Under the pieces are notes generated by a model that searched no databases, was not told the origin of the DNA, and worked only from the letters and a program-made list of their open reading frames with translations. A DNA stretch of 64,000 nt from an uncultured Spirochaetales bacterium. Lineage in GTDB: Bacteria > Spirochaetota > Spirochaetia > SPDA01 > CAZSGZ01. Position numbers and translations under genes: made by a program. The stretch is from assembly GCA_964440465.1 (NCBI GenBank), contig CAYTSI010000005.1:151-64150 (forward strand). Reading direction: 5' to 3'. Shown one piece after another: positions 1-64,000 of this stretch; within the stretch, counting starts at the first letter, position 1; each line of letters starts with the position of its first letter.

Positions 1-736
1 CTTCGGTAATGCCGCCGTCGGTGATAAAGGCGTCGAAATCTTTTAAATCGGCGAAGTGGGTTGAATGCACCTTCCCGATTTTTGATGAATCGGCAACGAG
101 GATCGAAGATATACTCGAATCGATAATCGCCTTTTTTGTTTCCATCTCGTACTGGTTTGGGCAGGTAACGCCTAGATCTTTGCTGATTCCCCCGGCGGAG
201 ATAAAAGCTTTCGACGCCCTGGACCGCCGTATCAGGGAGATCCCCTCGGGGCTTTCAAACATCATCGTATTTTCATGAAGATATCCCCCGGCGAAGATGA
301 CGCGGCAGTTCTTCTTTTTCTGCAATTCCGCGAGGATGTTGAAAGAGTAGCAGATTACCGTCAGCGGCAGGTCCGCGGGAATGGAGCGCGCGATGTATTC
401 GGTAGTGGACCCGGCATCGATGCTGATAACGTCCTCCGCTTCGATGAGGGACGCGGCGTACCGGCCGATGGCTGCTTTTTCTTTCGTCTGTTTCGATCCC
501 GCCGTGATAAGGGAATAACTGATTTCACCCGATGGCGGTCCGCTGTTCTGGGCCGGATTTAAGACCGCGCCGCCGTGAAGGAGCTGGATGTAGTTTTGAT
601 CCTCGAGTTCCTGCAGGTCCCGCCGGATAGTCATGTGGGAAACGCCGAGCTTGTCGGCAAGTTCGTTTACCGACGCGGCATTATAAATCCGGAGAATTTT
701 CAGTATTTCATCTAACCGTTCCTTTTTATCGGCCAT
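1..736 (-). CDS. DeoR-family transcriptional regulator (HTH + sugar-phosphate sensor domain), C-terminal end truncated by window edge
   Basis: Reverse-strand translation from ATG at 736: MADKKERLDEILKILRIYNAASVNELADKLGVSHMTIRRDLQELE... then DeoR C-terminal motifs (ISIDAGSTT, ILVADSSKIGK). Not in ORF track because it runs off the window. Divergent from BMC operon. Confidence 0.8.
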   Translation of the reverse strand, partial: MADKKERLDEILKILRIYNAASVNELADKLGVSHMTIRRDLQELEDQNYIQLLHGGAVLNPAQNSGPPSGEISYSLITAGSKQTKEKAAIGRYAASLIEAEDVISIDAGSTTEYIARSIPADLPLTVICYSFNILAELQKKKNCRVIFAGGYLHENTMMFESPEGISLIRRSRASKAFISAGGISKDLGVTCPNQYEMETKKAIIDSSISSILVADSSKIGKVHSTHFADLKDFDAFITDGGITE

Positions 737-751
737 TTCCCCCGCCTTTAC

Positions 752-781
752 TTGACAAAAATGTATTATGGAATGTAAAAT
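752..781 (+). promoter_or_regulatory. Candidate sigma70-like promoter for BMC operon (TTGACA-18 nt-TAAAAT)
   Basis: ttgaca at 752-757, taaaat at 776-781, in AT-rich divergent intergenic region upstream of first shell gene. Confidence 0.3.
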
Positions 782-792
782 AACTATCAATA

Positions 793-829
793 TATGTTAA
801 CAAAATACCATCGTTATGTTAAAATTATA
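793..829. promoter_or_regulatory. Direct repeats TATGTTAA(C/A)AA(A/T)ATA spaced 22 bp; candidate operator (DeoR-type regulators bind direct repeats)
   Basis: tatgttaacaaaata (793-807) and tatgttaaaattata (815-829) between divergent deoR and BMC operon. Confidence 0.2.
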
Positions 830-860
830 ACGTAAAACCAAGAAAAAGAAAAGGGAAGGG

Positions 861-1508
861 ATGAAAATTATGAATAATATTGATTTACGGACCTATATCT
901 ACTTAGATTCACTGCAGCCGCAGATGGCATCGTATATATCCACCATTTCCCGGGGATATTTTCCGGTGGCAGGTCAGGCGTGTATGGTCGTGGAGATCTC
1001 GCCGGGTATCGAGATCAACCGGCTGACGGACATCGCTTTAAAAGCGACGAACGTACGGCCTGGAATACAAATCGTCGAGCGGCTGTTCGGGCTCTTAGAG
1101 CTCCATTCCGACAGTCAGGCCGACGCGCGGCAGTCGGGGGAGTCGATCCTGAAAGAGCTCGACTTAACCGAAGCGGACAGGATGAAGCCGACGGTACTGA
1201 CCAGTCAGCTGATAAAAAACGTGGACGACCATCACGCTCAGCTTATCAATAAAGTGCGCTACGGCAACATGATCCTCCGGGGGGACACCCTCTATGTACT
1301 GGAGCTGCAGCCGGCGGGATATGCCTATTACGCCGCGAACGAGGCGGAAAAGGCCTCGCATATAAATATTATCAACGTGCAGGGCTACGGCAGTTACGGC
1401 CGTATTTATATAGCGGGACCGGAAGCGGAAGTTCTGGTCAGCCAGCAGATTGTTGAATCCCGCCTTTTGTCGTTAAGCGGCAGGGAAGCGGGCGGTAAAA
1501 AAGAATAA
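861..1508 (+). CDS. BMC shell protein, tandem permuted BMC-T (PduB/EutL-like)
   Basis: 215 aa, two-domain; C-terminal half aligns to EutL permuted BMC domain (GDtlYvLelqPagYayyAaneaeKAshi...RIYIAGPEAEV vs EutL GDpmaYLvapPleatYgidAalKSAdvq...fLTGSQAA). GGAAGGG RBS. First gene of shell operon. Confidence 0.55.
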   Translation: MKIMNNIDLRTYIYLDSLQPQMASYISTISRGYFPVAGQACMVVEISPGIEINRLTDIALKATNVRPGIQIVERLFGLLELHSDSQADARQSGESILKELDLTEADRMKPTVLTSQLIKNVDDHHAQLINKVRYGNMILRGDTLYVLELQPAGYAYYAANEAEKASHINIINVQGYGSYGRIYIAGPEAEVLVSQQIVESRLLSLSGREAGGKKE

Positions 1509-1536
1509 CTAAAAGAATAACTAAAAGAATAACTAG
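1501..1536 (+). repeat. 12-bp tandem repeat AAGAATAACTAA x3 giving three in-frame TAA stops between BMC-T and BMC-H
   Basis: aagaataactaa aagaataactaa aagaataactag; first TAA is the stop of the 861..1508 ORF, followed by AGAGGAG RBS of next gene. Confidence 0.6.
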
Positions 1537-1547
1537 AGGAGAAAAAA

Positions 1548-1856
1548 ATGGCAGAGGTATTTGAAAACGCATTGGGAATGATCGAAACAAAGAGCTTCGC
1601 CGCGATGGTTGAAGCATCGGACGCCATGGTCAAGGCGGCAAGGGTTGAACTGACGAACTGGGTCAACACAGGCGGCGGTTATGTAACATCCATCGTCCGG
1701 GGCGATGTCGCAGCGGTACGGGCGGCCTTAGACGCGGGCGGCCGGGCGGCTGAAAAAGTCGGTGAACTGATCAGCGTTCATATTATTCCCCGTCCCCATG
1801 ACAATGTGGACAGCGCGCTTCCGTTGGGACGGACACCGCAGGGCGGAAAGAAATAG
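1548..1856 (+). CDS. BMC-H hexameric shell protein (PduA/EutM family)
   Basis: ALGMIETKSFAAMVEASDAMVKAARVEL...GGGYVTSIVRGDVAAVRAALDAG...GELISVHIIPRPH is the canonical BMC-domain signature. Confidence 0.9.
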   Translation: MAEVFENALGMIETKSFAAMVEASDAMVKAARVELTNWVNTGGGYVTSIVRGDVAAVRAALDAGGRAAEKVGELISVHIIPRPHDNVDSALPLGRTPQGGKK

Positions 1857-1860
1857 GTAG

Positions 1861-2160
1861 ATGGTACTCGCGAAAGTAGTCGGAACGGTTGTAGCTACCC
1901 GAAAAGAGCCGAAGATCGAAGGGATAAAATTCCTGCTGATAGAAAAACTGGACCCGGCAACCATGAAGGGAAAAAAAGACTTTCTCGTGGCCATGGACAG
2001 TGTCGGCGCCGGTCCCGGAGAGGTTGTCTTTTACGTGTCCGGAAGTTCGTCGAGAATGACCGCGACGACGGAGGGCAAACCGAGCGACGCGACCATAACG
2101 GCGATCGTGGACGTAATCGAAATGGACGGGAAGACCGTTTATCACAAGGACAGGCCTTAA
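1861..2160 (+). CDS. BMC-P pentameric vertex protein (EutN/PduN/CcmL family) paralog 1
   Basis: [15 protein letters not shown]...KFLLI....[23 protein letters not shown] motif pattern of EutN/CcmL fold. Confidence 0.85.
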
Positions 2161-2163
2161 GCG

Positions 2164-2451
2164 ATGATTTTTGCACAAACTGTGGGAACGGTGGTGAGCA
2201 CCGCCCGAAGCGATGAGATAGAAGGGGCGAAATTCCTTTTAGTGCGGGAATGCAGCTACAAAGGAGAACTTTCTGACAATTACATGATCGCCCTCGACGC
2301 GGTGCAGACCGGCCCGGGAGAGATGGTCCTCATTGCCCAAGGCAGTTCCTGCCGTCAGACGGAAAACACCTTCCAGAAGCCGGTGGATGCCCTGATTGTG
2401 GGAATCGTCGATTCCATAGACGAGGGAGGGGACCTTGTCTTTAGAAAGTAA
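2164..2451 (+). CDS. BMC-P pentameric vertex protein paralog 2
   Basis: MIFAQTVGTVVSTARS...KFLLV...ALDAVQTGPGEMVLIAQGSSCR. Confidence 0.85.
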   Translation: MIFAQTVGTVVSTARSDEIEGAKFLLVRECSYKGELSDNYMIALDAVQTGPGEMVLIAQGSSCRQTENTFQKPVDALIVGIVDSIDEGGDLVFRK

Positions 2452-3790
2452 GACCGCTGTCCGTCTCGCGGAGGCGGTCCGGGAGGCGGGTATCGTCGGC
2501 GCCGGCGGCGCCGGCTTCCCCACCCATAAAAAGCTCGGCGGGACCTGCCGCACGGTAATTGCCAACGGAGCCGAGTGTGAACCCCTTCTGCAGAGCGACA
2601 AATACATTATGGAAACGGAGGCGGAGAAAATCGCCGCCGCCCTCGAGCTTGCGGTGAATGAACTGCGGGCGGAAGAGGGGATTATCGCGGTAAAGGAGAA
2701 GAACAGCCGGGCTGTGGAGCGGCTCGAAGCAGCGGCGGCATCAAGGGTTGCTCTGTCCCTCTATCACCTTGAAAACTTCTATCCAGCGGGGGACGAGCAT
2801 GTGTTAGTCCATGAGATAACCGGAAAGGTAGTGCCCGAGGGGGGTATCCCGATTGCCGTGGGTGTTGTTGTCCTGAATGTGGAAACGCTGTTGAACATCT
2901 GCAACGCGGTATATGAATCGGCCCCGGTCACCCTGCGCACCGTTACCTGTACGGGAGAGGTGAAGACGCCGAAGGTGCTGCGGGTTCCGGTCGGTACGGC
3001 CATGCGGGACGTAATTCATGAGTGCGGGGGTGCTCTGGTGGAAGAACCCGCTATAATCATCGGCGGACCGATGATGGGAAAGGTCACCACCGATGTAGAT
3101 ACGCCGGTTGATAAACTGACCGGCGGAATTATCGTTTTGCCGAGGGACCACGATTGCATTCAACGGAAAACACGGCCGTTAGAAGTGCAGGTGCGGCTCT
3201 CGCGGAGCGCCTGCTGTCAGTGCGTACTGTGCAGCGAGCTCTGTCCCCGGGAGATGCTCGGGCATAATCTGTATCCGCACTTAATTATGCGGCAGATCAA
3301 TTACGGTCTTGATTTGCCGGAAGAAGCGCTGGCAGCGGCGGCGCTCTGCTGTGAATGCGGAGTGTGCGAGGTGTTCGCGTGTCCTATGGGGCTTTCCCCC
3401 TCCTTTATCAACGGAATTATCAAACAGCGGTTTGCCGAGGGGGGGTACAAGCCGGAGTTCCCCGACAGGGAGCCTAAGCCGCATGAGATGCGGGAATACC
3501 GCAAGGTGCCGGCACAGCGGATAATAGGCCGTTTGCGGCTTAACCGCTACGACGAGCCGATGTATGACCGGGGAGGCGCCGTTACACCGGAACGGGTTGA
3601 ATTGCCGCTGCGGCAGCACATCGGGGCGCCGGCGGTGCCGGTGGTTTCCCCCGGGGCAGCGGTGAAACGGGGAGACTTAATCGGGGAAATTCCCGAAGGG
3701 AGCTTAGGGGCACGGGTGCACGCCTCGGTTACGGGGACCGTTACACTGGTGGAGGAAAGCCGGATACTTATTACGGCATCAGGGGCATAA
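2435..3790 (+). CDS. PduS-like / RnfC-like flavoprotein with two 4Fe-4S clusters (BMC-associated oxidoreductase)
   Basis: 451 aa; GAGGAGFPTHKK nucleotide-binding motif; CCQCVLCSELCP and CCECGVCEVFACP ferredoxin motifs; C-terminal RnfC-type barrel-sandwich domain. Same length and domain content as Salmonella PduS (from memory). Confidence 0.75.
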   Translation: MSLESKTAVRLAEAVREAGIVGAGGAGFPTHKKLGGTCRTVIANGAECEPLLQSDKYIMETEAEKIAAALELAVNELRAEEGIIAVKEKNSRAVERLEAAAASRVALSLYHLENFYPAGDEHVLVHEITGKVVPEGGIPIAVGVVVLNVETLLNICNAVYESAPVTLRTVTCTGEVKTPKVLRVPVGTAMRDVIHECGGALVEEPAIIIGGPMMGKVTTDVDTPVDKLTGGIIVLPRDHDCIQRKTRPLEVQVRLSRSACCQCVLCSELCPREMLGHNLYPHLIMRQINYGLDLPEEALAAAALCCECGVCEVFACPMGLSPSFINGIIKQRFAEGGYKPEFPDREPKPHEMREYRKVPAQRIIGRLRLNRYDEPMYDRGGAVTPERVELPLRQHIGAPAVPVVSPGAAVKRGDLIGEIPEGSLGARVHASVTGTVTLVEESRILITASGA

Positions 3791-3793
3791 CAT

Positions 3794-4345
3794 ATGGAAT
3801 ACAGCGTAATCGGAGTACTTGAATTTTCGGCAACGGCGGCGGGCATTCTGGCCTTAGACAGCATGGTGAAGGCCGCGCCGGTGAAAATTATCGACGCGAA
3901 AACGATTTGTCCCGGCAAGTTCTATATTATCGTTACCGGAGACGTTGCCTCGGTTGATGCCGCGCTGACGGCGGGCAAAAAAGCGGGCGAGGGGTACTTG
4001 ATCGACGAGCTCTTTATTACCAACCTGCAGGAGCAGGTAATTCCGGCCATTTTAGGAACGGTGGAAACGACGAAGTGGGAATCTTTAGGCGTTATCGAAT
4101 CGTTTTCCATTGTGTCGAGTATCGTCGCGGGGGATTTGGCGGCGAAAGCGGCGGCGGTGGAGCTGCCTGAAATCAGGCTTGCTACGGGAATGGCGGGTAA
4201 ATCGTATGTAAAGATGATCGGGACGGTGCATGAGGTGGAGGTCTCCATGAAGGCGGCGAAAGAGTATGTGGGAAAGCAGGGCCTGTTATGTAAGGACGTT
4301 ATTATTCCCCACGCGCACCCGGAAATGAAGCCGTTTATTTTATAG
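3794..4345 (+). CDS. BMC-T tandem shell protein, PduT-like (possible Fe-S binding pore Cys in CPGK)
   Basis: 183 aa, two BMC domains (GVLEFSATAAGILALDSMVKAA...; SLGVIESFSIVSSIVAGDLAAKAAAVEL...); size/organisation as PduT. Confidence 0.75.
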   Translation: MEYSVIGVLEFSATAAGILALDSMVKAAPVKIIDAKTICPGKFYIIVTGDVASVDAALTAGKKAGEGYLIDELFITNLQEQVIPAILGTVETTKWESLGVIESFSIVSSIVAGDLAAKAAAVELPEIRLATGMAGKSYVKMIGTVHEVEVSMKAAKEYVGKQGLLCKDVIIPHAHPEMKPFIL

Positions 4346-4369
4346 GCACGGCGGAGGTAGGATACAGAT

Positions 4370-5815
4370 ATGCAGATAGATGAAAAAACGATACGGACGG
4401 TTGTCGAAGAGGTGTTAAAAGAGGTGAGCGCGGCGGCGGTGTCGTCCGCCTCGCCGCCCCGGACCCCTTCCCCGGCAGCCTCCTCTACATATCAGGGCTC
4501 ATTCAGTACCATGGACGCAGCCGTGCGCGCGGCGCATCAGGCGCATCTGGATTTAATGAACACGACGCTGGAAATACGGAGAAAAATGATCGATGCCATG
4601 CGGGAGACCATATGGTCCAATCTTTTTGTCCTGTCAAAAAAAGCGGTGGAGGAGACCGGCTTCGGCCGCACCGACGACAAGGTGAAGAAAAACCTTCTCG
4701 CGGCGAAGATGACACCCGGTGTGGAGGATTTAACGCCGACATCGTATACGGATGACCACGGACTTACCCTGACCGAACTCGCACCCTACGGCGTTATCGG
4801 GGCGATTGCTCCGAGTACGAACCCGACGGAGACGATTATCAGCAATGCCATTGGAATGGTAGCAGGCGGAAACACGGCGGTGTTTGGTCCCCACCCGGCC
4901 GCGAAGGAAGTTTCGAAATATACCATCTGCTTGTTAAACACGGCCATTCAGAAAGCCGGCGGACCGGCAAATGTTCTTACAACGGTGGACGAACCGACCA
5001 TCGAGGCCGCCCAGACGATGATGGACCATCCTCTCGTTTCGCTCTTAGTCGTGACCGGCGGCCCGGGAGTAGTAAAAGAGGCGATGAAACGGGCGAAAAA
5101 GGTCATTGCCGCGGGACCGGGGAACCCGCCGGTGGTGGTGGATGAAACCGCGGACATCGTGAAGGCCGGGAAAGATATCGTCGCGGGCGCGGGTTTGGAC
5201 AACAACATCATCTGTATTGACGAGAAAGAAGTCCTGGCGGTGGACTCTATTGCCGATCAGCTGAAGGCGGAAATGAAGAAAAACGGCGCCTTTGAACTGG
5301 ACCGGCAGCAGGCGGAGGCCCTGACGAAAATCGTCATTTCCGATCCCGGACGGCCGGGGCATGAAGGAATGGCGAATAAAAAATACGTGGGAAAAAACGC
5401 GTCCGTATTGGCGGACCTCATCGGCCTGAAGGTCCCCGAAGATACGCGCATCCTCATTGCCGAAGTCGACCGCGACCATCCGATGGTATGGACGGAACAG
5501 CTGATGCCCTTTATTCCGCTGGTGCGGATGAAGAGCGCCGATGAGGCGATCGATTTTGCCGTAGAATGCGAACACGGGTTTCGGCACACGGCAAGCATGC
5601 ATTCGAAAAACATCGAGCGGCTCTCAAGGATGGCGAAAGTCATGAACTGTTCCCTCTTTGTAAAAAACGGTTCGAATTTTAACGGCATGGCCTTCGGCGG
5701 CGCGGGCTACACCTCCTTTACCATTGCCAGTCCCACCGGCGACGGCTTTACCCGGGCGAGGACCTTTACCCGGGAACGGCGGTGTTCGCTCATTGATTAT
5801 TTTCGGATTGTGTAG
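4370..5815 (+). CDS. CoA-acylating aldehyde dehydrogenase (PduP/EutE family) with N-terminal encapsulation-peptide-like helix and P/S-rich linker
   Basis: 481 aa; ALDH fold motifs (VVTGGPGVVKEAMKRAKKVIAAGPGNPPVVVDETAD, NNIICIDEKEV); N-term MQIDEKTIRTVVEEVLKEV followed by AAAVSSASPPRTPSPAASS linker. Confidence 0.85.
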   Translation: MQIDEKTIRTVVEEVLKEVSAAAVSSASPPRTPSPAASSTYQGSFSTMDAAVRAAHQAHLDLMNTTLEIRRKMIDAMRETIWSNLFVLSKKAVEETGFGRTDDKVKKNLLAAKMTPGVEDLTPTSYTDDHGLTLTELAPYGVIGAIAPSTNPTETIISNAIGMVAGGNTAVFGPHPAAKEVSKYTICLLNTAIQKAGGPANVLTTVDEPTIEAAQTMMDHPLVSLLVVTGGPGVVKEAMKRAKKVIAAGPGNPPVVVDETADIVKAGKDIVAGAGLDNNIICIDEKEVLAVDSIADQLKAEMKKNGAFELDRQQAEALTKIVISDPGRPGHEGMANKKYVGKNASVLADLIGLKVPEDTRILIAEVDRDHPMVWTEQLMPFIPLVRMKSADEAIDFAVECEHGFRHTASMHSKNIERLSRMAKVMNCSLFVKNGSNFNGMAFGGAGYTSFTIASPTGDGFTRARTFTRERRCSLIDYFRIV

Positions 5816-5840
5816 GTTAAGGAAAATAGGAAGTGATGGA

Positions 5841-6113
5841 ATGAAATTAGGGAAAGTAATCGGAACGGTGGTGAGTACACAAAAGGTGGAGTCCTTCGAG
5901 GGGGTAAAGCTTCTTTTAGTACAGCCGTTAGATGAAAATTACGACGAGAAAGGCGGACCCTTAGCGGCGTGTGATACCGTTCAGGCGGGAGTTGGAGACA
6001 TTGTCCTTTATGAAGGCGGCCGGGAAGCCGCCCTGACGCTGGAAAACTGGTACAATCCGTCGGACGCGGCGGTAATGGCTATTGTCGACAGTACAAACCT
6101 GGAGGCAACCTAA
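5841..6113 (+). CDS. BMC-P pentameric vertex protein paralog 3
   Basis: MKLGKVIGTVVSTQKVESFEGVKLLLVQPL...CDTVQAGVGDIVLYEGGREA; start chosen at ATG 5841 (track ORF 5724 overlaps ALDH). Confidence 0.85.
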   Translation: MKLGKVIGTVVSTQKVESFEGVKLLLVQPLDENYDEKGGPLAACDTVQAGVGDIVLYEGGREAALTLENWYNPSDAAVMAIVDSTNLEAT

Positions 6114-6388
6114 TGCTTGTGGCTAAAGTAATCGGAACGGTTGTCGCCACGCGGAAGCATCCCGTTTTACAGGGGTATAAGCTGTTAATTGTGCAGCCGA
6201 AGGGGCCTGACGGAACGGATGCCGGCGGGATCGAGATTGCCCTCGATACGGTACAGGCAGGGACCGGCGAAACGGTGCTGCTGTTGACGGAGGGCAACTC
6301 TTCGAGGATGATTATCGGCGACGACATGGCCCCGGTACGTGCGGTGGTGGTCGGCATTATCGATGAGGTACAGTACGATGCAGTATAA
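6113..6388 (+). CDS. BMC-P pentameric vertex protein paralog 4
   Basis: [29 protein letters not shown]...ALDTVQAGTGETVLLLTEGNSSR. Confidence 0.85.
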   Translation: MLVAKVIGTVVATRKHPVLQGYKLLIVQPKGPDGTDAGGIEIALDTVQAGTGETVLLLTEGNSSRMIIGDDMAPVRAVVVGIIDEVQYDAV

Positions 6389-6929
6389 AAGTGATTCATC
6401 CATTGTACAAAATATCGTTTCCACGCTTCACACGGCCGCGGACCGGCCGCTTCCGGTGGAGAATACCGCGAACCAGGAAGACAAGGTCCTTCGGGTTGCC
6501 CTCGGGGCGGACCACGGCGGCTTCGAGGCGAAGGAGGCCCTGCGGGAGTATCTGAAGTCCTTAGGTTACCGTGTTACCGACGTCGGGACCGACAGTACCG
6601 AAAGCGTCGACTATCCCGATTTCGCGGTAAAGGTGGCGAAAAAAGTGGCCTCCGGGGAATGCGAGCGGGGAATTATGATCGACGGCGCGGGAATCGGATC
6701 GACGATGGTATGCAACAAGGTGCGGGGCATCCGCGCGGCGCTGTGCTACGATGTGAAAACAATCAGCAACAGCAGGGTGCACAATAACGCGAACGTGCTG
6801 TGCTTAGGCGGCCCCCTGCACGGCAGAGAGGAAATTTTTGAAATGGCAAAGCTGTGGCTAACCACGCGATTCGAGGGCGGCAGACACTGGCCGCGGATTA
6901 ATAAAATGATGGCAGTTGAACGAGGATAA
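6378..6929 (+). CDS. rpiB: Ribose-5-phosphate isomerase B (RpiB/LacAB family) with ~35-aa N-terminal extension (candidate encapsulation peptide)
   Basis: Core LRVALGADHGGFEAKEALREYLKSLGYRVTDVG...GIMIDGAGIGSTMVCNKVRGIRAALCYD...NANVLCLGG is RpiB; N-terminal MQYKSDSSIVQNIVSTLHTAADRPLPVENTANQEDK precedes the core. Start ambiguous (6339/6378). Confidence 0.8.
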   Translation: MQYKSDSSIVQNIVSTLHTAADRPLPVENTANQEDKVLRVALGADHGGFEAKEALREYLKSLGYRVTDVGTDSTESVDYPDFAVKVAKKVASGECERGIMIDGAGIGSTMVCNKVRGIRAALCYDVKTISNSRVHNNANVLCLGGPLHGREEIFEMAKLWLTTRFEGGRHWPRINKMMAVERG

Positions 6930-6941
6930 GAGGATAGACAG

Positions 6942-7820
6942 ATGGAGCAGAAAGATTTAGTAGAAAAATTGACGAAAGAGGTTATCGCGCGGCTTACGCA
7001 GGAAGGCAGCGGCGTTACAGGCGGCGCGCCTGCAGGCGGCAGCAGGACAACGGCCTCCGGCGGCGTCGGCGGCAATATGGGCGGCGGCCGGTCATCGGGC
7101 GCCGTACAGGAAGGCGGCTCGGCTCAGGCGGCCGGTTCCGGGGAGCTCCGTCCCTCCGACCTCAATAAATATATCGACCACACTCTGCTCAAACCGGAGG
7201 CGACGAAAGAGCAGATCGACAAGCTCTGCGATGAGGCGAAGGAATACTCTTTTTATTCGGTATGCGTCAACTCGAGCTGGGTGGAATACTGCGCGAAAAA
7301 ACTCCGCGGAAGCGGAGTCAAAATCAGTGCCGTAGTGGGGTTCCCCTTAGGCGCCATGGAAGGCCGTGCGAAGGGTTATGAAACAAGACACGTCGTCGAG
7401 GCGGGTGCCGATGAAATAGATATGGTGATGAACGTGGGCGCCCTGAAATCGGGAGACACGAAAAAGGTTGAAGAAGACATCCGCTGGGTCCGCCGGTCCA
7501 CCCGGCAGAAGACGGTTGTAAAAGTAATTATCGAAGCGGCCCTGCTGACCGATGACGAGAAGGTGCTCGCCTGTCAGATTTCGAAAAACGCCGGCGCCGA
7601 TTTCGTAAAAACGTCCACCGGGTTTGCAAAAGGCGGCGCCACCGCCGAAGATGTCGCCCTGATGCGGCGCACCGTCGGTCCGAAGACGGGCGTTAAAGCT
7701 GCCGGGGGGATCCGCTCCTTCGAAGATGCTGTGAAGATGATCAATGCCGGCGCGACTCGCTTAGGCACCAGTTCCAGCGTAGAGATTGTTACGGGGCAAA
7801 AGAGCACGTCGGCGTACTAA
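6942..7820 (+). CDS. deoC: Deoxyribose-phosphate aldolase (DERA) with N-terminal amphipathic helix plus ~50-aa Gly/Ser-rich linker (encapsulation peptide)
   Basis: Core YIDHTLLKPEATKEQI...SVCVNSSWV...VVGFPLG...DEIDMVMNVGALKSG...VKVIIEAALLTDDEKV...GADFVKTSTGF is DeoC; N-term MEQKDLVEKLTKEVIARLTQEG then SGVTGGAPAGGSRTTASGGVGGNMGGGRSSGAVQEGGSAQAAGSG. Confidence 0.85.
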   Translation: MEQKDLVEKLTKEVIARLTQEGSGVTGGAPAGGSRTTASGGVGGNMGGGRSSGAVQEGGSAQAAGSGELRPSDLNKYIDHTLLKPEATKEQIDKLCDEAKEYSFYSVCVNSSWVEYCAKKLRGSGVKISAVVGFPLGAMEGRAKGYETRHVVEAGADEIDMVMNVGALKSGDTKKVEEDIRWVRRSTRQKTVVKVIIEAALLTDDEKVLACQISKNAGADFVKTSTGFAKGGATAEDVALMRRTVGPKTGVKAAGGIRSFEDAVKMINAGATRLGTSSSVEIVTGQKSTSAY

Positions 7821-7907
7821 AGACCGGACACCAGCCTCCCAAAAAGGTCCGGCGAAACGCGAAACGCTAATATTGACAACCAGTATTCAAATCGCTATCG
7901 TTATCAT

Positions 7908-8276
7908 ATGGGGACGTTTCATATCAGCTGTAAAGTAGAAAACCATATTGACCGCGGGAAAAATACTACAGTTAAAAACCTATTAGTAGACACCGGAAGC
8001 GGATTTACCTGGCTCCCCGCCTCGGAACTGGAGAACATCGATGTTGCCCGTGAGAAAAAAGATCTGCCTTTTATTATGGCAAACGGTCAAAGGATTACCA
8101 GGGACGCCGGCTTCGCGATCATCCGTGTAGAAGACCATTTCACCATTGATGAGGTTGTATTCGCGGAGGAAGGGGACTTGCTGCTGTTAGGCGCCCGCAC
8201 TTTAGAAGGACTGAACCTCCGGGTCGATTCGGTCCGGAAGAAACTCGTGGCCGCCGGACCGCTCCCGGCCGCGTAG
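7908..8276 (+). CDS. Retropepsin-like (clan AA) aspartic peptidase domain protein
   Basis: LLVDTGSGFTWLP contains the D-T/S-G catalytic motif in a ~120-aa single-domain protein typical of bacterial retropepsin-like proteases. Confidence 0.55.
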   Translation: MGTFHISCKVENHIDRGKNTTVKNLLVDTGSGFTWLPASELENIDVAREKKDLPFIMANGQRITRDAGFAIIRVEDHFTIDEVVFAEEGDLLLLGARTLEGLNLRVDSVRKKLVAAGPLPAA

Positions 8277-8286
8277 AATCTCCCTG

Positions 8287-8517
8287 TTGCCCCGCCGAGT
8301 CCTCTTTGGTATGATGGGACGGGAGATGGACAATACTCCAAAGAAAGCTCCGAACTGCCTGAAATGCCGTTTTTTTTCGGTTTCCTGGGACAGACGTTAC
8401 CCCCGGGCATGTTCCGTATTTGGTATTAAATCGAAGCAGCTTCCCAGCATGGAGGTATACCGGGCCACCGGGCGGCATTGTCCAATGTTTCAAAAATCCG
8501 AAAAAATAAAGGACTAA
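8287..8517 (+). CDS. Hypothetical small Cys-containing protein
   Basis: 76-aa ORF (CLKC...C...HCP); no recognisable family; start uncertain. Confidence 0.3.
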   Translation: MPRRVLFGMMGREMDNTPKKAPNCLKCRFFSVSWDRRYPRACSVFGIKSKQLPSMEVYRATGRHCPMFQKSEKIKD

Positions 8518-8533
8518 ACTGAAGGAATACATC

Positions 8534-9682
8534 ATGAATAGAGAACGAAAAAAAAGGCGGACACTAAAAAAGAGCGGGCCGATGATGTCCCGCCTGTACG
8601 GAGACACCGGCGTTAACGTTTCCGCGTTAGGTTTCGGCGGGATGCGGTTTGAGAAACCGGACGATATCGAGCATTCCGCCGAGACGGTGTTCCACGCCTT
8701 CGAGCGGGGGATTACCTATTTCGATACGGCGCCGGGGTATTTCGACGGTAAGTCGGAGGAGGCCGTCGGTACGGCGGTAAACGAGATGAAGAAAACCGGC
8801 AGGCCTTTTTATATATCCACGAAATCAAACAAGGCGGACGGTGCCGTGGTCCGGAAAGAGCTGGAAGAAAGCCTGAAGCGGCTGAATCTCGACTGTATCG
8901 ATTTTTATAACTGCTGGTACGTACTGACATTAGAGGATTGGGAAAAACGGAAAAACGGCGGGGCAGTGGAAGCAATTCTAAAGGCGCGGGACGAGGGGCT
9001 TGTCCGCTTTCCGGTATTTTCCACCCACCTTCCGGGAGACGCGGTACGTACGGTCATTGAAGAGGGATATTTCCGCGGCGTTACCCTCGGCTATTCGGCC
9101 ATCAATTTTCCCTACCGGGAAGAGGGGATACGGGCAGCCGGAGAGAACAATCTCGGTGTTGTCGTTATGAACCCCTTAGGGGGAGGAACAATTGTAAACA
9201 ATGCCGATGCCTTTCAATTTATCAAACGGGACAGCAAACAGACCGTTTTAGAGGCGGCCCTTCATTTTCTCTGGGCCCACGATGAAATTACGGTCGCGTT
9301 AGTAGGATGCAGGAACAAGTCCGATGTGGACGATGCCGCTGCCGCCGCGGCATCGTACGTACCCTATTCGGACGAAGATATCTCTAAAATAAAGAAGAAC
9401 ATTACCCGGGACTTCAACCAGCTGTGTACAAGCTGTACCTACTGTGATGTTTGTCCCGAAGACATCCCTGTCTGGAAGTTTGTGGAAACTGCAAACCATG
9501 TTATTTTAGGCTCTTCCGCGTCACTGTCCGGACGACTGAAATACTACTGGGGGGCTGATCCGACGGCCATGGAGCGGTGTATCCGGTGCGGGCAGTGTGA
9601 AAGTGCCTGCACCCAGCATATACCGATTATGGAACGGTTTGAGATGCTGAAAACAGCATTGACGGAGGAACCTACAAAGTAA
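8534..9682 (+). CDS. Aldo/keto reductase fused to C-terminal 2x[4Fe-4S] ferredoxin domain
   Basis: AKR N-terminal region (GFGGMRF..., DTAPGY) and C-terminal CTSCTYCDVCPEDIP / CIRCGQCESACTQHIP cluster motifs; GAAGGAA RBS before 8534. Confidence 0.75.
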   Translation: MNRERKKRRTLKKSGPMMSRLYGDTGVNVSALGFGGMRFEKPDDIEHSAETVFHAFERGITYFDTAPGYFDGKSEEAVGTAVNEMKKTGRPFYISTKSNKADGAVVRKELEESLKRLNLDCIDFYNCWYVLTLEDWEKRKNGGAVEAILKARDEGLVRFPVFSTHLPGDAVRTVIEEGYFRGVTLGYSAINFPYREEGIRAAGENNLGVVVMNPLGGGTIVNNADAFQFIKRDSKQTVLEAALHFLWAHDEITVALVGCRNKSDVDDAAAAAASYVPYSDEDISKIKKNITRDFNQLCTSCTYCDVCPEDIPVWKFVETANHVILGSSASLSGRLKYYWGADPTAMERCIRCGQCESACTQHIPIMERFEMLKTALTEEPTK

Positions 9683-9795
9683 CAGCGCCGAAAAATGGCT
9701 GTAGCTTTGTCTGAGTACAGATGATGTCCCCGCGTGCAGCCGAAAAGAGGATATATCCCGGAAGATTTGATAAATCACTTGCAGATTAGCCGAAA

Positions 9796-10953
9796 TTGTA
9801 TCAAAATAGAGGTATGGAAGAAAGAAAAGTATTAATAAAAGATTTCGAGAAAAAAATCCAATCCAATGAGGAAAAAATCAGGCTGCTGCTGATACAAACG
9901 GGTGAATACCTCTTTGCAAAGGCGAAAAAAGATACCCGGTCCGCGGCGCAGGATGATTATGATGCCGCGAAACGGCAGCTGGATTCCCTGGAACAATACA
10001 AGGACAGCAAAAAACGGATTCTTGCCATTCTCGAACGGCTTTCTGAGATTAAAGAAGAGATGACCAATTCCGGCGGGCAGATTGAGATCATAGAACGGGC
10101 GAATCTGCCGGTATATGAAGTCATAGGAGAAAAGGCCTACGAACACCTGCGTCATGATCCGTCCCGGTATAATCAGTACAGCGATGTATTTGTGGATGTC
10201 AATAATCAGATAGAGGACATTGAAAATATAGAAAATGACATTGAAGCAATACACGCGCAGAAAAAGCAGCGTAAATTCTTTGAAAAAATTGCGGACACCG
10301 GTCAGGTAACCTATTTAAAGGGGATCAAGATGGTCCGGGCAAAAACAATGCCCCGGCTGTACCGGGAGGCCGGGCAAAAGCTCACGGAAACCAATTTTTT
10401 GGAAACAACAGGAAACGAAGAAATCGTAAGCGCCGCCGGACCGTACCTGCAGAACAAAGAAAAATTGAAGGAACTGCATACCCGGATGGAGCATCTCTCG
10501 GAAGAGGAAAAGAGTTTAGAGTCGGAACTGATCAATTTAGGAGTGGACAAACGGGCAGACCGGCGAACGGACGAACTCGACCGGAATATTGCCGCTGCCC
10601 AGGAGAAATACACGGAAAAGCTTCTCGCGATTGCCCGGAAGGTGCGGGAAAACACCCCGGAGGCAATTGCCTCACTGTCGGACTATAAAGAATTTCTCAA
10701 AGAAATCGCGAAATGCGAAAAGCAGAATGATCAATACCGGGAAAATATTACAAAACTCAACGCGGCAATTGAGGCGGATAATTGTGCCCGCCAGCTTGAA
10801 AGAATGAATGAAAGTATCGGCGACCGCGAGCGGCGTATTCGGGAGTACGAACAGGAAATAGAAGACCTGCAAAAACGGATAGCGGAAACGGAGAAAGAGA
10901 AAAAGCGCTACGAGGAAATCAGGGGTCCTAAGGAACTGACACTTCAGTCGTAA
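9796..10953 (+). CDS. Coiled-coil protein of unknown function (alt. start ATG 9814)
   Basis: E/K/Q-rich heptad-like sequence throughout; no catalytic motifs recognised. Confidence 0.45.
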   Translation: MYQNRGMEERKVLIKDFEKKIQSNEEKIRLLLIQTGEYLFAKAKKDTRSAAQDDYDAAKRQLDSLEQYKDSKKRILAILERLSEIKEEMTNSGGQIEIIERANLPVYEVIGEKAYEHLRHDPSRYNQYSDVFVDVNNQIEDIENIENDIEAIHAQKKQRKFFEKIADTGQVTYLKGIKMVRAKTMPRLYREAGQKLTETNFLETTGNEEIVSAAGPYLQNKEKLKELHTRMEHLSEEEKSLESELINLGVDKRADRRTDELDRNIAAAQEKYTEKLLAIARKVRENTPEAIASLSDYKEFLKEIAKCEKQNDQYRENITKLNAAIEADNCARQLERMNESIGDRERRIREYEQEIEDLQKRIAETEKEKKRYEEIRGPKELTLQS

Positions 10954-10990
10954 TGTCTGCCCGCGGCATCCCATAACAACCTTCCACTGA

Positions 10991-11030
10991 CAGCCCGTTC
11001 GGATAACTCCGGCCGGGCTGCTCTTTTTTG
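10991..11030 (+). terminator. Rho-independent terminator after coiled-coil gene
   Basis: cagcccg...cgggctg stem followed by ctcttttttg. Confidence 0.5.
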
Positions 11031-11046
11031 TAAGCTGTGATAGGAT

Positions 11047-12174
11047 ATGTTCCGTATGAACCGGTTTACGATGTGCGCGGCAGCCGACTTTCACCTCGGC
11101 ATGAGGTTCTCTTCCTACCCTTCTGTGCAAAAGGAGCTGATACGGGCGAGGTTTTCCGCGCTCCGGCGGGTGGTGGACCGGGCAAATGCCGAACAATGCG
11201 CTCTTCTTGTGATAGCGGGAGATTTGTTTGATCGTATCAACATCCCGGTAAAAGAAGCGGAGGAAGTGATAGAAATTCTCGGCGGATTTCAGGGTGATTG
11301 CATTGCGGTTTTACCGGGTAACCACGATTATTTCAGCGGTGCAAAGAGCGGTGTCTGGAAAACCGTTACGGAGAATGGACCGGATAACCTCCTGCTGCTG
11401 TCGGAGAAGAAAAAATACTACCTCAATGATTTCCATTTGCCGGTTGTTTTATATGCCGGCCCATGCAGTTCTCAGCACGGACGTGAAAACGCGGTATCGT
11501 GGATCGGCCCGGCGGACCGAAAGGACAGAGAATTGTTTCATATAGGGGTAGCCCACGGCAGCATTGAGGGGATTTCCCCCGACGTAACCAAGCAGTATTT
11601 CCCGATGAACAGGAAGCAGCTGGAGTCCGCCGGTCTCGATTTGTGGATTATCGGGCACACCCATATACCCTTCCCGGAGCGGGAGGAAACGGTATCGCCT
11701 TTTATTATACCCGGCACACCCGAACCGGACGGTTTTGATTCCGGCGGGGACGGAGCTGCTTGGATTATTTCGGTAAATGATAACAAGGCGGTACACAAGA
11801 AGCGGTTTACTGCCGGCTCATACCGTTTTACGCGGCAGATAAAGGAAATACACTCCGCCGGGGACATTGAGGAGGCGGTCCGTGAAATGAGCGGAACGGC
11901 CGGTCCTTCCGTTCTCCTGCAGCTGAAACTGCGGGGCACTCTTGTGAAGGGCGATTTTCCCCTTTTAGGTCCGGCAATGGAAGAATTGGCACAGCGGTTT
12001 TTTTATACGGATATTGATACGGAAAGCGTGAAAACAAAGCTGACCCCCGGAGAAATCGGCAATGAATTCCGGGAAGGGACCTTTCCCTATATTCTTCTTT
12101 CCCGTCTCTCCGAGTACGGCGATACCGAGGCGCTCGAGCGGGCTTACAGGATCCTAGAGGAGATGAGGAAATGA
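11047..12174 (+). CDS. sbcD: SbcD/Mre11-like calcineurin-family metallophosphoesterase (DNA repair exonuclease, YhaO-like)
   Basis: Phosphoesterase motifs AAADFHLG, VIAGDLFD, LPGNHD, GHTH; overlaps downstream ATPase gene by 4 bp. Confidence 0.7.
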   Translation: MFRMNRFTMCAAADFHLGMRFSSYPSVQKELIRARFSALRRVVDRANAEQCALLVIAGDLFDRINIPVKEAEEVIEILGGFQGDCIAVLPGNHDYFSGAKSGVWKTVTENGPDNLLLLSEKKKYYLNDFHLPVVLYAGPCSSQHGRENAVSWIGPADRKDRELFHIGVAHGSIEGISPDVTKQYFPMNRKQLESAGLDLWIIGHTHIPFPEREETVSPFIIPGTPEPDGFDSGGDGAAWIISVNDNKAVHKKRFTAGSYRFTRQIKEIHSAGDIEEAVREMSGTAGPSVLLQLKLRGTLVKGDFPLLGPAMEELAQRFFYTDIDTESVKTKLTPGEIGNEFREGTFPYILLSRLSEYGDTEALERAYRILEEMRK

Positions 12175-14651
12175 TCATCCGGGACCTGCACATTCATACC
12201 TTCGGGGACTTTCAGGATGTCCGGCTGCAGTTTGCAGACGGGTGTAATATTGTCCTTGGTGAAAATGAAGCGGGTAAGTCAACGGTTTTCAATGTAATCG
12301 ATCATCTGCTGTTTACTCCCGTCAAGCTGACGAAGCGTGAAATGGAAAAAAGCTTGAATCGATGGTTTCCCGTTGGAGGCGGGGATACGTTGAGCGCGGA
12401 ATTATCTGCCGAACTCGGGGACAGAGCTGTTCGGTACTTCAAGTGCTGGGGCGGGAATCCGGAAGGAACAATTCGATTTTCACCGGGAGGGACCTATTCG
12501 GGCGATGATGCCCTCGCTGCGGAAACGGAAAAATTGTGGGGATACTCTCCGGAGACGGTGCGGCAGGTTTGCCTGCTGCGGCAGAGTACCCTCGCGGATA
12601 CGCTGCCTTCCTACCAGAATTCGAAGGAGGTATTGCAGTCTCTTACCGACATCCTGCAAAATTCTTTAATAGAAGGCGGCGGTATTTCCACCTCCGGTTT
12701 TATTGAAACTCTCCGGGACCGGTACAGCTTGTTTTTTTCAAGATGGGACAGAGACCGGAACTATCCGGAAAAAAACAGAGGGATTGAAAATCCATGGTCG
12801 GTAAACGTGGGTACGGTTTTGAAATGGTGGTATGAAATGAAGCGGGCCGAGTTAGAGGTCCGGCGGGTAGAGCAGCTGGAAGACTCAATATGTTTACTGC
12901 AGAGCAGCCAAAAAGAAAAAAAGAAGGAAACGGCAGCTCTCGAGTCGTTTCTTTCTGCCTTTGAGACAGTCTACAACACTGCCGGAGACAGAAAAAGCCT
13001 GGAATTGGAACTGCGGGAAATTATCGGTACGATGGAGCGGATAAAGAAAGACAGTCAATCCTGGGGACGGGGGAGGGATGGTCTTGAACAGGCGCTCCGG
13101 GAGCGGAAAGAAGGGAACGAAGAACTTGGAAAGCTCCGCGGGCGGATCGAAAGCAGGGATGAAGTAACGGCGAAACGGAAACGGTTCGAAAAATATCGTC
13201 GGCTGCTGGAGGTGAAAACAAAACTCGACGCCCTGGAGGCAAAGCTCAGAGAACAGCCGGCAATACCGGAAAAGGATTTGCAGGCACTCCGTGAATCAAG
13301 GTTGGCAATTCGGGAAAGTGAGGTGAAACTGCAGTCCGGAACACTCTTTGCACAGCTGACCGCGAAGAAAAATATCAGTTTTTCCTATACTCCCGGATTG
13401 GGCACTGAAAAGCGGCGTGACCTTATGGCAGGGAATTCGCTTGAAATAACGGCGGAAGGGAAAATTCGGCTGAGCCACGAAGACTGGGAGCTGGATGTTT
13501 ATTCGGGAAACGAAGATTACGAAACCGTCAAAAAGGAGCTGGAGGCAGGCAAAAAAGAGTTTAACGCTCTCTGTGAGAAGTACGGTGTTGTTTCCGTCGA
13601 GGAAGGAGAAGCACAGCGGAAGGTTTATACTGATCTGGAAGGGGAAACGGCACGGGCGCGGAAACAATTTTCCGAGGAACGCGGAGAGGACTCTTTTGAA
13701 GCCCTGAAGAAGGAAGTCGAAAGTTTTGGGGCCCTTCCTGAGGAAACCGACAGTACCGAGCTGGGAAGAGAATACGGTTCTCTCAATGAACGGCTTGCCG
13801 CGCTTGAAAAAACAATACAGGAACATCGGGAACGGTTGTCGTATTTGGAAGAGACATATGGGACGGAGGAAAAGCTTCTGGACATGCTCGCGGACCTCCG
13901 CGGCCGGCAGCGGGACTTGGAGAAACAAGTGGCTGCTCTTCCGGAAATTCCTGACCCCTTCGAAACGGCGGAAGAATTTCTTGAGGCATACAGGGAAAAA
14001 CAAAGAAAAAGGGAGACGCTCCGTCAGGAAATATTTGAGTTAGATAAGGCGGCCGCCCTTGCGGTAAAAGACCTCCCGGACATCTCCCTCGAGGAGCTCG
14101 AAGCGGACGCTGAAGCCGCGCGGCGGCGTTTTCAATCCGCGCTTTCGGAGGGGGAGACAATCGGCCGGATTCTCGAGACAGCGCTGCGGATCCAAAAAGA
14201 AATTCAGGAGAACCCCTATACCGCCTTTATGGAGGCGGCGGAAGCAAACCTTAAAAAAATGACCGGGCAGAGGCTGCAGTATAAAAGCAGATCAGGCGGG
14301 GGGGACGGTCAGGCAGCGGCCCCTTTTCACGGTGATGTTAGAAACAGCCGGGGAGAAATTCTGGCGTACGGACAGCTTTCAGGCGGAACGAAAGACGCGG
14401 TTTCTCTAGCCGTCCGGCTGGCAATGGCGGAGTATTATCTGAAAAATAAAGCAGGGTTTCTCCTCTTTGATGATCCCCTAGTGGAAATGGACCCGCGGCG
14501 CCAGAAGGCCGCCGCCGAACTGCTTTCCGAAACCGCCCGGCGCTACCAGTCGATAATCTTTACCTGTCATCCCCACATGCGCGATTTATTCCCGAATGCC
14601 AATGTAATTGAGCTGCATCGGGACGGGGAACGGAGGCGTGTTAAATTTTAA
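12171..14651 (+). CDS. sbcC: SbcC/Rad50-like ABC ATPase with long coiled coil (YhaN-like)
   Basis: Walker A GENEAGKST near N-terminus, ~600 aa coiled-coil, C-terminal LSGGTKDAVSLA signature and LLFDDPLVEMD Walker B/D-loop. Confidence 0.75.
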   Translation: MIIRDLHIHTFGDFQDVRLQFADGCNIVLGENEAGKSTVFNVIDHLLFTPVKLTKREMEKSLNRWFPVGGGDTLSAELSAELGDRAVRYFKCWGGNPEGTIRFSPGGTYSGDDALAAETEKLWGYSPETVRQVCLLRQSTLADTLPSYQNSKEVLQSLTDILQNSLIEGGGISTSGFIETLRDRYSLFFSRWDRDRNYPEKNRGIENPWSVNVGTVLKWWYEMKRAELEVRRVEQLEDSICLLQSSQKEKKKETAALESFLSAFETVYNTAGDRKSLELELREIIGTMERIKKDSQSWGRGRDGLEQALRERKEGNEELGKLRGRIESRDEVTAKRKRFEKYRRLLEVKTKLDALEAKLREQPAIPEKDLQALRESRLAIRESEVKLQSGTLFAQLTAKKNISFSYTPGLGTEKRRDLMAGNSLEITAEGKIRLSHEDWELDVYSGNEDYETVKKELEAGKKEFNALCEKYGVVSVEEGEAQRKVYTDLEGETARARKQFSEERGEDSFEALKKEVESFGALPEETDSTELGREYGSLNERLAALEKTIQEHRERLSYLEETYGTEEKLLDMLADLRGRQRDLEKQVAALPEIPDPFETAEEFLEAYREKQRKRETLRQEIFELDKAAALAVKDLPDISLEELEADAEAARRRFQSALSEGETIGRILETALRIQKEIQENPYTAFMEAAEANLKKMTGQRLQYKSRSGGGDGQAAAPFHGDVRNSRGEILAYGQLSGGTKDAVSLAVRLAMAEYYLKNKAGFLLFDDPLVEMDPRRQKAAAELLSETARRYQSIIFTCHPHMRDLFPNANVIELHRDGERRRVKF

Positions 14652-14667
14652 GGCACCCGCGAAAGAA

Positions 14668-15645
14668 TTATGAATCGAAGCTGTATTCCCCGCGCCATGA
14701 AACAATGTATTCCCAGACATTTCCCCGCGGCGGCCGTACCGATCCTCCTGTGCCGGGGTCGTACGTCCACGTTCCCGTAATCCCCTTTTCCGCGGCGGCG
14801 GCTTCGAAATGATACATTGCAATTCCCGTATCGATCCGCTGTAGGTCAATGTGCTTCCTGAAAAGCCCGTAAGCTCTGTCCCTTTGCAGAAAAAAATGCA
14901 CCAGGTTCTCCGCTTTCCCGCTGCCCCGGAAGGTGATTATCAGCCGCCATGGCTGCTTGTTTGATGCCGAGGGAGCAAGTCGCACGCATTCGAGAATGAT
15001 CTTTGTTTTTTCGGAAACTTCACTGGGTTGCAGAGGTTTGAGGGGGACAGAGCTGCAGGTAACGAAAAACAGTTTTTCCCACGGTTTCCGGCGTTTCGAT
15101 CCCGCGGCAAATCTGATGAAGCGTGCAGCCGGCCGCCTACGTTCCGCCGGATATCCCACAGGTGTTATTGCAGGGATAATTTCGTTGTCTGGAAGATTGA
15201 GGTATTCTGAAAGTTTCCCGCGCTGAAAAGTTCCCCCGAGCCAGCAGGTCCCGAGGCCGAGATTCGTCAACTGCAGGATAATATGTTCAAAGGTGTAGCC
15301 GAGGTCCGTCATTTTCTGAGGGACAGAGCTGCCTTTTGAGGAATTTTCTATGTTTCGCTTCCGATTTGCAGTGTCCGCCGCGACTGATTTTTCTGTAACT
15401 GTAACAATGCCCGCGGCAAAAAGGCGTGCCCCTCGTATAAAACCGTAAGTACCAAGTGAGCTCCGCCACTCCTCCGGCATACCGGATAGGTCAATCAGCG
15501 TAAACCGGATGCGCGATCCGAACGGCGGGACAGCACCGGGATGTACGATGAGTTTTTCAATTTTATTTACCAGTTCCGGTTCGCAATGCCGCCCAGAATA
15601 AGAGCGGATCGACCTTCTCCGAAGTATTGTATCGTGTATCGTCAT
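14668..15645 (-). CDS. Nitroreductase-family protein (start taken at MTIHDTILRRRSIRSY)
   Basis: N-terminal ILRRRSIRSY nitroreductase motif; larger than typical, may be tandem-domain. Track ORF extends to 15723. Confidence 0.6.
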   Translation of the reverse strand: MTIHDTILRRRSIRSYSGRHCEPELVNKIEKLIVHPGAVPPFGSRIRFTLIDLSGMPEEWRSSLGTYGFIRGARLFAAGIVTVTEKSVAADTANRKRNIENSSKGSSVPQKMTDLGYTFEHIILQLTNLGLGTCWLGGTFQRGKLSEYLNLPDNEIIPAITPVGYPAERRRPAARFIRFAAGSKRRKPWEKLFFVTCSSVPLKPLQPSEVSEKTKIILECVRLAPSASNKQPWRLIITFRGSGKAENLVHFFLQRDRAYGLFRKHIDLQRIDTGIAMYHFEAAAAEKGITGTWTYDPGTGGSVRPPRGNVWEYIVSWRGEYSFDS

Positions 15646-15836
15646 CGTCTCTTGTCGAGGGTAATTATATTCACAGGTAGGAGAATACTCTAATTGGGAG
15701 TCTACTTCTATGGGCGACCTCAAGTTTTCCCTTACTGGTCTGGAGATGTAAAGCGTTTAGGAAAATCAGCTACTTACTCTTAATGCTCCGTCCCTCATCA
15801 ACAGCACCGGTTATCGCTCACCGGTATTCGGCATTA

Positions 15837-16343
15837 TCAGCGTAACTTCATCCAAACCCGCCGCAGGAAATCATTAGGCGGCCGCTCTAATATGTCCAGC
15901 TGTCCCTTATAGATCAAACTCATGCCGCTGTATTTATAGTCTGTCGCGTATTGGACCATTTTGGCGCGAACTGGGTTATTGGCTATATAAACAAATGTGG
16001 CAAGATATTGCAGGAAACTGTGAATTATTTTGCTTTTAAACCGCTCGTTCCATACATGGCCGGTTAGCCCAAATGTTTTATTATACTGCATCGCGAAAAC
16101 GCTTAAAACCCATTGCATAATGGCCGATAAGCTCTCATTATTCAGCGGTTTTATGATGAAATGGTAATGGTTTCCCATTATACAGAAGTTTTTGATAGTG
16201 AAGCGGTATTTTTTTTTTGCCCTTCTGATGACTTCCATAAACATTTCTTGTATTTCCGGTGTTTTGAATATTACTTCTTTGCGGTTCACTCTGGAAACTA
16301 CGTGATAACTTGCCCCATACTGTAATTGCCTTGGTTTTCTCAT
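15837..16343 (-). CDS. IS200/IS605-family HUH Y1 transposase homolog, possibly a REP-associated tyrosine transposase (RAYT)
   Basis: 168 aa; HUH motif GNHYHFII; YHVVSRVNRKEVIF N-terminal motif; VWNERFKSKIIHSF...YIANNPVRAKMV C-terminal similarity to IS200 TnpA/RAYT. No obvious IS ends identified. Confidence 0.6.
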   Translation of the reverse strand: MRKPRQLQYGASYHVVSRVNRKEVIFKTPEIQEMFMEVIRRAKKKYRFTIKNFCIMGNHYHFIIKPLNNESLSAIMQWVLSVFAMQYNKTFGLTGHVWNERFKSKIIHSFLQYLATFVYIANNPVRAKMVQYATDYKYSGMSLIYKGQLDILERPPNDFLRRVWMKLR

Positions 16344-16464
16344 TCTTTACCCCCTCGAATAGTCGGTATTTTTTTTTGCCTATACTTAATAAGAAGGGGT
16401 AAATAGGATTGCTGATTTTAAAATTCGGTCATTTTTTTTATTTTTTTTGCTCTGTCCCCATCTT

Positions 16465-17661
16465 TTAGCTTTTTAACCGCTTGAGAAGTTCCCGGGCGAC
16501 AGCTGTCTCAACTTTATCCTCTGTCCCTAGCCCGCATACAGTACGGACCATGTGTTCATGTCCGTTTGCGGCCAGTTCTTCAGCGAACTGCTTGTCCCCT
16601 GGGAAAAGAATGCCGTTTTCGTCGGATCCGCGGAATGCAAACCCGGCGGCGGCTGCCTCGGCAATTGCGCTATAGGGAAGCCCGTGGGTTTCGGCTAAAA
16701 GCATTGCTCCGACCAGCCTATCGTCTTTGGCAAGTTTCCGTTGAAGGTCCCGGCCGACCCGGAAAATGGTATCACCCAATGCTTTATTTCGGAACCTGTT
16801 TAGAAGGTCGCCAATGTGTTCTCGGAGCGCGTCCAGAGAGAGATCGGCCGGGTACGCGGCGTGAAGGGCTTCTCCTGACTGTTCCATTGCTTTTTGTACT
16901 TTATCCTTAATTTCCGGAAGCTCAAGGGGTTCCCAGATGTAGGTAAACCCGGGTTCCTTACGATATCCGATATACGCCGCCGCCGCGTGACCCATATTAT
17001 GAATGAACAGTTTCCTGTCTACGTAGGCGGTTATATTTTCCACTGCTTTTATCTCGGGGAAATCCGGCACTTCTCGGACAAATCCGTGTTTATCAAGGAT
17101 AAGCGTATTGTATTCTTCCGAGAATACCCACAGTGGATCTTCGTTTTTGTCTTCCTCCCGCATAATCGGTACCATTTTCCCAATACTCGTTTCAACCAGG
17201 CCCACTGTTTTCTGAATGGGGAAGCCGGGAGGTAGATATTTCTGCAGTTCCCTTCTAAAAAAAGCAGCTCCGTCCCTCATATTTTCAGCAATAATGATGT
17301 CGATTTTTGCCGCTTCCGTCCGCATTTTTATCCCTTCGGCAATAACGGGGATTATATGCGGTAAGACCCCCTTCCCAACAGACGTGGCAATGTACGCCGC
17401 TTTGGAAATTTCTTCCGCTACTGCAGCTCTGTCCCTGCCGTCGACGGCTCGGACACCGGTAACGAAGACCTCTTCATCTTCCTGATTGTTCCGTTTAATA
17501 ATGACACGATAGGAGTTCCTGCTGTTCAACTCCCGTATCAGCGTTTCATCAATATCGACAAAGACAACCTCATAACCGTTGCCTGCAAACACCTTCCCGA
17601 TAAATGATCTGCCGATATTTCCGGCACCGAACTGCACTAGTTTTTTCTGTTTTTCCTGCAT
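16465..17661 (-). CDS. mtlD: Mannitol-1-phosphate 5-dehydrogenase
   Basis: KLVQFGAGNIGRSFIG N-terminal Rossmann motif and overall collinearity with E. coli MtlD (~380 aa). Confidence 0.8.
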   Translation of the reverse strand: MQEKQKKLVQFGAGNIGRSFIGKVFAGNGYEVVFVDIDETLIRELNSRNSYRVIIKRNNQEDEEVFVTGVRAVDGRDRAAVAEEISKAAYIATSVGKGVLPHIIPVIAEGIKMRTEAAKIDIIIAENMRDGAAFFRRELQKYLPPGFPIQKTVGLVETSIGKMVPIMREEDKNEDPLWVFSEEYNTLILDKHGFVREVPDFPEIKAVENITAYVDRKLFIHNMGHAAAAYIGYRKEPGFTYIWEPLELPEIKDKVQKAMEQSGEALHAAYPADLSLDALREHIGDLLNRFRNKALGDTIFRVGRDLQRKLAKDDRLVGAMLLAETHGLPYSAIAEAAAAGFAFRGSDENGILFPGDKQFAEELAANGHEHMVRTVCGLGTEDKVETAVARELLKRLKS

Positions 17662-17748
17662 ACCCTATTATAAAGTGTTCGTGTACTCCGATACAAGCCG
17701 AGCGGGAGAGCCTGTCCTTGCCTCCGAAGGCCTTCAGTGCTCTGTCCC

Positions 17749-17774
17749 CGGAATTGCCGGAATTGCGGAATTGA
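17749..17774. repeat. 9-bp tandem repeat CGGAATTGC x ~3 in divergent promoter region between mtlD and kinase gene
   Basis: cggaattgc cggaattgc ggaattga, 20 bp upstream of ATG 17795. Confidence 0.5.
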
Positions 17775-17794
17775 ACTGTCTGCCATTGCACTAG

Positions 17795-18769
17795 ATGATC
17801 ATATTTGAAATACTAAAGAAAAGTGAGGCTGATGTGAAACCAGTAATAACTGCATATGGCGAGGCCCTGTGGGACCTTCTGCCGGAAGGCCCGGTCTTAG
17901 GCGGGGCATTGCTGAATTTTACCTACCGGGCAAAGAGCTTAGGCGCTGACGCGGAATGTATCAGCAGGCTCGGTATGGACGATTTGGGGGACAGAGCTGC
18001 CGGAAAAATGAACGACTTGGGGTTTGATATGAATTATATTCAGAGGGACAGTGCTCACTCTACCGGGACGGTCCCAGTCAGTTTTGATGAACAGAAAAAT
18101 CCCAGCTATGTCATTACCCCGGAGGTTGCGTTTGATTTTATTGAAGACACGGAAAATCTTGAGGCCAGAATACAACAATCCGACTGCCTCTGCTTCGGGA
18201 GCCTTATTCAGCGCGCTCCGGTTTCGCGGGAAACCCTCTACAAACTGATCGAGCAATTCGGGGGCAGGTACCTGCTTTTCGATATCAATTTACGAAAAGA
18301 CTGTTATTCCTCCAAAACGGTGCGCACGTCCCTGGAAAAATGTCATATTGCGAAGCTCAATGAGGACGAACTGCATGAGCTTAAAGAATTAATTGGAATT
18401 TCCGGGAATTCAGTCCGGAAACTGACGCAATCCTGTGTTGAAACCTACGGTTTGACCTATTGTCTCGTAACTTTAGGAGACAAGGGGCTTTTTGCCGCGG
18501 CTGATTCGGGGACAGAGGTGTATGTTCCGGGTATTGTCGTCGACCTTGTCGACCCGATTGGTGCCGGGGACGCCTGTACGGCAGGGTTTATTTTTTCTCT
18601 CCTGCAGGACAGTCCTCTCGATTACGCGTGCAAATATGCCAATGCAATCGGTGCGGCGGTCGCGGAAACTTCCGGGGCCACCGGTTTTGTATCGAAAGAG
18701 CGGATCGAAGCGGTCCTCCGCGGTGGGGACTATTCGGAGCCTCATCCAGAATTTCGGAGGAAGTACTGA
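17795..18769 (+). CDS. PfkB-family carbohydrate kinase (fructokinase/ribokinase-like)
   Basis: C-terminal DPIGAGDACTAGF anion-hole/GAGD motif; ~320 aa. Confidence 0.75.
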   Translation: MIIFEILKKSEADVKPVITAYGEALWDLLPEGPVLGGALLNFTYRAKSLGADAECISRLGMDDLGDRAAGKMNDLGFDMNYIQRDSAHSTGTVPVSFDEQKNPSYVITPEVAFDFIEDTENLEARIQQSDCLCFGSLIQRAPVSRETLYKLIEQFGGRYLLFDINLRKDCYSSKTVRTSLEKCHIAKLNEDELHELKELIGISGNSVRKLTQSCVETYGLTYCLVTLGDKGLFAAADSGTEVYVPGIVVDLVDPIGAGDACTAGFIFSLLQDSPLDYACKYANAIGAAVAETSGATGFVSKERIEAVLRGGDYSEPHPEFRRKY

Positions 18770-18822
18770 ACTTTTAGTTGATTTTTTTGCGCTTTACTAT
18801 TATTATATCTCGAAACAACTAA

Positions 18823-19008
<186 letters not shown>

Positions 19009-19050
19009 CACTTTTACGTAAGCAGTGTTAAGCTGCATTTTGTATGAAAG

Positions 19051-19090
19051 CTGCTGCCGGCCGTTGGTGCCGACGGCAGCTTTTTGTTTG
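19051..19090 (+). terminator. Rho-independent terminator after ferredoxin gene
   Basis: gctgccg...cggcagc stem followed by tttttgtttg. Confidence 0.6.
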
Positions 19091-19120
19091 CCCGGCGAAG
19101 CCGGCAAACCTGCCGCGGTG

Positions 19121-19173
19121 GGGACAGAGCATGCCGATCGATGCCTAATTAATTCGTTGACAGGGGACAGAGC
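19121..19173 (+). repeat. Two same-strand copies of GGGACAGAGC 43 bp apart in intergenic region
   Basis: 19121-19130 and 19164-19173, between ferredoxin terminator and secreted-protein gene. Confidence 0.7.
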
Positions 19174-19203
19174 CGAAGGTAAACTTTTTTTAAGGAGTGT
19201 GGT

Positions 19204-19875
19204 GTGAAAAAAATACTAAGTGCTCTCGTGTTGTTGTTCTTTTGCCGCGTTTTTCCTGTTTTTTCCTTCAATCCGGAGGAACTGAACACAATTACCTTTC
19301 ATAATAATACAGGTTACGATATTTACTATATTTTCCTCTCCCCGGGAGACAGCGACTTTTGGGGGCCGGAGGTGCTCGGGGCCGACCGCGTCCTTGGCGC
19401 CGGGGAAAGCCTGGGGTTTTATATTCATTACCCCGATTTTTCGAACACTTTCGATATTATGGCCATCGATGACGACGGGTATACCTTTATTCTGTGGGAC
19501 TATGAAGTCTCCGACGATGCTCCGGCGGAACTGACTTTCGATTTTGAAGACCTTTTGGACGATCCTCCGGACCTGGAGTTTATTACACTCAATGTAACAA
19601 ATGAAACGGTGCCGGTTTATCTTCTTTTCGTATCTCCCGAAGATTCAAACATGTGGGGTGTCGATTTGCTGGATGAATATACCATTTTAGAATCGGAAAA
19701 ATCCTTCAGTGTTCTCGTTCCGGTGGGTGGGACTACAACAACCTACAACGTTCTGGCGGTGGACGAGGACATGGATGAATACATCTTTGATATTCACCTC
19801 AACACCCGCTATGCCGATTCCGAAGGGACCATGTACGAGGCCGTTACCCTGGATGATTTGGTTACCGGCTACTGA
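19204..19875 (+). CDS. Secreted protein with signal peptide and internal two-fold repeat, unknown function (GTG start)
   Basis: MKKILSALVLLFFCRVFPVFS signal; two similar ~85-aa acidic repeats; AAGGAG RBS. Confidence 0.5.
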   Translation: MKKILSALVLLFFCRVFPVFSFNPEELNTITFHNNTGYDIYYIFLSPGDSDFWGPEVLGADRVLGAGESLGFYIHYPDFSNTFDIMAIDDDGYTFILWDYEVSDDAPAELTFDFEDLLDDPPDLEFITLNVTNETVPVYLLFVSPEDSNMWGVDLLDEYTILESEKSFSVLVPVGGTTTTYNVLAVDEDMDEYIFDIHLNTRYADSEGTMYEAVTLDDLVTGY

Positions 19876-21944
19876 ACCGTAAGTTCTTTCAGCGGCTGCG
19901 GTTTCGATATTTCGTACCCCTGAGCGTAGTCGACACCGATTTCCGTTAGTTTTTCGAGGATCGTACTATTTCGAACAAATTCGGCAATTGTTTCTATTCC
20001 CATGACATGACCTAACGTGTTAATAGCTTCAACCATAGCTGAGTTGACGCTGTTTTCATCCATATCTTTTACAAAGGAACCGTCTATTTTGAGGTAATCG
20101 ACAGGCATATTTTTCAGGTAATTGAAAGAGGAAAAACCGCTCCCGAAATCGTCCAATGAAAATGTACATCCCATTTTTTTCAGCTCGTGAATAAACTGGC
20201 TTGCCGTGGTCATATTGCTGATGGTGACGGTTTCGGTTATTTCAAAGCAAAAGTTTTCCGGCGCCGCGCCGCTGCTGTGAAGCTGGTTCTGTATAAACTC
20301 GAGAAAATGCTCATCCGCCATACTTTCGGCGGAAAGATTGATGGAAAATACCTTTTTCCCGGCGCCGCCGTTCAACTTGTTAAACATCCCGACCGCTGTT
20401 TTCACGACCCAGCGGTCCACGAGGGGCATTAAATTGTAGCGTTCCGCGGCGGGAAGAAAATCGATCGGGGGGATTATCCCTCCGTTTTCGTCTATCATCC
20501 GGATGAGGACCTCCATTTTTTCCGACGTGCTGGCAACCGCGTGGGGCGAAATGGGCATAATCGTCTGATAGTAGAGCTCAAACCTGTCTTCTTCCAAAGC
20601 CTTGGTTAATCGGGTTACCCACTGCATTTCTCCGCGGCGCTGTTTAAATTGTTTGTCCGATGTTTTATAGACCCGGATCCGCCTTCCCCCCTCGTCTTTT
20701 GCGATGTAGCAGGCATCGTCGGCGGCGGCTAAAACCGAATGGATGTCTTCGCTTGTATCATCGATTACAACGAGGCCGATACTCGAGTGGATGTTGAACG
20801 CGTTCTGGCCCCATACCAGGCGCCGTTCCTTCAGCCGGTTCTGCAGCCGCTCGGCGATAATGTGGGCGGTTTCCTGGTCGGTGTTGTTCAGGACAATACC
20901 GAACTCGTCGCCGCCGAGCCGCGCGCAGATGTCACTGCTTCGAAATACGTTTTTGACAATTGCCGTAGTCTCGAGCAGCAGCTCATCTCCCGCGGCGTGG
21001 CCGATGGTGTCGTTTATCAGCTTAAACTGGTCGAGGTCGAGATAGATGAGGGCGTGCTGTGCCCCTTCTTTTTTCGCGGAATTGATAAGGCCCTTCAATG
21101 CCTGTGAAAAAGCGTCCCGATTTAAAAGGCCGGTAAGAGCGTCGTGGCTTGCCTGATAGGAAATTTTGTTCGACATCTCCCTCAGTTCCGAGATGTCCCG
21201 TACTGCTATTACCTGTCCCTCGATTCCCGATTGGCTGTCCCGGATACTGGCTACCGTACCTTCGACGGGGATCGTTTCGCCGTTTTTGTTCTTGATTACC
21301 GCTTCTTTGAAGAAAAATGTTCCCTGTTGAGGGTTTTTAACGTCGATATCGGGAAGCATAATCTCTTGCTTGGTATTTTCGTCATATATCTTTATCACCG
21401 ATGCAATATGCTTTGCTTTGGCTTCGGTTTCTTCGAGTCCCGTTATCGATTCCGCAACGGGATTCATGAATTCCACGTTCCGCTGATTGTCGGTTGCAAT
21501 TATCCCGTCGGCAATGCTGTGAAGAATAGCTGAAAACCGCCGTTCCTGCCGTTTCAGGGTTTTATCCACCTGGTATTTATAGATTGCTATATCAATGGTA
21601 GTGTAGAGTTCTTTTTCTTTAAAGGGTTTGAGAATGTAGCCGAAAGGTTCCGCTTCTTTCGCCCGGTTTAAGGTCTTTTCATCGGCATAGGCCGTGAGAA
21701 AAATGACGGGTATCTGGTTCCGGTCTTTAACGATTTTTGCCGCGTCGATACCGTCGATATCACCTCCGCCAAGCATAATGTCCATAAGAATGATATCCGG
21801 GTTAAGTTCCGCCGCTTTATCTATAGCTTCCTGTCCGGTAGTGCAGAGCCCGACAACATCGTAGTCGAATTTTTCCAAACGCCGCTGCAGGTCGAGGGAA
21901 ATTATTTTTTCATCTTCAACAATAAGAATTCGTTCTTTACTCAT
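19869..21944 (-). CDS. Response-regulator receiver-PAS-GGDEF-EAL protein (c-di-GMP turnover)
   Basis: N-terminal REC (ILIVEDE...D...LTAYAD), RLGGDEFGIV GGDEF motif, EAL-domain motifs (FEITET, DDFGSGFSS). Confidence 0.85.
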   Translation of the reverse strand: MSKERILIVEDEKIISLDLQRRLEKFDYDVVGLCTTGQEAIDKAAELNPDIILMDIMLGGGDIDGIDAAKIVKDRNQIPVIFLTAYADEKTLNRAKEAEPFGYILKPFKEKELYTTIDIAIYKYQVDKTLKRQERRFSAILHSIADGIIATDNQRNVEFMNPVAESITGLEETEAKAKHIASVIKIYDENTKQEIMLPDIDVKNPQQGTFFFKEAVIKNKNGETIPVEGTVASIRDSQSGIEGQVIAVRDISELREMSNKISYQASHDALTGLLNRDAFSQALKGLINSAKKEGAQHALIYLDLDQFKLINDTIGHAAGDELLLETTAIVKNVFRSSDICARLGGDEFGIVLNNTDQETAHIIAERLQNRLKERRLVWGQNAFNIHSSIGLVVIDDTSEDIHSVLAAADDACYIAKDEGGRRIRVYKTSDKQFKQRRGEMQWVTRLTKALEEDRFELYYQTIMPISPHAVASTSEKMEVLIRMIDENGGIIPPIDFLPAAERYNLMPLVDRWVVKTAVGMFNKLNGGAGKKVFSINLSAESMADEHFLEFIQNQLHSSGAAPENFCFEITETVTISNMTTASQFIHELKKMGCTFSLDDFGSGFSSFNYLKNMPVDYLKIDGSFVKDMDENSVNSAMVEAINTLGHVMGIETIAEFVRNSTILEKLTEIGVDYAQGYEISKPQPLKELTVQ

Positions 21945-22031
21945 AGATGCTTATCTTTTCCTTATTACGTTGTATAATATTACCATGATTATTGCAACAT
22001 CAATCTTAATAAATATATACTATTATATAAT

Positions 22032-23165
22032 ATGCAGTTTGTAAATAAAATAAATGTTATGGAGTTGCAAAAACGGGAGCGTCCACGGGAGGAAGATCTG
22101 CGGGGGGCCTTTTTCAGGGACACTACCGCTATTATTCACTCCTATCCTTTCCGAAGGCTGCGGCACAAAACACAGGTATTTTTTTCACCGAAAAACGATC
22201 ATATCTGTACGCGCATCGAACATGTCATGCATGTCGCGACTGTGGCGACCACCATCTGCAAAGCCTTGAAACTCGATACCGACCTGGCTTGGGCAATCAG
22301 CATGGGCCACGACTTAGGGCATACTCCCTTCGGGCATTCCGGCGAAAAAATTATCGAGAAGATGTTTGCCGACCGGGGAGGGTTCGCCCACGAACTCTAC
22401 TCCCTTCGGGTGGTGGACAAACTCCACAAATACGGAAAGGGAATGAACCTGACCTATGCCGTGCGGGACGGAATTGTTACCCACTGCGGAGAAAAGTTTG
22501 AGCAGTTTATTTCCCCCGACCACAGGGTAAAAGAACTTTCTTCCATTACCGACAGGGAGTCCTATCCGGCAACGTGGGAAGGGGCTGTTGTCCGGATGTC
22601 CGACAAAATTGCTTACTTAGGAAGGGACATGGAGGATGCCGTACGGCTGAATGTTATCACTCCGAAAGAGCTTCCCGATACTGTAGTACGGGTCTTAGGA
22701 ACGCGGAACAGCGATATTATTGACACCCTCGTACGTGACTGTGTAGCAACTTCGACAGCTGAGGGACAGATCGGGTTCAGCCCGCGGGTCTACTCCGCTC
22801 TTATCGATTTAAAAGATTTCAACTATGAGCATATTTATACAAGCAGGGCCCTCTCCCGCTATACAGCCTTCTTTGAAAGGATCCTTACGACATTGTTTTT
22901 GTATTTGGAGCGAATTTTTAAAGCTTACCGCTTTACATTTGCCGATTACCAGCGGGAGCATACAATTCTTGCCATCCGCTTTGGAGATTACCTGTCTAAA
23001 ATGCAGTCCTTCTACACCGCCGAGAGAGCGGGGGACGATCAGATAGTAATTGATTATGTAGCAGGAATGACCGACGATTACGCGATAGACTGTATAGAAG
23101 AGATTATGGTCCCAAAAGAGTTTGAACATTACGACAGAGAGCTGTACACAAAGTTGAATTTATGA
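22032..23165 (+). CDS. HD-domain dGTP triphosphohydrolase-like protein (alt. start MELQK at 22062)
   Basis: HD motif region HVMHVATVA...GHDLGHTPFGH. Confidence 0.65.
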   Translation: MQFVNKINVMELQKRERPREEDLRGAFFRDTTAIIHSYPFRRLRHKTQVFFSPKNDHICTRIEHVMHVATVATTICKALKLDTDLAWAISMGHDLGHTPFGHSGEKIIEKMFADRGGFAHELYSLRVVDKLHKYGKGMNLTYAVRDGIVTHCGEKFEQFISPDHRVKELSSITDRESYPATWEGAVVRMSDKIAYLGRDMEDAVRLNVITPKELPDTVVRVLGTRNSDIIDTLVRDCVATSTAEGQIGFSPRVYSALIDLKDFNYEHIYTSRALSRYTAFFERILTTLFLYLERIFKAYRFTFADYQREHTILAIRFGDYLSKMQSFYTAERAGDDQIVIDYVAGMTDDYAIDCIEEIMVPKEFEHYDRELYTKLNL

Positions 23166-23192
23166 TTTAATGCAGATATTAGAGGAAAATGA

Positions 23193-23561
23193 ATGCCGTT
23201 TAGTATTTTGGAAAAAGACAGGAAGACATTTGAATATTTTAAAAAATACGTTGAGTTTTTAGAGCTCGAGGAAAACACCTGTCTCATCCTTGACAACAAG
23301 ATACAATCCGAGGAAATCCAGGAGCATTTGCGCCGGACCGGTCATAACAGCGGAATGGATGGAAGGAAAAAAGAGATTATTTCACAGTGGATTAAAGAAA
23401 ATGCCCGTCCGTTCCGGGATTATCTGAACAGCATCAAACTTGCCTATGTCGTATGGAAATGCATGGGCAAAGAATGGTCCGAGATAACCTGGGAAGAGTT
23501 CTTCAAAATCGAAGAGCGCCTCAATTCCCTCAAGTACAAATGTCTCGATACGATTTTTTAA
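23193..23561 (+). CDS. Hypothetical protein
   Basis: 122-aa ORF, no recognisable motifs. Confidence 0.3.
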   Translation: MPFSILEKDRKTFEYFKKYVEFLELEENTCLILDNKIQSEEIQEHLRRTGHNSGMDGRKKEIISQWIKENARPFRDYLNSIKLAYVVWKCMGKEWSEITWEEFFKIEERLNSLKYKCLDTIF

Positions 23562-25399
23562 GAAAACATCATGCTGTTCACGTAATCGTCCATAAACTCC
23601 GGCGAAGATGACAATTCAATATATTCGGTCTGTTCACTCAGTGCCCCGCATTCCTGTAATTTTTCCCGGGACAGCAGCGCCATAATCGCGCCGGAGCCGG
23701 CTGCATTGCCGATAACTTCAATCTTGTTTTCCAGTTCTTTGGGAATAAGGCCGATATGTATTGCGTGATGTTTATCGATATAGCTGCCGAATCCGCCCGC
23801 GAGGAACACCCGTTCGATATCATGAACGCTCTTACCGGCGGTTTTCATGAGGGTGGTTATTCCCGCTGCAATTGAAGCTTTCGCGTTTTGCACCTCCCGT
23901 ATGTCCTTCTGGGTAAGAAGAATTGCATCGCCGTGGGACGTATCTTCAGCCTTTACCAAGGTGTAGGCGGTCTGTTTGTCGAGTTTGGTCAGGTTTTCCG
24001 CTAAATGCTTTCCGGTTTCGTTTTCTATATCATCGGCATCAACCATCCTGCCGGTTTCATCGATAATACCGGCATAGAGCAGGTTGGAAATGGCATCCAC
24101 AATTCCGGAACCGCAAATGCCTAAAGGTTTTTTATCGGCAATGGTAGTACAGGATATCGATGAATCGTGAAGGGCGACCGTATCGATTGCTCCGGCTATT
24201 CCTCCGACTCCGTCCCTGATGGTGGCGCCTTCAAATGCCGGTCCGGCCGCGGTGGAACAGGAAAGCAGCCGGTCCTTGTTTCCGAGCATAATTTCACCGT
24301 TTGTTCCGATGTCGATGAGGAGGCTCAAGCTTTCTTCTTTTGCCATTCCGCTGGCCAATGTAGCGGCGGTAATGTCCGCGCCGATATAGGCTGAAATCCC
24401 GGGCAGCAGATAGATCCACCCCTGTTCGGCAATGGCAATCCCCATTTCAGCCGCGGTTGTCCGCGTCATTTCCAGACTGGCGGGGATAAAGGGCGCCGCG
24501 GCGATATTTTTCGGAGGTATTCCCGCCGCGAGGTGCATCATGGTGGAGTTCCCCACGATGGTCATGCTGTAGATGCTCTTCCGGTCAATTGCATATTTGG
24601 AGACAAGCGAATCGATGAGGTCATTCAGCTGCCCGATAATGCCGTTGTGCAGTGTTTCCAAGCCCTGTTCATTCGTCATGGTGTGATTTATCCGGGCAAT
24701 AACGTCCTGTCCGTAACTTTTCTGCACGTTCAGGCCGGAGGCCACGCCGATTTTTTTCCCGGAAGTCATGTCTAAAAGATAGACGACCACGGTTGTTGTC
24801 CCGATATCCACCGCCAGGCCGTAATTGATATCTTCGGTGTTCCCCTGCTCGATGGTCAGAATCTGCGCGTCGTTGTAGACCGCGGTAGCGGAAAAACCGT
24901 TGTCCCGAAGCACCGAGGGCAGTTTTCCGATCTCATTCAGCGTAATCCTGTGGTCCGGCAGTTTGAGTTCGTCCCGAAGCCTTTTCAGGTCGTCCCGCTG
25001 GTCTTCTAAGGTCGGCTTGGAAAGGGAAACATATTTCTTTTTAATGCATGGGTTTAGATGTTCCCGAAACTCGCTGCTGTCCTCTAATATAACGATCTGT
25101 CCGGACTTGTCGTTTAAGGTAACGGTAATGTCTCCGGTTATCTGAGTAGAACAGGCAAGTCTGTATCCCCGGGCGAGTTCGGTTTCCGACAGTTTTTTCT
25201 TTTCAATTTCGGTAACGCCGGAAGCTCCGTCCCCCTCTACACGGACAAGGCATTTGCCGCAGGTCCCCCTCCCCCCGCAGGGTGTTTCGATAAACGACCT
25301 GTATTTTTCACCCACCGCTTCTAAAATCGTAGTTTCTTTTTTGCATGATACCGTTTCTGTTTCGTTTTCGGTAATAATGGTAACGTTGTATTCTGACAT
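23558..25399 (-). CDS. RACo-type ATP-dependent reductive activator of corrinoid proteins (2Fe-2S ferredoxin domain + ASKHA ATPase/DUF4445)
   Basis: N-terminal plant-type ferredoxin Cys pattern (PCGGRGTCGKC...C) followed by ~500-aa ASKHA-like domain (DIGTTTVVVYL). Confidence 0.7.
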   Translation of the reverse strand: MSEYNVTIITENETETVSCKKETTILEAVGEKYRSFIETPCGGRGTCGKCLVRVEGDGASGVTEIEKKKLSETELARGYRLACSTQITGDITVTLNDKSGQIVILEDSSEFREHLNPCIKKKYVSLSKPTLEDQRDDLKRLRDELKLPDHRITLNEIGKLPSVLRDNGFSATAVYNDAQILTIEQGNTEDINYGLAVDIGTTTVVVYLLDMTSGKKIGVASGLNVQKSYGQDVIARINHTMTNEQGLETLHNGIIGQLNDLIDSLVSKYAIDRKSIYSMTIVGNSTMMHLAAGIPPKNIAAAPFIPASLEMTRTTAAEMGIAIAEQGWIYLLPGISAYIGADITAATLASGMAKEESLSLLIDIGTNGEIMLGNKDRLLSCSTAAGPAFEGATIRDGVGGIAGAIDTVALHDSSISCTTIADKKPLGICGSGIVDAISNLLYAGIIDETGRMVDADDIENETGKHLAENLTKLDKQTAYTLVKAEDTSHGDAILLTQKDIREVQNAKASIAAGITTLMKTAGKSVHDIERVFLAGGFGSYIDKHHAIHIGLIPKELENKIEVIGNAAGSGAIMALLSREKLQECGALSEQTEYIELSSSPEFMDDYVNSMMFS

Positions 25400-25444
25400 A
25401 GGACATCCTTTCTTACATATAGAATTTTTAATATATTGATTAAT

Positions 25445-25720
25445 TTACATCGATTTTATCAATTGTTCAAGTCTGTTTTCGGTAATAATTGAACCGGCAC
25501 TGACCTGTTTTCCCCGAACAAGAAGGGCGGGAAACTGATGAATTTCAACACCGGGTACCGTGCATTCTTCATCCGCCCGGAGTTTTACATGATTTATTTG
25601 TATATCGGGATGTTTGGTCTGTATCTCACGCAATACTTCACGAACAATTTGATCGCTAATTGTGCAGGAAGCGCAATGCTGGTCTTTTGAAACAAGGGTA
25701 ATGGTAACAGGTTCAGCCAT
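25445..25720 (-). CDS. Small thioredoxin-fold redox protein (CxxC)
   Basis: 91 aa, HCASC motif and FPALLVRGKQVSAG resembling small redox-active disulfide proteins. Confidence 0.45.
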   Translation of the reverse strand: MAEPVTITLVSKDQHCASCTISDQIVREVLREIQTKHPDIQINHVKLRADEECTVPGVEIHQFPALLVRGKQVSAGSIITENRLEQLIKSM

Positions 25721-26651
25721 TTCCTTCTATTGTACACGCTTTAATGCTTTGCGCAAGAGATTCTTCGCTGATGCTGCCGCGGATAAGGACGATTTTGCTG
25801 CTGTTTGCTTCGAGAAGCGCGGGAACAGGGGGTTTTTCGGAATAGACGCCGTCAATAATTTCAAAGTACTTCGGACCTTCGGGAAAGCGGAGGACCCCTT
25901 TGCCACGGAGTATTTCCGGTTGTATTTTTTTAATATACGCCTCCCATTTCCCCCGGTCGAGGAGGGCTTTCAGTTCAATACTGAAAGAGAAAAAATTATC
26001 CGGCGGTGTATCGCTGCATTTTTCGGGGACATCCTTCTGCCGCGGCGCGATTTCTTCCAGTGCGTCCCGGGAAACTTCCCCGAAACGGGCGGGAAAGATG
26101 GGGGCGGATTCATTATGTTCCCGCAGAAGCTTTTCCGTTTCTTCCAACCGCTCCGGCGTTACCGTGTCGACTTTATTCAGAATAAAGGCGTCGGCGTATT
26201 CTGCCTGGATCTGTACCGCCTCTAAGGTGGCCTCGACTTTATGAAAATTCGCCGCGTCGATAACACAGAAATTCTGTTCCAGTGATATCAGCTTATCGAG
26301 CCCGTCGAGGCGCATCATGGCATACATATCATCCACCCGGGCGATCCCGGTTGCTTCGATAAGGAGAAAATCGGGCCGCGTCTTCTCCGCTATGTTTTTC
26401 AGCTCCGCGATAAAATCGGTGCGCATGCATACGCAGAAAATGCTGCCCTTGTTGAGTTCGATTTTGTAAAAATCGCCCTCCCGTACCAGGGCGCCGTCAA
26501 TCCCGATGGACCCGAACTCATTAATCATCACCGCGAGTTTTCCGCCCCGGGTACTGTACCATTCGATAAGCCGGTTAATAAGTGTCGTTTTCCCGGCGCC
26601 TAAGAACCCCGTAACCAGGACGGTTTTAATTAGAGGATAGCTTTGATCCAT
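25713..26651 (-). CDS. CobW/COG0523-family metallochaperone GTPase
   Basis: VTGFLGAGKTTL P-loop, CVC metal-binding motif, ~310 aa. Confidence 0.75.
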   Translation of the reverse strand: MDQSYPLIKTVLVTGFLGAGKTTLINRLIEWYSTRGGKLAVMINEFGSIGIDGALVREGDFYKIELNKGSIFCVCMRTDFIAELKNIAEKTRPDFLLIEATGIARVDDMYAMMRLDGLDKLISLEQNFCVIDAANFHKVEATLEAVQIQAEYADAFILNKVDTVTPERLEETEKLLREHNESAPIFPARFGEVSRDALEEIAPRQKDVPEKCSDTPPDNFFSFSIELKALLDRGKWEAYIKKIQPEILRGKGVLRFPEGPKYFEIIDGVYSEKPPVPALLEANSSKIVLIRGSISEESLAQSIKACTIEGNG

Positions 26652-28249
26652 TCCTTAATAACCTCTTTGTCGATTACCTTTCCGAAAGATTTGAGTTCTT
26701 TTTTAACGGAAATGACCGCCGGCAGTTTTTTTACCTTTAAATCGCGGATTTCGTCGGTATCATTAACCCGTTCGATGGTAATATTGCTTCCCAGTTCCCG
26801 CTGGGCCCTGTTGATGTTGTCGAGCAGCTCCATCGATTCGTCGGAACCGTCGTCTATAACGATCAGTTTCGAGTCGGCCCGCTTAATCCGCGCCCGTTCA
26901 ATCATCCTCTTGTAGACGGCATGGACTAAGTCTTCCCGTTTCGGGATTTGGCTGATAAAAGCAACCTGCCCGTCGATACAGATGGTGGGCACTTTTTCCA
27001 CATGCAGAGCCTCCATCAGTTCGATGGATTCCTTTGTTTTAATTTTATGTTCCCGCCATTCGACCACCCCTTCGAACTCCGGCGCGATTTCCTGCACGCT
27101 TTCCACCATGTACTGACAGGGGGCGCAGGATTCGGAGTCAAGGGTTATGATATCAACCTTGATTTTATCCAGGCCGCCGTAATCGGACATGTCCAGGTCG
27201 GAATGTTCGGCCACCTCTGTCCCCACTAACTCCATGGCAACCTGAAGCTTGTAATCGTCCTTCAGCATTTCCGAAACGGCGATAATGTTTTCCTTCGGTA
27301 CGCCGAAGGGAATATCGCATCCCGGGGCGAGGATAAATCCCGTTTTTCCGCCGGTCTGCAGGCATTCCGCCGCGTGCCGGAGGTTGTCCTTTTCATCCCC
27401 GAAGAGCATGATCGTTGTCAGGCGCATATTGCCGCCGAAGGAAACGTTGTATTTTTCAGCGGTCTCCCGAACGTAATCGAGGGGAATGTTTTCATCAATT
27501 GATACATTGTCGGGCCTGCATTTACACATGGCCTCGACATTTTTCTGGGCGTGGCCGCATACAAAAAAGGATGAGTAGGTGTTTTCCTCCCGAATATGGG
27601 AAAAAATGTCGGAGCAGTATTTTGAGACGTAGGTCCCGAAATCTTTCGGGCTTATCTGGCTTGTCATAGGATCGACAACCGCAATCACATCGCAGCCGTT
27701 TTTTATGTAGTAGGAAGCCATTTTTTTCCCAATTTCCGTACCGAATCGCATTACCTCATGGACTTTCTCCGGATTATCGTACATTTCCATAAAGATTTCC
27801 GGCCCTAACAGGTGCAGTGACAATGTAAAGGGCCCTGTTATCAGGCCGTACAGGGCCACTTCGGGGTATTTCTCCCGGATCTTCCGGGTAACTTCCATAA
27901 TCATCGGAATACGACCCTTGGTTTCATTCAATTCCGGAAGGTCCTCCAGTTTTTTTCCGCCTGTAAGGGCGTGGCTGGATACCGCCGGCGGATTGTCCCG
28001 GGCCCAGATCAGGTCGCAGCCTAAAATTTCCGCTTCCACCTGCAGGTCGAAAATGACCGGGATCCCGTCGGGCCGGTAGGTGTCAACTGCCGCGGAAATG
28101 CCCGCGATCATATTGTCTTTGCTTTTTAAAAACTCCTCGGCCCCCATTCCCAGAAGGGCCGCCGCGTGCACCCCCACAAAGGGGACATAGGGTACACGGA
28201 GGGTCTCTTTATTTTGAATAGCTGTTACTACGAGTTCTTTACCTGTCAA
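26630..28249 (-). CDS. URO-D-family (MtaA/MtbA-like) methylcobamide:thiol methyltransferase fused to C-terminal thioredoxin-like domains
   Basis: N-terminal ~340 aa uroporphyrinogen-decarboxylase-like fold as in corrinoid:CoM/THF methyltransferases; C-terminal CAPC ... VPTICIDG thioredoxin-fold motifs. Confidence 0.6.
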   Translation of the reverse strand: MTGKELVVTAIQNKETLRVPYVPFVGVHAAALLGMGAEEFLKSKDNMIAGISAAVDTYRPDGIPVIFDLQVEAEILGCDLIWARDNPPAVSSHALTGGKKLEDLPELNETKGRIPMIMEVTRKIREKYPEVALYGLITGPFTLSLHLLGPEIFMEMYDNPEKVHEVMRFGTEIGKKMASYYIKNGCDVIAVVDPMTSQISPKDFGTYVSKYCSDIFSHIREENTYSSFFVCGHAQKNVEAMCKCRPDNVSIDENIPLDYVRETAEKYNVSFGGNMRLTTIMLFGDEKDNLRHAAECLQTGGKTGFILAPGCDIPFGVPKENIIAVSEMLKDDYKLQVAMELVGTEVAEHSDLDMSDYGGLDKIKVDIITLDSESCAPCQYMVESVQEIAPEFEGVVEWREHKIKTKESIELMEALHVEKVPTICIDGQVAFISQIPKREDLVHAVYKRMIERARIKRADSKLIVIDDGSDESMELLDNINRAQRELGSNITIERVNDTDEIRDLKVKKLPAVISVKKELKSFGKVIDKEVIKEWIKAIL

Positions 28250-28388
28250 TATATTCTCCTTACATATGAATATACAAAAATTGCCGCTCTGGAGAAAGGA
28301 TGATCTTTCTAATTTTTGTAATTCCTCTTCCTCCGTCCCCTCATTTATGGTATTTTAGCTGTGGACCCGCAAAATAGAAGGAGAAGAT

Positions 28389-29285
28389 ATGGCACGAACG
28401 ACAATAACAGAGGCAATAGCGGCGCGGAAAGTACTCGTTTCCGACGGCGCGTGGGGAACAATGATGCAGATGGGGGGGCTCTCGCCGGGTGAATGCCCGG
28501 AGGCCTGGAACACGGAAAAGGCCGATACGGTATTCGAAATCGGCAAGGCGTATATCGATGCCGGGTCCGATATTATCGAGACAAACAGCTTCGGCGGAAC
28601 ATCATATAAATTGAAGTACTACGGTCTTGAAGACCGGGTCGAAATACTGAATAAACTGGCCGCGGAATTGTCCCGGAAGGCCGCCGGCGAGGACAGATGG
28701 GTAATGGGGTCCATGGGACCGACAGGGAAGCTAACGGTAATGGGGGACATAACGGAAGAGGAATATTTCACCGCCTTCACCGAGCAGGCAAAGGCCCTCG
28801 AGGCTGGCGGCGCGGACGCGCTGATGATAGAAACCCAAATGGCCCTTGATGAGGCGTTGGCAGCGGTCCGGGCCGGGAAAGAACATACCTCTCTCGAGAT
28901 TATCGCCTCGTTTACTTTTGAAGAAACCGAAAAAGGCGGTTTTAAAACGATGATGGGTGTAAGCCCCGCGCGGGCGGTTACGGCTGCCGTGGACGCCGGG
29001 GCCTCGATTATCGGCGCGAACTGCGGCAGAGGCTATGCAGGAATGGAACGGGTAATACGGGAGTTCAAGGAGGCCCGCCCGGATGTACCTGTCCTTATTC
29101 AGACAAATGCCGGAATTCCGAAGCAGGAGGACGGGGTAGATGTGTTCCCCGCGACACCGGAGGAGATGGCGGGACAGGTGCCGCTATGGATTGAAGCCGG
29201 GGCCTCGATTATCGGCGGCTGCTGCGGAACGACGGAACAGCATATTGCCGCGATCCGGAAAGCCGTCGATGAATATCTACGCTGA
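28389..29285 (+). CDS. Stand-alone homocysteine S-methyltransferase domain (MetH Hcy-binding-domain-like, Zn-dependent)
   Basis: LVSDGAWGTMMQ (cf. LDGAMGT), GANCG, C-terminal GGCCGTT zinc-site motif. Confidence 0.75.
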   Translation: MARTTITEAIAARKVLVSDGAWGTMMQMGGLSPGECPEAWNTEKADTVFEIGKAYIDAGSDIIETNSFGGTSYKLKYYGLEDRVEILNKLAAELSRKAAGEDRWVMGSMGPTGKLTVMGDITEEEYFTAFTEQAKALEAGGADALMIETQMALDEALAAVRAGKEHTSLEIIASFTFEETEKGGFKTMMGVSPARAVTAAVDAGASIIGANCGRGYAGMERVIREFKEARPDVPVLIQTNAGIPKQEDGVDVFPATPEEMAGQVPLWIEAGASIIGGCCGTTEQHIAAIRKAVDEYLR

Positions 29286-29299
29286 CAAAAGGACGGAAC

Positions 29300-30349
29300 A
29301 TGGACCGAAAACTGAAGCTCTCGATTAGGAAAACTGAAAATGAAAAACTCCGGGGGGAAATTCAAACCCGCCTCGACGACTTGACGAAGCCCCCGGGAAG
29401 CCTGGGACGGTTGGAAGAACTGGTTATGCAGTACTGTCTCTGCAGAGGTAATGCCGATGCCGTACTTGAAAAAATGAAGATTTTTACCTTTGCCGGGGAC
29501 CACGGGATTACCGAAGAAGGCGTCAGCCCCTATCCCTCGGAGGTTACCATGCAGATGGTGATGAACATGGCCGCCGGCGGGGCCGCTATCAGTGTGCTCT
29601 GTAAGAACGCGGGAATCGAATATTCCGTTGTGGATATCGGCGTTGCCGGGGACCTTCCGAAGATTGACGGCATTATCTATCAAAAAATTGCACGGGGGAC
29701 GGAGAATTTTGCCAAAGGGCCGGCAATGACGGAGGAGCAGTGCTTCAATGCCCTGCAGGCGGGCATTGATCTCGCCGGCGCGGGACCCCGCGACCTGTAT
29801 GGCGTCGGGGAGATGGGGATTGGCAACACTTCATCCGCTTCCGCCCTCTGTGCCCTTTTGCTGGGAATACCGGCCGAGGAAACAGTCGGTGCCGGGACCG
29901 GAGCGTCGGGAGATCTTCTGGCGCGAAAAAAAGAAGTCATACGGGCGGCGGTTCATTTTCACCGAAAGTCCTGGGACGGAAGCGGGTTTGACGCCCTGCG
30001 CCGTGTCGGGGGGTATGAACTTGCCGGAATGGCCGGTGTCATGCTGGGTGCCGCCGCGAAAAGGGTCCCGACCGTGGTCGACGGCTTTATCTCCTCCGCG
30101 GCGGCGCTGGCGGCGCTTCGTATCTGTCCCGAAACGGAGGATTATCTTATCTTTTCTCACGCATCGGCGGAACATTATCACCGGGCTTTTTTAGAAAAAC
30201 TTTCCGTCAAGCCGGTAATGGACCTGCGGATGCGTTTAGGTGAGGGGACCGGTTCCGCCCTGGCAATGCAGATTATTCAGCAGGGAATGAACTGCTATCA
30301 CCAGATGGCCACCTTCAGTTCCGCCGGGGTTTCGGGGACGGAGGAATAG
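29300..30349 (+). CDS. cobT: Nicotinate-nucleotide--dimethylbenzimidazole phosphoribosyltransferase
   Basis: [15 protein letters not shown] and [14 protein letters not shown] signature motifs. Confidence 0.85.
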
Positions 30350-30356
30350 CCGCGGC

Positions 30357-31271
30357 ATGCCGATTAAAATACCCGACAATTTACCCGCCCACCTTGTCTT
30401 GTCCCGGGAAAACATCTTCGTTATGGACGAGACCCGGGCAATCCATCAGGATATCAGGCCGTTAAAAATCCTTTTACTCAATTTGATGCCGACAAAAATT
30501 ACGACGGAAACCCAGGTGATGCGTCAGCTTTCCAACTCGCCCCTGCAGATCGAGGTTGAGCTGCTGCATCCGAAAACGCATATACCGAAAAACACCCCTT
30601 CCGAGCATCTGCTGGCTTTTTATAAAACCTTTGACGATGTGAAACATCAAAAATACGACGGCCTTATTATTACCGGCGCGCCTGTTGAGCGTATCGAATT
30701 TGAAGAGGTCACCTACTGGGAAGAGCTTACCCGCATTATGGAATGGTCGATACATCATGTAACGTCGACAATGCACGTCTGCTGGGCCGCCCAGGCGGGG
30801 CTGTACTATCATTACGGGATAAAAAAGCACGATCTTTCGAAAAAAATGTTCGGTGTCTTCCCGCATTCCACCCTGAACAGATCGATACCCCTAGTCCGCG
30901 GCTTCGATGACGTGTTTGTCGCCCCCCATTCGAGGCATACGGAGGTCCGGCGGGAAGAAATCGCGGCCCATCCGGAGCTCGAACTTTTAAGTGAATCCCA
31001 GGAGGCGGGAGTATACATCGTTTTGGCGAAAAACGGCATGATTTTCGTAACCGGTCATGCCGAATACGATCCCCTTACCCTGAAGGAGGAGTACGAACGG
31101 GACCGGCAGAAGGGGGAGTACATCGAATTACCGAAAAACTACTTTATCAATGATGATCCGGGACTAGGCGTTATCGTCCGCTGGCGAAGCCACGCCCAGC
31201 TCCTCTTTTCGAACTGGCTTAATTACTACGTCTACCAGCTTACCCCCTATGATATGAACCAGATCCGGTAG
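30357..31271 (+). CDS. metA: Homoserine O-acyltransferase (MetA family)
   Basis: [16 protein letters not shown] and [15 protein letters not shown] motifs. Confidence 0.85.
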
Positions 31272-31273
31272 CT

Positions 31274-32800
31274 TTACTCCTGAAAGATCCGTTTTGTCGC
31301 GTAGACAGGGTCCGCCGTCAAGTTTACGCCGATCCTCCTCAGTCCCGCCTCATCGCCGGGGCTCGGAATATGGGTCAGATGCATTTTGCAGCCCCGAATT
31401 TCGTGCAGTTTATCCATGCAGGCCTTGACCATCGGGGTGAGGGCGGAACTTATCGCTAAAGCGATCAGGGCCTCATCCACATCAAGACTGGGATGTTTCC
31501 CGCCTCCCACTTCCCGTTTAAAACCGGCGATGGATTCGATAATCAGCGGGGAAAGGAGGTGTATCGAATCCGGTACGCCCGCGAGTCTCTTCAGCCCGTT
31601 AATGATTGCCGCGGTTGCCGCGTGCAGCAGGTGGGAATTTTTTCCCGTTATCATTTCTCCCGAGGAAAGTTCCAAAGCGGCACCGCAGATGGTAAGTCCG
31701 TCGGCAACACCCCCTTTCGCGCCCAAACGTTCCGCTCTTTCCTCCACCGTTTTTCGGGCGGGAGTTACAACCGGCCGATACTCCGGTGTTATCCCCAGCT
31801 CCTTCAGAAGCATATGGGCTTTATTGAGAGACTCTATGTCAGCTAATCCCATCATATACTCACAGGCCGTCCGAAAATATCTGTAAACGGTTTCCTGCTT
31901 TGCCGATTCACGGGCAGCGTCGTCGTTAACAATAGCGAATCCCACGCGGTTTACCCCCATTTCCGTTGGGGACCGGTAGATCGGCCGGGAAGCGGTAATA
32001 CGTTCTAGTATCGCCTTTAAAATAGGAAAGGACTCCACGTCCCGGTTGTAGTTGATTGCACTTTCCCCCGCGGCCTCCAGGTGGAAAGGGTCGATACAAT
32101 TAACGTCCTTGAGGTCCAGTGTAGCAGCTTCGTAGGCAATATTGACGGGGTGTTTAAAGGGGAGGTTCCACACGGGGAAGGTTTCGAACTTCGCGTACAT
32201 TGCGGGGACCCCCCGTTTATAATCATGGTAAACCTGGGAGAGGCATGTTGCCATTTTCCCCGAACCGGGGCCGGGACCGGTAACCACCACCAGGGGGCTC
32301 GAGACTTCGATCCTGGGATTCGCGCCGTACCCTTCGCCGGAAACAATAAGGTCGATATCGGCAGGATAGCCGCTGATCGGCGCGTGCGTGTAGACCCTGA
32401 GTCCGCGGTTCTCCAGCTTCGTTTTGAATACTTTTGCCTGGCGCTGCCCCTCCCACCGGGTAATGACCACCGCGGACACGGCAAGACTTCTTTCGGCGAG
32501 ATCGTCGATGAGTTTCATGGCGTCGGCATCGTAGGTTATCCCGTAATCGGCCCGGATCTTCCGCTGTTCGATGGCTCCCGCGTGGATGCATAAAAGGATG
32601 TCCGCCTCCTTCTTAAGTTCCTTGAGAAGTCTGACTTTTATATTCGGATCATATCCGGGAAGGACCCGGGCGGCATGGAAGTCATTCAGCAGCTTTCCTC
32701 CGAATTCCAGGTAGAGCCTTCCTTTTGATGTACGCATCCGTTCTCTGATGCAAGAGGTCTGTTCTTGGAGGTAAATTTCGTTATCGAATGCCTTTTCCAT
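31274..32800 (-). CDS. Conserved protein, likely DUF1846/UPF0371 family
   Basis: 508-aa ORF; family assignment from memory of UPF0371 proteins, not verifiable here. Confidence 0.35.
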   Translation of the reverse strand: MEKAFDNEIYLQEQTSCIRERMRTSKGRLYLEFGGKLLNDFHAARVLPGYDPNIKVRLLKELKKEADILLCIHAGAIEQRKIRADYGITYDADAMKLIDDLAERSLAVSAVVITRWEGQRQAKVFKTKLENRGLRVYTHAPISGYPADIDLIVSGEGYGANPRIEVSSPLVVVTGPGPGSGKMATCLSQVYHDYKRGVPAMYAKFETFPVWNLPFKHPVNIAYEAATLDLKDVNCIDPFHLEAAGESAINYNRDVESFPILKAILERITASRPIYRSPTEMGVNRVGFAIVNDDAARESAKQETVYRYFRTACEYMMGLADIESLNKAHMLLKELGITPEYRPVVTPARKTVEERAERLGAKGGVADGLTICGAALELSSGEMITGKNSHLLHAATAAIINGLKRLAGVPDSIHLLSPLIIESIAGFKREVGGGKHPSLDVDEALIALAISSALTPMVKACMDKLHEIRGCKMHLTHIPSPGDEAGLRRIGVNLTADPVYATKRIFQE

Positions 32801-32953
32801 GGTAACGCCTTGTCCCGGGGCAGTCTAACCGGTATCCGGTCTTTTGGGAATAGAACAGATTGAATGATGTTTATTCCCCGCCGATGTTACAACTTTTTTA
32901 CAATTGTTTTACACTGGTCTGACTAAAAAAAATCTCCGGGATATAGATTTGTA

Positions 32954-34321
32954 ATGAAAGAATCTAATTGCAAGGAGAAAGAAATGAAAAAAAGCGGTAT
33001 TATAACGGTGTTTTTGGCGGCAGCGGTCGTTATCGGCGGTGTTTTCGGAGGGACAGAGCTGTCCGCGCAGACTGTGGACTTGAAGGTTTCCGTGTCGAAC
33101 CCGTATCTGCTCGCTGGGGAGCGGCAGAGTGTCTTTCTGAAGGTGGGGCTGACCGGGTTTGAGCTGGATGGACGGATAGACAGGCCGCCCGCGAATGTTT
33201 CTATTGTGCTGGACAAGTCGGGGTCGATGGAGGGGGAAAAGCTGGTCCGGGCGAAGGAAGCGGCGCTGTTAGCGGTGGAGATGCTCGGAGACAGGGACAT
33301 TGTTTCGATTGTGACCTATTCCGATACTGTATCGGTCCTGGTGCCCGCGACACGGGTATCGGAGCGGAGTTATATCCGGCGGCGGATCGAGTCGATTTTT
33401 GCCGGGGGATCGACGGCGCTGTTTGCCGGGGTGAGCAAAGGGGCCGACGAGGTGTCGAAATTCTTAGAGCGGAACAAGGTAAACCGGGTCATTCTTCTTT
33501 CCGACGGTCTGGCGAATGTGGGGCCGGATTCGCCTATGGCGTTAGGCAGTTTGGGAGAATCGTTGAAGCGCACGGGGATTTCGGTGACCACTATCGGCCT
33601 CGGCTTGGGTTACAATGAAGACTTGATGGTTGCTTTAGCGGAACGGAGCGACGGGAACCATGCTTTTGTGGAAAATTATCGCGATTTGACAAGGATTTTT
33701 CAGTATGAGTTTCAGGACATTCTGTCCGTGGTGGCGCAGGACGTGAAAATAGAAATTATATGCGACGAACGGATTGTTCCCCGGCGGATTTTAGGCAGAA
33801 ACGCGGAAATTATCGGGAACAAAGTGTATACCAACCTCAATCAGCTTTACAGCAATCAGGAAAAGTATCTGCTTATCGAGCTCGAAGTGCCCCCGTTTCA
33901 GGAGGGGACACAGATTGATGCCGCCCGGGTAAGTATACAGTATGATAATATGGGGACATACAAGTCCGATTATCTAACGGGGGCCGCGGCCGTCAGTTTT
34001 ACCCGGTCGAAGCAGGCTGTCGACGATGCGAAGGACCGGGCGACATTGGTAGACGCGGTAAAGCAGATAGCAACGGAACGGAGTGAAGAGGCCATCAGTC
34101 TGCGGGACAAGGGAGAGGTGGAGGAAGCACGGCGGGTTTTGCAGGCGAATTCCGAGTTTTTGCTGGAAGAGGCGGAAGAACTGGCATCGCCGGAACTGGA
34201 AGGATTAAGCCAGTCGATTCAGATGGACGCGGCGGCAATTGAGGATGATGCCGAGTGGAATTCCAACCGGAAACGGATGAAGAAGGAGTCCTATGAAGTC
34301 CAGAATCAGCAGAGTTACTAA
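32954..34321 (+). CDS. Secreted von Willebrand factor A (VWA) domain protein (likely start MKKSGII at 32984)
   Basis: Signal peptide; MIDAS motif IVLDKSGSMEG; C-terminal coiled/acidic region. Confidence 0.7.
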   Translation: MKESNCKEKEMKKSGIITVFLAAAVVIGGVFGGTELSAQTVDLKVSVSNPYLLAGERQSVFLKVGLTGFELDGRIDRPPANVSIVLDKSGSMEGEKLVRAKEAALLAVEMLGDRDIVSIVTYSDTVSVLVPATRVSERSYIRRRIESIFAGGSTALFAGVSKGADEVSKFLERNKVNRVILLSDGLANVGPDSPMALGSLGESLKRTGISVTTIGLGLGYNEDLMVALAERSDGNHAFVENYRDLTRIFQYEFQDILSVVAQDVKIEIICDERIVPRRILGRNAEIIGNKVYTNLNQLYSNQEKYLLIELEVPPFQEGTQIDAARVSIQYDNMGTYKSDYLTGAAAVSFTRSKQAVDDAKDRATLVDAVKQIATERSEEAISLRDKGEVEEARRVLQANSEFLLEEAEELASPELEGLSQSIQMDAAAIEDDAEWNSNRKRMKKESYEVQNQQSY

Positions 34322-35954
34322 CAAAAAACTAATTGCGGTTTTTCTACTATTGACCGCGGTACCGGTAGGGCTGCTGGGCTGGCTTGCCGTAGTGGGCTAC
34401 AGGTCCGAAGCGGAACGGACTCGGCAGCAGCTCGAGGCCCTGGGGAGGGAACGCCTTACCACCGTTAATCTGCAGATAGAACACCATTTTTCTTCCCTGG
34501 AATCGGAGCTGCTGGGCCTGCCGAATCTGTATGAGGCATTTACCCGCGGCGCCGGCGAAGGCGCCGGCGCCGCGGGGACGGAGGAGCTGCGGGAACTTAC
34601 CCGTGAAAATTTTCTTTTTCGCCAGGTTTTTATCCTCGATAGCGAAAACCGCATGCTTTTCCCCGATGCTGAAATGCCGTTAAGCGAAAATGAACGTGAT
34701 TTTCTCCTTCGGACAAAGGAGATTGGGCTCTCCCGGGGGCTGTTTGAAAATAGCAGCGAGAAACGTACCGGTACACAGGAGTACGGCTGGTATACCTGGT
34801 ATTTAGGTGAAGGCATCAATTTTATTTTCTGGCAAAAAGGGGAACAAAAAGGGGGGACAGAGCAAGAAAAAAGCGTGATAACCGCTGTTGAATTAAACCG
34901 TATGGCCGTTATTTCCGGTGTTATCCGGGGACTTCCGGCAACCGACCCTAAGAGCGGTGACAGGTTTCGCGTGGTTTTAAAGGATGTCGGGAATAATGAA
35001 GTGTATATATGGGGCAGCTATGTTCCTGAAGAGGGGATTCCGCCAACGGCAACTGCTTCGGTAGTACCGCCGCTTGCCGCGTGGAGTCTCGAATATTACC
35101 TTCCGCCGGGGACAGAGGAGGCGGCCGCGGGAAGAATTATCCCGCTGTTCGGCGTAATCGGGTTTGTTTCCCTGGCGATTATCGGTTTGGCGGTGTATTT
35201 TTACCGGGAAAGTAGGAGGGAAGTCCGTGAAGCGTATAAAAAGGTCAGTTTCGTCAATCAGGTCAGCCATGAATTGAAAACTCCGTTAACGAATATCCGA
35301 ATGTACGCGGAGCTTCTCGAGAACAGGCTGCCTGAAGAGGATGAGAGGGGAAGCAGCTATCTCGATATCGTTATATCCGAAAGCAGAAGGCTGGGCAGGC
35401 TGATAGGCAATGTGCTTACCTTTGCAAGAGAGGGGCAAAACGGGGCCGCGTTTTCTCCCTCGGAGGAAGTCCCGGACCGGATCGTACAAGCGGTGGTCGG
35501 GAATTTTCGCGCCTCCCTGGAATCGAAAAAAATTCACGTTGAGTTGGACCTTCATGCCGGTACGGCGGTGATGATAGACAGGGACATTACCGAACAAATA
35601 GTGAGTAATCTAATCAGCAATGTGGAAAAGTATGCCGCCTCCGGCGAGTACCTGGGAATACAAACAAAGCAGTACGGGCAAACCGCGAAGAGCTTTACTA
35701 CTGAAATTACCGTTGTCGACAAGGGGCCGGGAATTCCGAAGGGTTTGCGGGAAAAGGTGTTTTCGCCGTTTTTCAGAATCAGCAGCAAGTCGACAGACGG
35801 GATTTCCGGGACCGGTATCGGTTTGTCGATTGTCCGCGGTCTGGCAAAGAAACACGGCGGAAGCGCGGCTGTAATTTCCGGCGGGGGGCCGGGGACAGAG
35901 CTGCGGGTTGTTTTGAAAACTGAAAGAGGACAAAATGAAAATACTGTTAGCTGA
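34293..35954 (+). CDS. Sensor histidine kinase (two TM, periplasmic sensor, HisKA + HATPase_c)
   Basis: VNQVSHELKTPLTNI H-box, G-boxes (DKGPGIP, GTGIGLSIV). Confidence 0.8.
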   Translation: MKSRISRVTNKKLIAVFLLLTAVPVGLLGWLAVVGYRSEAERTRQQLEALGRERLTTVNLQIEHHFSSLESELLGLPNLYEAFTRGAGEGAGAAGTEELRELTRENFLFRQVFILDSENRMLFPDAEMPLSENERDFLLRTKEIGLSRGLFENSSEKRTGTQEYGWYTWYLGEGINFIFWQKGEQKGGTEQEKSVITAVELNRMAVISGVIRGLPATDPKSGDRFRVVLKDVGNNEVYIWGSYVPEEGIPPTATASVVPPLAAWSLEYYLPPGTEEAAAGRIIPLFGVIGFVSLAIIGLAVYFYRESRREVREAYKKVSFVNQVSHELKTPLTNIRMYAELLENRLPEEDERGSSYLDIVISESRRLGRLIGNVLTFAREGQNGAAFSPSEEVPDRIVQAVVGNFRASLESKKIHVELDLHAGTAVMIDRDITEQIVSNLISNVEKYAASGEYLGIQTKQYGQTAKSFTTEITVVDKGPGIPKGLREKVFSPFFRISSKSTDGISGTGIGLSIVRGLAKKHGGSAAVISGGGPGTELRVVLKTERGQNENTVS

Positions 35955-36621
35955 AGATGATCAGTTTACCCGGGAGGGACTATCGGAGATTTTTGAACGG
36001 GAAGGGTACAACGTAACCACCGCGGGGGACGGAGCCGCGGCAATTGAGCTGTTTCGGGAAAGTCGGCCGGATATGGTTGTTCTTGATATTATGATGCCGG
36101 AGATAAGCGGCTATGATGTCTGCAGGAAAATTAGAAAAGAGGACAAACACGTGCCCGTCATCTTTTTAAGTGCAAAATCGGAGGAAATTGACAAGGTTGT
36201 AGGGCTCGAACTGGGGGCAGACGACTATATTTCGAAGCCCTTCGGCGTGCGGGAAGTTGTCGCGCGGATCCGGGCCGTTACGAGGAGAGTGATGAATGCA
36301 GGATCAGAATCACCTGCTGCCGTTGAAACCTTCGTGCTGGGAGACCTTGAGGTATATCCGGCCGAGCTGAAGGCCCAGAGAGGGACGGAGGAAATCGATT
36401 TGAGTCTGCGTGATGTGAAAATACTGTCGCTTTTTGCCCGAAACAGGGGGAAAGTCCTTAGCCGGGACGAGATCTACAACACCGGCTGGGGAATCAGCCA
36501 CATGCCGAATTCACGGACCCTCGATCAGCATATATCACAACTGAGAAAAAAAATCGAAGTAGACCCCAAAAATCCTCAGATTATTACGACTGTCCATTCC
36601 GCGGGCTACCGGTATCCCTGA
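35935..36621 (+). CDS. OmpR-family response regulator
   Basis: MKILLAEDD...DVLDIMMP...winged-helix C-terminus (TVHSAGYRY). Confidence 0.85.
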   Translation: MKILLAEDDQFTREGLSEIFEREGYNVTTAGDGAAAIELFRESRPDMVVLDIMMPEISGYDVCRKIRKEDKHVPVIFLSAKSEEIDKVVGLELGADDYISKPFGVREVVARIRAVTRRVMNAGSESPAAVETFVLGDLEVYPAELKAQRGTEEIDLSLRDVKILSLFARNRGKVLSRDEIYNTGWGISHMPNSRTLDQHISQLRKKIEVDPKNPQIITTVHSAGYRYP

Positions 36622-36722
36622 GGCGGTTCGATAGGTGTTATTTGTACAGTCCTATTTCGGAAACTTGGATATCGGCATCGAATTCGGCTTTTGCCGCTAC
36701 TACGGCAATACTTTTTAGGTGT

Positions 36723-37592
36723 TCAGTTTTTACATCGGGCGGTCTGCCGTTTAAAAACAATGTCCCCGAGGGTGACTCCAAGTTCCCGGGCCACGCAGAC
36801 GCATTTCGTCCTCAAAAGAAAGTAGATATTTGCTTCGAGTTCGGAGAGGGTTTCAAAGTTTGCATGCCCCTTGCTGATGATGATATCGGCACTGGAAAAG
36901 CAGTTTTTGAATTCATCGGAAGTGTGGTCCCAATGAACACCCAGATGCCCCGATCCGGTCCCGATAACCTTGACAATATCGGTCAGTCCGGCGAATTCGG
37001 CGTCTTCCATGGTTACATCGTTGATAATCGGGGCTGATTTTACAGAATATGTCAGCTCTGTCCCCAGTTCCAGCAGTTCTTCAACGAAGACCCGGTCAAA
37101 AATGATTTCTCCCGAGTTGTCTCCAATGTAAAGGACCTTTGCGCCCGGCCCGATGTCTTCGCGGAATTGTTCAATATCGTCAATTGCAAAGGTCTGTTCC
37201 GCAATCGGCAGTACGTCACGCTCGACTTTCAGGTCCGGATTAATTCCGAAATCGATAATATTTCCCGCCACGGCCATGTGGACCGCGCTGCGTAACGGGT
37301 CATCCGAGGTAAACACCAGTTTTTCCAGCGTCGGCAGCAGGTCCTTCGCCTGTCTGTTAGTCTCTGCTTTCATGCTTTTATACGGATCGGCTTCTCCGGT
37401 AACCTCCGTAACAATATCGTACACGTGCTGCGAAACTGCCGCCGGGGTGTCCCGGTCTAACACCATTTCTTTTACGCGATCGGCAAGCCGCCGGATAACT
37501 TCTTCCCATTCATCCGGATTATTCGACGCTATTTTTGATGTACGTATCGCCTGGCCGAAAATACAGGAGAGGCATTCAGGATATGCTTTCAT
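36723..37592 (-). CDS. DUF89 (ARMT1-like) metal-dependent phosphatase family protein
   Basis: GDNSGEIIFD motif characteristic of DUF89. Confidence 0.55.
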   Translation of the reverse strand: MKAYPECLSCIFGQAIRTSKIASNNPDEWEEVIRRLADRVKEMVLDRDTPAAVSQHVYDIVTEVTGEADPYKSMKAETNRQAKDLLPTLEKLVFTSDDPLRSAVHMAVAGNIIDFGINPDLKVERDVLPIAEQTFAIDDIEQFREDIGPGAKVLYIGDNSGEIIFDRVFVEELLELGTELTYSVKSAPIINDVTMEDAEFAGLTDIVKVIGTGSGHLGVHWDHTSDEFKNCFSSADIIISKGHANFETLSELEANIYFLLRTKCVCVARELGVTLGDIVFKRQTARCKN

Positions 37593-37693
37593 GCTGTTTC
37601 ATACCATGCCTCGGTGTCTTGTGCAAGAGCGGCTCGTTTAAAAGATTTGCCGGAATGATTGTATTTCGGCACAAATTTGCGTACTTTTATGAT

Positions 37694-40273
37694 ATGAAAA
37701 ACAGGCAAGGACGAATATGGACTGCGGTTGTCGTTTCAACATTGTTTCTCGGCTCATGTTCCTCAATGGCCGGGAGGTATATCGGGTATAGGCTGAATCC
37801 CGATACCGTACAAACAACAGGAACGATAGAAGTTGATGTCGAAGCTGACCTGCAGCAGCCGGTAACAGTATACCTGGACGATTACGCGGTGCCCCACATC
37901 CAGGCTGACAGCGAGTACGATCTCTATTTTGCCCTCGGCTATATGCAGGGGCGGGACAGGCGGTTTCAGCTCGAGATGTTCAAGATGCTTGCATACGGCA
38001 GGCTGCGGGAGTTAGTCGGCGACCGGGACAAAACGGGGATCCTTAAGCAGACTGAAATGATGAGCAGGATGCTCGGTTTTTATAAAGATGCTGAGTATCT
38101 TCTGCGGGAGGCCTCGGAAGAGGATGCGCGGCTGCTCGAGGCATTTTCGGCAGGCATCAACGAGGCGACCCGGCTCGAACCTCGGCCCATGGAATTCCGG
38201 GTGCTGGATTATCAGCCGGAGGAGTGGAAGCCGGAAGATTCGATGGTTATTTTTGCAATGATTTCCTTCGGTTTATGTAAAAACTGGGAACACGAATTGA
38301 GCAGGCTGGAACTGATAGTGCATCAGCTCAGAATCGGCCAAAGTATTGATCGAAGCTTACAGATATATAAACCCGTTTATGAATTACCGCCGTATCTTAT
38401 CAGTGACGGGGCTGCCAATACCTACTCACCAAACGGGAGCGGATACCGCTCTCCTGCCGACGGCGGCGTTTCTCTTATTTCCCCGGAGCTTGTCAGTTAT
38501 TTAGAAGCGTTTGTTGAAGATTATCCCGAACCGGACATGGAAAACCCGGCCGAAGATGCCGGACTTGTCTACAGAGGGATGGATAACTGGTACCGCGGCA
38601 ACAGCGCAAGCAACAACTGGGCGGTTGACGGCAGCTGGACCGGCACCGGCAAAGCGGCGCTGGCAACGGATTCACATATGCCGCATATGCTGCCGTCGAT
38701 GGGATATCTTTTTCACCTGGAAAAAGAGGGTGCATATTCGGCAATCGGGGCGGGCTTTACCGGCCTGCCCGCGGTCCCATTCGGGACAAACGGTAACGTT
38801 GCGTGGGGTGCGACTTCGAACTGGGCGGACGTAACGGACCTGTTTGTTGAAAAACCCGTATCGGGCGATCCGGATTTTTACTATTTTGAAGGGGAAGCTG
38901 TCCCGTTCGAAAAGCGGGTCGAGACATTTAAAATTCGCCGTGACGACGGCAGTTTTACGGAAGAAACCTATACGGTAAGGGAGTCGCGTCACGGGGTTAT
39001 CCTCAACGATTTTATAGAACGGATTGGCGGCGATTTTCCTCTTTTGGCACTGCGAAGAAACCGCATATTGGGAGAGCCCCTCAGTGCTCTCCGGCGGGCT
39101 TATAACGCTTATAATGTGGATGATGCGAGAGGGGCCTTTGAGGATTTCTATGGTTTTACCGGACACTGGGCCCTGGCGGATGTAAACGGGGACATAGGCT
39201 ATGTTGGAAGTGTCAGGCTGCCGCGGCGGCAGTTTCATCCGGGGACTCTCCCGGTACCGGGATGGATTGATCGGTATGAATGGAAGGAATATGTAGGGAC
39301 GGAGGAACTTCCGTTTATCAAAAACCCGCCGGCGGGACACCTCGGCACTGCAAATAATCAGGTCGTCGACCCTGAGTCAGTTTCATATCCGTTAAACCTG
39401 GACGGCTCTACGCCATTTCGCTATCAGCGAATAAAGGAAGTATTGGATAAAGGCAGCGAGGGCAGGGAAATATCGGAGATTATGTCGGAATTACAGATGG
39501 ACGACAAATTTATGGGCTGGGAGCTTCTCCGTTCCCGCTTTGGGGCCTTTCTAACCCCATTGTTACATGATGCTGATCCGCTTGTTGCTGATGCTTCCGC
39601 GATATTGCTGGAGTGGGACGGTCGGAATATTGATACGAGTACCGGGCCGACGATTTTTAATATTTTCCAGATCCAGGCATTCATTGCGGCCCTCGAGGAT
39701 GAGGTAAGTCCGAAAACGCTTCATTTCTACCTTTCCTTTTATAATATGGAGCCGCTTGTTTACGATCTTCTCGGTGATCCTGAAAATCCGGCCTGGGATG
39801 ATATCCGGACGTCCGGAAGGGAAACCTATGAAGAGGTCCTCGATGAGGCTTTCCGGAAGACTGTTTCCATGTGTGCCGATCTATATGGGGAAAAGGTTGA
39901 AAAATGGAGATGGGACCGGGGAGCGACCTTTATTTTAGAACACCCCTTCGGGACGGAAAAGGCCCTTGCCGGCTTTTTAAACAGGGGCCCCCTGCCGCTC
40001 CGCGGTGCTACCGACACACTGTTTGCACATCAAATCCAGAGGAGTGAAATCGACCACTTCGATATCAAAGGCGGTCCGGTTCTTCGTGTAGTCGTCGATT
40101 TTGGTGATCTTGAGCGTTCTTTTATGAGTTTACCAGGTGGTCAGTCGGGACGTCCTGTATCCGGCCACTATGACGATATACTTCCGCTGTATGTGAAAGG
40201 GAAGGGAATACCGATGTTAACCGATTTTTACCGGCTTGACTCCAACGCGAAGGGGCGGATAATTCTTTATTAG
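37694..40273 (+). CDS. Penicillin amidase/acylase-family Ntn-hydrolase lipoprotein (possible acyl-homoserine-lactone acylase)
   Basis: Lipobox FLGSC; GSNNWAV nucleophile-Ser motif of beta-subunit; ~860 aa. Start moved from track 37535 to ATG 37694 to avoid overlap with the 36723..37592 gene. Confidence 0.75.
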   Translation: MKNRQGRIWTAVVVSTLFLGSCSSMAGRYIGYRLNPDTVQTTGTIEVDVEADLQQPVTVYLDDYAVPHIQADSEYDLYFALGYMQGRDRRFQLEMFKMLAYGRLRELVGDRDKTGILKQTEMMSRMLGFYKDAEYLLREASEEDARLLEAFSAGINEATRLEPRPMEFRVLDYQPEEWKPEDSMVIFAMISFGLCKNWEHELSRLELIVHQLRIGQSIDRSLQIYKPVYELPPYLISDGAANTYSPNGSGYRSPADGGVSLISPELVSYLEAFVEDYPEPDMENPAEDAGLVYRGMDNWYRGNSASNNWAVDGSWTGTGKAALATDSHMPHMLPSMGYLFHLEKEGAYSAIGAGFTGLPAVPFGTNGNVAWGATSNWADVTDLFVEKPVSGDPDFYYFEGEAVPFEKRVETFKIRRDDGSFTEETYTVRESRHGVILNDFIERIGGDFPLLALRRNRILGEPLSALRRAYNAYNVDDARGAFEDFYGFTGHWALADVNGDIGYVGSVRLPRRQFHPGTLPVPGWIDRYEWKEYVGTEELPFIKNPPAGHLGTANNQVVDPESVSYPLNLDGSTPFRYQRIKEVLDKGSEGREISEIMSELQMDDKFMGWELLRSRFGAFLTPLLHDADPLVADASAILLEWDGRNIDTSTGPTIFNIFQIQAFIAALEDEVSPKTLHFYLSFYNMEPLVYDLLGDPENPAWDDIRTSGRETYEEVLDEAFRKTVSMCADLYGEKVEKWRWDRGATFILEHPFGTEKALAGFLNRGPLPLRGATDTLFAHQIQRSEIDHFDIKGGPVLRVVVDFGDLERSFMSLPGGQSGRPVSGHYDDILPLYVKGKGIPMLTDFYRLDSNAKGRIILY

Positions 40274-40293
40274 TGCCGTTTAACAAGTGCCGT
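40264..40293. repeat. 15-bp perfect tandem duplication GTGCCGTTTAACAAG x2 at acylase gene 3' end
   Basis: Seen directly at 40264-40278 and 40279-40293. Confidence 0.6.
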
Positions 40294-40434
40294 TTAACAA
40301 GGGACCGCTTGCCGATACTATTTTTTCAGGAAGCCCTAAGTACAGAAATGAAAAGATATCTCTATTAATTTTCAAAAGGACCTGAAAGTTTTTATGTGGA
40401 AGTCAATACCGTTGTACTAGTTGTACTATATGTG

Positions 40435-40472
40435 CAAGAGAAACAAGGCAATGCAATTGCCTTGTTTCTCTT
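40435..40472. terminator. Near-perfect 17-18 bp inverted repeat between convergent genes (bidirectional terminator / structured element)
   Basis: caagagaaacaaggcaat gc attgccttgtttctcttg; lies 7 bp beyond stop of minus-strand gene 40479..40760. Confidence 0.5.
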
Positions 40473-40478
40473 GAGATA

Positions 40479-40760
40479 TTATTCGCCTGTTATAATAGTA
40501 GTTATTTTATACCCGACGAAAAACCAGTTGTATTCTATATCAACAGTACCAATCTTGGAGATACCTCCATTTTGGGCGGCTTTTCTAAGTCCGGCATCAC
40601 CGGTTGCTGGGAAAAACAGAATACTCGTCATTTCCGATCGTCCAACTTTTGATCCCACTTTGCCACTGGCGCCGGCATCAAATGGCCTTACATTAACACA
40701 AGATCCAAGTAATGCAATAATGAACACCACAGTAATAGCTAACATTACCCCTTTTTTCAT
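40479..40760 (-). CDS. TRL-like lipoprotein (start at MKKGVMLAITVVFIIALLGSC)
   Basis: Lipobox LLGSC; GLRKAAQNGGISKIGTVDIEY resembles TRL-domain lipoproteins. Confidence 0.45.
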   Translation of the reverse strand: MKKGVMLAITVVFIIALLGSCVNVRPFDAGASGKVGSKVGRSEMTSILFFPATGDAGLRKAAQNGGISKIGTVDIEYNWFFVGYKITTIITGE

Positions 40761-40914
40761 GAAAATACTCCTTAGGCTAAGTTTTTTTATGCAGTTTGTA
40801 TGATATAATATTAATAAAATCATGTCAATCTGTTTTTTTTCGAACTTTTTGCGAGATTATCCAAATTTCTTTGATATTTTCTAGGCTGCTTTATACCATT
40901 TAACCTGGGTAAGC

Positions 40915-41259
40915 TTACTCGATTGGATATAACTTGTAATAGTGTTCTTCTTGGGGGCCGTAAACCCATAAAAGAGGCCACGGAGCAAAGAAGAATGGAA
41001 TACTAGCAATAATAGCCCCTGCCTTTATCTCTTTTTCCAATTGAGCAGAAACTTCTTGGTATCCTTGTTTTTTTATTTTTACGTTGTAGGTGTTGCCAGC
41101 AAAATCACTCAATTCCGTTTTCACCGGAGTAGCTCCGACGTACCTATGATTAATGAATACATCGGATCCTTTCGGTTCACTATCAATCGAAACAACTGTT
41201 GTGCAACTTATTAGCGTAGCAATTAAAATAATAGATGTAATATTCTTGACGAAAATCAT
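40915..41259 (-). CDS. PEGA-domain lipoprotein
   Basis: Lipobox LISC; EPKGSDVFINHRYVGATP PEGA-like motif. Confidence 0.5.
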   Translation of the reverse strand: MIFVKNITSIILIATLISCTTVVSIDSEPKGSDVFINHRYVGATPVKTELSDFAGNTYNVKIKKQGYQEVSAQLEKEIKAGAIIASIPFFFAPWPLLWVYGPQEEHYYKLYPIE

Positions 41260-41289
41260 AAGCCTTTTAAAATTATAATACATGGCTGC

Positions 41290-42864
41290 CTACTCCGGCG
41301 GCATGGTGGTGAGGGTTAGAAACGCCTCTCCAACTTTTACGTCGGTGCTGCCCGTCTCGCTCTGCTTTTTTCGCAGTCCCCGTGTTTGAGCGACAACCGC
41401 CTTCGCGTCTCCAAACACTTCGTAACGCTCGCCGTCAATGTAATCGATAATGACGTTTGCCGGCGGCGGTTCCTTTGAGAAGGCCGTTACCATGAGATGT
41501 TCGACGCCGTACGGCGGGACAACTTCAAATTCGTACGAGTATTTCACTACCCGGTTAACCATATCCATGCCGATATAAAAGGATTCTTCTAAAAGCACCT
41601 TTTCTCCGGTTGCCAAATCGTAGGTAAGCTGGAGGAACGCCGGCTGGTTGACCTTGAAATAGAGCTGTAGAGATTCTCCGCCTGTAAAAACGAGAACATC
41701 TCCATTTCTGCCTCTGTTTGTCCATATGTCTACCTTCAGTCCCCCGTCGGTAAAGGCGCCGTCGGCTATGGCATACTGTGTTTTCAGTGCTTCTTCGGCG
41801 TTTTGCGGTTTTATGTCATATCCCCCGGGGGCGGAGGAAACCGGAAACTCGGCAAAACCGCTGCCGAGGCTTTGCCCCGTCTCGACCGACCTCGCGACGA
41901 CCATCAGTTCAATGGAATCGCCTTTTTCCCAGTATGTGCCCCGCACTGCAATTTTGCTCTGTCCCCGTGTAAGCCGGGTATTGACGAGATTTTCAAGTTT
42001 CCGTGAAGCATAATTGCCGAAAGCGCTGGTAAAGTCGGAGTTCTGATACAAAAGAGGCGGGACTTGAAAGGAGCCGCCTTGTACCTGCTGCGTGGCGAGC
42101 ATAACGACGATTTTGTCCAGCGCGGCGTCGAGGTCGGGGACAGAGCCTTTCTGCAGGGTGGTTATTTTATTTCTAATCTCACCTTCTAAGCGGAAAAAGG
42201 TGTCCGCGTTGGTAATCCCGCCGACATTTCCCGCGGGGAAAAAACCGCTTTCGTAGCTCCCTTCCGCTAAGACATTGAAAATTGACCGGTTTTCGAGTAC
42301 ATCGGAAAAATACGGCAGTATGCCGATATATATGTCGATGGCGGACCCGATATCTCCCGCGCGTTCGGCATTTTCCGCCCGGTTTTTCCCCTGGACGATC
42401 TTTTGAAGCGCCTCCGTCCCTCTGCTCAGGAACGTATTCCGAAGCGGCCCCTTCGCGGCGTAGGCGAGGGCGTAGTGATGCTTCCAGTCGCCTGCAATTT
42501 CAAAGTCGATGTTGGTCAGTTTCATATTGCTGATGCTCCTGCTGACCATGGATACACTGGAGGACGCCGTCCCGCCGCTATCGGCCGTCGACGTGGTAAT
42601 GGTACTGGAAACCTGTACCCTGATTTTACGAATTAAATCGTCTAACGCGCCGGTTTTCGCGGCTTCCAGGGACTCGGCATCATCCGCTCCCCGCTCAGCC
42701 ATCCCGAATCCGGTAATGTGCCGCGTATCGGAGTAGGGTGATTGTAAGCCGTACTCCCGCGCCCATTCCGGCAGGCTTTGAGCGCCGGCAGGTCCGGGAA
42801 CTAGTACCGCCGCAAAGAGAAAAAGCGGCAGCGCGGCATGGAGTGTCACTTTTTTCATCATCAC
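41290..42864 (-). CDS. Secreted protein (LPP20-like N-region, DUF4384-like C-region), unknown function
   Basis: Signal peptide MMMKKVTLHAALPLFLFAAVLVPGPAGA; first gene of 3-gene minus-strand operon. Confidence 0.4.
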   Translation of the reverse strand: MMMKKVTLHAALPLFLFAAVLVPGPAGAQSLPEWAREYGLQSPYSDTRHITGFGMAERGADDAESLEAAKTGALDDLIRKIRVQVSSTITTSTADSGGTASSSVSMVSRSISNMKLTNIDFEIAGDWKHHYALAYAAKGPLRNTFLSRGTEALQKIVQGKNRAENAERAGDIGSAIDIYIGILPYFSDVLENRSIFNVLAEGSYESGFFPAGNVGGITNADTFFRLEGEIRNKITTLQKGSVPDLDAALDKIVVMLATQQVQGGSFQVPPLLYQNSDFTSAFGNYASRKLENLVNTRLTRGQSKIAVRGTYWEKGDSIELMVVARSVETGQSLGSGFAEFPVSSAPGGYDIKPQNAEEALKTQYAIADGAFTDGGLKVDIWTNRGRNGDVLVFTGGESLQLYFKVNQPAFLQLTYDLATGEKVLLEESFYIGMDMVNRVVKYSYEFEVVPPYGVEHLMVTAFSKEPPPANVIIDYIDGERYEVFGDAKAVVAQTRGLRKKQSETGSTDVKVGEAFLTLTTMPPE

Positions 42865-42909
42865 CTCCTGTAGATAGTATAGCGCTTTTTTTCCGGAAAA
42901 CCAGGCCCC

Positions 42910-43671
42910 CTATACTCCTCGAACTTCGCAGTTGATGCCCGTTTCTCGGACGATTTCAGCCGCGCGGCGCAGTTCAGTCCCGAAATAGGGACAGAGCTCG
43001 CTGAACGCGGGGTCGAGGGTCGTGCCGGGCCTGAATTGCGTCAGAATGTACCTGCCCGCGCTTTGCGGGTCCCGGGCCGCCGAAGTATAAGCCGATTTCA
43101 GGAGTTCCGCTATTGCTGCCGCCTCCTCCGTCCCCGCTATACCCGGGGCCATGGTGGTGCGGAATTCGTGGCGCACCCCGGAAGAGATGATGATTTCAAT
43201 GCTTTGCCGCAGGGCGTTTTCCACAGTGTCGACAGCCGCGGATGCCGGAGGGACAGAGCTGCTGAGAAGGCCGTATTTCTCCGGGACCGTTTTGATGTCC
43301 ATGGCAATATAGTCGGTCCGTGCAAGCAGCGGACGAAGCAGGCGGGGAAAGCAGCCGTTCGTGTCGAGTTTTACTTTTAAACCGAGGTTTTTACAGAAAT
43401 CGATAAACCCTATCAGGTCCGTATGCAGAAGCGGTTCGCCGCCGGTAACGCAGACCCCCCCGAGGACGGAAGCGCGTTTTGCTACAAACCGCCGCACCTC
43501 TTCAATCGGCAGCAGGTCATCCGGAAACGGCGGTATAACGAGCTCGGGATTGTGGCAGTAGGGGCAGCGGAGGTTGCAGCCCGGTGTAAACACCGTGGCC
43601 GCAACCTCTCCCGGAAAGTCGATTAAGGTCGTTTTAACCAGCCCTGCCCTGGTAAGCGTCATGGCCGGCAC
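42910..43671 (-). CDS. nrdG: Anaerobic ribonucleoside-triphosphate reductase activating protein (radical SAM)
   Basis: CNLRCPYCHN CxxxCxxC motif near N-terminus; operon context. Confidence 0.8.
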   Translation of the reverse strand: MPAMTLTRAGLVKTTLIDFPGEVAATVFTPGCNLRCPYCHNPELVIPPFPDDLLPIEEVRRFVAKRASVLGGVCVTGGEPLLHTDLIGFIDFCKNLGLKVKLDTNGCFPRLLRPLLARTDYIAMDIKTVPEKYGLLSSSVPPASAAVDTVENALRQSIEIIISSGVRHEFRTTMAPGIAGTEEAAAIAELLKSAYTSAARDPQSAGRYILTQFRPGTTLDPAFSELCPYFGTELRRAAEIVRETGINCEVRGV

Positions 43672-43691
43672 ACTAACCGGAGAAAACGACC

Positions 43692-44228
43692 CTAGGAGAC
43701 GCCGGCTTCCGCAAGTGAAAACACCTGCTCCATGGTTTCGGTGTTATTCGCCCGAAACACCTCGTGATCCTGGACGTCGAAAAAGATCACCGTTGGAGAG
43801 GCAAGTACCTGATGCTCTATCGCCGAATCCATTCCTTCGGGGGTATCAACATCGACGGAACTGCCGGGCATGGAAAGCTTGTTTACATATTCTTTAACCG
43901 GAGGACAATTCGGGCATGTGCCGCGGTAAAAAAACGTATAGGAAGCGGCCGATTCCGCGATGTCCCGGGGAGGGGACCCGCCGGTGCCCATCTCTTTTCC
44001 CGCGAATTCCGGCTGCCTCGAGCCGTGTTTTATCATGTTTTTCGGTTCCGAAAACAGCTTTCGGTAGTCGTATTCCTCCCGCTTCCCCTTGTTCCAATTT
44101 GCCACGGAACGGTAATATCCGACAATCCGCGTATATACTTCGGTTTTCGTACCGGTCACGCCCCGCAGATGCTGTTGTAATTCGGCTATTTCTTTGTCCA
44201 CCTGTTCAACTGTTCGTGTCGCGTTCAT
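43692..44228 (-). CDS. Stand-alone glycyl-radical domain (NrdD C-terminal-like) fused to CxxC redoxin domain
   Basis: N-terminal TEVYTRIVGYYRSVANWNKGKREE matches NrdD glycyl-radical motif (RVCGYLG...N.GK..E); C-terminal YTFFYRGTCPNCPPV...SPTVIFFD thioredoxin/glutaredoxin fold. ATG overlaps nrdD stop (ATGA). Confidence 0.6.
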   Translation of the reverse strand: MNATRTVEQVDKEIAELQQHLRGVTGTKTEVYTRIVGYYRSVANWNKGKREEYDYRKLFSEPKNMIKHGSRQPEFAGKEMGTGGSPPRDIAESAASYTFFYRGTCPNCPPVKEYVNKLSMPGSSVDVDTPEGMDSAIEHQVLASPTVIFFDVQDHEVFRANNTETMEQVFSLAEAGVS

Positions 44229-46351
44229 TTCTTCTCTCCCTTCTGTGTTTTAACCAGTTTCTGCTTTTCTGTTTGCAGTTCATCGAGCCGCCGCTGGATT
44301 TTCTCCCGTTCTTCATCGGCGCATTTCGGGCAGGCGAAATGTTCACCGTTTAAATATCCGTGTATCGGGCAGATAGAGAACGTCGGCGAGATGGTAAAAT
44401 AGGGGAGCCTGTAATTCCAGGCAATGGCGCGCACGAGATTTCTGCATGCCTCCCAGTTGTCCACGGCTTCACCCAGAAATCCATGGAATACAGTCCCCCC
44501 TGTATATTTAATTTGAAGCTCGTCCTGATGGTCGAGGGCCTCAAAAATGTCCGAAGTAAAATCGACGGGCATCTGCGTCGAATTGGTGTAGAAGGGCTCC
44601 TGAACGCCGCTGGTAATAATGTCCGGATACCGCTCTCTGTCGTGTTTTGCCAGCCTGTAGGAGGTGCTCTCCGCGGGTGTTGCCTCAAGATTGAACAGGT
44701 CTCCCGTGTCTTCCTGCAGGTCCGCAAGGTGCCGCCGCATGTAGTCGAGAATTTCCAGAGCAAATTCGCGGCCTGTTTCGGTGGTCATGTCCTCTCCTGA
44801 AAAATTAAGAGTGCATTCGTTCATCCCCACGATGCCGATAGTCGAAAAGTGGTTGTCCAGGTGTTTCAGGTACCGTTTGGTATATGGAAACAGTCCGGCT
44901 TCCATCAGCCTGTTGATTACCTTCCGTTTAATAGTGAGGGACTCCGCGGCGGTGTCCATCAGTTCGGTAAGCCGGTGGAAGAAATCCACTTTCGTGTTCG
45001 AAAGATATCCGATTCTCGGAAGGTTGATGGTTACCACCCCGATAGACCCGGTAAACTCGTCGGAACCGAAGAGGCCGCCCCCCCGTTTCCGGAGTTCCCG
45101 CTTGTCCAGCTGCAGCCGGCAGCACATGGAGCGGACATCCCCGGGATTCAGGTCGCTGTTGACGAAATTCTGAAAGTAGGGTGTTCCGTACTTCGAGGTC
45201 ATTTCAAACAGCAGTTTCGCGTTTTCCGAATCCCAGTTGAAATCGTCGGTAATGTTGTAGGTGGGTATAGGATATTGAAACCCCCGGCCGTTGGCGTCAC
45301 CGTCAATCATAAGATGAATGAAAGCCTTGTTGATGAGGTCCATCTCCCGCTGACAGTCGCCGTAGGTAAAGTCAAGATCTTCACCCCCCACAATTGCCGG
45401 CCGTTCCTGCAGGTCGGAAGGAACATTCCAGTCCAGGGTAATGTTGGTGAACGGCGCCTGACTTCCCCAGCGGGACGGTGTATTAACACCGAAAATAAAA
45501 CTCTGGATTGCCTGTTTTACCTGTTCGAAGCTTAAATCATCAATTTTTACAAAGGGGGCCAAGTAGGTGTCGAAACTCGAAAGCGCCTGCGCGCCGGCCC
45601 ATTCGTTCTGCATAATCCCTAAAAAATTGACAATCTGCTGAATTAAGGTGTTTAAGTGCTTTGCCGGTTTCGACGTAATTTTATCGGGAACGCCGCCTAA
45701 GCCTTCCATAATCAGCTGACGCAGGGACCAGCCGGCGCAGTAGCCGGAAAACATTGACAGATCGTGGATATGAAAATCGGCATTCTGATGGGCCATGGAA
45801 ACGTCCTCGGGATAGATGTTTTTAAGCCAGTAATTTGCCGTGATGGTACCCGAATTGTGAAGGACCAGCCCGCCTAATGAAAAATTAACGTTGGCGTTTT
45901 CGTTTACCCGCCAGTCGGACTGGCTTAAGTATCCGTCCATGGTTGAGCTGATGTCCAGTGTCAGCTTTCTGGTGTCCCTTATTATCTCATGTTTGGCCCG
46001 GTAGATAATATAGGCTTTTGCAATATCGAACTGCTTCCTTTCCATCAGGACCGTTTCCACTAAGTCCTGTATCTCCTCTATTGCCGGTACCGAGTTCGGA
46101 TGCCGTGCGGACATTACCTTCCGCATCCGTTCCTCCACCTGACTTGTAAGCTCCTCTACAAAGTCGAGGTCTTCCTCTCCCCGGACTGCCCGGACCGCTT
46201 TCCCGACGGCCCCGGCAATTTTCCATCGGTCATACTTTTCCAATTTCCCGTTTCTTTTAATAACCTGCCGTATCACTGCCCCTGCAGCCGGCTTCTCGGA
46301 ACTCTCTATGCCGAGAAACTCCTCCCAATAGCTGCGTCCTGTATGCTCCAA
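44225..46351 (-). CDS. nrdD: Anaerobic (class III) ribonucleoside-triphosphate reductase catalytic subunit, apparently lacking its own glycyl-radical domain
   Basis: N-terminal ATP-cone (VIKRNGKLEKYDRWKI), core RNR-III motifs, C-terminal Zn-site CPIH...CPKC, then ends with basic coiled tail without the RxxGY motif. Confidence 0.85.
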   Translation of the reverse strand: MEHTGRSYWEEFLGIESSEKPAAGAVIRQVIKRNGKLEKYDRWKIAGAVGKAVRAVRGEEDLDFVEELTSQVEERMRKVMSARHPNSVPAIEEIQDLVETVLMERKQFDIAKAYIIYRAKHEIIRDTRKLTLDISSTMDGYLSQSDWRVNENANVNFSLGGLVLHNSGTITANYWLKNIYPEDVSMAHQNADFHIHDLSMFSGYCAGWSLRQLIMEGLGGVPDKITSKPAKHLNTLIQQIVNFLGIMQNEWAGAQALSSFDTYLAPFVKIDDLSFEQVKQAIQSFIFGVNTPSRWGSQAPFTNITLDWNVPSDLQERPAIVGGEDLDFTYGDCQREMDLINKAFIHLMIDGDANGRGFQYPIPTYNITDDFNWDSENAKLLFEMTSKYGTPYFQNFVNSDLNPGDVRSMCCRLQLDKRELRKRGGGLFGSDEFTGSIGVVTINLPRIGYLSNTKVDFFHRLTELMDTAAESLTIKRKVINRLMEAGLFPYTKRYLKHLDNHFSTIGIVGMNECTLNFSGEDMTTETGREFALEILDYMRRHLADLQEDTGDLFNLEATPAESTSYRLAKHDRERYPDIITSGVQEPFYTNSTQMPVDFTSDIFEALDHQDELQIKYTGGTVFHGFLGEAVDNWEACRNLVRAIAWNYRLPYFTISPTFSICPIHGYLNGEHFACPKCADEEREKIQRRLDELQTEKQKLVKTQKGEKK

Positions 46352-46367
46352 TTGGTCCCCCTTCCCC

Positions 46368-46832
46368 TCATGACGATTTATTTGACAACTTTCCTATTTC
46401 ATCGATAAATTGATCAACATTTTCAAACATCCGGTATACCGAGGCAAACCGGACATACCCCACCATATCAACGTCGAATAATTTTGAAAGCACCATTTCC
46501 CCTAATTTCCGCGAGGTAATCTCATGGGTGCTTTTTGCCTGCATGGCCGCTTCATCTTCCAATTCGTGAAGCATTTCTTCTACTTTCAGCTGGGGGACCG
46601 GCCGTTTTTCCAGGGAAATTTGAATACCCCGTTCGAGTTTGGTCAAATCGAACTGCTGCCGCCGGCCGTCACGCTTTACAACCATCAGCTTTTTTTCTTC
46701 AATGTGTTCGTAGGATGTGAATCGATACCCGCAGTGCAGACATTCCCTCCGCCGGCGTATGGACGTGCCGCTGGCGTTCTGTCTGGACTCGAGGACCCTG
46801 TCTTCGTGACTTTCACAAAGCGGGCATTTCAC
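46368..46832 (-). CDS. nrdR: NrdR transcriptional repressor (Zn-ribbon + ATP-cone), GTG start
   Basis: VKCPLCESHEDRVLESRQ...RRRRECLHCGYRFTSYE Zn ribbon; ATP-cone; GGAAGG RBS. Track ORF is 5'-extended. Confidence 0.85.
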   Translation of the reverse strand: MKCPLCESHEDRVLESRQNASGTSIRRRRECLHCGYRFTSYEHIEEKKLMVVKRDGRRQQFDLTKLERGIQISLEKRPVPQLKVEEMLHELEDEAAMQAKSTHEITSRKLGEMVLSKLFDVDMVGYVRFASVYRMFENVDQFIDEIGKLSNKSS

Positions 46833-46864
46833 AACCTTCCCCCAATTAACGCGGCCGCCCAAAA

Positions 46865-46880
46865 CCTCTATATATAGTGG
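46865..46880. promoter_or_regulatory. NrdR-box-like palindrome 1
   Basis: cctctatatatagtgg, matches consensus acaCwAtATaTwGtgt class (AT-rich core palindrome). Confidence 0.45.
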
Positions 46881-46907
46881 AATTAGCCGCAACAATATCA
46901 CTATATC

Positions 46908-46923
46908 ACACCATATATTGTGT
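46908..46923. promoter_or_regulatory. NrdR-box-like palindrome 2
   Basis: acaccatatattgtgt, near-perfect match to NrdR box consensus; 43 bp centre-to-centre from box 1. Confidence 0.55.
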
Positions 46924-47039
46924 TGCAACACAATTCTAATATTTTTATCGACATTTCTTGCCAAACCCTAAACGGATGTGTGTAAAATTTTCGGTAACGG
47001 GTATATACTGATACCAATGACCACTGTAAGGAGATATGA

Positions 47040-50000
47040 ATGAAACGGACCGTAATGCTGATTGCCCTTTTACTAGGCAGCATACTGCTTGTTTTTACCG
47101 GCTGCACCAGGGAGGAAGCCCCCGGGGCGAAACCTGCTACGGAGGAAAACACGGAGGAGATGAGTGAAAGCCAAAAAATCCAGCGGCAGCTGTATCAAGA
47201 CGCGGCAATTAACGAGGACCTAGCCTCCTATGACATTACCTACTACGAGCCGGACTCGATACAAACGGTAGCGGCGCCGGTGAAGGAATCGGACGAACCG
47301 TTTCAAATTGTCGATTACGGTCCCGTCGAGGAGCTTCCCCCGGAGGTCGTTTATCCGTCGATGTATGTCGTTTTCTCCCAGCCGGTGGTGCCTCTGCGGC
47401 AGCTGGGAGAACCTATGCGTTCGTCTGACATTATGTCAATTGACCCGCCCATACAAGGTACCTTCCGATGGTACGGGACCAGGCTTTTGAGTTTTGACGC
47501 CGATGAAAAGGCCCTTCCCCAGCGGCGTTACACCGTTTCAATTTCGGATACCGCGCGGTCATTAGGCGGCAAAGAGCTGACGGGAGAGAAATCCTTCAGT
47601 TTTCATACCGAATATCTTTCGATTCGGGACTTTTTTACCGGTACAGCGGAGGGGGACTACAGCTTAGATGATGTGCCCCCAGACGAAGCAAAAACAATCC
47701 ACATCGTATTTTCCCACAAGGTCAACCTCAATGTTATCAAAAATTATCTGTCCGTCGAAGCGGGAGGCCGCGGCTATAATTTTACCATTGCCCGTCCCGA
47801 CGACCCGGAAAATCGGCTGTCCGAAGAAATCAAGGAACGGACGGCAGTCCTGCATGTGGAAGGTCTGTTCCCTGAAGATACCGATGTTACCGTAACAGTA
47901 CGGAAAGGGGCGCGGAGTGAAGCCGATTTTATCGGTACGCCGGTGAACATAACACGGAGTTTTCATACCCTCAGGCCCTTCCGGTTTGTGGATTACGATA
48001 CCTGTTCCTGGTCCTTTCCCCGGAGCAGGCAGGGCGAAGCAAATCCGGTATATCTAAAGTTCAGTCATTCCGTAAAAGCCGAGGACCTCACGGGTAAGGT
48101 CCGCACCAATCCGGCAATGGAAATAACGGAAGAGAATGTCGAGGTTTACCGGGACCGGGTCCGGATCAACAATCTGCCCGTTGCCCCCGAGTCGGTATAC
48201 ACTCTGTTTCTGGACGCCGGTATTACCGACGTGTACGGGAGAAAACTACAAAGGAGCGAACAGGTCCGAGTCGAGGTCCCTCCGGCGGAACGCTACGCCT
48301 ATTTTCCGAATACCGGGCCCCGGATGCTGGAGGCCGCGTTCCCGAAGCGGATTATGTGGGAGCACCAGAATGTTTTCGAAGGCCTGTGGAAGGCGGATAC
48401 CGTTTCCGACCCCTACGGGACGTTCAGTCATGAGGAGCTCAGGCCCTACAATTTCGGAGAAATCGAGAGGAATAAACGGTATTTTGAGGTCTACAATTTC
48501 AAGGACTATTTGAACAGTGAAGGATACGGCTGGGTCGGCTTCTCCTGGAACTTCGGGAAGAGGAACAACGACGGCACCATGCCGACATGGACGAAACGGG
48601 ACCTTCGGCTGCAGGTTACCGATTTGGGCCTTACGGTCCGCCACGGTTACAATAAAATTATTACCCTTGTTACTTCCCTCGCGACAGGCGAGGCGGTAGA
48701 GGGTGCCGAGGTAAGCATTACGCGGAAACAGGCCGTTAAAAAGAGCACCGAAACGGATGCCGACGGCTTAGCGGTATTCGAGCTGGAAGAAGGGGAATAC
48801 TTTGAATATTTCGGGGTCCCCGGACGGACCTATGAAAATGAACTGCGGATACGGGTCAAGTACGGAAACGACAAAATAGAATTTAAACCGAATTACAGTC
48901 ACGATACGTGGCGTTCCAATATATACAACACCGCGGCGCCGACACAGATCGGGACCCCGAATATGGTCACCTATCTGTTTACCGACCGCAAACTGTACAA
49001 GCCGGGGGAAACGGTCACCTTCAGAGGTATCGACCGGAACCAGCAGTACGGTAAATACACGCCTTTTTCCGGCGGGTACGATATCGCCGTTCGTGAGTCC
49101 CGGTACCGCGGAAGAGAAATAACCCGTTTCCGCGGTGAAACAACCGGTTCCGGCGGGTTGTACGGGAGTTTTACCCTGCCGGAGGACGCGGAACCGGGGT
49201 GGTATGAAATTGCTTACAGCCGGGACGAAAAAACGGTCCGGGAGCTGTTCCAGGTGGCCCACTTCCGGCGGCTTCTCTTTTCCGTCGATATGTCGAGTCC
49301 CGACATTACCCATTATCAGGGGGACACGGTGAGTTTTACCGTTGCCTCGGAATATCTTGCAGGCGGGGCTCTCAGCCGGGGAAATTACGAGGTCTATTGG
49401 TCGAAACGTCCGGTTACCTACACGCCGCCGGGAGATGACTGGAAGGATTACCGGTTCGGACCGGAAGGGTACGACAGCAGACACAGCCTGGAAACTGCCG
49501 AAGGCAGCCTGCCGCCGACGGGTACTATCAATGTGAAGCAGAAAACATCACCCGAGGGCATCGAGGGGAGGGCCTATGTTTATGAAGCAGAAGCGCGAAT
49601 CAGCGACGTCAGCAATCAGCTTGTAGCAAAGCGGGAGGGTGTAACGGTCCATCCCGCCGCTTTTTACATCGGCGCCCGGGTGAAGGACGCTGCCGGCTCC
49701 TGGTATACCTTTGTGGAAAAGGGAAAGGAGATGGAGTGTGAGGTCCGGCTGGTTACACCGGAAGGCGGCCTTGTAAAAGACGGAGAAAAAATCAGCCTTA
49801 CAGGTGAATTGTATAAAATCGAGTGGAAACTGGCCCAGCAGCAGGGGGTGTATGATACCATCAACTCCCGCTGGGAGCGGGTGGAGACGAAAATCGCCGA
49901 CGAGGAAATAACCCTAAGCAGCGGAAAGGGGACGGCGCGGTTTACCCCCGGGGAGAGCGGTTCGTATTATATCAAATTTACCGCCGAGGACGCCATGGAG

Positions 50001-52820
50001 CGGAAAGCGGTAACGGAACTGAGCTTGTACGCCACCGGCGGCGGGTGGGTCCGCTGGGGGTCCGGAGACGCGGACATGCTGGAGCTGAAACCGGACAAGC
50101 AGCTGTATAAGCCGGGAGATACGGCGAAAATCCTGCTGCAGTCTCCCATTCCCGAAGGGGACTACCTGATAACCGTCGAGCGGGAGGGAATTTTCAATGA
50201 GAGAAAAATCAGCGTGGAAGGATCGGCGAAGCTGATCGAGGTCCCGATTACGGAGGACTATCTGCCGGTTGTGTATGTCAGCGTTTCCTCCTATACGGTG
50301 AGGACCGGCAAACCGGAGCATACCTACTTCGAACCCGATTTAGACAAGCCGAAGGGACTCTACGGCGTTACGCCGCTGCGGGTTGAAACGGCGGCGAAAT
50401 TGATCGATATCAGTATCGAACCGGCGGCACCTGCCTATTTGCCGGGGGCTGAGGCGGAAGTGGTCCTTACCGCGACACAAAACGGCAGGCCCGTGGAAAA
50501 CGCGGAGCTTACCTTTTTGGCAGTCGACCGCGGGGTTTTAGACCTCATCAACTACCATATTACGGACCCGCTTGCATTTTTCTACAGTGAAGGACGGTTT
50601 CCCCTGGCCGTGGAGGGGGCGGATTCCCGGTCCCTCTTAATCGACCCGGTTACCTACGACGTGCCCGACCTGGCAGGGGGCGACGGGAAAGACGGAGAAG
50701 ACGAGGGAGGCGCCGGTATGGGGATGAAAAGGCGGGAGGATTTTAACCCTACCGCGGTTTTCGAGCCGTTTCTCAGTACCGATGAAGAGGGCAGAGTAAC
50801 GGTGCGCTTTACCCTTCCCGATACCCTTACAACGTACCGCTTAACCGCCGTTGCGGTACGGGACAACAGCTTCGGTATTCAGGAAAAAGAGCTGAAGGTC
50901 CAGAATCCCATCAACGTAAAAACCGCCTTTCCGCGGCGTCTCCGCTACCGGGACACCGCCGTCGGCAGCGTGCTGCTTACCAATTTAGACGGCAAAGAGC
51001 ACGAAGTTACCCTGAATATCGAATCGGACATTCTCGGTATCGGAGGAAAAAACTCCAAGACCGTTGCCATACCCGCGGCGTCCACCTTGGAAGTGCCGTT
51101 TCAGCTCTTAGCTGTTTCGCCGGGTACGGCGGAAATTACGGTCACCACGAAGTCCGAAGTCCTGGAAGAACAGCTTGTGGAAACACTAATTGTTGAAAAG
51201 CCCTACATTTTCGAAACATTTGCCACTATCGGGCAGGCGGAGGACTCCGCGGGAGAGGGGATTGTACTTCCTTCCTATGTCGACGACGATGAGGGGAGCC
51301 TTACCATTAACCTTTCCGGTTCCCGGGCCGCCTCGTTAGGAGAGGCAATCGACTATGTAATCGGATATCCGTACGGCTGCATGGAGCAGCGGGCGAGCAA
51401 ACTCTTGCCGCTGGTGCTTTTAGAGGATTATGTCGACGATTTCGCTTTGGAAAATCCCGTCGGGGACATCAGGGGAACGGTGCAGGCCGACCTCGACTTG
51501 TGGGGAGCGTATCAGCGTTCCGACGGGGGGTTCCCCTTCTGGCCGGTCCGGGAAGGTGTATATTCATCCTACTATGCCACTGTCCGTGCCGGACACCTCC
51601 TGGCCCTCGCACGGGACCGGGGCTACACGATTCCGGACGGCCTCAGTGTTCCCGGGCTGCTCGACTATCTGGCCAATCCCCCCTCCTCCGCGCGGGGGAA
51701 CAATTACCTCATGCTCTACGGGCTCTATGTCCGCTCCCTCCTCGGTGCCGGAGTTTCCGGGGAGGCGGCCCGCTATTTTGCCAGGGGTGATGAAATTGGT
51801 ATTTCAGGATACGGATTTTTAGGGCTTATTTACCTGGACCAAAACCAGGACAATCAGGCGGAGCAGTGCCTGAACAGAATTAAGCAGTTTGTCCGGCCCG
51901 GTACCCGGTCCGTTGATCTAACGGAAACATACGAAAGCTCCTCGTTTTATAATTCCCAGGTTGAGCAGCTGGCGCTGTTTCTCATGCTTTACAGCCGGAT
52001 CGACCCCGAAAGCGATATGGTAACCAGGATTACCAACACCCTCATGGACAGACAGAAGGGGGGAATCTGGAAAAATACCGCCGATACAAACTGGGCCATT
52101 CAGGCCTTTACCTCATTACTGCAAGCCGAAGGCGGGGGAGGGCCCGATTTTGCCGCGGAGGTGACAATCGACGGTGAGACAATCGCGGAAGCTGAAATCG
52201 ATTCGATCGCGGAAATTTTCAACCGGAAGCTGCCCCTGTCGGGAAGCGTGCTTACGGGATTCGACCGGGACACCATGTATCCCCTTACATTTACAAAAGA
52301 GGGGGCGGGCCGCCTCTACTATACCGCGAGTCTGCGTTACGCAATTCCTTCGGAAATAAGCTACCCCCGGGACGAGGGGATAGGGATTGTCTATGAAATC
52401 AGCACCGTAGACGGGCAGAAGGTGGAGGGTGCTGCCCTTACCGTCGGTAAAACGTACCGTCTGAAAGCGGTAGTTTCCAGCCACCGCGGCCGGAGCTACG
52501 TAGCTGTCCGTCTGCCCGTGCCGTCGGGGGCGGAAATCCTCGATGCCGCTTTCGTTACCACACCGAAGTACGACGAATTTCAGGACCCGGACGTCGACTG
52601 GTCCCGGTATGTTCCATTCGGGTCGAAAATATTCGACAACGAAGTGCGCTATTTCTGGGACGAGTTCCCCCGGGGGCGGCAGGAGGTGAGTTTTCTCTTC
52701 CGGACGACCAGCGGCGGTGTTTTTCCCACGCCTCCGGCAACGGCGGAATGTATGTACGAACCGGAAATTTTCGGCCGGACCGGGGGGAGGATCTTTATTA
52801 TCAAACGGGATGAGGAGTAG
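47040..52820 (+). CDS. Bacterial alpha-2-macroglobulin-family lipoprotein (1926 aa)
   Basis: Lipobox VFTGC; thioester-region motif GYPYGCMEQ; very large multi-MG-domain protein. Confidence 0.85.
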   Translation: MKRTVMLIALLLGSILLVFTGCTREEAPGAKPATEENTEEMSESQKIQRQLYQDAAINEDLASYDITYYEPDSIQTVAAPVKESDEPFQIVDYGPVEELPPEVVYPSMYVVFSQPVVPLRQLGEPMRSSDIMSIDPPIQGTFRWYGTRLLSFDADEKALPQRRYTVSISDTARSLGGKELTGEKSFSFHTEYLSIRDFFTGTAEGDYSLDDVPPDEAKTIHIVFSHKVNLNVIKNYLSVEAGGRGYNFTIARPDDPENRLSEEIKERTAVLHVEGLFPEDTDVTVTVRKGARSEADFIGTPVNITRSFHTLRPFRFVDYDTCSWSFPRSRQGEANPVYLKFSHSVKAEDLTGKVRTNPAMEITEENVEVYRDRVRINNLPVAPESVYTLFLDAGITDVYGRKLQRSEQVRVEVPPAERYAYFPNTGPRMLEAAFPKRIMWEHQNVFEGLWKADTVSDPYGTFSHEELRPYNFGEIERNKRYFEVYNFKDYLNSEGYGWVGFSWNFGKRNNDGTMPTWTKRDLRLQVTDLGLTVRHGYNKIITLVTSLATGEAVEGAEVSITRKQAVKKSTETDADGLAVFELEEGEYFEYFGVPGRTYENELRIRVKYGNDKIEFKPNYSHDTWRSNIYNTAAPTQIGTPNMVTYLFTDRKLYKPGETVTFRGIDRNQQYGKYTPFSGGYDIAVRESRYRGREITRFRGETTGSGGLYGSFTLPEDAEPGWYEIAYSRDEKTVRELFQVAHFRRLLFSVDMSSPDITHYQGDTVSFTVASEYLAGGALSRGNYEVYWSKRPVTYTPPGDDWKDYRFGPEGYDSRHSLETAEGSLPPTGTINVKQKTSPEGIEGRAYVYEAEARISDVSNQLVAKREGVTVHPAAFYIGARVKDAAGSWYTFVEKGKEMECEVRLVTPEGGLVKDGEKISLTGELYKIEWKLAQQQGVYDTINSRWERVETKIADEEITLSSGKGTARFTPGESGSYYIKFTAEDAMERKAVTELSLYATGGGWVRWGSGDADMLELKPDKQLYKPGDTAKILLQSPIPEGDYLITVEREGIFNERKISVEGSAKLIEVPITEDYLPVVYVSVSSYTVRTGKPEHTYFEPDLDKPKGLYGVTPLRVETAAKLIDISIEPAAPAYLPGAEAEVVLTATQNGRPVENAELTFLAVDRGVLDLINYHITDPLAFFYSEGRFPLAVEGADSRSLLIDPVTYDVPDLAGGDGKDGEDEGGAGMGMKRREDFNPTAVFEPFLSTDEEGRVTVRFTLPDTLTTYRLTAVAVRDNSFGIQEKELKVQNPINVKTAFPRRLRYRDTAVGSVLLTNLDGKEHEVTLNIESDILGIGGKNSKTVAIPAASTLEVPFQLLAVSPGTAEITVTTKSEVLEEQLVETLIVEKPYIFETFATIGQAEDSAGEGIVLPSYVDDDEGSLTINLSGSRAASLGEAIDYVIGYPYGCMEQRASKLLPLVLLEDYVDDFALENPVGDIRGTVQADLDLWGAYQRSDGGFPFWPVREGVYSSYYATVRAGHLLALARDRGYTIPDGLSVPGLLDYLANPPSSARGNNYLMLYGLYVRSLLGAGVSGEAARYFARGDEIGISGYGFLGLIYLDQNQDNQAEQCLNRIKQFVRPGTRSVDLTETYESSSFYNSQVEQLALFLMLYSRIDPESDMVTRITNTLMDRQKGGIWKNTADTNWAIQAFTSLLQAEGGGGPDFAAEVTIDGETIAEAEIDSIAEIFNRKLPLSGSVLTGFDRDTMYPLTFTKEGAGRLYYTASLRYAIPSEISYPRDEGIGIVYEISTVDGQKVEGAALTVGKTYRLKAVVSSHRGRSYVAVRLPVPSGAEILDAAFVTTPKYDEFQDPDVDWSRYVPFGSKIFDNEVRYFWDEFPRGRQEVSFLFRTTSGGVFPTPPATAECMYEPEIFGRTGGRIFIIKRDEE

Positions 52821-52832
52821 AAACAGCCGGTG

Positions 52833-52862
52833 ATTAACCCGCTCGGAAATGAGCGGGTTAAT
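52833..52862 (+). terminator. Perfect 12-bp stem-loop just after A2M stop (weak/no U-tract)
   Basis: attaacccgctc ggaaat gagcgggttaat. Confidence 0.35.
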
Positions 52863-53118
52863 TAAGTGACAAGGCCCCTCGCCCGCGGAGGGTTCCCGGC
52901 CCCGTCCTGCTACGTCTTCTGGCTGACGGTATGAAAAGTATGCGGATAGTCCTTCCCGCTCACGTGGCAGTGGACCAACCGCGTAGAAACCCTCCACCGA
53001 ACACAGCAGCGCGTCTGCAGCGGAATTACACCGCAATTCCGTATAGCAGGACGGTTAGAAATCACCAACTGTCGGCAGTATACTATTCATCCGCCGGGAA
53101 TGCAAGCAAAAATCCGGC

Positions 53119-53382
53119 TTGATCTTCCGGTATCCGGGGTTTATATTTGTATTAATGAAAAAGACAATAATTCTCCTGCTGGTCCTGATGTGCGCGGTCC
53201 CGGTTTTCGGACTGGAGAGTATTTCCGTATATGGACGCCTGGTCGATTACGCCTGGGCGCATTCCTCGGATGAATTGGCCCTGCTGCTTTTTCGGGGGAA
53301 GGGCATCCCGATGTATATTTTTACAACGGACCTGAGCTGCTTCTGCGGACCGATGTATATCCCGGCATCATTACACTTGTAG
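53119..53382 (+). CDS. Small secreted protein (signal peptide); possibly 5' part of a frameshifted gene continuing in 53409..53696
   Basis: MKKTIILLLVLMCAVPVFG signal. The downstream ORF's frame stays open back to a TGA near 53273, and a TTTTTCGGGGG homopolymer lies in the overlap. Confidence 0.4.
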   Translation: MIFRYPGFIFVLMKKTIILLLVLMCAVPVFGLESISVYGRLVDYAWAHSSDELALLLFRGKGIPMYIFTTDLSCFCGPMYIPASLHL

Positions 53383-53408
53383 GCTGGGATGAAGGGTACG
53401 CGTACTGC

Positions 53409-53696
53409 ATGTCCGATGTACTCCTCGATGCGGGGATGACACAGGGTGAACGGGAGGAGTCGTACCGGAGGAGCGGAGAGGCCGAAGATGGCATTTCCTT
53501 TCGGGATTCGAAGTATTTTGTTGATGAACGGCTCAGGCTGTACCGGATCGATCCGGAAACAGGGACGGCGGTAGAATCCGAGAAATATTACAAGGAGCTG
53601 ATTAGCACTTCCTCCAGCGGTACCTACACTGTTGACTTTTCACAAATTACGCTTCCGGAGTCGGGATTCTCTCAGATTACCGTCAGCATTTTTTAA
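53409..53696 (+). CDS. Hypothetical protein (possible 3' part of frameshifted gene)
   Basis: ORF with no signal peptide; see previous feature. Confidence 0.35.
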   Translation: MSDVLLDAGMTQGEREESYRRSGEAEDGISFRDSKYFVDERLRLYRIDPETGTAVESEKYYKELISTSSSGTYTVDFSQITLPESGFSQITVSIF

Positions 53697-53851
53697 GCGG
53701 GCCGTATGGACCATCCCGGGCACGCCCGTCACCACCTTAAAATTGTTGAAGACCTGCCGCTGTCGCAAATAGAAGGGCTGAAAAGCGGCGCGAAGGAGAT
53801 GCTCCACGATCGGCATTTGATTCCCCTTTAAAAAAGGCGTACATTGTTGGC

Positions 53852-55759
53852 ATGAACGACAAAGAAAACCAATTTCAAAATCAATTTGACAAACTGCCCG
53901 GCTTTTCCGGCGGGGACAACGGCAACTTTTTCCGCAAATGGGGACCGCTGCTTCTCCTGCTCCTTCTGTTTACCATTCCCTGGATCGTGACCCTCTTTTC
54001 CGGAGGGGTAACCCGTACACAGGTAAGCTATTCCTTTTTTATTCAACAGCTGAACGAGGGAAATATCGAGTCCGTGCTGGTCCGCGGCGAAGAAATACAA
54101 GGAACGCTGAAGGAAAATGCCCTGACGCTGTCGACGGAAGGGGACGGCGGGGGGACGGAGGTGCGCCGGTTTACCACATTTTATCCGGCAAAGATCAGCA
54201 GTTCGCTCATTTCCGACCTCCAGGGCGGCAATGTTGTGGTATACACCCAGCCTGAAAGGGAGGGGGATTTTTTTACCGTTCTTCTGAATATTCTTCCGTT
54301 TCTTTTTATTTTCTGGATCATTTTTCGGCTTTCCAAACGGATGCGCGCCCAGGGCGGAGGGCTGTTCAATGTTGGCCGGAACAAAGCGAAAAAATATGAA
54401 AAGAAACGGCAGGAGGAAACCACCTTTGACGATGTGGCAGGGATAGAATCGGCGAAGGCCGAACTCAAGGAAATTGTCGATTTTTTAAAGAAGCCGGACA
54501 AGTACCGCAATTTCGGCGCGAAAACGCCGAAGGGAGTACTGTTAGTGGGTCCTCCGGGGACCGGAAAAACGCTCCTTGCCCGCGCGGTCGCGGGGGAGGC
54601 GGATGTGCCCTTTTTCAGCATCAGCGGTTCCGATTTTATGGAAATGTTTGTCGGTGTCGGCGCTTCACGGGTGAGAAATCTGTTTCGGGACGCAAAAAAG
54701 CAGCAGCCGAGTATTATTTTTATCGACGAACTCGACTCCATCGGCAGGAGCCGGGGCGCGGGTTTAGGGGGCGGACACGACGAGCGGGAACAGACCCTCA
54801 ATCAGCTCCTTTCCGAACTGGACGGATTCGAGCAGGACGAAAGCACAATCGTTCTAGCCGCTACCAATCGGCCGGACATTCTCGACCCCGCTCTGCAGCG
54901 CCCGGGAAGGTTTGACCGGCAGATTACCACAAATCTGCCGCCGAAGAAGGACAGAACGTCTATTCTGCGAATCCACAGTAAAAACAAACCATTGGCGGAA
55001 TCCGTGGACCTCGAGCGGCTTGCCTCGAGCACACCCGGGTTCAGCGGCGCGGATTTGGCAAACCTGCTGAACGAGGCGGCCTTGATCGCGGTAAAAAACG
55101 GGAAAAAGGAAATTGAACAGGAGGACCTTGATACGGCCAGGGACAAGGTGATACTTGGTCTTGAACGGAAAAGTGTCGTCATGAGCGACCGGGAAAAGGA
55201 GATTGTAGCGTATCACGAATCGGGGCATGCCTTAGTGGCGGCGCTCCTTCCCAATGCGGAGCCGGTCCACAAGGTCACCATTATCCCACGGGACCGTTCC
55301 ATGGGGGCGACGCAGCAGCTTCCCGAAGAAGACAGGTATCTGTATGAACTCGCCTATCTGCAGGACCGGATTTCGGTAATGATGGGAGGCCGGGCGGCTG
55401 AAAAACTGAAAACCGGTACCCTGACAAGCGGCGCGGAAAACGACTTGAAGGAGGCACAGAAACTCGCGCGGAAAATGGTCCTTGACTGGGGAATGGCGGA
55501 ACAATTCGAGAATATCGCCATGGGCAGCCAGCGGCAGAATGTTTTTTTAGGTGAACAGATCGCGGCTGAAAAAGAGTACAGCGAAGAGACAAACCGGCAC
55601 ATCGATGAAGCGGTGCAAAAACTGCTGACCGATGCTTTTAACCGGGCAACGGAAAACTTACAGGAGCAGGAGAAAGTCCTGGACGGTATTGCCGAAATAC
55701 TGCTGCGGGAAGAGGAGATATCCGGGCGGCAGATTTATGAAATGCTCCACACACAGTGA
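53852..55759 (+). CDS. ftsH: ATP-dependent zinc metalloprotease FtsH
   Basis: [18 protein letters not shown] Walker A, SRH region, HESGHAL zinc motif. Confidence 0.9.
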
Positions 55760-55761
55760 AG

Positions 55762-55790
55762 TTGACCTGCATTTTTTCTTTTAGTATATT
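55762..55790 (+). promoter_or_regulatory. Near-consensus sigma70-type promoter (TTGACC-17 nt-TATATT)
   Basis: ttgacc 55762-55767, tatatt 55785-55790, upstream of 55834 ORF and pbpC. Confidence 0.4.
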
Positions 55791-55833
55791 TACCGTATCA
55801 GTTTCGTAGAGGAGCTGAAAGAGGAGGAGACCT

Positions 55834-56217
55834 ATGGCTACAATAGATTCAACAATAATAGAGCAGCTGCAGTCGATTATCACTTCGGGGGTGGACGACA
55901 GTGAGCAGAAGTGTAAAGCGGCGTTTAAGGAAGTAATGCCGGAAAATCTGCCCGCTGATAAAATGTTTAACGAAGCGGCGGAGAAATTTTCCGACGAAGA
56001 ACTGGCGGAAGTGTGCGGAGAGGTTGCTTTAACGGTACACGCGGGATGCACCCGTGACGATTTTCACAATTGGAACTACGATCATCTCGAGTTTATCATT
56101 GACCTTTCGAACCGTTACGATTTTGATATACCGAAAAATTTTTTAAACGGGCTTCCCGAGCAGCTGATTATCCTGGTTGATTCGGACCATGTGAAAAAGC
56201 CCGAATGCGATGATTAG
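55834..56217 (+). CDS. Hypothetical acidic protein
   Basis: 127-aa ORF with GGAGGAG RBS. Confidence 0.4.
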   Translation: MATIDSTIIEQLQSIITSGVDDSEQKCKAAFKEVMPENLPADKMFNEAAEKFSDEELAEVCGEVALTVHAGCTRDDFHNWNYDHLEFIIDLSNRYDFDIPKNFLNGLPEQLIILVDSDHVKKPECDD

Positions 56218-56229
56218 AAAACAGGCTTA

Positions 56230-58476
56230 TTGAAAAGAAACGGTAACTATATACCGGTAATTGTCGCGGGAATAATTATTTTCCTGTTTGTTACCGGAGA
56301 AATTACACTGCGGCATCTCCCCTTTCCCGAACTTGAGGCGTTTCAGAACAGGGCGTACAGTACAATAGTAACCGACAGAAACGGCACAATTCTCAGAATT
56401 CTTCCTCTCGAAGGAGGATTGAGGCGGGAATACGTTCCCCTCGAAGAACTGCGCCCGGAGATTGTCCGGATTTTTATCGAAAGCGAAGACAAGCGGTTCT
56501 CTTTTCACCGCGGTGTGGACGGTTTTGCCGTGCTGCGCGGTTTTTTTCAAAACAGACGAGCGGGACGGACGGTTTCGGGGGCGTCCACCATCTCCATGCA
56601 GCTGGCGGGTCTTGTCCGCCCGCGAAAGCAGACCGTCGGGGGCAAGGTCCTTGAAGCCTGGGACGCCCTTCGCCTGGAGGCAAAACTCTCGAAACGGGAA
56701 ATCCTCGAGCTGTGGCTAAACTCTCTCCCCTTCGGCAGGCAGGCGGAGGGTGTCGGGAGCGGCAGCAGGGCCTACTTCAATATATCCGCCGCGGACCTCT
56801 CAATTCCGGAGGCGGCCCTTCTTGCCGTTGTTCCGAGGCATCCGAAAAAGTACAGCCCCGTCGACAATCCAGAGGGCGCGTATGAAGGCGCGCTCCGCAA
56901 TGCCGGGAGGCTTCGTACGGACATTTCCGCACAGGAGCTGCGGAAGGCCGCCCGGGCCGCGGAGCCGGGAAATTTTATCTACCACGCGCCCCATTTTCTT
57001 CGTCAAATAGGGACAGAGCTCGGCGGCAAGCAGGGCGGCAGGGTAACAACCACATTGGATCTGGAACTTCAGCAGCATTTTCACCGTCTTTTGTCCACCT
57101 ATCAGCAGCGGTACGCCCAAAGCCGCATTACCAGCGCCGCCGGAATGCTCATCGACAATCATACGGGCGAAGTCCTTGCCTACGTCGGTTCACTCGACTT
57201 TTTCTCCGGCAGAGCGGGGGAGCAGCTGGACGGGGTAACCGTCCCGCGGCAGCCCGGGTCCTGTCTTAAACCCTTTCTTTACGCGGCGGCGCTGGAGGAC
57301 GGGTGGTATCCGAACACACTGCTTCCCGACGTCCCGCTCAATTTCGGCGGGGGCGAGGTATATGTGCCTTCGAATTTCACAAATTCTTTTTCCGGTCCCG
57401 TCAGGCTTCGGGTTGCCCTCGGGTCGTCTCTGAACGTACCGGCGGTCTATCTGTTGGATGAGATCGGGTTGGAACGGTTCGGGGAGCTGCTGCGGGCGGC
57501 GGGTTTTCACGTCGGAGCGGGCGCGCTTGAGAAGGCGGGCCTCGGCGCCGCGTTGGGCAATCTGGATGTCTCCCTCCTGGAACTGACCCGGGGCTTCGCC
57601 CTTTTCCCCCGGCGTGGTGTGCCCCTGGAGCTTTCATGGACACTCCCCGAAGTTTTCGAAGGGCCCTCCCCCGCGGGACGGGCCGTTTCCGAATACACCG
57701 CCGATATTATCTGCGACATCCTCTCGGACCCGGCGGCGAGGGCCCGGGGGTTCGGGTACAATTCCGCTTTTACCCTTCCCTTTCCCGCCATGTTTAAAAC
57801 CGGGACAACCGATCAGTTTCAGCACATCTGGGCCCTTGCCGCGACGCCGGATTATACCGTGGGCATATGGATGGGAAACAACACCGGGGAAACGGTAATC
57901 GGCCGGACCGGTTCCTCCGTCCCCGCGCGGATAGCGGCTGAAGTGCTTACCTTCGCGCGGAAGGGGAGGGCGGAATTCCCGGTCCCGGCGGGGGCGGTGC
58001 CGGTGGAGATCTGCACAGTATCCGGGCAGCGGGGGACGGAGCTCTGTCCCTCCGTTGTTACCGAATACCTGCCGGCGGCCGGCGGGGAAGGGGCTGTACC
58101 CGGTCCCTGTACATTTCATATACTGCGAAACGGTACGGTAACAACCGAGTATCCGGAAAAATATCATGCATGGCTGCGGGAGCTGGGCCGGTCGGGGGGA
58201 TTTTCCTTCTCCGGCGGAGAAGGCCTTGAAATTATTCACCCCCGCGGCGGAGCGGTATTTTACTATGACCCGACAGTTTCCGCCGGAGTCCAGGCGCTGC
58301 GGGTCGAGGCAGCTGCCGGCAGGCCCGGGGCCTGCACACTCTATGTAAACGGCGAAAGGGCGGGTACTGTTTTCCATCCCCCCTATGTATGGTTTTTGCC
58401 GCTTCAGCGGGGAGCGTGGGAATTGACCGTATCGAATACCGGTTCCGAGGCGACGGTGCGCGTCGAAGTCCGCTAA
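56230..58476 (+). CDS. pbpC: Penicillin-binding protein 1C (GT51 transglycosylase + transpeptidase + C-terminal domain), TTG start
   Basis: EDKRFSFHRGVD and GASTISMQLA GT51 motifs; transpeptidase domain; co-localised with alpha-2-macroglobulin as in many bacteria. Confidence 0.8.
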   Translation: MKRNGNYIPVIVAGIIIFLFVTGEITLRHLPFPELEAFQNRAYSTIVTDRNGTILRILPLEGGLRREYVPLEELRPEIVRIFIESEDKRFSFHRGVDGFAVLRGFFQNRRAGRTVSGASTISMQLAGLVRPRKQTVGGKVLEAWDALRLEAKLSKREILELWLNSLPFGRQAEGVGSGSRAYFNISAADLSIPEAALLAVVPRHPKKYSPVDNPEGAYEGALRNAGRLRTDISAQELRKAARAAEPGNFIYHAPHFLRQIGTELGGKQGGRVTTTLDLELQQHFHRLLSTYQQRYAQSRITSAAGMLIDNHTGEVLAYVGSLDFFSGRAGEQLDGVTVPRQPGSCLKPFLYAAALEDGWYPNTLLPDVPLNFGGGEVYVPSNFTNSFSGPVRLRVALGSSLNVPAVYLLDEIGLERFGELLRAAGFHVGAGALEKAGLGAALGNLDVSLLELTRGFALFPRRGVPLELSWTLPEVFEGPSPAGRAVSEYTADIICDILSDPAARARGFGYNSAFTLPFPAMFKTGTTDQFQHIWALAATPDYTVGIWMGNNTGETVIGRTGSSVPARIAAEVLTFARKGRAEFPVPAGAVPVEICTVSGQRGTELCPSVVTEYLPAAGGEGAVPGPCTFHILRNGTVTTEYPEKYHAWLRELGRSGGFSFSGGEGLEIIHPRGGAVFYYDPTVSAGVQALRVEAAAGRPGACTLYVNGERAGTVFHPPYVWFLPLQRGAWELTVSNTGSEATVRVEVR
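58033..58050. repeat. Palindromic head-to-head pair of the over-represented motif (GGGACgGAGC|TCTGTCCC)
   Basis: gggacggagctctgtccc inside pbpC coding sequence. Confidence 0.6.
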
Positions 58477-58481
58477 ATACA

Positions 58482-59417
58482 ATGAAATGGCATGAAATAA
58501 TACAGAAATACTTCGGTCTCATATTTTTCGCGGCGATGGCGGCGGGATTTCTTTTTTCGGATGTTTTCCGTCCTCTTTCGGAAATTACCTATATTGTTTT
58601 AGGGGTAATTATTACCATATCCTTTCTCACCCTCGATTACCGGCAGTTCGCCCATACGCTGAAGCGCTTTTATGTTCCCGTCGGGGTGTTCATTGTCTAT
58701 AAACTGGTCATTCCCGCCGCCTTCTACTATATCATCTCTTTATGGGACAGAAATATCGCCCTTGCGGCACTCCTTCTGGCGGCCACACCCGTGGGGATGA
58801 TTACTCCGGCCCTTTCACAGCTCATCGGGGCCGATAGGGAATTTGTTCTTTCCATTGTAGTTATCACCTCATTCGCGGCCCCCTTTTATCTGCCCTTTCT
58901 TATTAAGCTGGTTGCCGGGGCCCATATCAGTGTCGATCCCGTTTCCATGATGTTTTCGCTTATCAAACTGATCTTTATCCCCTTTGCTGTTTCCCTCGTT
59001 GTGAGAAAATGGGGGAAACGGTTTATCGATACAACAAAGCACTTTCACAGCGCCCTTTCCGTTCTTTTGCTGATTTTCGTGCTGCTTGGAATTGTGGCAA
59101 AAGGCGCTCCCCATATCCGTGATAATTGGACGGTGTCTGTCGGTTTTCTCGGGATGTCCGTTGTTTTTTGCGCCGCGCTTGCCGGTCTGGGGTTCGGTCT
59201 GTTTTGGTTTTTATCGAAAGAAAAGCGGTTCGGACTTGCCGTTTCGGTCCCGTATATGAATTTGGCCATGTCCATCGTAATCGCGGCCGTTTATTTCCGG
59301 CCGGATGTTCTCCTGTTCTGCATTATGTATGAAGTTCCGGTAAATCTCCTGCCGGTCATTCTTCGCGGAATCAAGCGGAAGCCGGCCGCGGAAAGCGCGG
59401 CTGACGGAGGGGACTAA
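58482..59417 (+). CDS. Polytopic membrane transporter, possibly bile-acid:sodium-symporter (BASS)-like
   Basis: ~10 predicted TM helices; weak family resemblance only. Start moved to ATG 58482. Confidence 0.4.
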   Translation: MKWHEIIQKYFGLIFFAAMAAGFLFSDVFRPLSEITYIVLGVIITISFLTLDYRQFAHTLKRFYVPVGVFIVYKLVIPAAFYYIISLWDRNIALAALLLAATPVGMITPALSQLIGADREFVLSIVVITSFAAPFYLPFLIKLVAGAHISVDPVSMMFSLIKLIFIPFAVSLVVRKWGKRFIDTTKHFHSALSVLLLIFVLLGIVAKGAPHIRDNWTVSVGFLGMSVVFCAALAGLGFGLFWFLSKEKRFGLAVSVPYMNLAMSIVIAAVYFRPDVLLFCIMYEVPVNLLPVILRGIKRKPAAESAADGGD

Positions 59418-59450
59418 GTGTGTTACAATCACTACAACAGAGAATAAAAC

Positions 59451-60119
59451 GTGTTTCATATCGATAAAAACGACATTAAAAAGAAGCGGGTAGTTAAACT
59501 CTTTATAGAAGCCGCGTCGGATATTATCAGCAATGAAGGGATCGACGGAGTAACCATCCGAAAAGTTGCCGAACGTACCGGCTATAACAGTGCTTCCATC
59601 TATTCCTATTTTGATAATTTCCGGCAGCTGGTGTTCCTCGCCTCGGCGTCCTCGCTGCACGACTATGTTACCGCTATGCCGAAATATATTAAAAAGGGGA
59701 AAAACGCCCTGGATAAATTCCTGCTGATGTGGGAATGTTTCTGCCGGTATTCTTTTCAGAAGCCCCGGGATTATTACGCGGTATTTTCAGACGACATAGG
59801 GTCCGAGCCGGAGGCCCTGGTTGCCCATTATTATGAACTGTTTCCCGAAGAATTAGCGGAGGCCCCGAAGGACCTGCGTCCAATGCTTACAGAAACAGAC
59901 CTGAAGCGCAGAAACATGATTGCAATCAGCGGCTGCACGGAGGCGGGATTTTTCTCAGAAGCTGATGAAGAAGTCGTGGAGGAATCGATCCGGTTGATCT
60001 ATCAGGGGATGCTTACGCTGATGGTGAACCGCCGTGTGGAATATACGCCTGAAGAGGCGGTGAAACGGACAATGCGGAGCATTACAAAAATCGCGGAGAG
60101 TTATTCCCGGCGTTCCTGA
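59451..60119 (+). CDS. TetR/AcrR-family transcriptional regulator
   Basis: N-terminal HTH VTIRKVAERTGYNSASIYSYF. Confidence 0.8.
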   Translation: MFHIDKNDIKKKRVVKLFIEAASDIISNEGIDGVTIRKVAERTGYNSASIYSYFDNFRQLVFLASASSLHDYVTAMPKYIKKGKNALDKFLLMWECFCRYSFQKPRDYYAVFSDDIGSEPEALVAHYYELFPEELAEAPKDLRPMLTETDLKRRNMIAISGCTEAGFFSEADEEVVEESIRLIYQGMLTLMVNRRVEYTPEEAVKRTMRSITKIAESYSRRS

Positions 60120-60155
60120 TAACCGGCTGCCGCGGGCTGCTGTGTATAGAAAAAA

Positions 60156-60201
60156 CTCCAGCCGTAAACGGCAGGACAACTGCCGCCTGACCTGGCTGGA
60201 G
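60156..60201 (-). terminator. Rho-independent terminator for minus-strand MttB-family gene (also hairpin for convergent TetR gene)
   Basis: ctccagcc...ggctggag 8-bp stem with nested cggcag/ctgccg; on minus strand followed by TTTTTTCTA. Confidence 0.55.
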
Positions 60202-60229
60202 AATTGGAAGGATTTTTACATAAACTTTT

Positions 60230-61654
60230 TTACATGTTCTTTTTTTTACTTACAAACCCTATAAGGTCTTTTTCCAGTTTTGGATCGATATCCGGTTTCT
60301 CCCATTCCTCAAGCCGCCGTTCGAGGATTTTTTCCGCGCGGTCAACCGCGAGGGGTTTACCGCTGCTTTCCCAGGAGGGGAAATCGGAAACAGTCATAAT
60401 TTCAGGATCGAAAAATTCGCTTCTGCACCGCTCGATAGTTTTGTCCTGGGTCATAAACTCTCCGCCGATTCCCGCCTCCCGGAACGCGGCGACGTCAATT
60501 TCGTCACCTGAAATTACAGTCGGCGTAATCAGTTTCCTGATCATTCCGGCAAGTTCTTCGTCGGCAAGGTATTTTTCATAACTCATTGCCAGATAGGAAC
60601 CGAGGATTCCGGCAGAATGGAGGATGAAATTGATGCCGCTTCGTATGGCCGTGGAAAGGGCCAGCGCGGACTGGGCACCGGCCTGGATGTCGGGGTAATT
60701 AGCATCCGTCAGTCCTCCGCCGCTCCGGGACGGCAGGTGGTAGTAGTGTGCCAACTGGGCGGTAAAGGAAACCAGCATGGAAAGTTCCGGCGCTCCGATG
60801 GAGAGGCCGCCGGTTTTCATGTCCATCGGTGCCGATGTGGAGCCGTAAATAACCGGCGCGCCGGGGCGAACGAGCTGGGCGAGGGTAAGCCCTGCCAGCA
60901 CTTCCGCGTTCTGCTGCGCCAATACTCCCGGCAGTGTAATAGGCCCGGAGGACCCCGCCATAATAAGGCTTGCGATAACACAAGCCTGTCCGCCGCGGAC
61001 CAAGGCAATCAGGCTCCCTGCCATCTCTTCCGAAAATCCCAGGGGAGACAGTGAATTGATCAGGGATACGGTGGCCGGGGCGCGTTCCATTTCCTCCTTT
61101 CCCCAGACAATTTCGAGCATTTCAGCGCACTCGTCCGCCCCCTGCCGTGAAACGGGGCTTCCCATAAACGGTTTATCACAGTGCAGTATATTAGCCAGCA
61201 GCATATCGAGGTGCGCGGTGGCGGCGGGAATACCCGACGGTTCGACCATCATAAAACCGTTCATATTGATGTGCCGGGATGTCTGCGCCAGTTTACAGAA
61301 GTTGTTGTAATCCTCCATGCTCGCTTCCCGCCGCGCCTTTTCCGCGGTAATAATGAATGGGGCCCCGTAGCCCGGTACAAGGGCAAAATCGTCTTTTCCA
61401 ATGGGAACACTTTTTTCAGGGTCCCGTGCCGTAACAATAAAGGTTTCCGGCGCCGAATCGAGGGCTTTCCTGATGTCCGCCTCCGATAAATAAACGACAT
61501 AACCGTCTGTTGTAACACCGTGTTTTTTAAATATCTCGATGGCCTCGTCTTCTTTAAACCGTATCCCGACCGAACTCAATATTTCCATCGAAGAAGAATG
61601 GATAAGTTCGAGGTCCGTTTTCGTCAATTCCTGTATTCGGTCATACATTGGCAT
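60230..61654 (-). CDS. MttB-superfamily (non-pyrrolysine) methyltransferase, quaternary-amine:corrinoid methyltransferase-like (MtgB/MtcB/MtpB-type)
   Basis: 474 aa, full-length MttB-like with no in-frame amber; family resemblance over whole length. Confidence 0.75.
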   Translation of the reverse strand: MPMYDRIQELTKTDLELIHSSSMEILSSVGIRFKEDEAIEIFKKHGVTTDGYVVYLSEADIRKALDSAPETFIVTARDPEKSVPIGKDDFALVPGYGAPFIITAEKARREASMEDYNNFCKLAQTSRHINMNGFMMVEPSGIPAATAHLDMLLANILHCDKPFMGSPVSRQGADECAEMLEIVWGKEEMERAPATVSLINSLSPLGFSEEMAGSLIALVRGGQACVIASLIMAGSSGPITLPGVLAQQNAEVLAGLTLAQLVRPGAPVIYGSTSAPMDMKTGGLSIGAPELSMLVSFTAQLAHYYHLPSRSGGGLTDANYPDIQAGAQSALALSTAIRSGINFILHSAGILGSYLAMSYEKYLADEELAGMIRKLITPTVISGDEIDVAAFREAGIGGEFMTQDKTIERCRSEFFDPEIMTVSDFPSWESSGKPLAVDRAEKILERRLEEWEKPDIDPKLEKDLIGFVSKKKNM

Positions 61655-61790
61655 TTACCCTCCTTATCTCCTTGGCTGAAATTCTACCATGGCTTTTTCC
61701 AGACGTCAATCAAGATTATTAATTAATCGCGATTATTTTGTTGTTATTTTTCATCTATACCTTTATACTGAATACAGAAGGGGGTATATA

Positions 61791-62462
61791 ATGAAAGTAA
61801 AAAAACTGATGACGCCTGCACCGATAACCGCCGGAACGAACACAAGCTACAATGAAGCCGTAAAACTGTTGCAGGAGAACGAAATTCGGCATTTGCCGGT
61901 TATCGGTAAAAAAGGAAAGCTTGTTGGAATAGTCTCTCTCGAGGACTTGTTAAGTGCAAAGCCTTCGGGAGTTTCTACATTGAGCGTTTATGAAATTGCC
62001 TCTCTGCTTGAATCCGTGAAGCTTGAAAAGGTTATGACGTCTCCGGTATATGCCGTTAGTGAAGATTGCAGTCTGACGAACGCGGCACGTTTTATGATCG
62101 AAAAAAAGATCGGCTGTCTTCCTGTTGTGCAAGATGATAAACTGATCGGCATTATTACCGACACCGATATTTTCCGCAGCTTTGTTGAAATCTCCGGAGG
62201 AGGTCAGCCGGGGACCCGAATTGAAATCAAGATGCCCGATAAAAAAGGTGAACTGGCAAAAATTATCCAGGCTTTGGCAGACGCCGGAAGCTATATTGTT
62301 TCCGTTACTCTCACGTACGAGAAAGGTGAACCGGTCTGTATTGCCGATATCAAAGAGCGGGACGGCGACGAAAAAAACCTCCGGGAGGAACTCGAAAAAC
62401 TCGAAGGGATGGAAATTACAACTTTCAGGCCCCACCGGGAGGATAAACTGCTGTCCTACTAA
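61791..62462 (+). CDS. CBS-pair + ACT domain protein (AcuB-like)
   Basis: Two CBS motifs (IRHLPVIGKKGKLVGIVS; IGCLPVVQDDKLIGIIT) then ACT-like C-terminus. Start at ATG 61791. Confidence 0.65.
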   Translation: MKVKKLMTPAPITAGTNTSYNEAVKLLQENEIRHLPVIGKKGKLVGIVSLEDLLSAKPSGVSTLSVYEIASLLESVKLEKVMTSPVYAVSEDCSLTNAARFMIEKKIGCLPVVQDDKLIGIITDTDIFRSFVEISGGGQPGTRIEIKMPDKKGELAKIIQALADAGSYIVSVTLTYEKGEPVCIADIKERDGDEKNLREELEKLEGMEITTFRPHREDKLLSY

Positions 62463-62482
62463 AACGGCACAGCGCTGCCTCA

Positions 62483-63358
62483 TTAAACCGGGGGGGTAAA
62501 TTGATCAGCGGGCTTTTTCGGATGCCGGTTCCGATTTAACATGATAAAAAGCGATACCCCTCCCACCACAAAGGTCGTGCCGATCCATTGGTAGAGGGTA
62601 AAGCTTTCCGAGAACAGCAGGGATGCATACAGAAATGCAACGGGAATTTCCGCCATGGAAAGTATTCCGGCAATGCTCACCTGTAGTTTCCGCAGTGTCG
62701 CGGTGTAAAGTGCAAACGGCAGAAGTGTTGAAATAATAACGAGCCCGCCAAGCCACAGGCAGGAAACCGCGGGAAAACTTGCCGGAGGCGGAACGAAGAA
62801 CTGGATTGGAAGGAGTACCAGCGCCCCGAAACCGAAGCCGTAGGTAAGAATTGTAAAAGGATGATACTTGCCGGTAATTTTTTTTCCAAAGAGATTAAAC
62901 AGAGCATAGGCTAGTGGAATAGAGAACCCGACAATGACACCGGTTATGTTTGCCGGCCCGGGACCGCCTCTAAGCAGTCCCGACAGAAAAACGGACCCGC
63001 TAAGAGTCAGCACGACGGCGATTATTTTCCTAAAATTAAACGCTTCTTTAAAAAAAAGCCGGGCCGCGACGGCAAGGATTATCGGCATAATCGCCTGCTG
63101 TACCGTGGAAACCGCTACACCGTTTATTCCCACGCCGAAATTCCACAGCAGGTGGAACACCCCGAGGCCGAGGCCGCCGAGTGCGGCAAGCCAGGGGATG
63201 TCCTTCCGGTCAACGCGAAGCAGGTCGCGCCTGAAGATGAGGAGAATAAACAAAAGACAGAAGAACGTTGCAAGATCTCGGTAGAAGGCCAGGGAGTATT
63301 CCGATATTTCCGCCGAGGACAATGTCAGCTTGATAAAAACGCCGGATGTCGCCCACAT
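62483..63358 (-). CDS. EamA/DMT-family transporter (10 TM)
   Basis: Two EamA-like repeats; start chosen at internal Met to avoid overlap with upstream gene. Confidence 0.55.
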   Translation of the reverse strand: MWATSGVFIKLTLSSAEISEYSLAFYRDLATFFCLLFILLIFRRDLLRVDRKDIPWLAALGGLGLGVFHLLWNFGVGINGVAVSTVQQAIMPIILAVAARLFFKEAFNFRKIIAVVLTLSGSVFLSGLLRGGPGPANITGVIVGFSIPLAYALFNLFGKKITGKYHPFTILTYGFGFGALVLLPIQFFVPPPASFPAVSCLWLGGLVIISTLLPFALYTATLRKLQVSIAGILSMAEIPVAFLYASLLFSESFTLYQWIGTTFVVGGVSLFIMLNRNRHPKKPADQFTPPV

Positions 63359-63395
63359 AACTGTGGTGGCGAAAACTCCGCCGTAATTCTTGGCT

Positions 63396-63884
63396 TCAGA
63401 GGTCTTTGTAGGAAACTTTGTTCCCCGTCGATTGCAGAAATTTTTTAAAATCATCTATGCTTATCGTTATAGTTGCCGTATTGACGTTCGGGTGAAACCC
63501 GATCCGTCCGCTTTTCAGAAGCTTGTTATCGACAATTACCTCGACTGCTTTCTTTTCGTCATTGATCAGCCCGAAAACAGATACGGCGCCTTTGGAGAGG
63601 CCGAGATGTTCTTGCAGCCTCCTGTCGGAGGCGAAACTCAGTGTTCCGGCTCCAATCTTGGATTGGAGGGACTTTATATCGAGGTTTTTCGCGCTGTCCA
63701 GAATAACAAGGAAATGACGGTTGCCTTTTTTGTTCCGAAAAAAAAGGTTTTTTGTATGGGACCCCTCGAGGGCCGCCCAGTGTTCATTTGCCTCCTCCAC
63801 CGTAAAAACCGGAGGGTGGGTTATTTTTTCGTACTCTATTCCAAGATCATTAAGTACTTCATACACGTTTTCTTCCGACGCCAT
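63396..63884 (-). CDS. YbaK/ProX-family aminoacyl-tRNA deacylase
   Basis: HPPVFTVEEA...SHTKNLFFRNKKG...GAVSVFGL motifs of YbaK/EbsC/ProX. Confidence 0.65.
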   Translation of the reverse strand: MASEENVYEVLNDLGIEYEKITHPPVFTVEEANEHWAALEGSHTKNLFFRNKKGNRHFLVILDSAKNLDIKSLQSKIGAGTLSFASDRRLQEHLGLSKGAVSVFGLINDEKKAVEVIVDNKLLKSGRIGFHPNVNTATITISIDDFKKFLQSTGNKVSYKDL

Positions 63885-64000
63885 AGCTGCCTCCTGGATA
63901 CTGTTGCTGAAAACAAGTATAGCAGAAGCATACGGGGGAGGCAAGGGAGTATCCGGCAAGGCAAACAGAAAACTGCAAAAAAGTAGTTAAATATTGTGTA

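Follow-up and report, generated by a model that had tools for sequence, protein, structure and literature searches.

A class III ribonucleotide reductase of Spirochaetota split into a catalytic chain and a probable glycyl-radical subunit with a thioredoxin-fold domain

INTRODUCTION

Double-cysteine class III ribonucleotide reductases (RNRs) of the PRK08270 type and the NrdD2 of N. bacilliformis and of T. maritima (PDB 4COI, 4U3E) are close relatives of the enzyme described here. According to PMC4493059 and PMC9669993, Wei et al. (2014) describe the NrdD2 subtype as thioredoxin-dependent, and NrdDs that combine a Met, a double Cys and a Glu could use formate, thioredoxin or both (PMC9669993). 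A redoxin fused to an RNR subunit is known from class I, where the fused glutaredoxin of Facklamia ignava was shown to be a reductant of the holoenzyme (PMC6187632), and a table of the same 2018 paper mentions in passing a grx::nrdD fusion of Lachnospiraceae bacterium TWA4. Beyond that mention, we found no characterisation of single-chain NrdD-redoxin fusions. RNR genes in pieces have also been reported: the C-terminal module of the class II protein NrdJb is a cysteine-rich domain serving as a shuttle for reducing equivalents (PMC5704485), and phage nrdD genes occur in pieces through group I introns, inteins or homing endonucleases (PMC3653736). Our literature search returned no description of a two-piece class III RNR, and a two-gene NrdD of the kind presented below is, as far as we found, undescribed.

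Here we analyse a spirochaete locus in which NrdD ends ahead of its glycyl-radical loop and an adjoining small gene begins with that loop. We assign a probability of roughly 0.78 to the reading that the two genes encode an obligate two-subunit class III RNR in which the reductant is built into the radical subunit.

RESULTS

Organization of the operon

The gene order on the minus strand is nrdR–nrdD–small ORF–nrdG, with each element at the coordinates collected in Table 1. The probable start of nrdR is the GTG at 46832, although the mechanically called ORF extends to 46964; the alignment of its product to TIGR00244 (NrdR, E 4.6e-50) begins at residue 45 of the long ORF, and three independent assemblies annotate the protein at 154 aa. 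The product matches both the Zn_ribbon_NrdR and the ATP-cone families. Upstream of nrdR, a promoter-like match (TTGCAA-17-TATAGT) can be read at 46928-46900, together with two palindromes picked out by eye as candidate sites, ACACAATATATGGTGT at 46908-46923 and CCACTATATATAGAGG at 46865-46880. Both resemble what we take to be the NrdR-box consensus and are candidate boxes. The last gene of the operon is nrdG, which starts 20 nt downstream of the stop codon of the small ORF and is given in the assemblies as a 250-aa product starting at about 43662. Neither a thioredoxin reductase nor a ferredoxin:disulfide reductase is encoded near the operon. The small gene is currently labelled as hypothetical, as a glutaredoxin or as a 'ribonucleoside-triphosphate reductase', and the large gene as a complete NrdD. 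DNA of the window has also been assembled from microbial-mat metagenomes.

Table 1. Coordinates of the features of the split nrdD locus in the window (the whole 64-kb stretch of DNA that was analysed)
Feature	Position	Strand	Description
nrdG, radical-SAM activase	42910..43671	-	TIGR02495 NrdG2, E 1.9e-50
Small subunit	43692..44228	-	178 aa; heptad helix, glycyl-radical loop, linker, predicted thioredoxin-fold domain
Thioredoxin-fold domain (predicted), aa 94-175	43704..43949	-	C105-P-N-C108 (43905-43916); cis-Pro P145-T-V
Linker, aa 61-93	43950..44048	-	low-complexity, variable; AlphaFold2, alignment
Glycyl-radical segment, aa 26-60	44049..44153	-	GTKTEVYTRIVGYYRSVANWNKGKREEYDYRKLF; end of NRDD profile
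Gly37, predicted radical glycine	44118..44120	-	codon; RIVGYY motif
N-terminal heptad helix of small subunit, aa ~4-24	44157..44219	-	amphipathic
nrdD/small-ORF junction	44225..44242	-	AAGGGAGAG at 44234-44242, 5-nt spacer, ATGA at 44225-44228
nrdD, large subunit	44225..46351	-	708 aa; ATP-cone, catalytic barrel, metal site
C-terminal tail of NrdD, aa 678-708	44228..44320	-	charged amphipathic heptad helix
Metal-site motif (putative), C661-x2-H664 ... C674-x2-C677	44321..44371	-	kept on the large subunit
Glu556 of NrdD	44684..44686	-	codon; aligns to T. maritima proton-donor Glu495
Finger-loop motif, M409-C410-C411-R412	45116..45127	-	double-cysteine type, leading Met
ATP-cone, aa 29-122 of NrdD	45986..46267	-	PF03477, E 6e-21
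nrdR, transcriptional repressor of RNR genes	46368..46832	-	154 aa
Promoter-like site and two palindromes	46865..46928	-	upstream of nrdR; sequence reading

The large subunit lacks a radical loop

Pfam and NCBIfam profiles agree with the initial annotation of the large subunit as an NrdD that runs through an ATP-cone, a catalytic core and a predicted C-terminal metal-site motif. The protein covers positions 1-538 of the 562 in Pfam NRDD (PF13597, E 7e-178), scores 1087 bits against NCBIfam PRK08270 (cut-off 548) and 482 bits against TIGR02487 (cut-off 326), and is 73-83% identical to more than 100 spirochaete NrdDs, each of about 700-710 aa. Its MCCR finger loop aligns to the SCCR of T. maritima NrdD, with both cysteines invariant among relatives (alignment A3), and Cys204 aligns to T. 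maritima Cys125, the Cys conserved on the first strand of the barrel. In a phmmer alignment to 4coi_A, FNLEA (containing Glu556) stands opposite FNIEQ, residue 495 being the proton-donor column in T. maritima NrdD numbering (PMC9669993, methods). The putative metal-site motif aligns to the CxxC...CxxC of P. copri NrdD and to the corresponding region of T. maritima NrdD, and is conserved in the NrdD tails of related loci. The C-terminus reads CPIHGYLNGEHFACPKC and then a Glu/Lys-rich tail of 31 residues, and the chain stops about 10 residues short of where a canonical NrdD starts its glycyl-radical loop. The absence of an RxxGY motif, remarked on when the locus was first annotated, holds for the 708-aa chain, including all of it that follows the metal site.

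The small subunit carries the loop and a predicted redoxin

Residues 28-59 of the small ORF match positions 532-562 of the same 562-position NRDD profile (30.1 bits, gathering cut-off 26.2), the two products covering complementary stretches of it; PRK08579 (573-622 of 624) and PRK08270 (648-682 of 684) are matched as well. The loop reads RIVGYY…NWNKGKREE and is the single copy of the glycyl-radical motif within the window. Gly37 and the motif around it are invariant in alignment A1, and RIVGY[YFL] is present in 254 of 265 stand-alone relatives of the small protein. The segment had been taken from the outset for the NrdD radical loop, with an alignment to PF01228 and to NrdD C-termini proposed as the check. 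It proved to be an NrdD-type C-terminus, and the PFL-type Gly_radical family PF01228 gave no match to the small ORF at E up to 0.1. Because of this missing match, the likeness to GrcA (YfiD) that had been suggested stands as an analogy only, the radical segment being of the NrdD type and not of the PFL/GrcA type.

The linker behind the loop is predicted to be disordered, unconserved in its columns and variable in length (alignment A1); AlphaFold2 gives a pLDDT below 50 at residues 65-84, and between 24 and 141 residues separate the radical motif from the CxxC among small-protein homologues. Structure prediction also favours the fused redoxin with CPNC that had been proposed for the C-terminal half. 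Residues 90-170 are modelled by AlphaFold2 at pLDDT 91-97 with a beta-alpha-beta-alpha-beta-beta-alpha topology, and a Foldseek search with the modelled domain returned many thioredoxins at a probability of 1.00. Its profile matches include 1a8l, a disulfide oxidoreductase of P. furiosus, and 1fo5, a thioredoxin of the MJ0307 type, and the family match of this half to Glutaredoxin/MJ0307-thioredoxin is weak. C105 and C108, in the place of the CxxC active site that heads helix 1 in the thioredoxin superfamily, and P145 of the cis-Pro loop are invariant (alignment A1), and a CxxC is found in all 265 stand-alone relatives.

Heptad helices flank the break

The ATG of the small ORF overlaps the TGA of nrdD, as initially annotated, and lies 5 nt downstream of the Shine-Dalgarno-like AAGGGAGAG. 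The NrdD tail ahead of it had been described as Lys/Glu-rich; the composition is correct, and the description can be refined to a conserved heptad helix with an apparent partner at the start of the small protein. Among 119 split NrdDs, positions +8, +12, +15 and +22 after the CxxC are hydrophobic in 92-100%, and the remaining tail positions are E, K or R. In the small-protein homologues (n = 233), positions -19, -16, -12, -9, -5 and -2 from the Gly of GxxTEVY are hydrophobic in 72-99%, and AlphaFold2 places a helix at residues 7-22 of the small subunit. Both helices are confined to split forms and missing in fused relatives. Judging from these residue patterns, the pair probably acts as a zipper that re-joins the two chains. 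No intein family match occurs at the break, where the flanks are just 31 and about 25 residues long and consist of the heptad helices; the N- and C-intein halves expected for trans-splicing are absent there.

Distribution and origin of the split

Stand-alone matches to the small ORF fall into 993 protein clusters at 90% identity. The 265 relatives that we retrieved are 102-320 aa long, and every one of the best 150 representatives at 50% identity lies in this range. A genome scan yielded 570 confirmed matches, of which the best 80 loci are nearly all from Spirochaetota and include the cultured Treponema strains T. socranskii ATCC 35535 and T. bryantii NK4A124. Such a scan for the same split had been suggested with the initial annotation, and 72 of these best 80 loci show it, with nrdD, the small gene and nrdG together and an nrdD product of about 700-725 aa that has a CCR finger loop and no radical motif. 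Seven of the other eight loci are cut by contig ends, and in one (L015) the small gene is unlinked from nrdD. No radical loop was found on the partner NrdD, either here or in any related locus with NrdD visible. Among the best 80 loci, the junctions range from -4 to more than 100 nt and use all three relative frames; in most related loci an ORF of about 250 aa with a CxxxCxxC motif follows the small gene. As read from these gene sequences, the split is no one-off and has been conserved throughout a large clade of spirochaetes.

Unsplit relatives, with NrdD, radical loop, linker and thioredoxin in a single chain, are common in other bacteria and were found in Clostridia, Oscillospiraceae, Sphaerochaeta and Latescibacteria. 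The arrangement had been thought undescribed at first annotation, which agrees with our finding no paper on the split, but the redoxin fusion itself is not unique to split enzymes. One fused relative of 869 aa (P0379) belongs to an nrdR-nrdD-nrdG operon as here, and its CPRC is directly joined to GGEAEVYTRIVGYY without the helices; in fused forms EVY(S/T)RI(V/T)GYY lies within 5-6 residues after CPxC. In a rough neighbour-joining tree of 200 residues, with sequences partly fragmentary, the split clade is monophyletic and the nearest fused form is its sister. We infer that the redoxin first joined a single-chain NrdD and that fission came later, with one break past the metal site and ahead of the radical loop, together with the gain of two helices, giving rise to the spirochaete clade.

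DISCUSSION

Proposed mechanism

The small subunit would dock to NrdD by an antiparallel coiled coil of the two heptad helices, and the radical loop would enter the barrel to bring Gly37 opposite the finger-loop cysteine, like in single-chain NrdD. NrdG would put the radical on Gly37, either before or after the two subunits associate. The thioredoxin-fold domain, on its flexible linker of about 35 residues, would use the invariant CxxC to re-reduce the active-site disulfide, presumably the one that double-cysteine (NrdD2-like) enzymes form at each turnover, and would in turn be recycled by some reductase. More speculatively, chain cleavage by oxygen, which strikes at the glycyl radical, might cost the cell no more than the 20-kDa subunit, which could be exchanged. 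A stronger version of this model falls just short of an even chance in our estimate: here a detachable small subunit permanently houses the radical in an alpha/beta arrangement like that of class I, unites zipper, loop and tethered reductant, is activated by NrdG off the enzyme and can be exchanged. No earlier glycyl radical enzyme would then have had its radical domain obligately on a polypeptide of its own.

Alternative readings of the split

It is quite possible, if somewhat doubtful, that the enzyme works as proposed and that its fission is selectively neutral, conferring no new capability over a fused NrdD-thioredoxin; the break would then be tolerated because the two helices compensate for it. 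Fused and split orthologues share their operon setting, the break falls at a domain boundary, and the unlinked small gene of L015 is what might be seen for an ordinary subunit gene. Split RNRs are also found elsewhere without a known benefit, e.g. NrdJa/NrdJb (PMC5704485). Against neutrality, the split persists across a large and diverse clade, with no reversion among the best 80 loci. The conserved zipper helices likewise point to selection for joined chains, though a neutral ratchet would fit them equally well.

We consider it unlikely that the small protein serves as a replaceable cartridge for the radical, a built-in spare part in the manner of GrcA, with the damaged 20-kDa subunit swapped after oxygen cleavage. 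A new small subunit would dock after the damage, and the 80-kDa core would therefore be saved. In favour of such a role, the assemblies that carry the window sequence come from microbial mats, and many spirochaetes inhabit oxic-anoxic interfaces. A short non-covalent coiled coil would permit exchange, cleavage of the NrdD chain by oxygen at the glycyl radical is established (PMC5704485), and GrcA reportedly rescues oxygen-damaged PFL (PMC8683613). However, the small gene in the window is translationally coupled 1:1 to nrdD, with no separate regulation, and after cleavage the leftover N-terminal helix with half of the loop would hold the docking helix and might block exchange.

Another reading, which we regard as improbable, concerns the reductant: formate would reduce the substrate, and the CxxC domain would protect or repair the finger-loop or metal-site cysteines, or assist NrdG. 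Two NrdD2 features, the third Cys (C410-C411) and the Glu495 equivalent, are present in the 708-aa chain. The mark of thioredoxin-only NrdD2, a finger loop without Met, is absent; Met409 is present, which places the enzyme in the majority group with Met, CC and Glu, for which either reductant is possible. The redoxin domain might therefore not be the catalytic reductant, as enzymes of this group may take either one (PMC9669993). The retained Met supports formate chemistry in E. coli NrdD, and the JGI automatic annotation labels the core '(formate)'. On the other side, the third Cys and the Glu495 equivalent are tied to disulfide chemistry, the CxxC is kept in 265 of 265 homologues, many unsplit NrdDs of this family carry the same thioredoxin domain fused, and a fused glutaredoxin is a proven reductant of a class I RNR (PMC6187632).

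That the split is a frameshift introduced by sequencing or assembly, or that a normal single-chain nrdD is decaying into a pseudogene here, is refuted for practical purposes: a single-base indel could shift the frame by 1 nt and leave an ATGA overlap, and the 869-aa fused relative does exist, but the junction has identical coordinates in three independent metagenome assemblies, the split recurs in 72 of the best 80 loci (of 570 confirmed matches) in all three frames and over the range of spacings given above, both products are strongly conserved (core 73-83% identical, radical motif invariant), and deleting the stop would not restore a canonical enzyme, since the metal site would still be separated from the radical loop by about 50 extra residues, two helices absent from fused forms. 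The three assemblies and the 72 loci thus bear out the genuine split for which the ATGA overlap had initially been taken to speak.

Implications and comparison with known systems

How the buried radical loop exits the barrel to meet the activase is a standing question in glycyl radical enzymes. If the two-subunit reading is true, the free-standing 20-kDa radical protein would lend itself well to trapping the complex of activase and loop, and loop insertion would become directly measurable. Anaerobic RNRs, as aerobic class I, would then be seen to be able to part the radical-harbouring from the catalytic chain. The built-in redoxin bears on the choice of reductant, formate or thioredoxin. Treponema has oral and gut species, where an essential and structurally distinct RNR could be of interest.

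Like canonical NrdD, the enzyme has an ATP-cone, a ten-stranded barrel, a CCR finger loop, a Cys at the Cys125 position, a Glu495 equivalent, a putative metal site, an RxxGY with NxGKxxE behind it, and an NrdG activase encoded alongside. It differs in having the radical loop on a separate chain with a predicted thioredoxin-fold domain and in the approximately 50 extra residues (two heptad helices) around the break; its finger loop is MCCR, unlike the SCCR of T. maritima NrdD. The unsplit NrdD-redoxin fusions share the core family, the radical motif, the linker leading into a thioredoxin-fold domain with CPNC/CxxC, and the operon, but consist of one chain and lack the heptad helices.

GrcA is comparable as a small stand-alone protein with a glycyl-radical loop that supplies the radical in trans to a large barrel subunit, and activation presumably falls to the cognate radical-SAM activase in both cases. 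In contrast to the small subunit, GrcA has a PFL-type domain (PF01228) and neither docking helix nor redoxin domain. Its partner has a radical domain of its own, whereas the NrdD partner here has none, and the small protein would therefore be obligatory. The class II pair NrdJa/NrdJb of Pseudomonas aeruginosa and some phages, to which a 2015 reference by Crona reportedly relates, similarly encodes its catalytic chain in two adjacent genes, the second of which supplies the C-terminal functional module; it has no glycyl radical, and the module split off is a reductant shuttle only and not a radical site. The class I Grx::ATP-cone::NrdB of F. ignava also has a redoxin fused to the radical-harbouring subunit, but this is a metal/tyrosyl-type radical subunit with an N-terminal, glutathione-dependent glutaredoxin. 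Finally, the pieces of split phage nrdD genes come together again through splicing of RNA or protein, or represent decayed genes, whereas in the spirochaete the two genes overlap by 4 nt, with no intervening element or intein motifs, and their products stay separate.

Genes of the split reductase operon

Four genes run in one direction on the minus strand between positions 42910 and 46964 of the window, and their coordinates are collected below with those of associated features. The mechanically called nrdR reading frame is probably too long: the NrdR family match starts only at residue 45 and a 154-aa product is called in assemblies, and we therefore take the GTG at 46832, which gives the usual MKCP... 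start, as the likely true start. The genes neighboring the operon encode an LPP20-like lipoprotein, a PEGA protein, an alpha-2-macroglobulin, a penicillin amidase, FtsH and PBP1C, with no reductase gene for the redoxin found among them. The alpha-2-macroglobulin gene is divergent beside the operon, and the PBP1C-type gene lies about 3.4 kb beyond it; these two families are often neighbors.

Features of the nrdR-nrdD-small ORF-nrdG region (window coordinates)
Feature	Position	Strand	Details
nrdR	mechanical ORF from TTG 46964; probable start GTG 46832	minus	TIGR00244, E 5e-50
nrdD	44225..46351	minus	708 aa; ATP-cone; Pfam NRDD 1-538/562, E 7e-178; NCBIfam PRK08270, 1087 bits
NrdD metal site (CxxH...CxxC)	44321-44371	minus	His at second ligand position
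nrdD stop/small-ORF start overlap (ATGA)	44225-44228	minus	AAGGGAGAG 5 nt upstream
Small ORF	43692..44228	minus	178 aa
nrdG	42910..43671	minus	NrdG2, E 2e-50
NrdR-box-like palindromes and promoter-like site	46865-46928	minus	ACACAATATATGGTGT and CCACTATATATAGAGG, starts 43 nt apart
Alpha-2-macroglobulin gene	47040-52820	plus	1926 aa, bacterial type
PBP1C-type penicillin-binding protein gene	56230-58476	plus	BiPBP_C domain

Upstream of nrdR are two palindromes, ACACAATATATGGTGT and CCACTATATATAGAGG, which we take to resemble the NrdR-box consensus. They overlap a promoter-like TTGCAA-17-TATAGT site, and these candidate boxes suggest that NrdR autoregulates the entire nrdR-nrdD-small ORF-nrdG operon.

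Division of the active site between two chains

The initial annotation described an NrdD without a glycyl-radical domain, followed by an ATGA-coupled reading frame carrying that domain and a redoxin, and each of these elements was recovered. The large chain ends in C661-P-I-H...C674-P-K-C and a 31-residue Glu/Lys-rich tail; no RxxGY motif is found after the metal site, and the Pfam NRDD match stops at position 538 of 562. The catalytic residues are present, with Cys204 aligning with T. maritima Cys125, M409-C410-C411-R412 with the SCCR motif, and Glu556 with Glu495, the column that defines the proton-donor glutamate (PMC9669993). In this enzyme, and in every split or fused relative examined, histidine occupies the second ligand position of the metal site, in contrast to the CxxC...CxxC site of P. 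copri NrdD.

The missing radical loop is on the small ORF. Its residues 28-59 align with the final 31 positions of the NRDD profile at a score above the Pfam gathering cut-off, and three NrdD models of NCBIfam match the same segment through their very C-terminal ends. The proposed alignment of this N-terminus to NrdD C-termini thus holds, while the one to PF01228 gave no match. RIVGYY at residues 34-39 is the sole glycyl-radical motif in the 64-kb window, which contains neither a second intact NrdD nor a further radical loop. After a disordered, unconserved linker (residues 61-93), the C-terminal half adopts a thioredoxin fold with C105-P-N-C108 and the cis-Pro motif P145-T-V. AlphaFold2 pLDDT is 91-97 over residues 90-170, Foldseek matches the domain to thioredoxins with probability 1.00, and the nearest proteins in a PDB profile search are a small archaeal MJ0307-type thioredoxin and a P. 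furiosus disulfide oxidoreductase. Neither Pfam nor NCBIfam has a model dedicated to the small protein, and its relatives are labeled in databases as ‘hypothetical’, ‘glutaredoxin’ or ‘ribonucleoside-triphosphate reductase’. The sequences place the catalytic residues on the large chain and the radical glycine on the small one, with the activase gene adjoining.

Conservation of the split in Spirochaetota

Assemblies of two ENA microbial-mat runs and one JGI metagenome each contain this identical protein pair, with its genes again overlapping by 4 nt. Relatives of the small protein form 993 clusters at 90% identity, the best 120 of which are all 152-196 aa long, and a HMMER search of 1.8 billion representatives gave 274 matches at E-values up to 1e-10 (the best 150 all 102-320 aa). 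When each species was represented by a single genome, scanning returned 570 confirmed matches. Among the best 80 of these loci, nearly all are from Spirochaetota (Treponema, Treponemataceae, Spirochaetaceae and Marispirochaeta), and two come from the cultured strains T. socranskii ATCC 35535 and T. bryantii NK4A124. In 72 of the 80, the gene directly upstream of the small gene encodes an NrdD of about 700-725 aa with the CCR finger loop, the CPxH...CxxC end and a charged tail but without the radical motif, and a CxxxCxxC activase gene comes next after the small gene in most of the 80. Seven of the remaining eight loci are cut by contig ends. The eighth, from an uncultured Treponema (L015, 4001-4495), lacks an nrdD in the 4 kb upstream of the small gene and a recognizable nrdG downstream, so the gene for the small subunit need not be linked to that for the core. 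Another locus, L067, in a record titled ‘uncultured Collinsella sp.’, has a split operon of the usual spirochaete type on a contig assigned to an actinobacterial bin; misbinning is the most likely cause, ahead of horizontal transfer.

All 265 retrieved stand-alone homologues have CxxC (CPNC in 192), and RIVGY[YFL] is found in 254; the other 11 may be fragments. Identity is 73-83% for the core and about 45-50% for the small protein, the lower value probably reflecting the linker and the thioredoxin-domain surface. The split is conserved across many Spirochaetota.

The small gene begins anywhere from -4 to more than 100 nt from the nrdD stop, with all three relative frames seen, which excludes programmed frameshifting or read-through into a single chain. 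Taken with the conservation and the three independent assemblies, these variable junctions also rule out a sequencing frameshift or recent pseudogene, in agreement with the genuine split originally proposed. A split intein or intron is ruled out by the 4-nt overlap, the short flanks and zero intein matches.

Heptad helices at the break

Fused forms, in which NrdD, radical loop, linker and thioredoxin are a single chain, lack about 50 residues that the split forms carry, and these lie exactly at the break. In the NrdD tail, positions +8, +12, +15 and +22 after CxxC are hydrophobic in 92-100% of 119 sequences, and the rest are nearly all Glu, Lys or Arg. At the N-terminus of the small protein, the hydrophobic positions are -19, -16, -12, -9, -5 and -2 relative to the conserved Gly of GxxTEVY (72-99% of 233 sequences). 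Both flanks are predicted to be amphipathic heptad helices, one departing from the metal site and the other having to come back there. The simplest reading of this periodicity is that they would form an antiparallel coiled coil joining the chains, in effect a naturally occurring ‘leucine zipper’ for a divided enzyme.

Fused relatives and the likely origin of the split

The NrdD search also found P0379, a single-chain 869-aa orthologue with a 76% identical core (locus L081, 3618-6227), encoded in an nrdR-nrdD-nrdG operon adjoining a rubrerythrin gene. Its chain reads ...CPRC-GGEAEVYTRIVGYYRSVRNWNKGKQEE-linker-...HCPNCPPV..., with the radical loop and thioredoxin domain present and neither heptad helix. 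Using its C-terminal 260 residues as query, we found many more fused forms from Clostridia, Oscillospiraceae, Sphaerochaeta and Latescibacteria, all with the radical motif within 5-6 residues of the metal site and ending in a CxxC thioredoxin-fold domain. This search listed mostly contig-end fragments and missed P0379 itself, and does not give the frequency of full-length fused forms; the word-index method seems to under-report long proteins. Fused forms are frequent, and their spread indicates that the redoxin fusion is older and broader than the split.

A rough neighbor-joining tree built on the final 200 residues of the core groups the split enzymes in one clade, with the fused forms P0379 and P0386 as its sister group and Clostridia-type fused forms further out. 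Fusion first, followed by one fission, would fit this tree, and the split is probably of single origin. The interpretation in the initial annotation is supported and extended, with a conserved and probably single-origin split, a fused sister form and putative zipper helices.

Proposed mechanism

The small subunit would dock on the large one via the coiled coil, and its radical loop would then enter the barrel, in the manner of the T4 and T. maritima NrdD enzymes. NrdG would take a hydrogen from Gly37, the predicted radical glycine, and the tethered thioredoxin domain could reduce the disulfide between Cys204 and Cys410/411 that double-cysteine enzymes are expected to form. In a class I ribonucleotide reductase (RNR), a glutaredoxin fused to the radical-bearing subunit has been shown to act as the reductant (PMC6187632). 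Use of formate may also be possible, because the finger loop retains the Met associated with formate chemistry (PMC9669993).

As for why the chain is divided, the fission may simply be neutral, a reading to which we give a probability of about 0.4. A somewhat less likely explanation is that, once oxygen has cut the chain where the radical sits, the cell could swap only a 20-kDa piece, much as pyruvate formate-lyase is rescued by GrcA.

Comparison with known systems

The arrangement is apparently undescribed, as first suggested. Full-text literature searches, which did not extend to Wei et al. 2014 (PNAS) or RNRdb, turned up neither a cellular split NrdD or NrdD without radical loop, nor a stand-alone radical-loop/thioredoxin protein. 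Neither is described in the 2022 phylogeny papers, a 2022 study of insertions and extensions in RNRs or a 2026 glycyl radical enzyme review, and a redoxin-NrdD fusion has been noted once, from a single RefSeq example (PMC6187632). By every sequence criterion but one, the radical motif lying off the barrel chain, the system is a class III RNR. The resemblance to GrcA noted initially holds in that both give a radical loop in trans; it does not extend to family membership, since the small protein has no PF01228 match and its partner NrdD lacks a loop of its own. Phage nrdD genes broken by introns or inteins (PMC3653736) are unlike the spirochaete split, while the split class II RNR NrdJa/NrdJb offers a parallel, with a C-terminal redox module as a second gene (PMC5704485).
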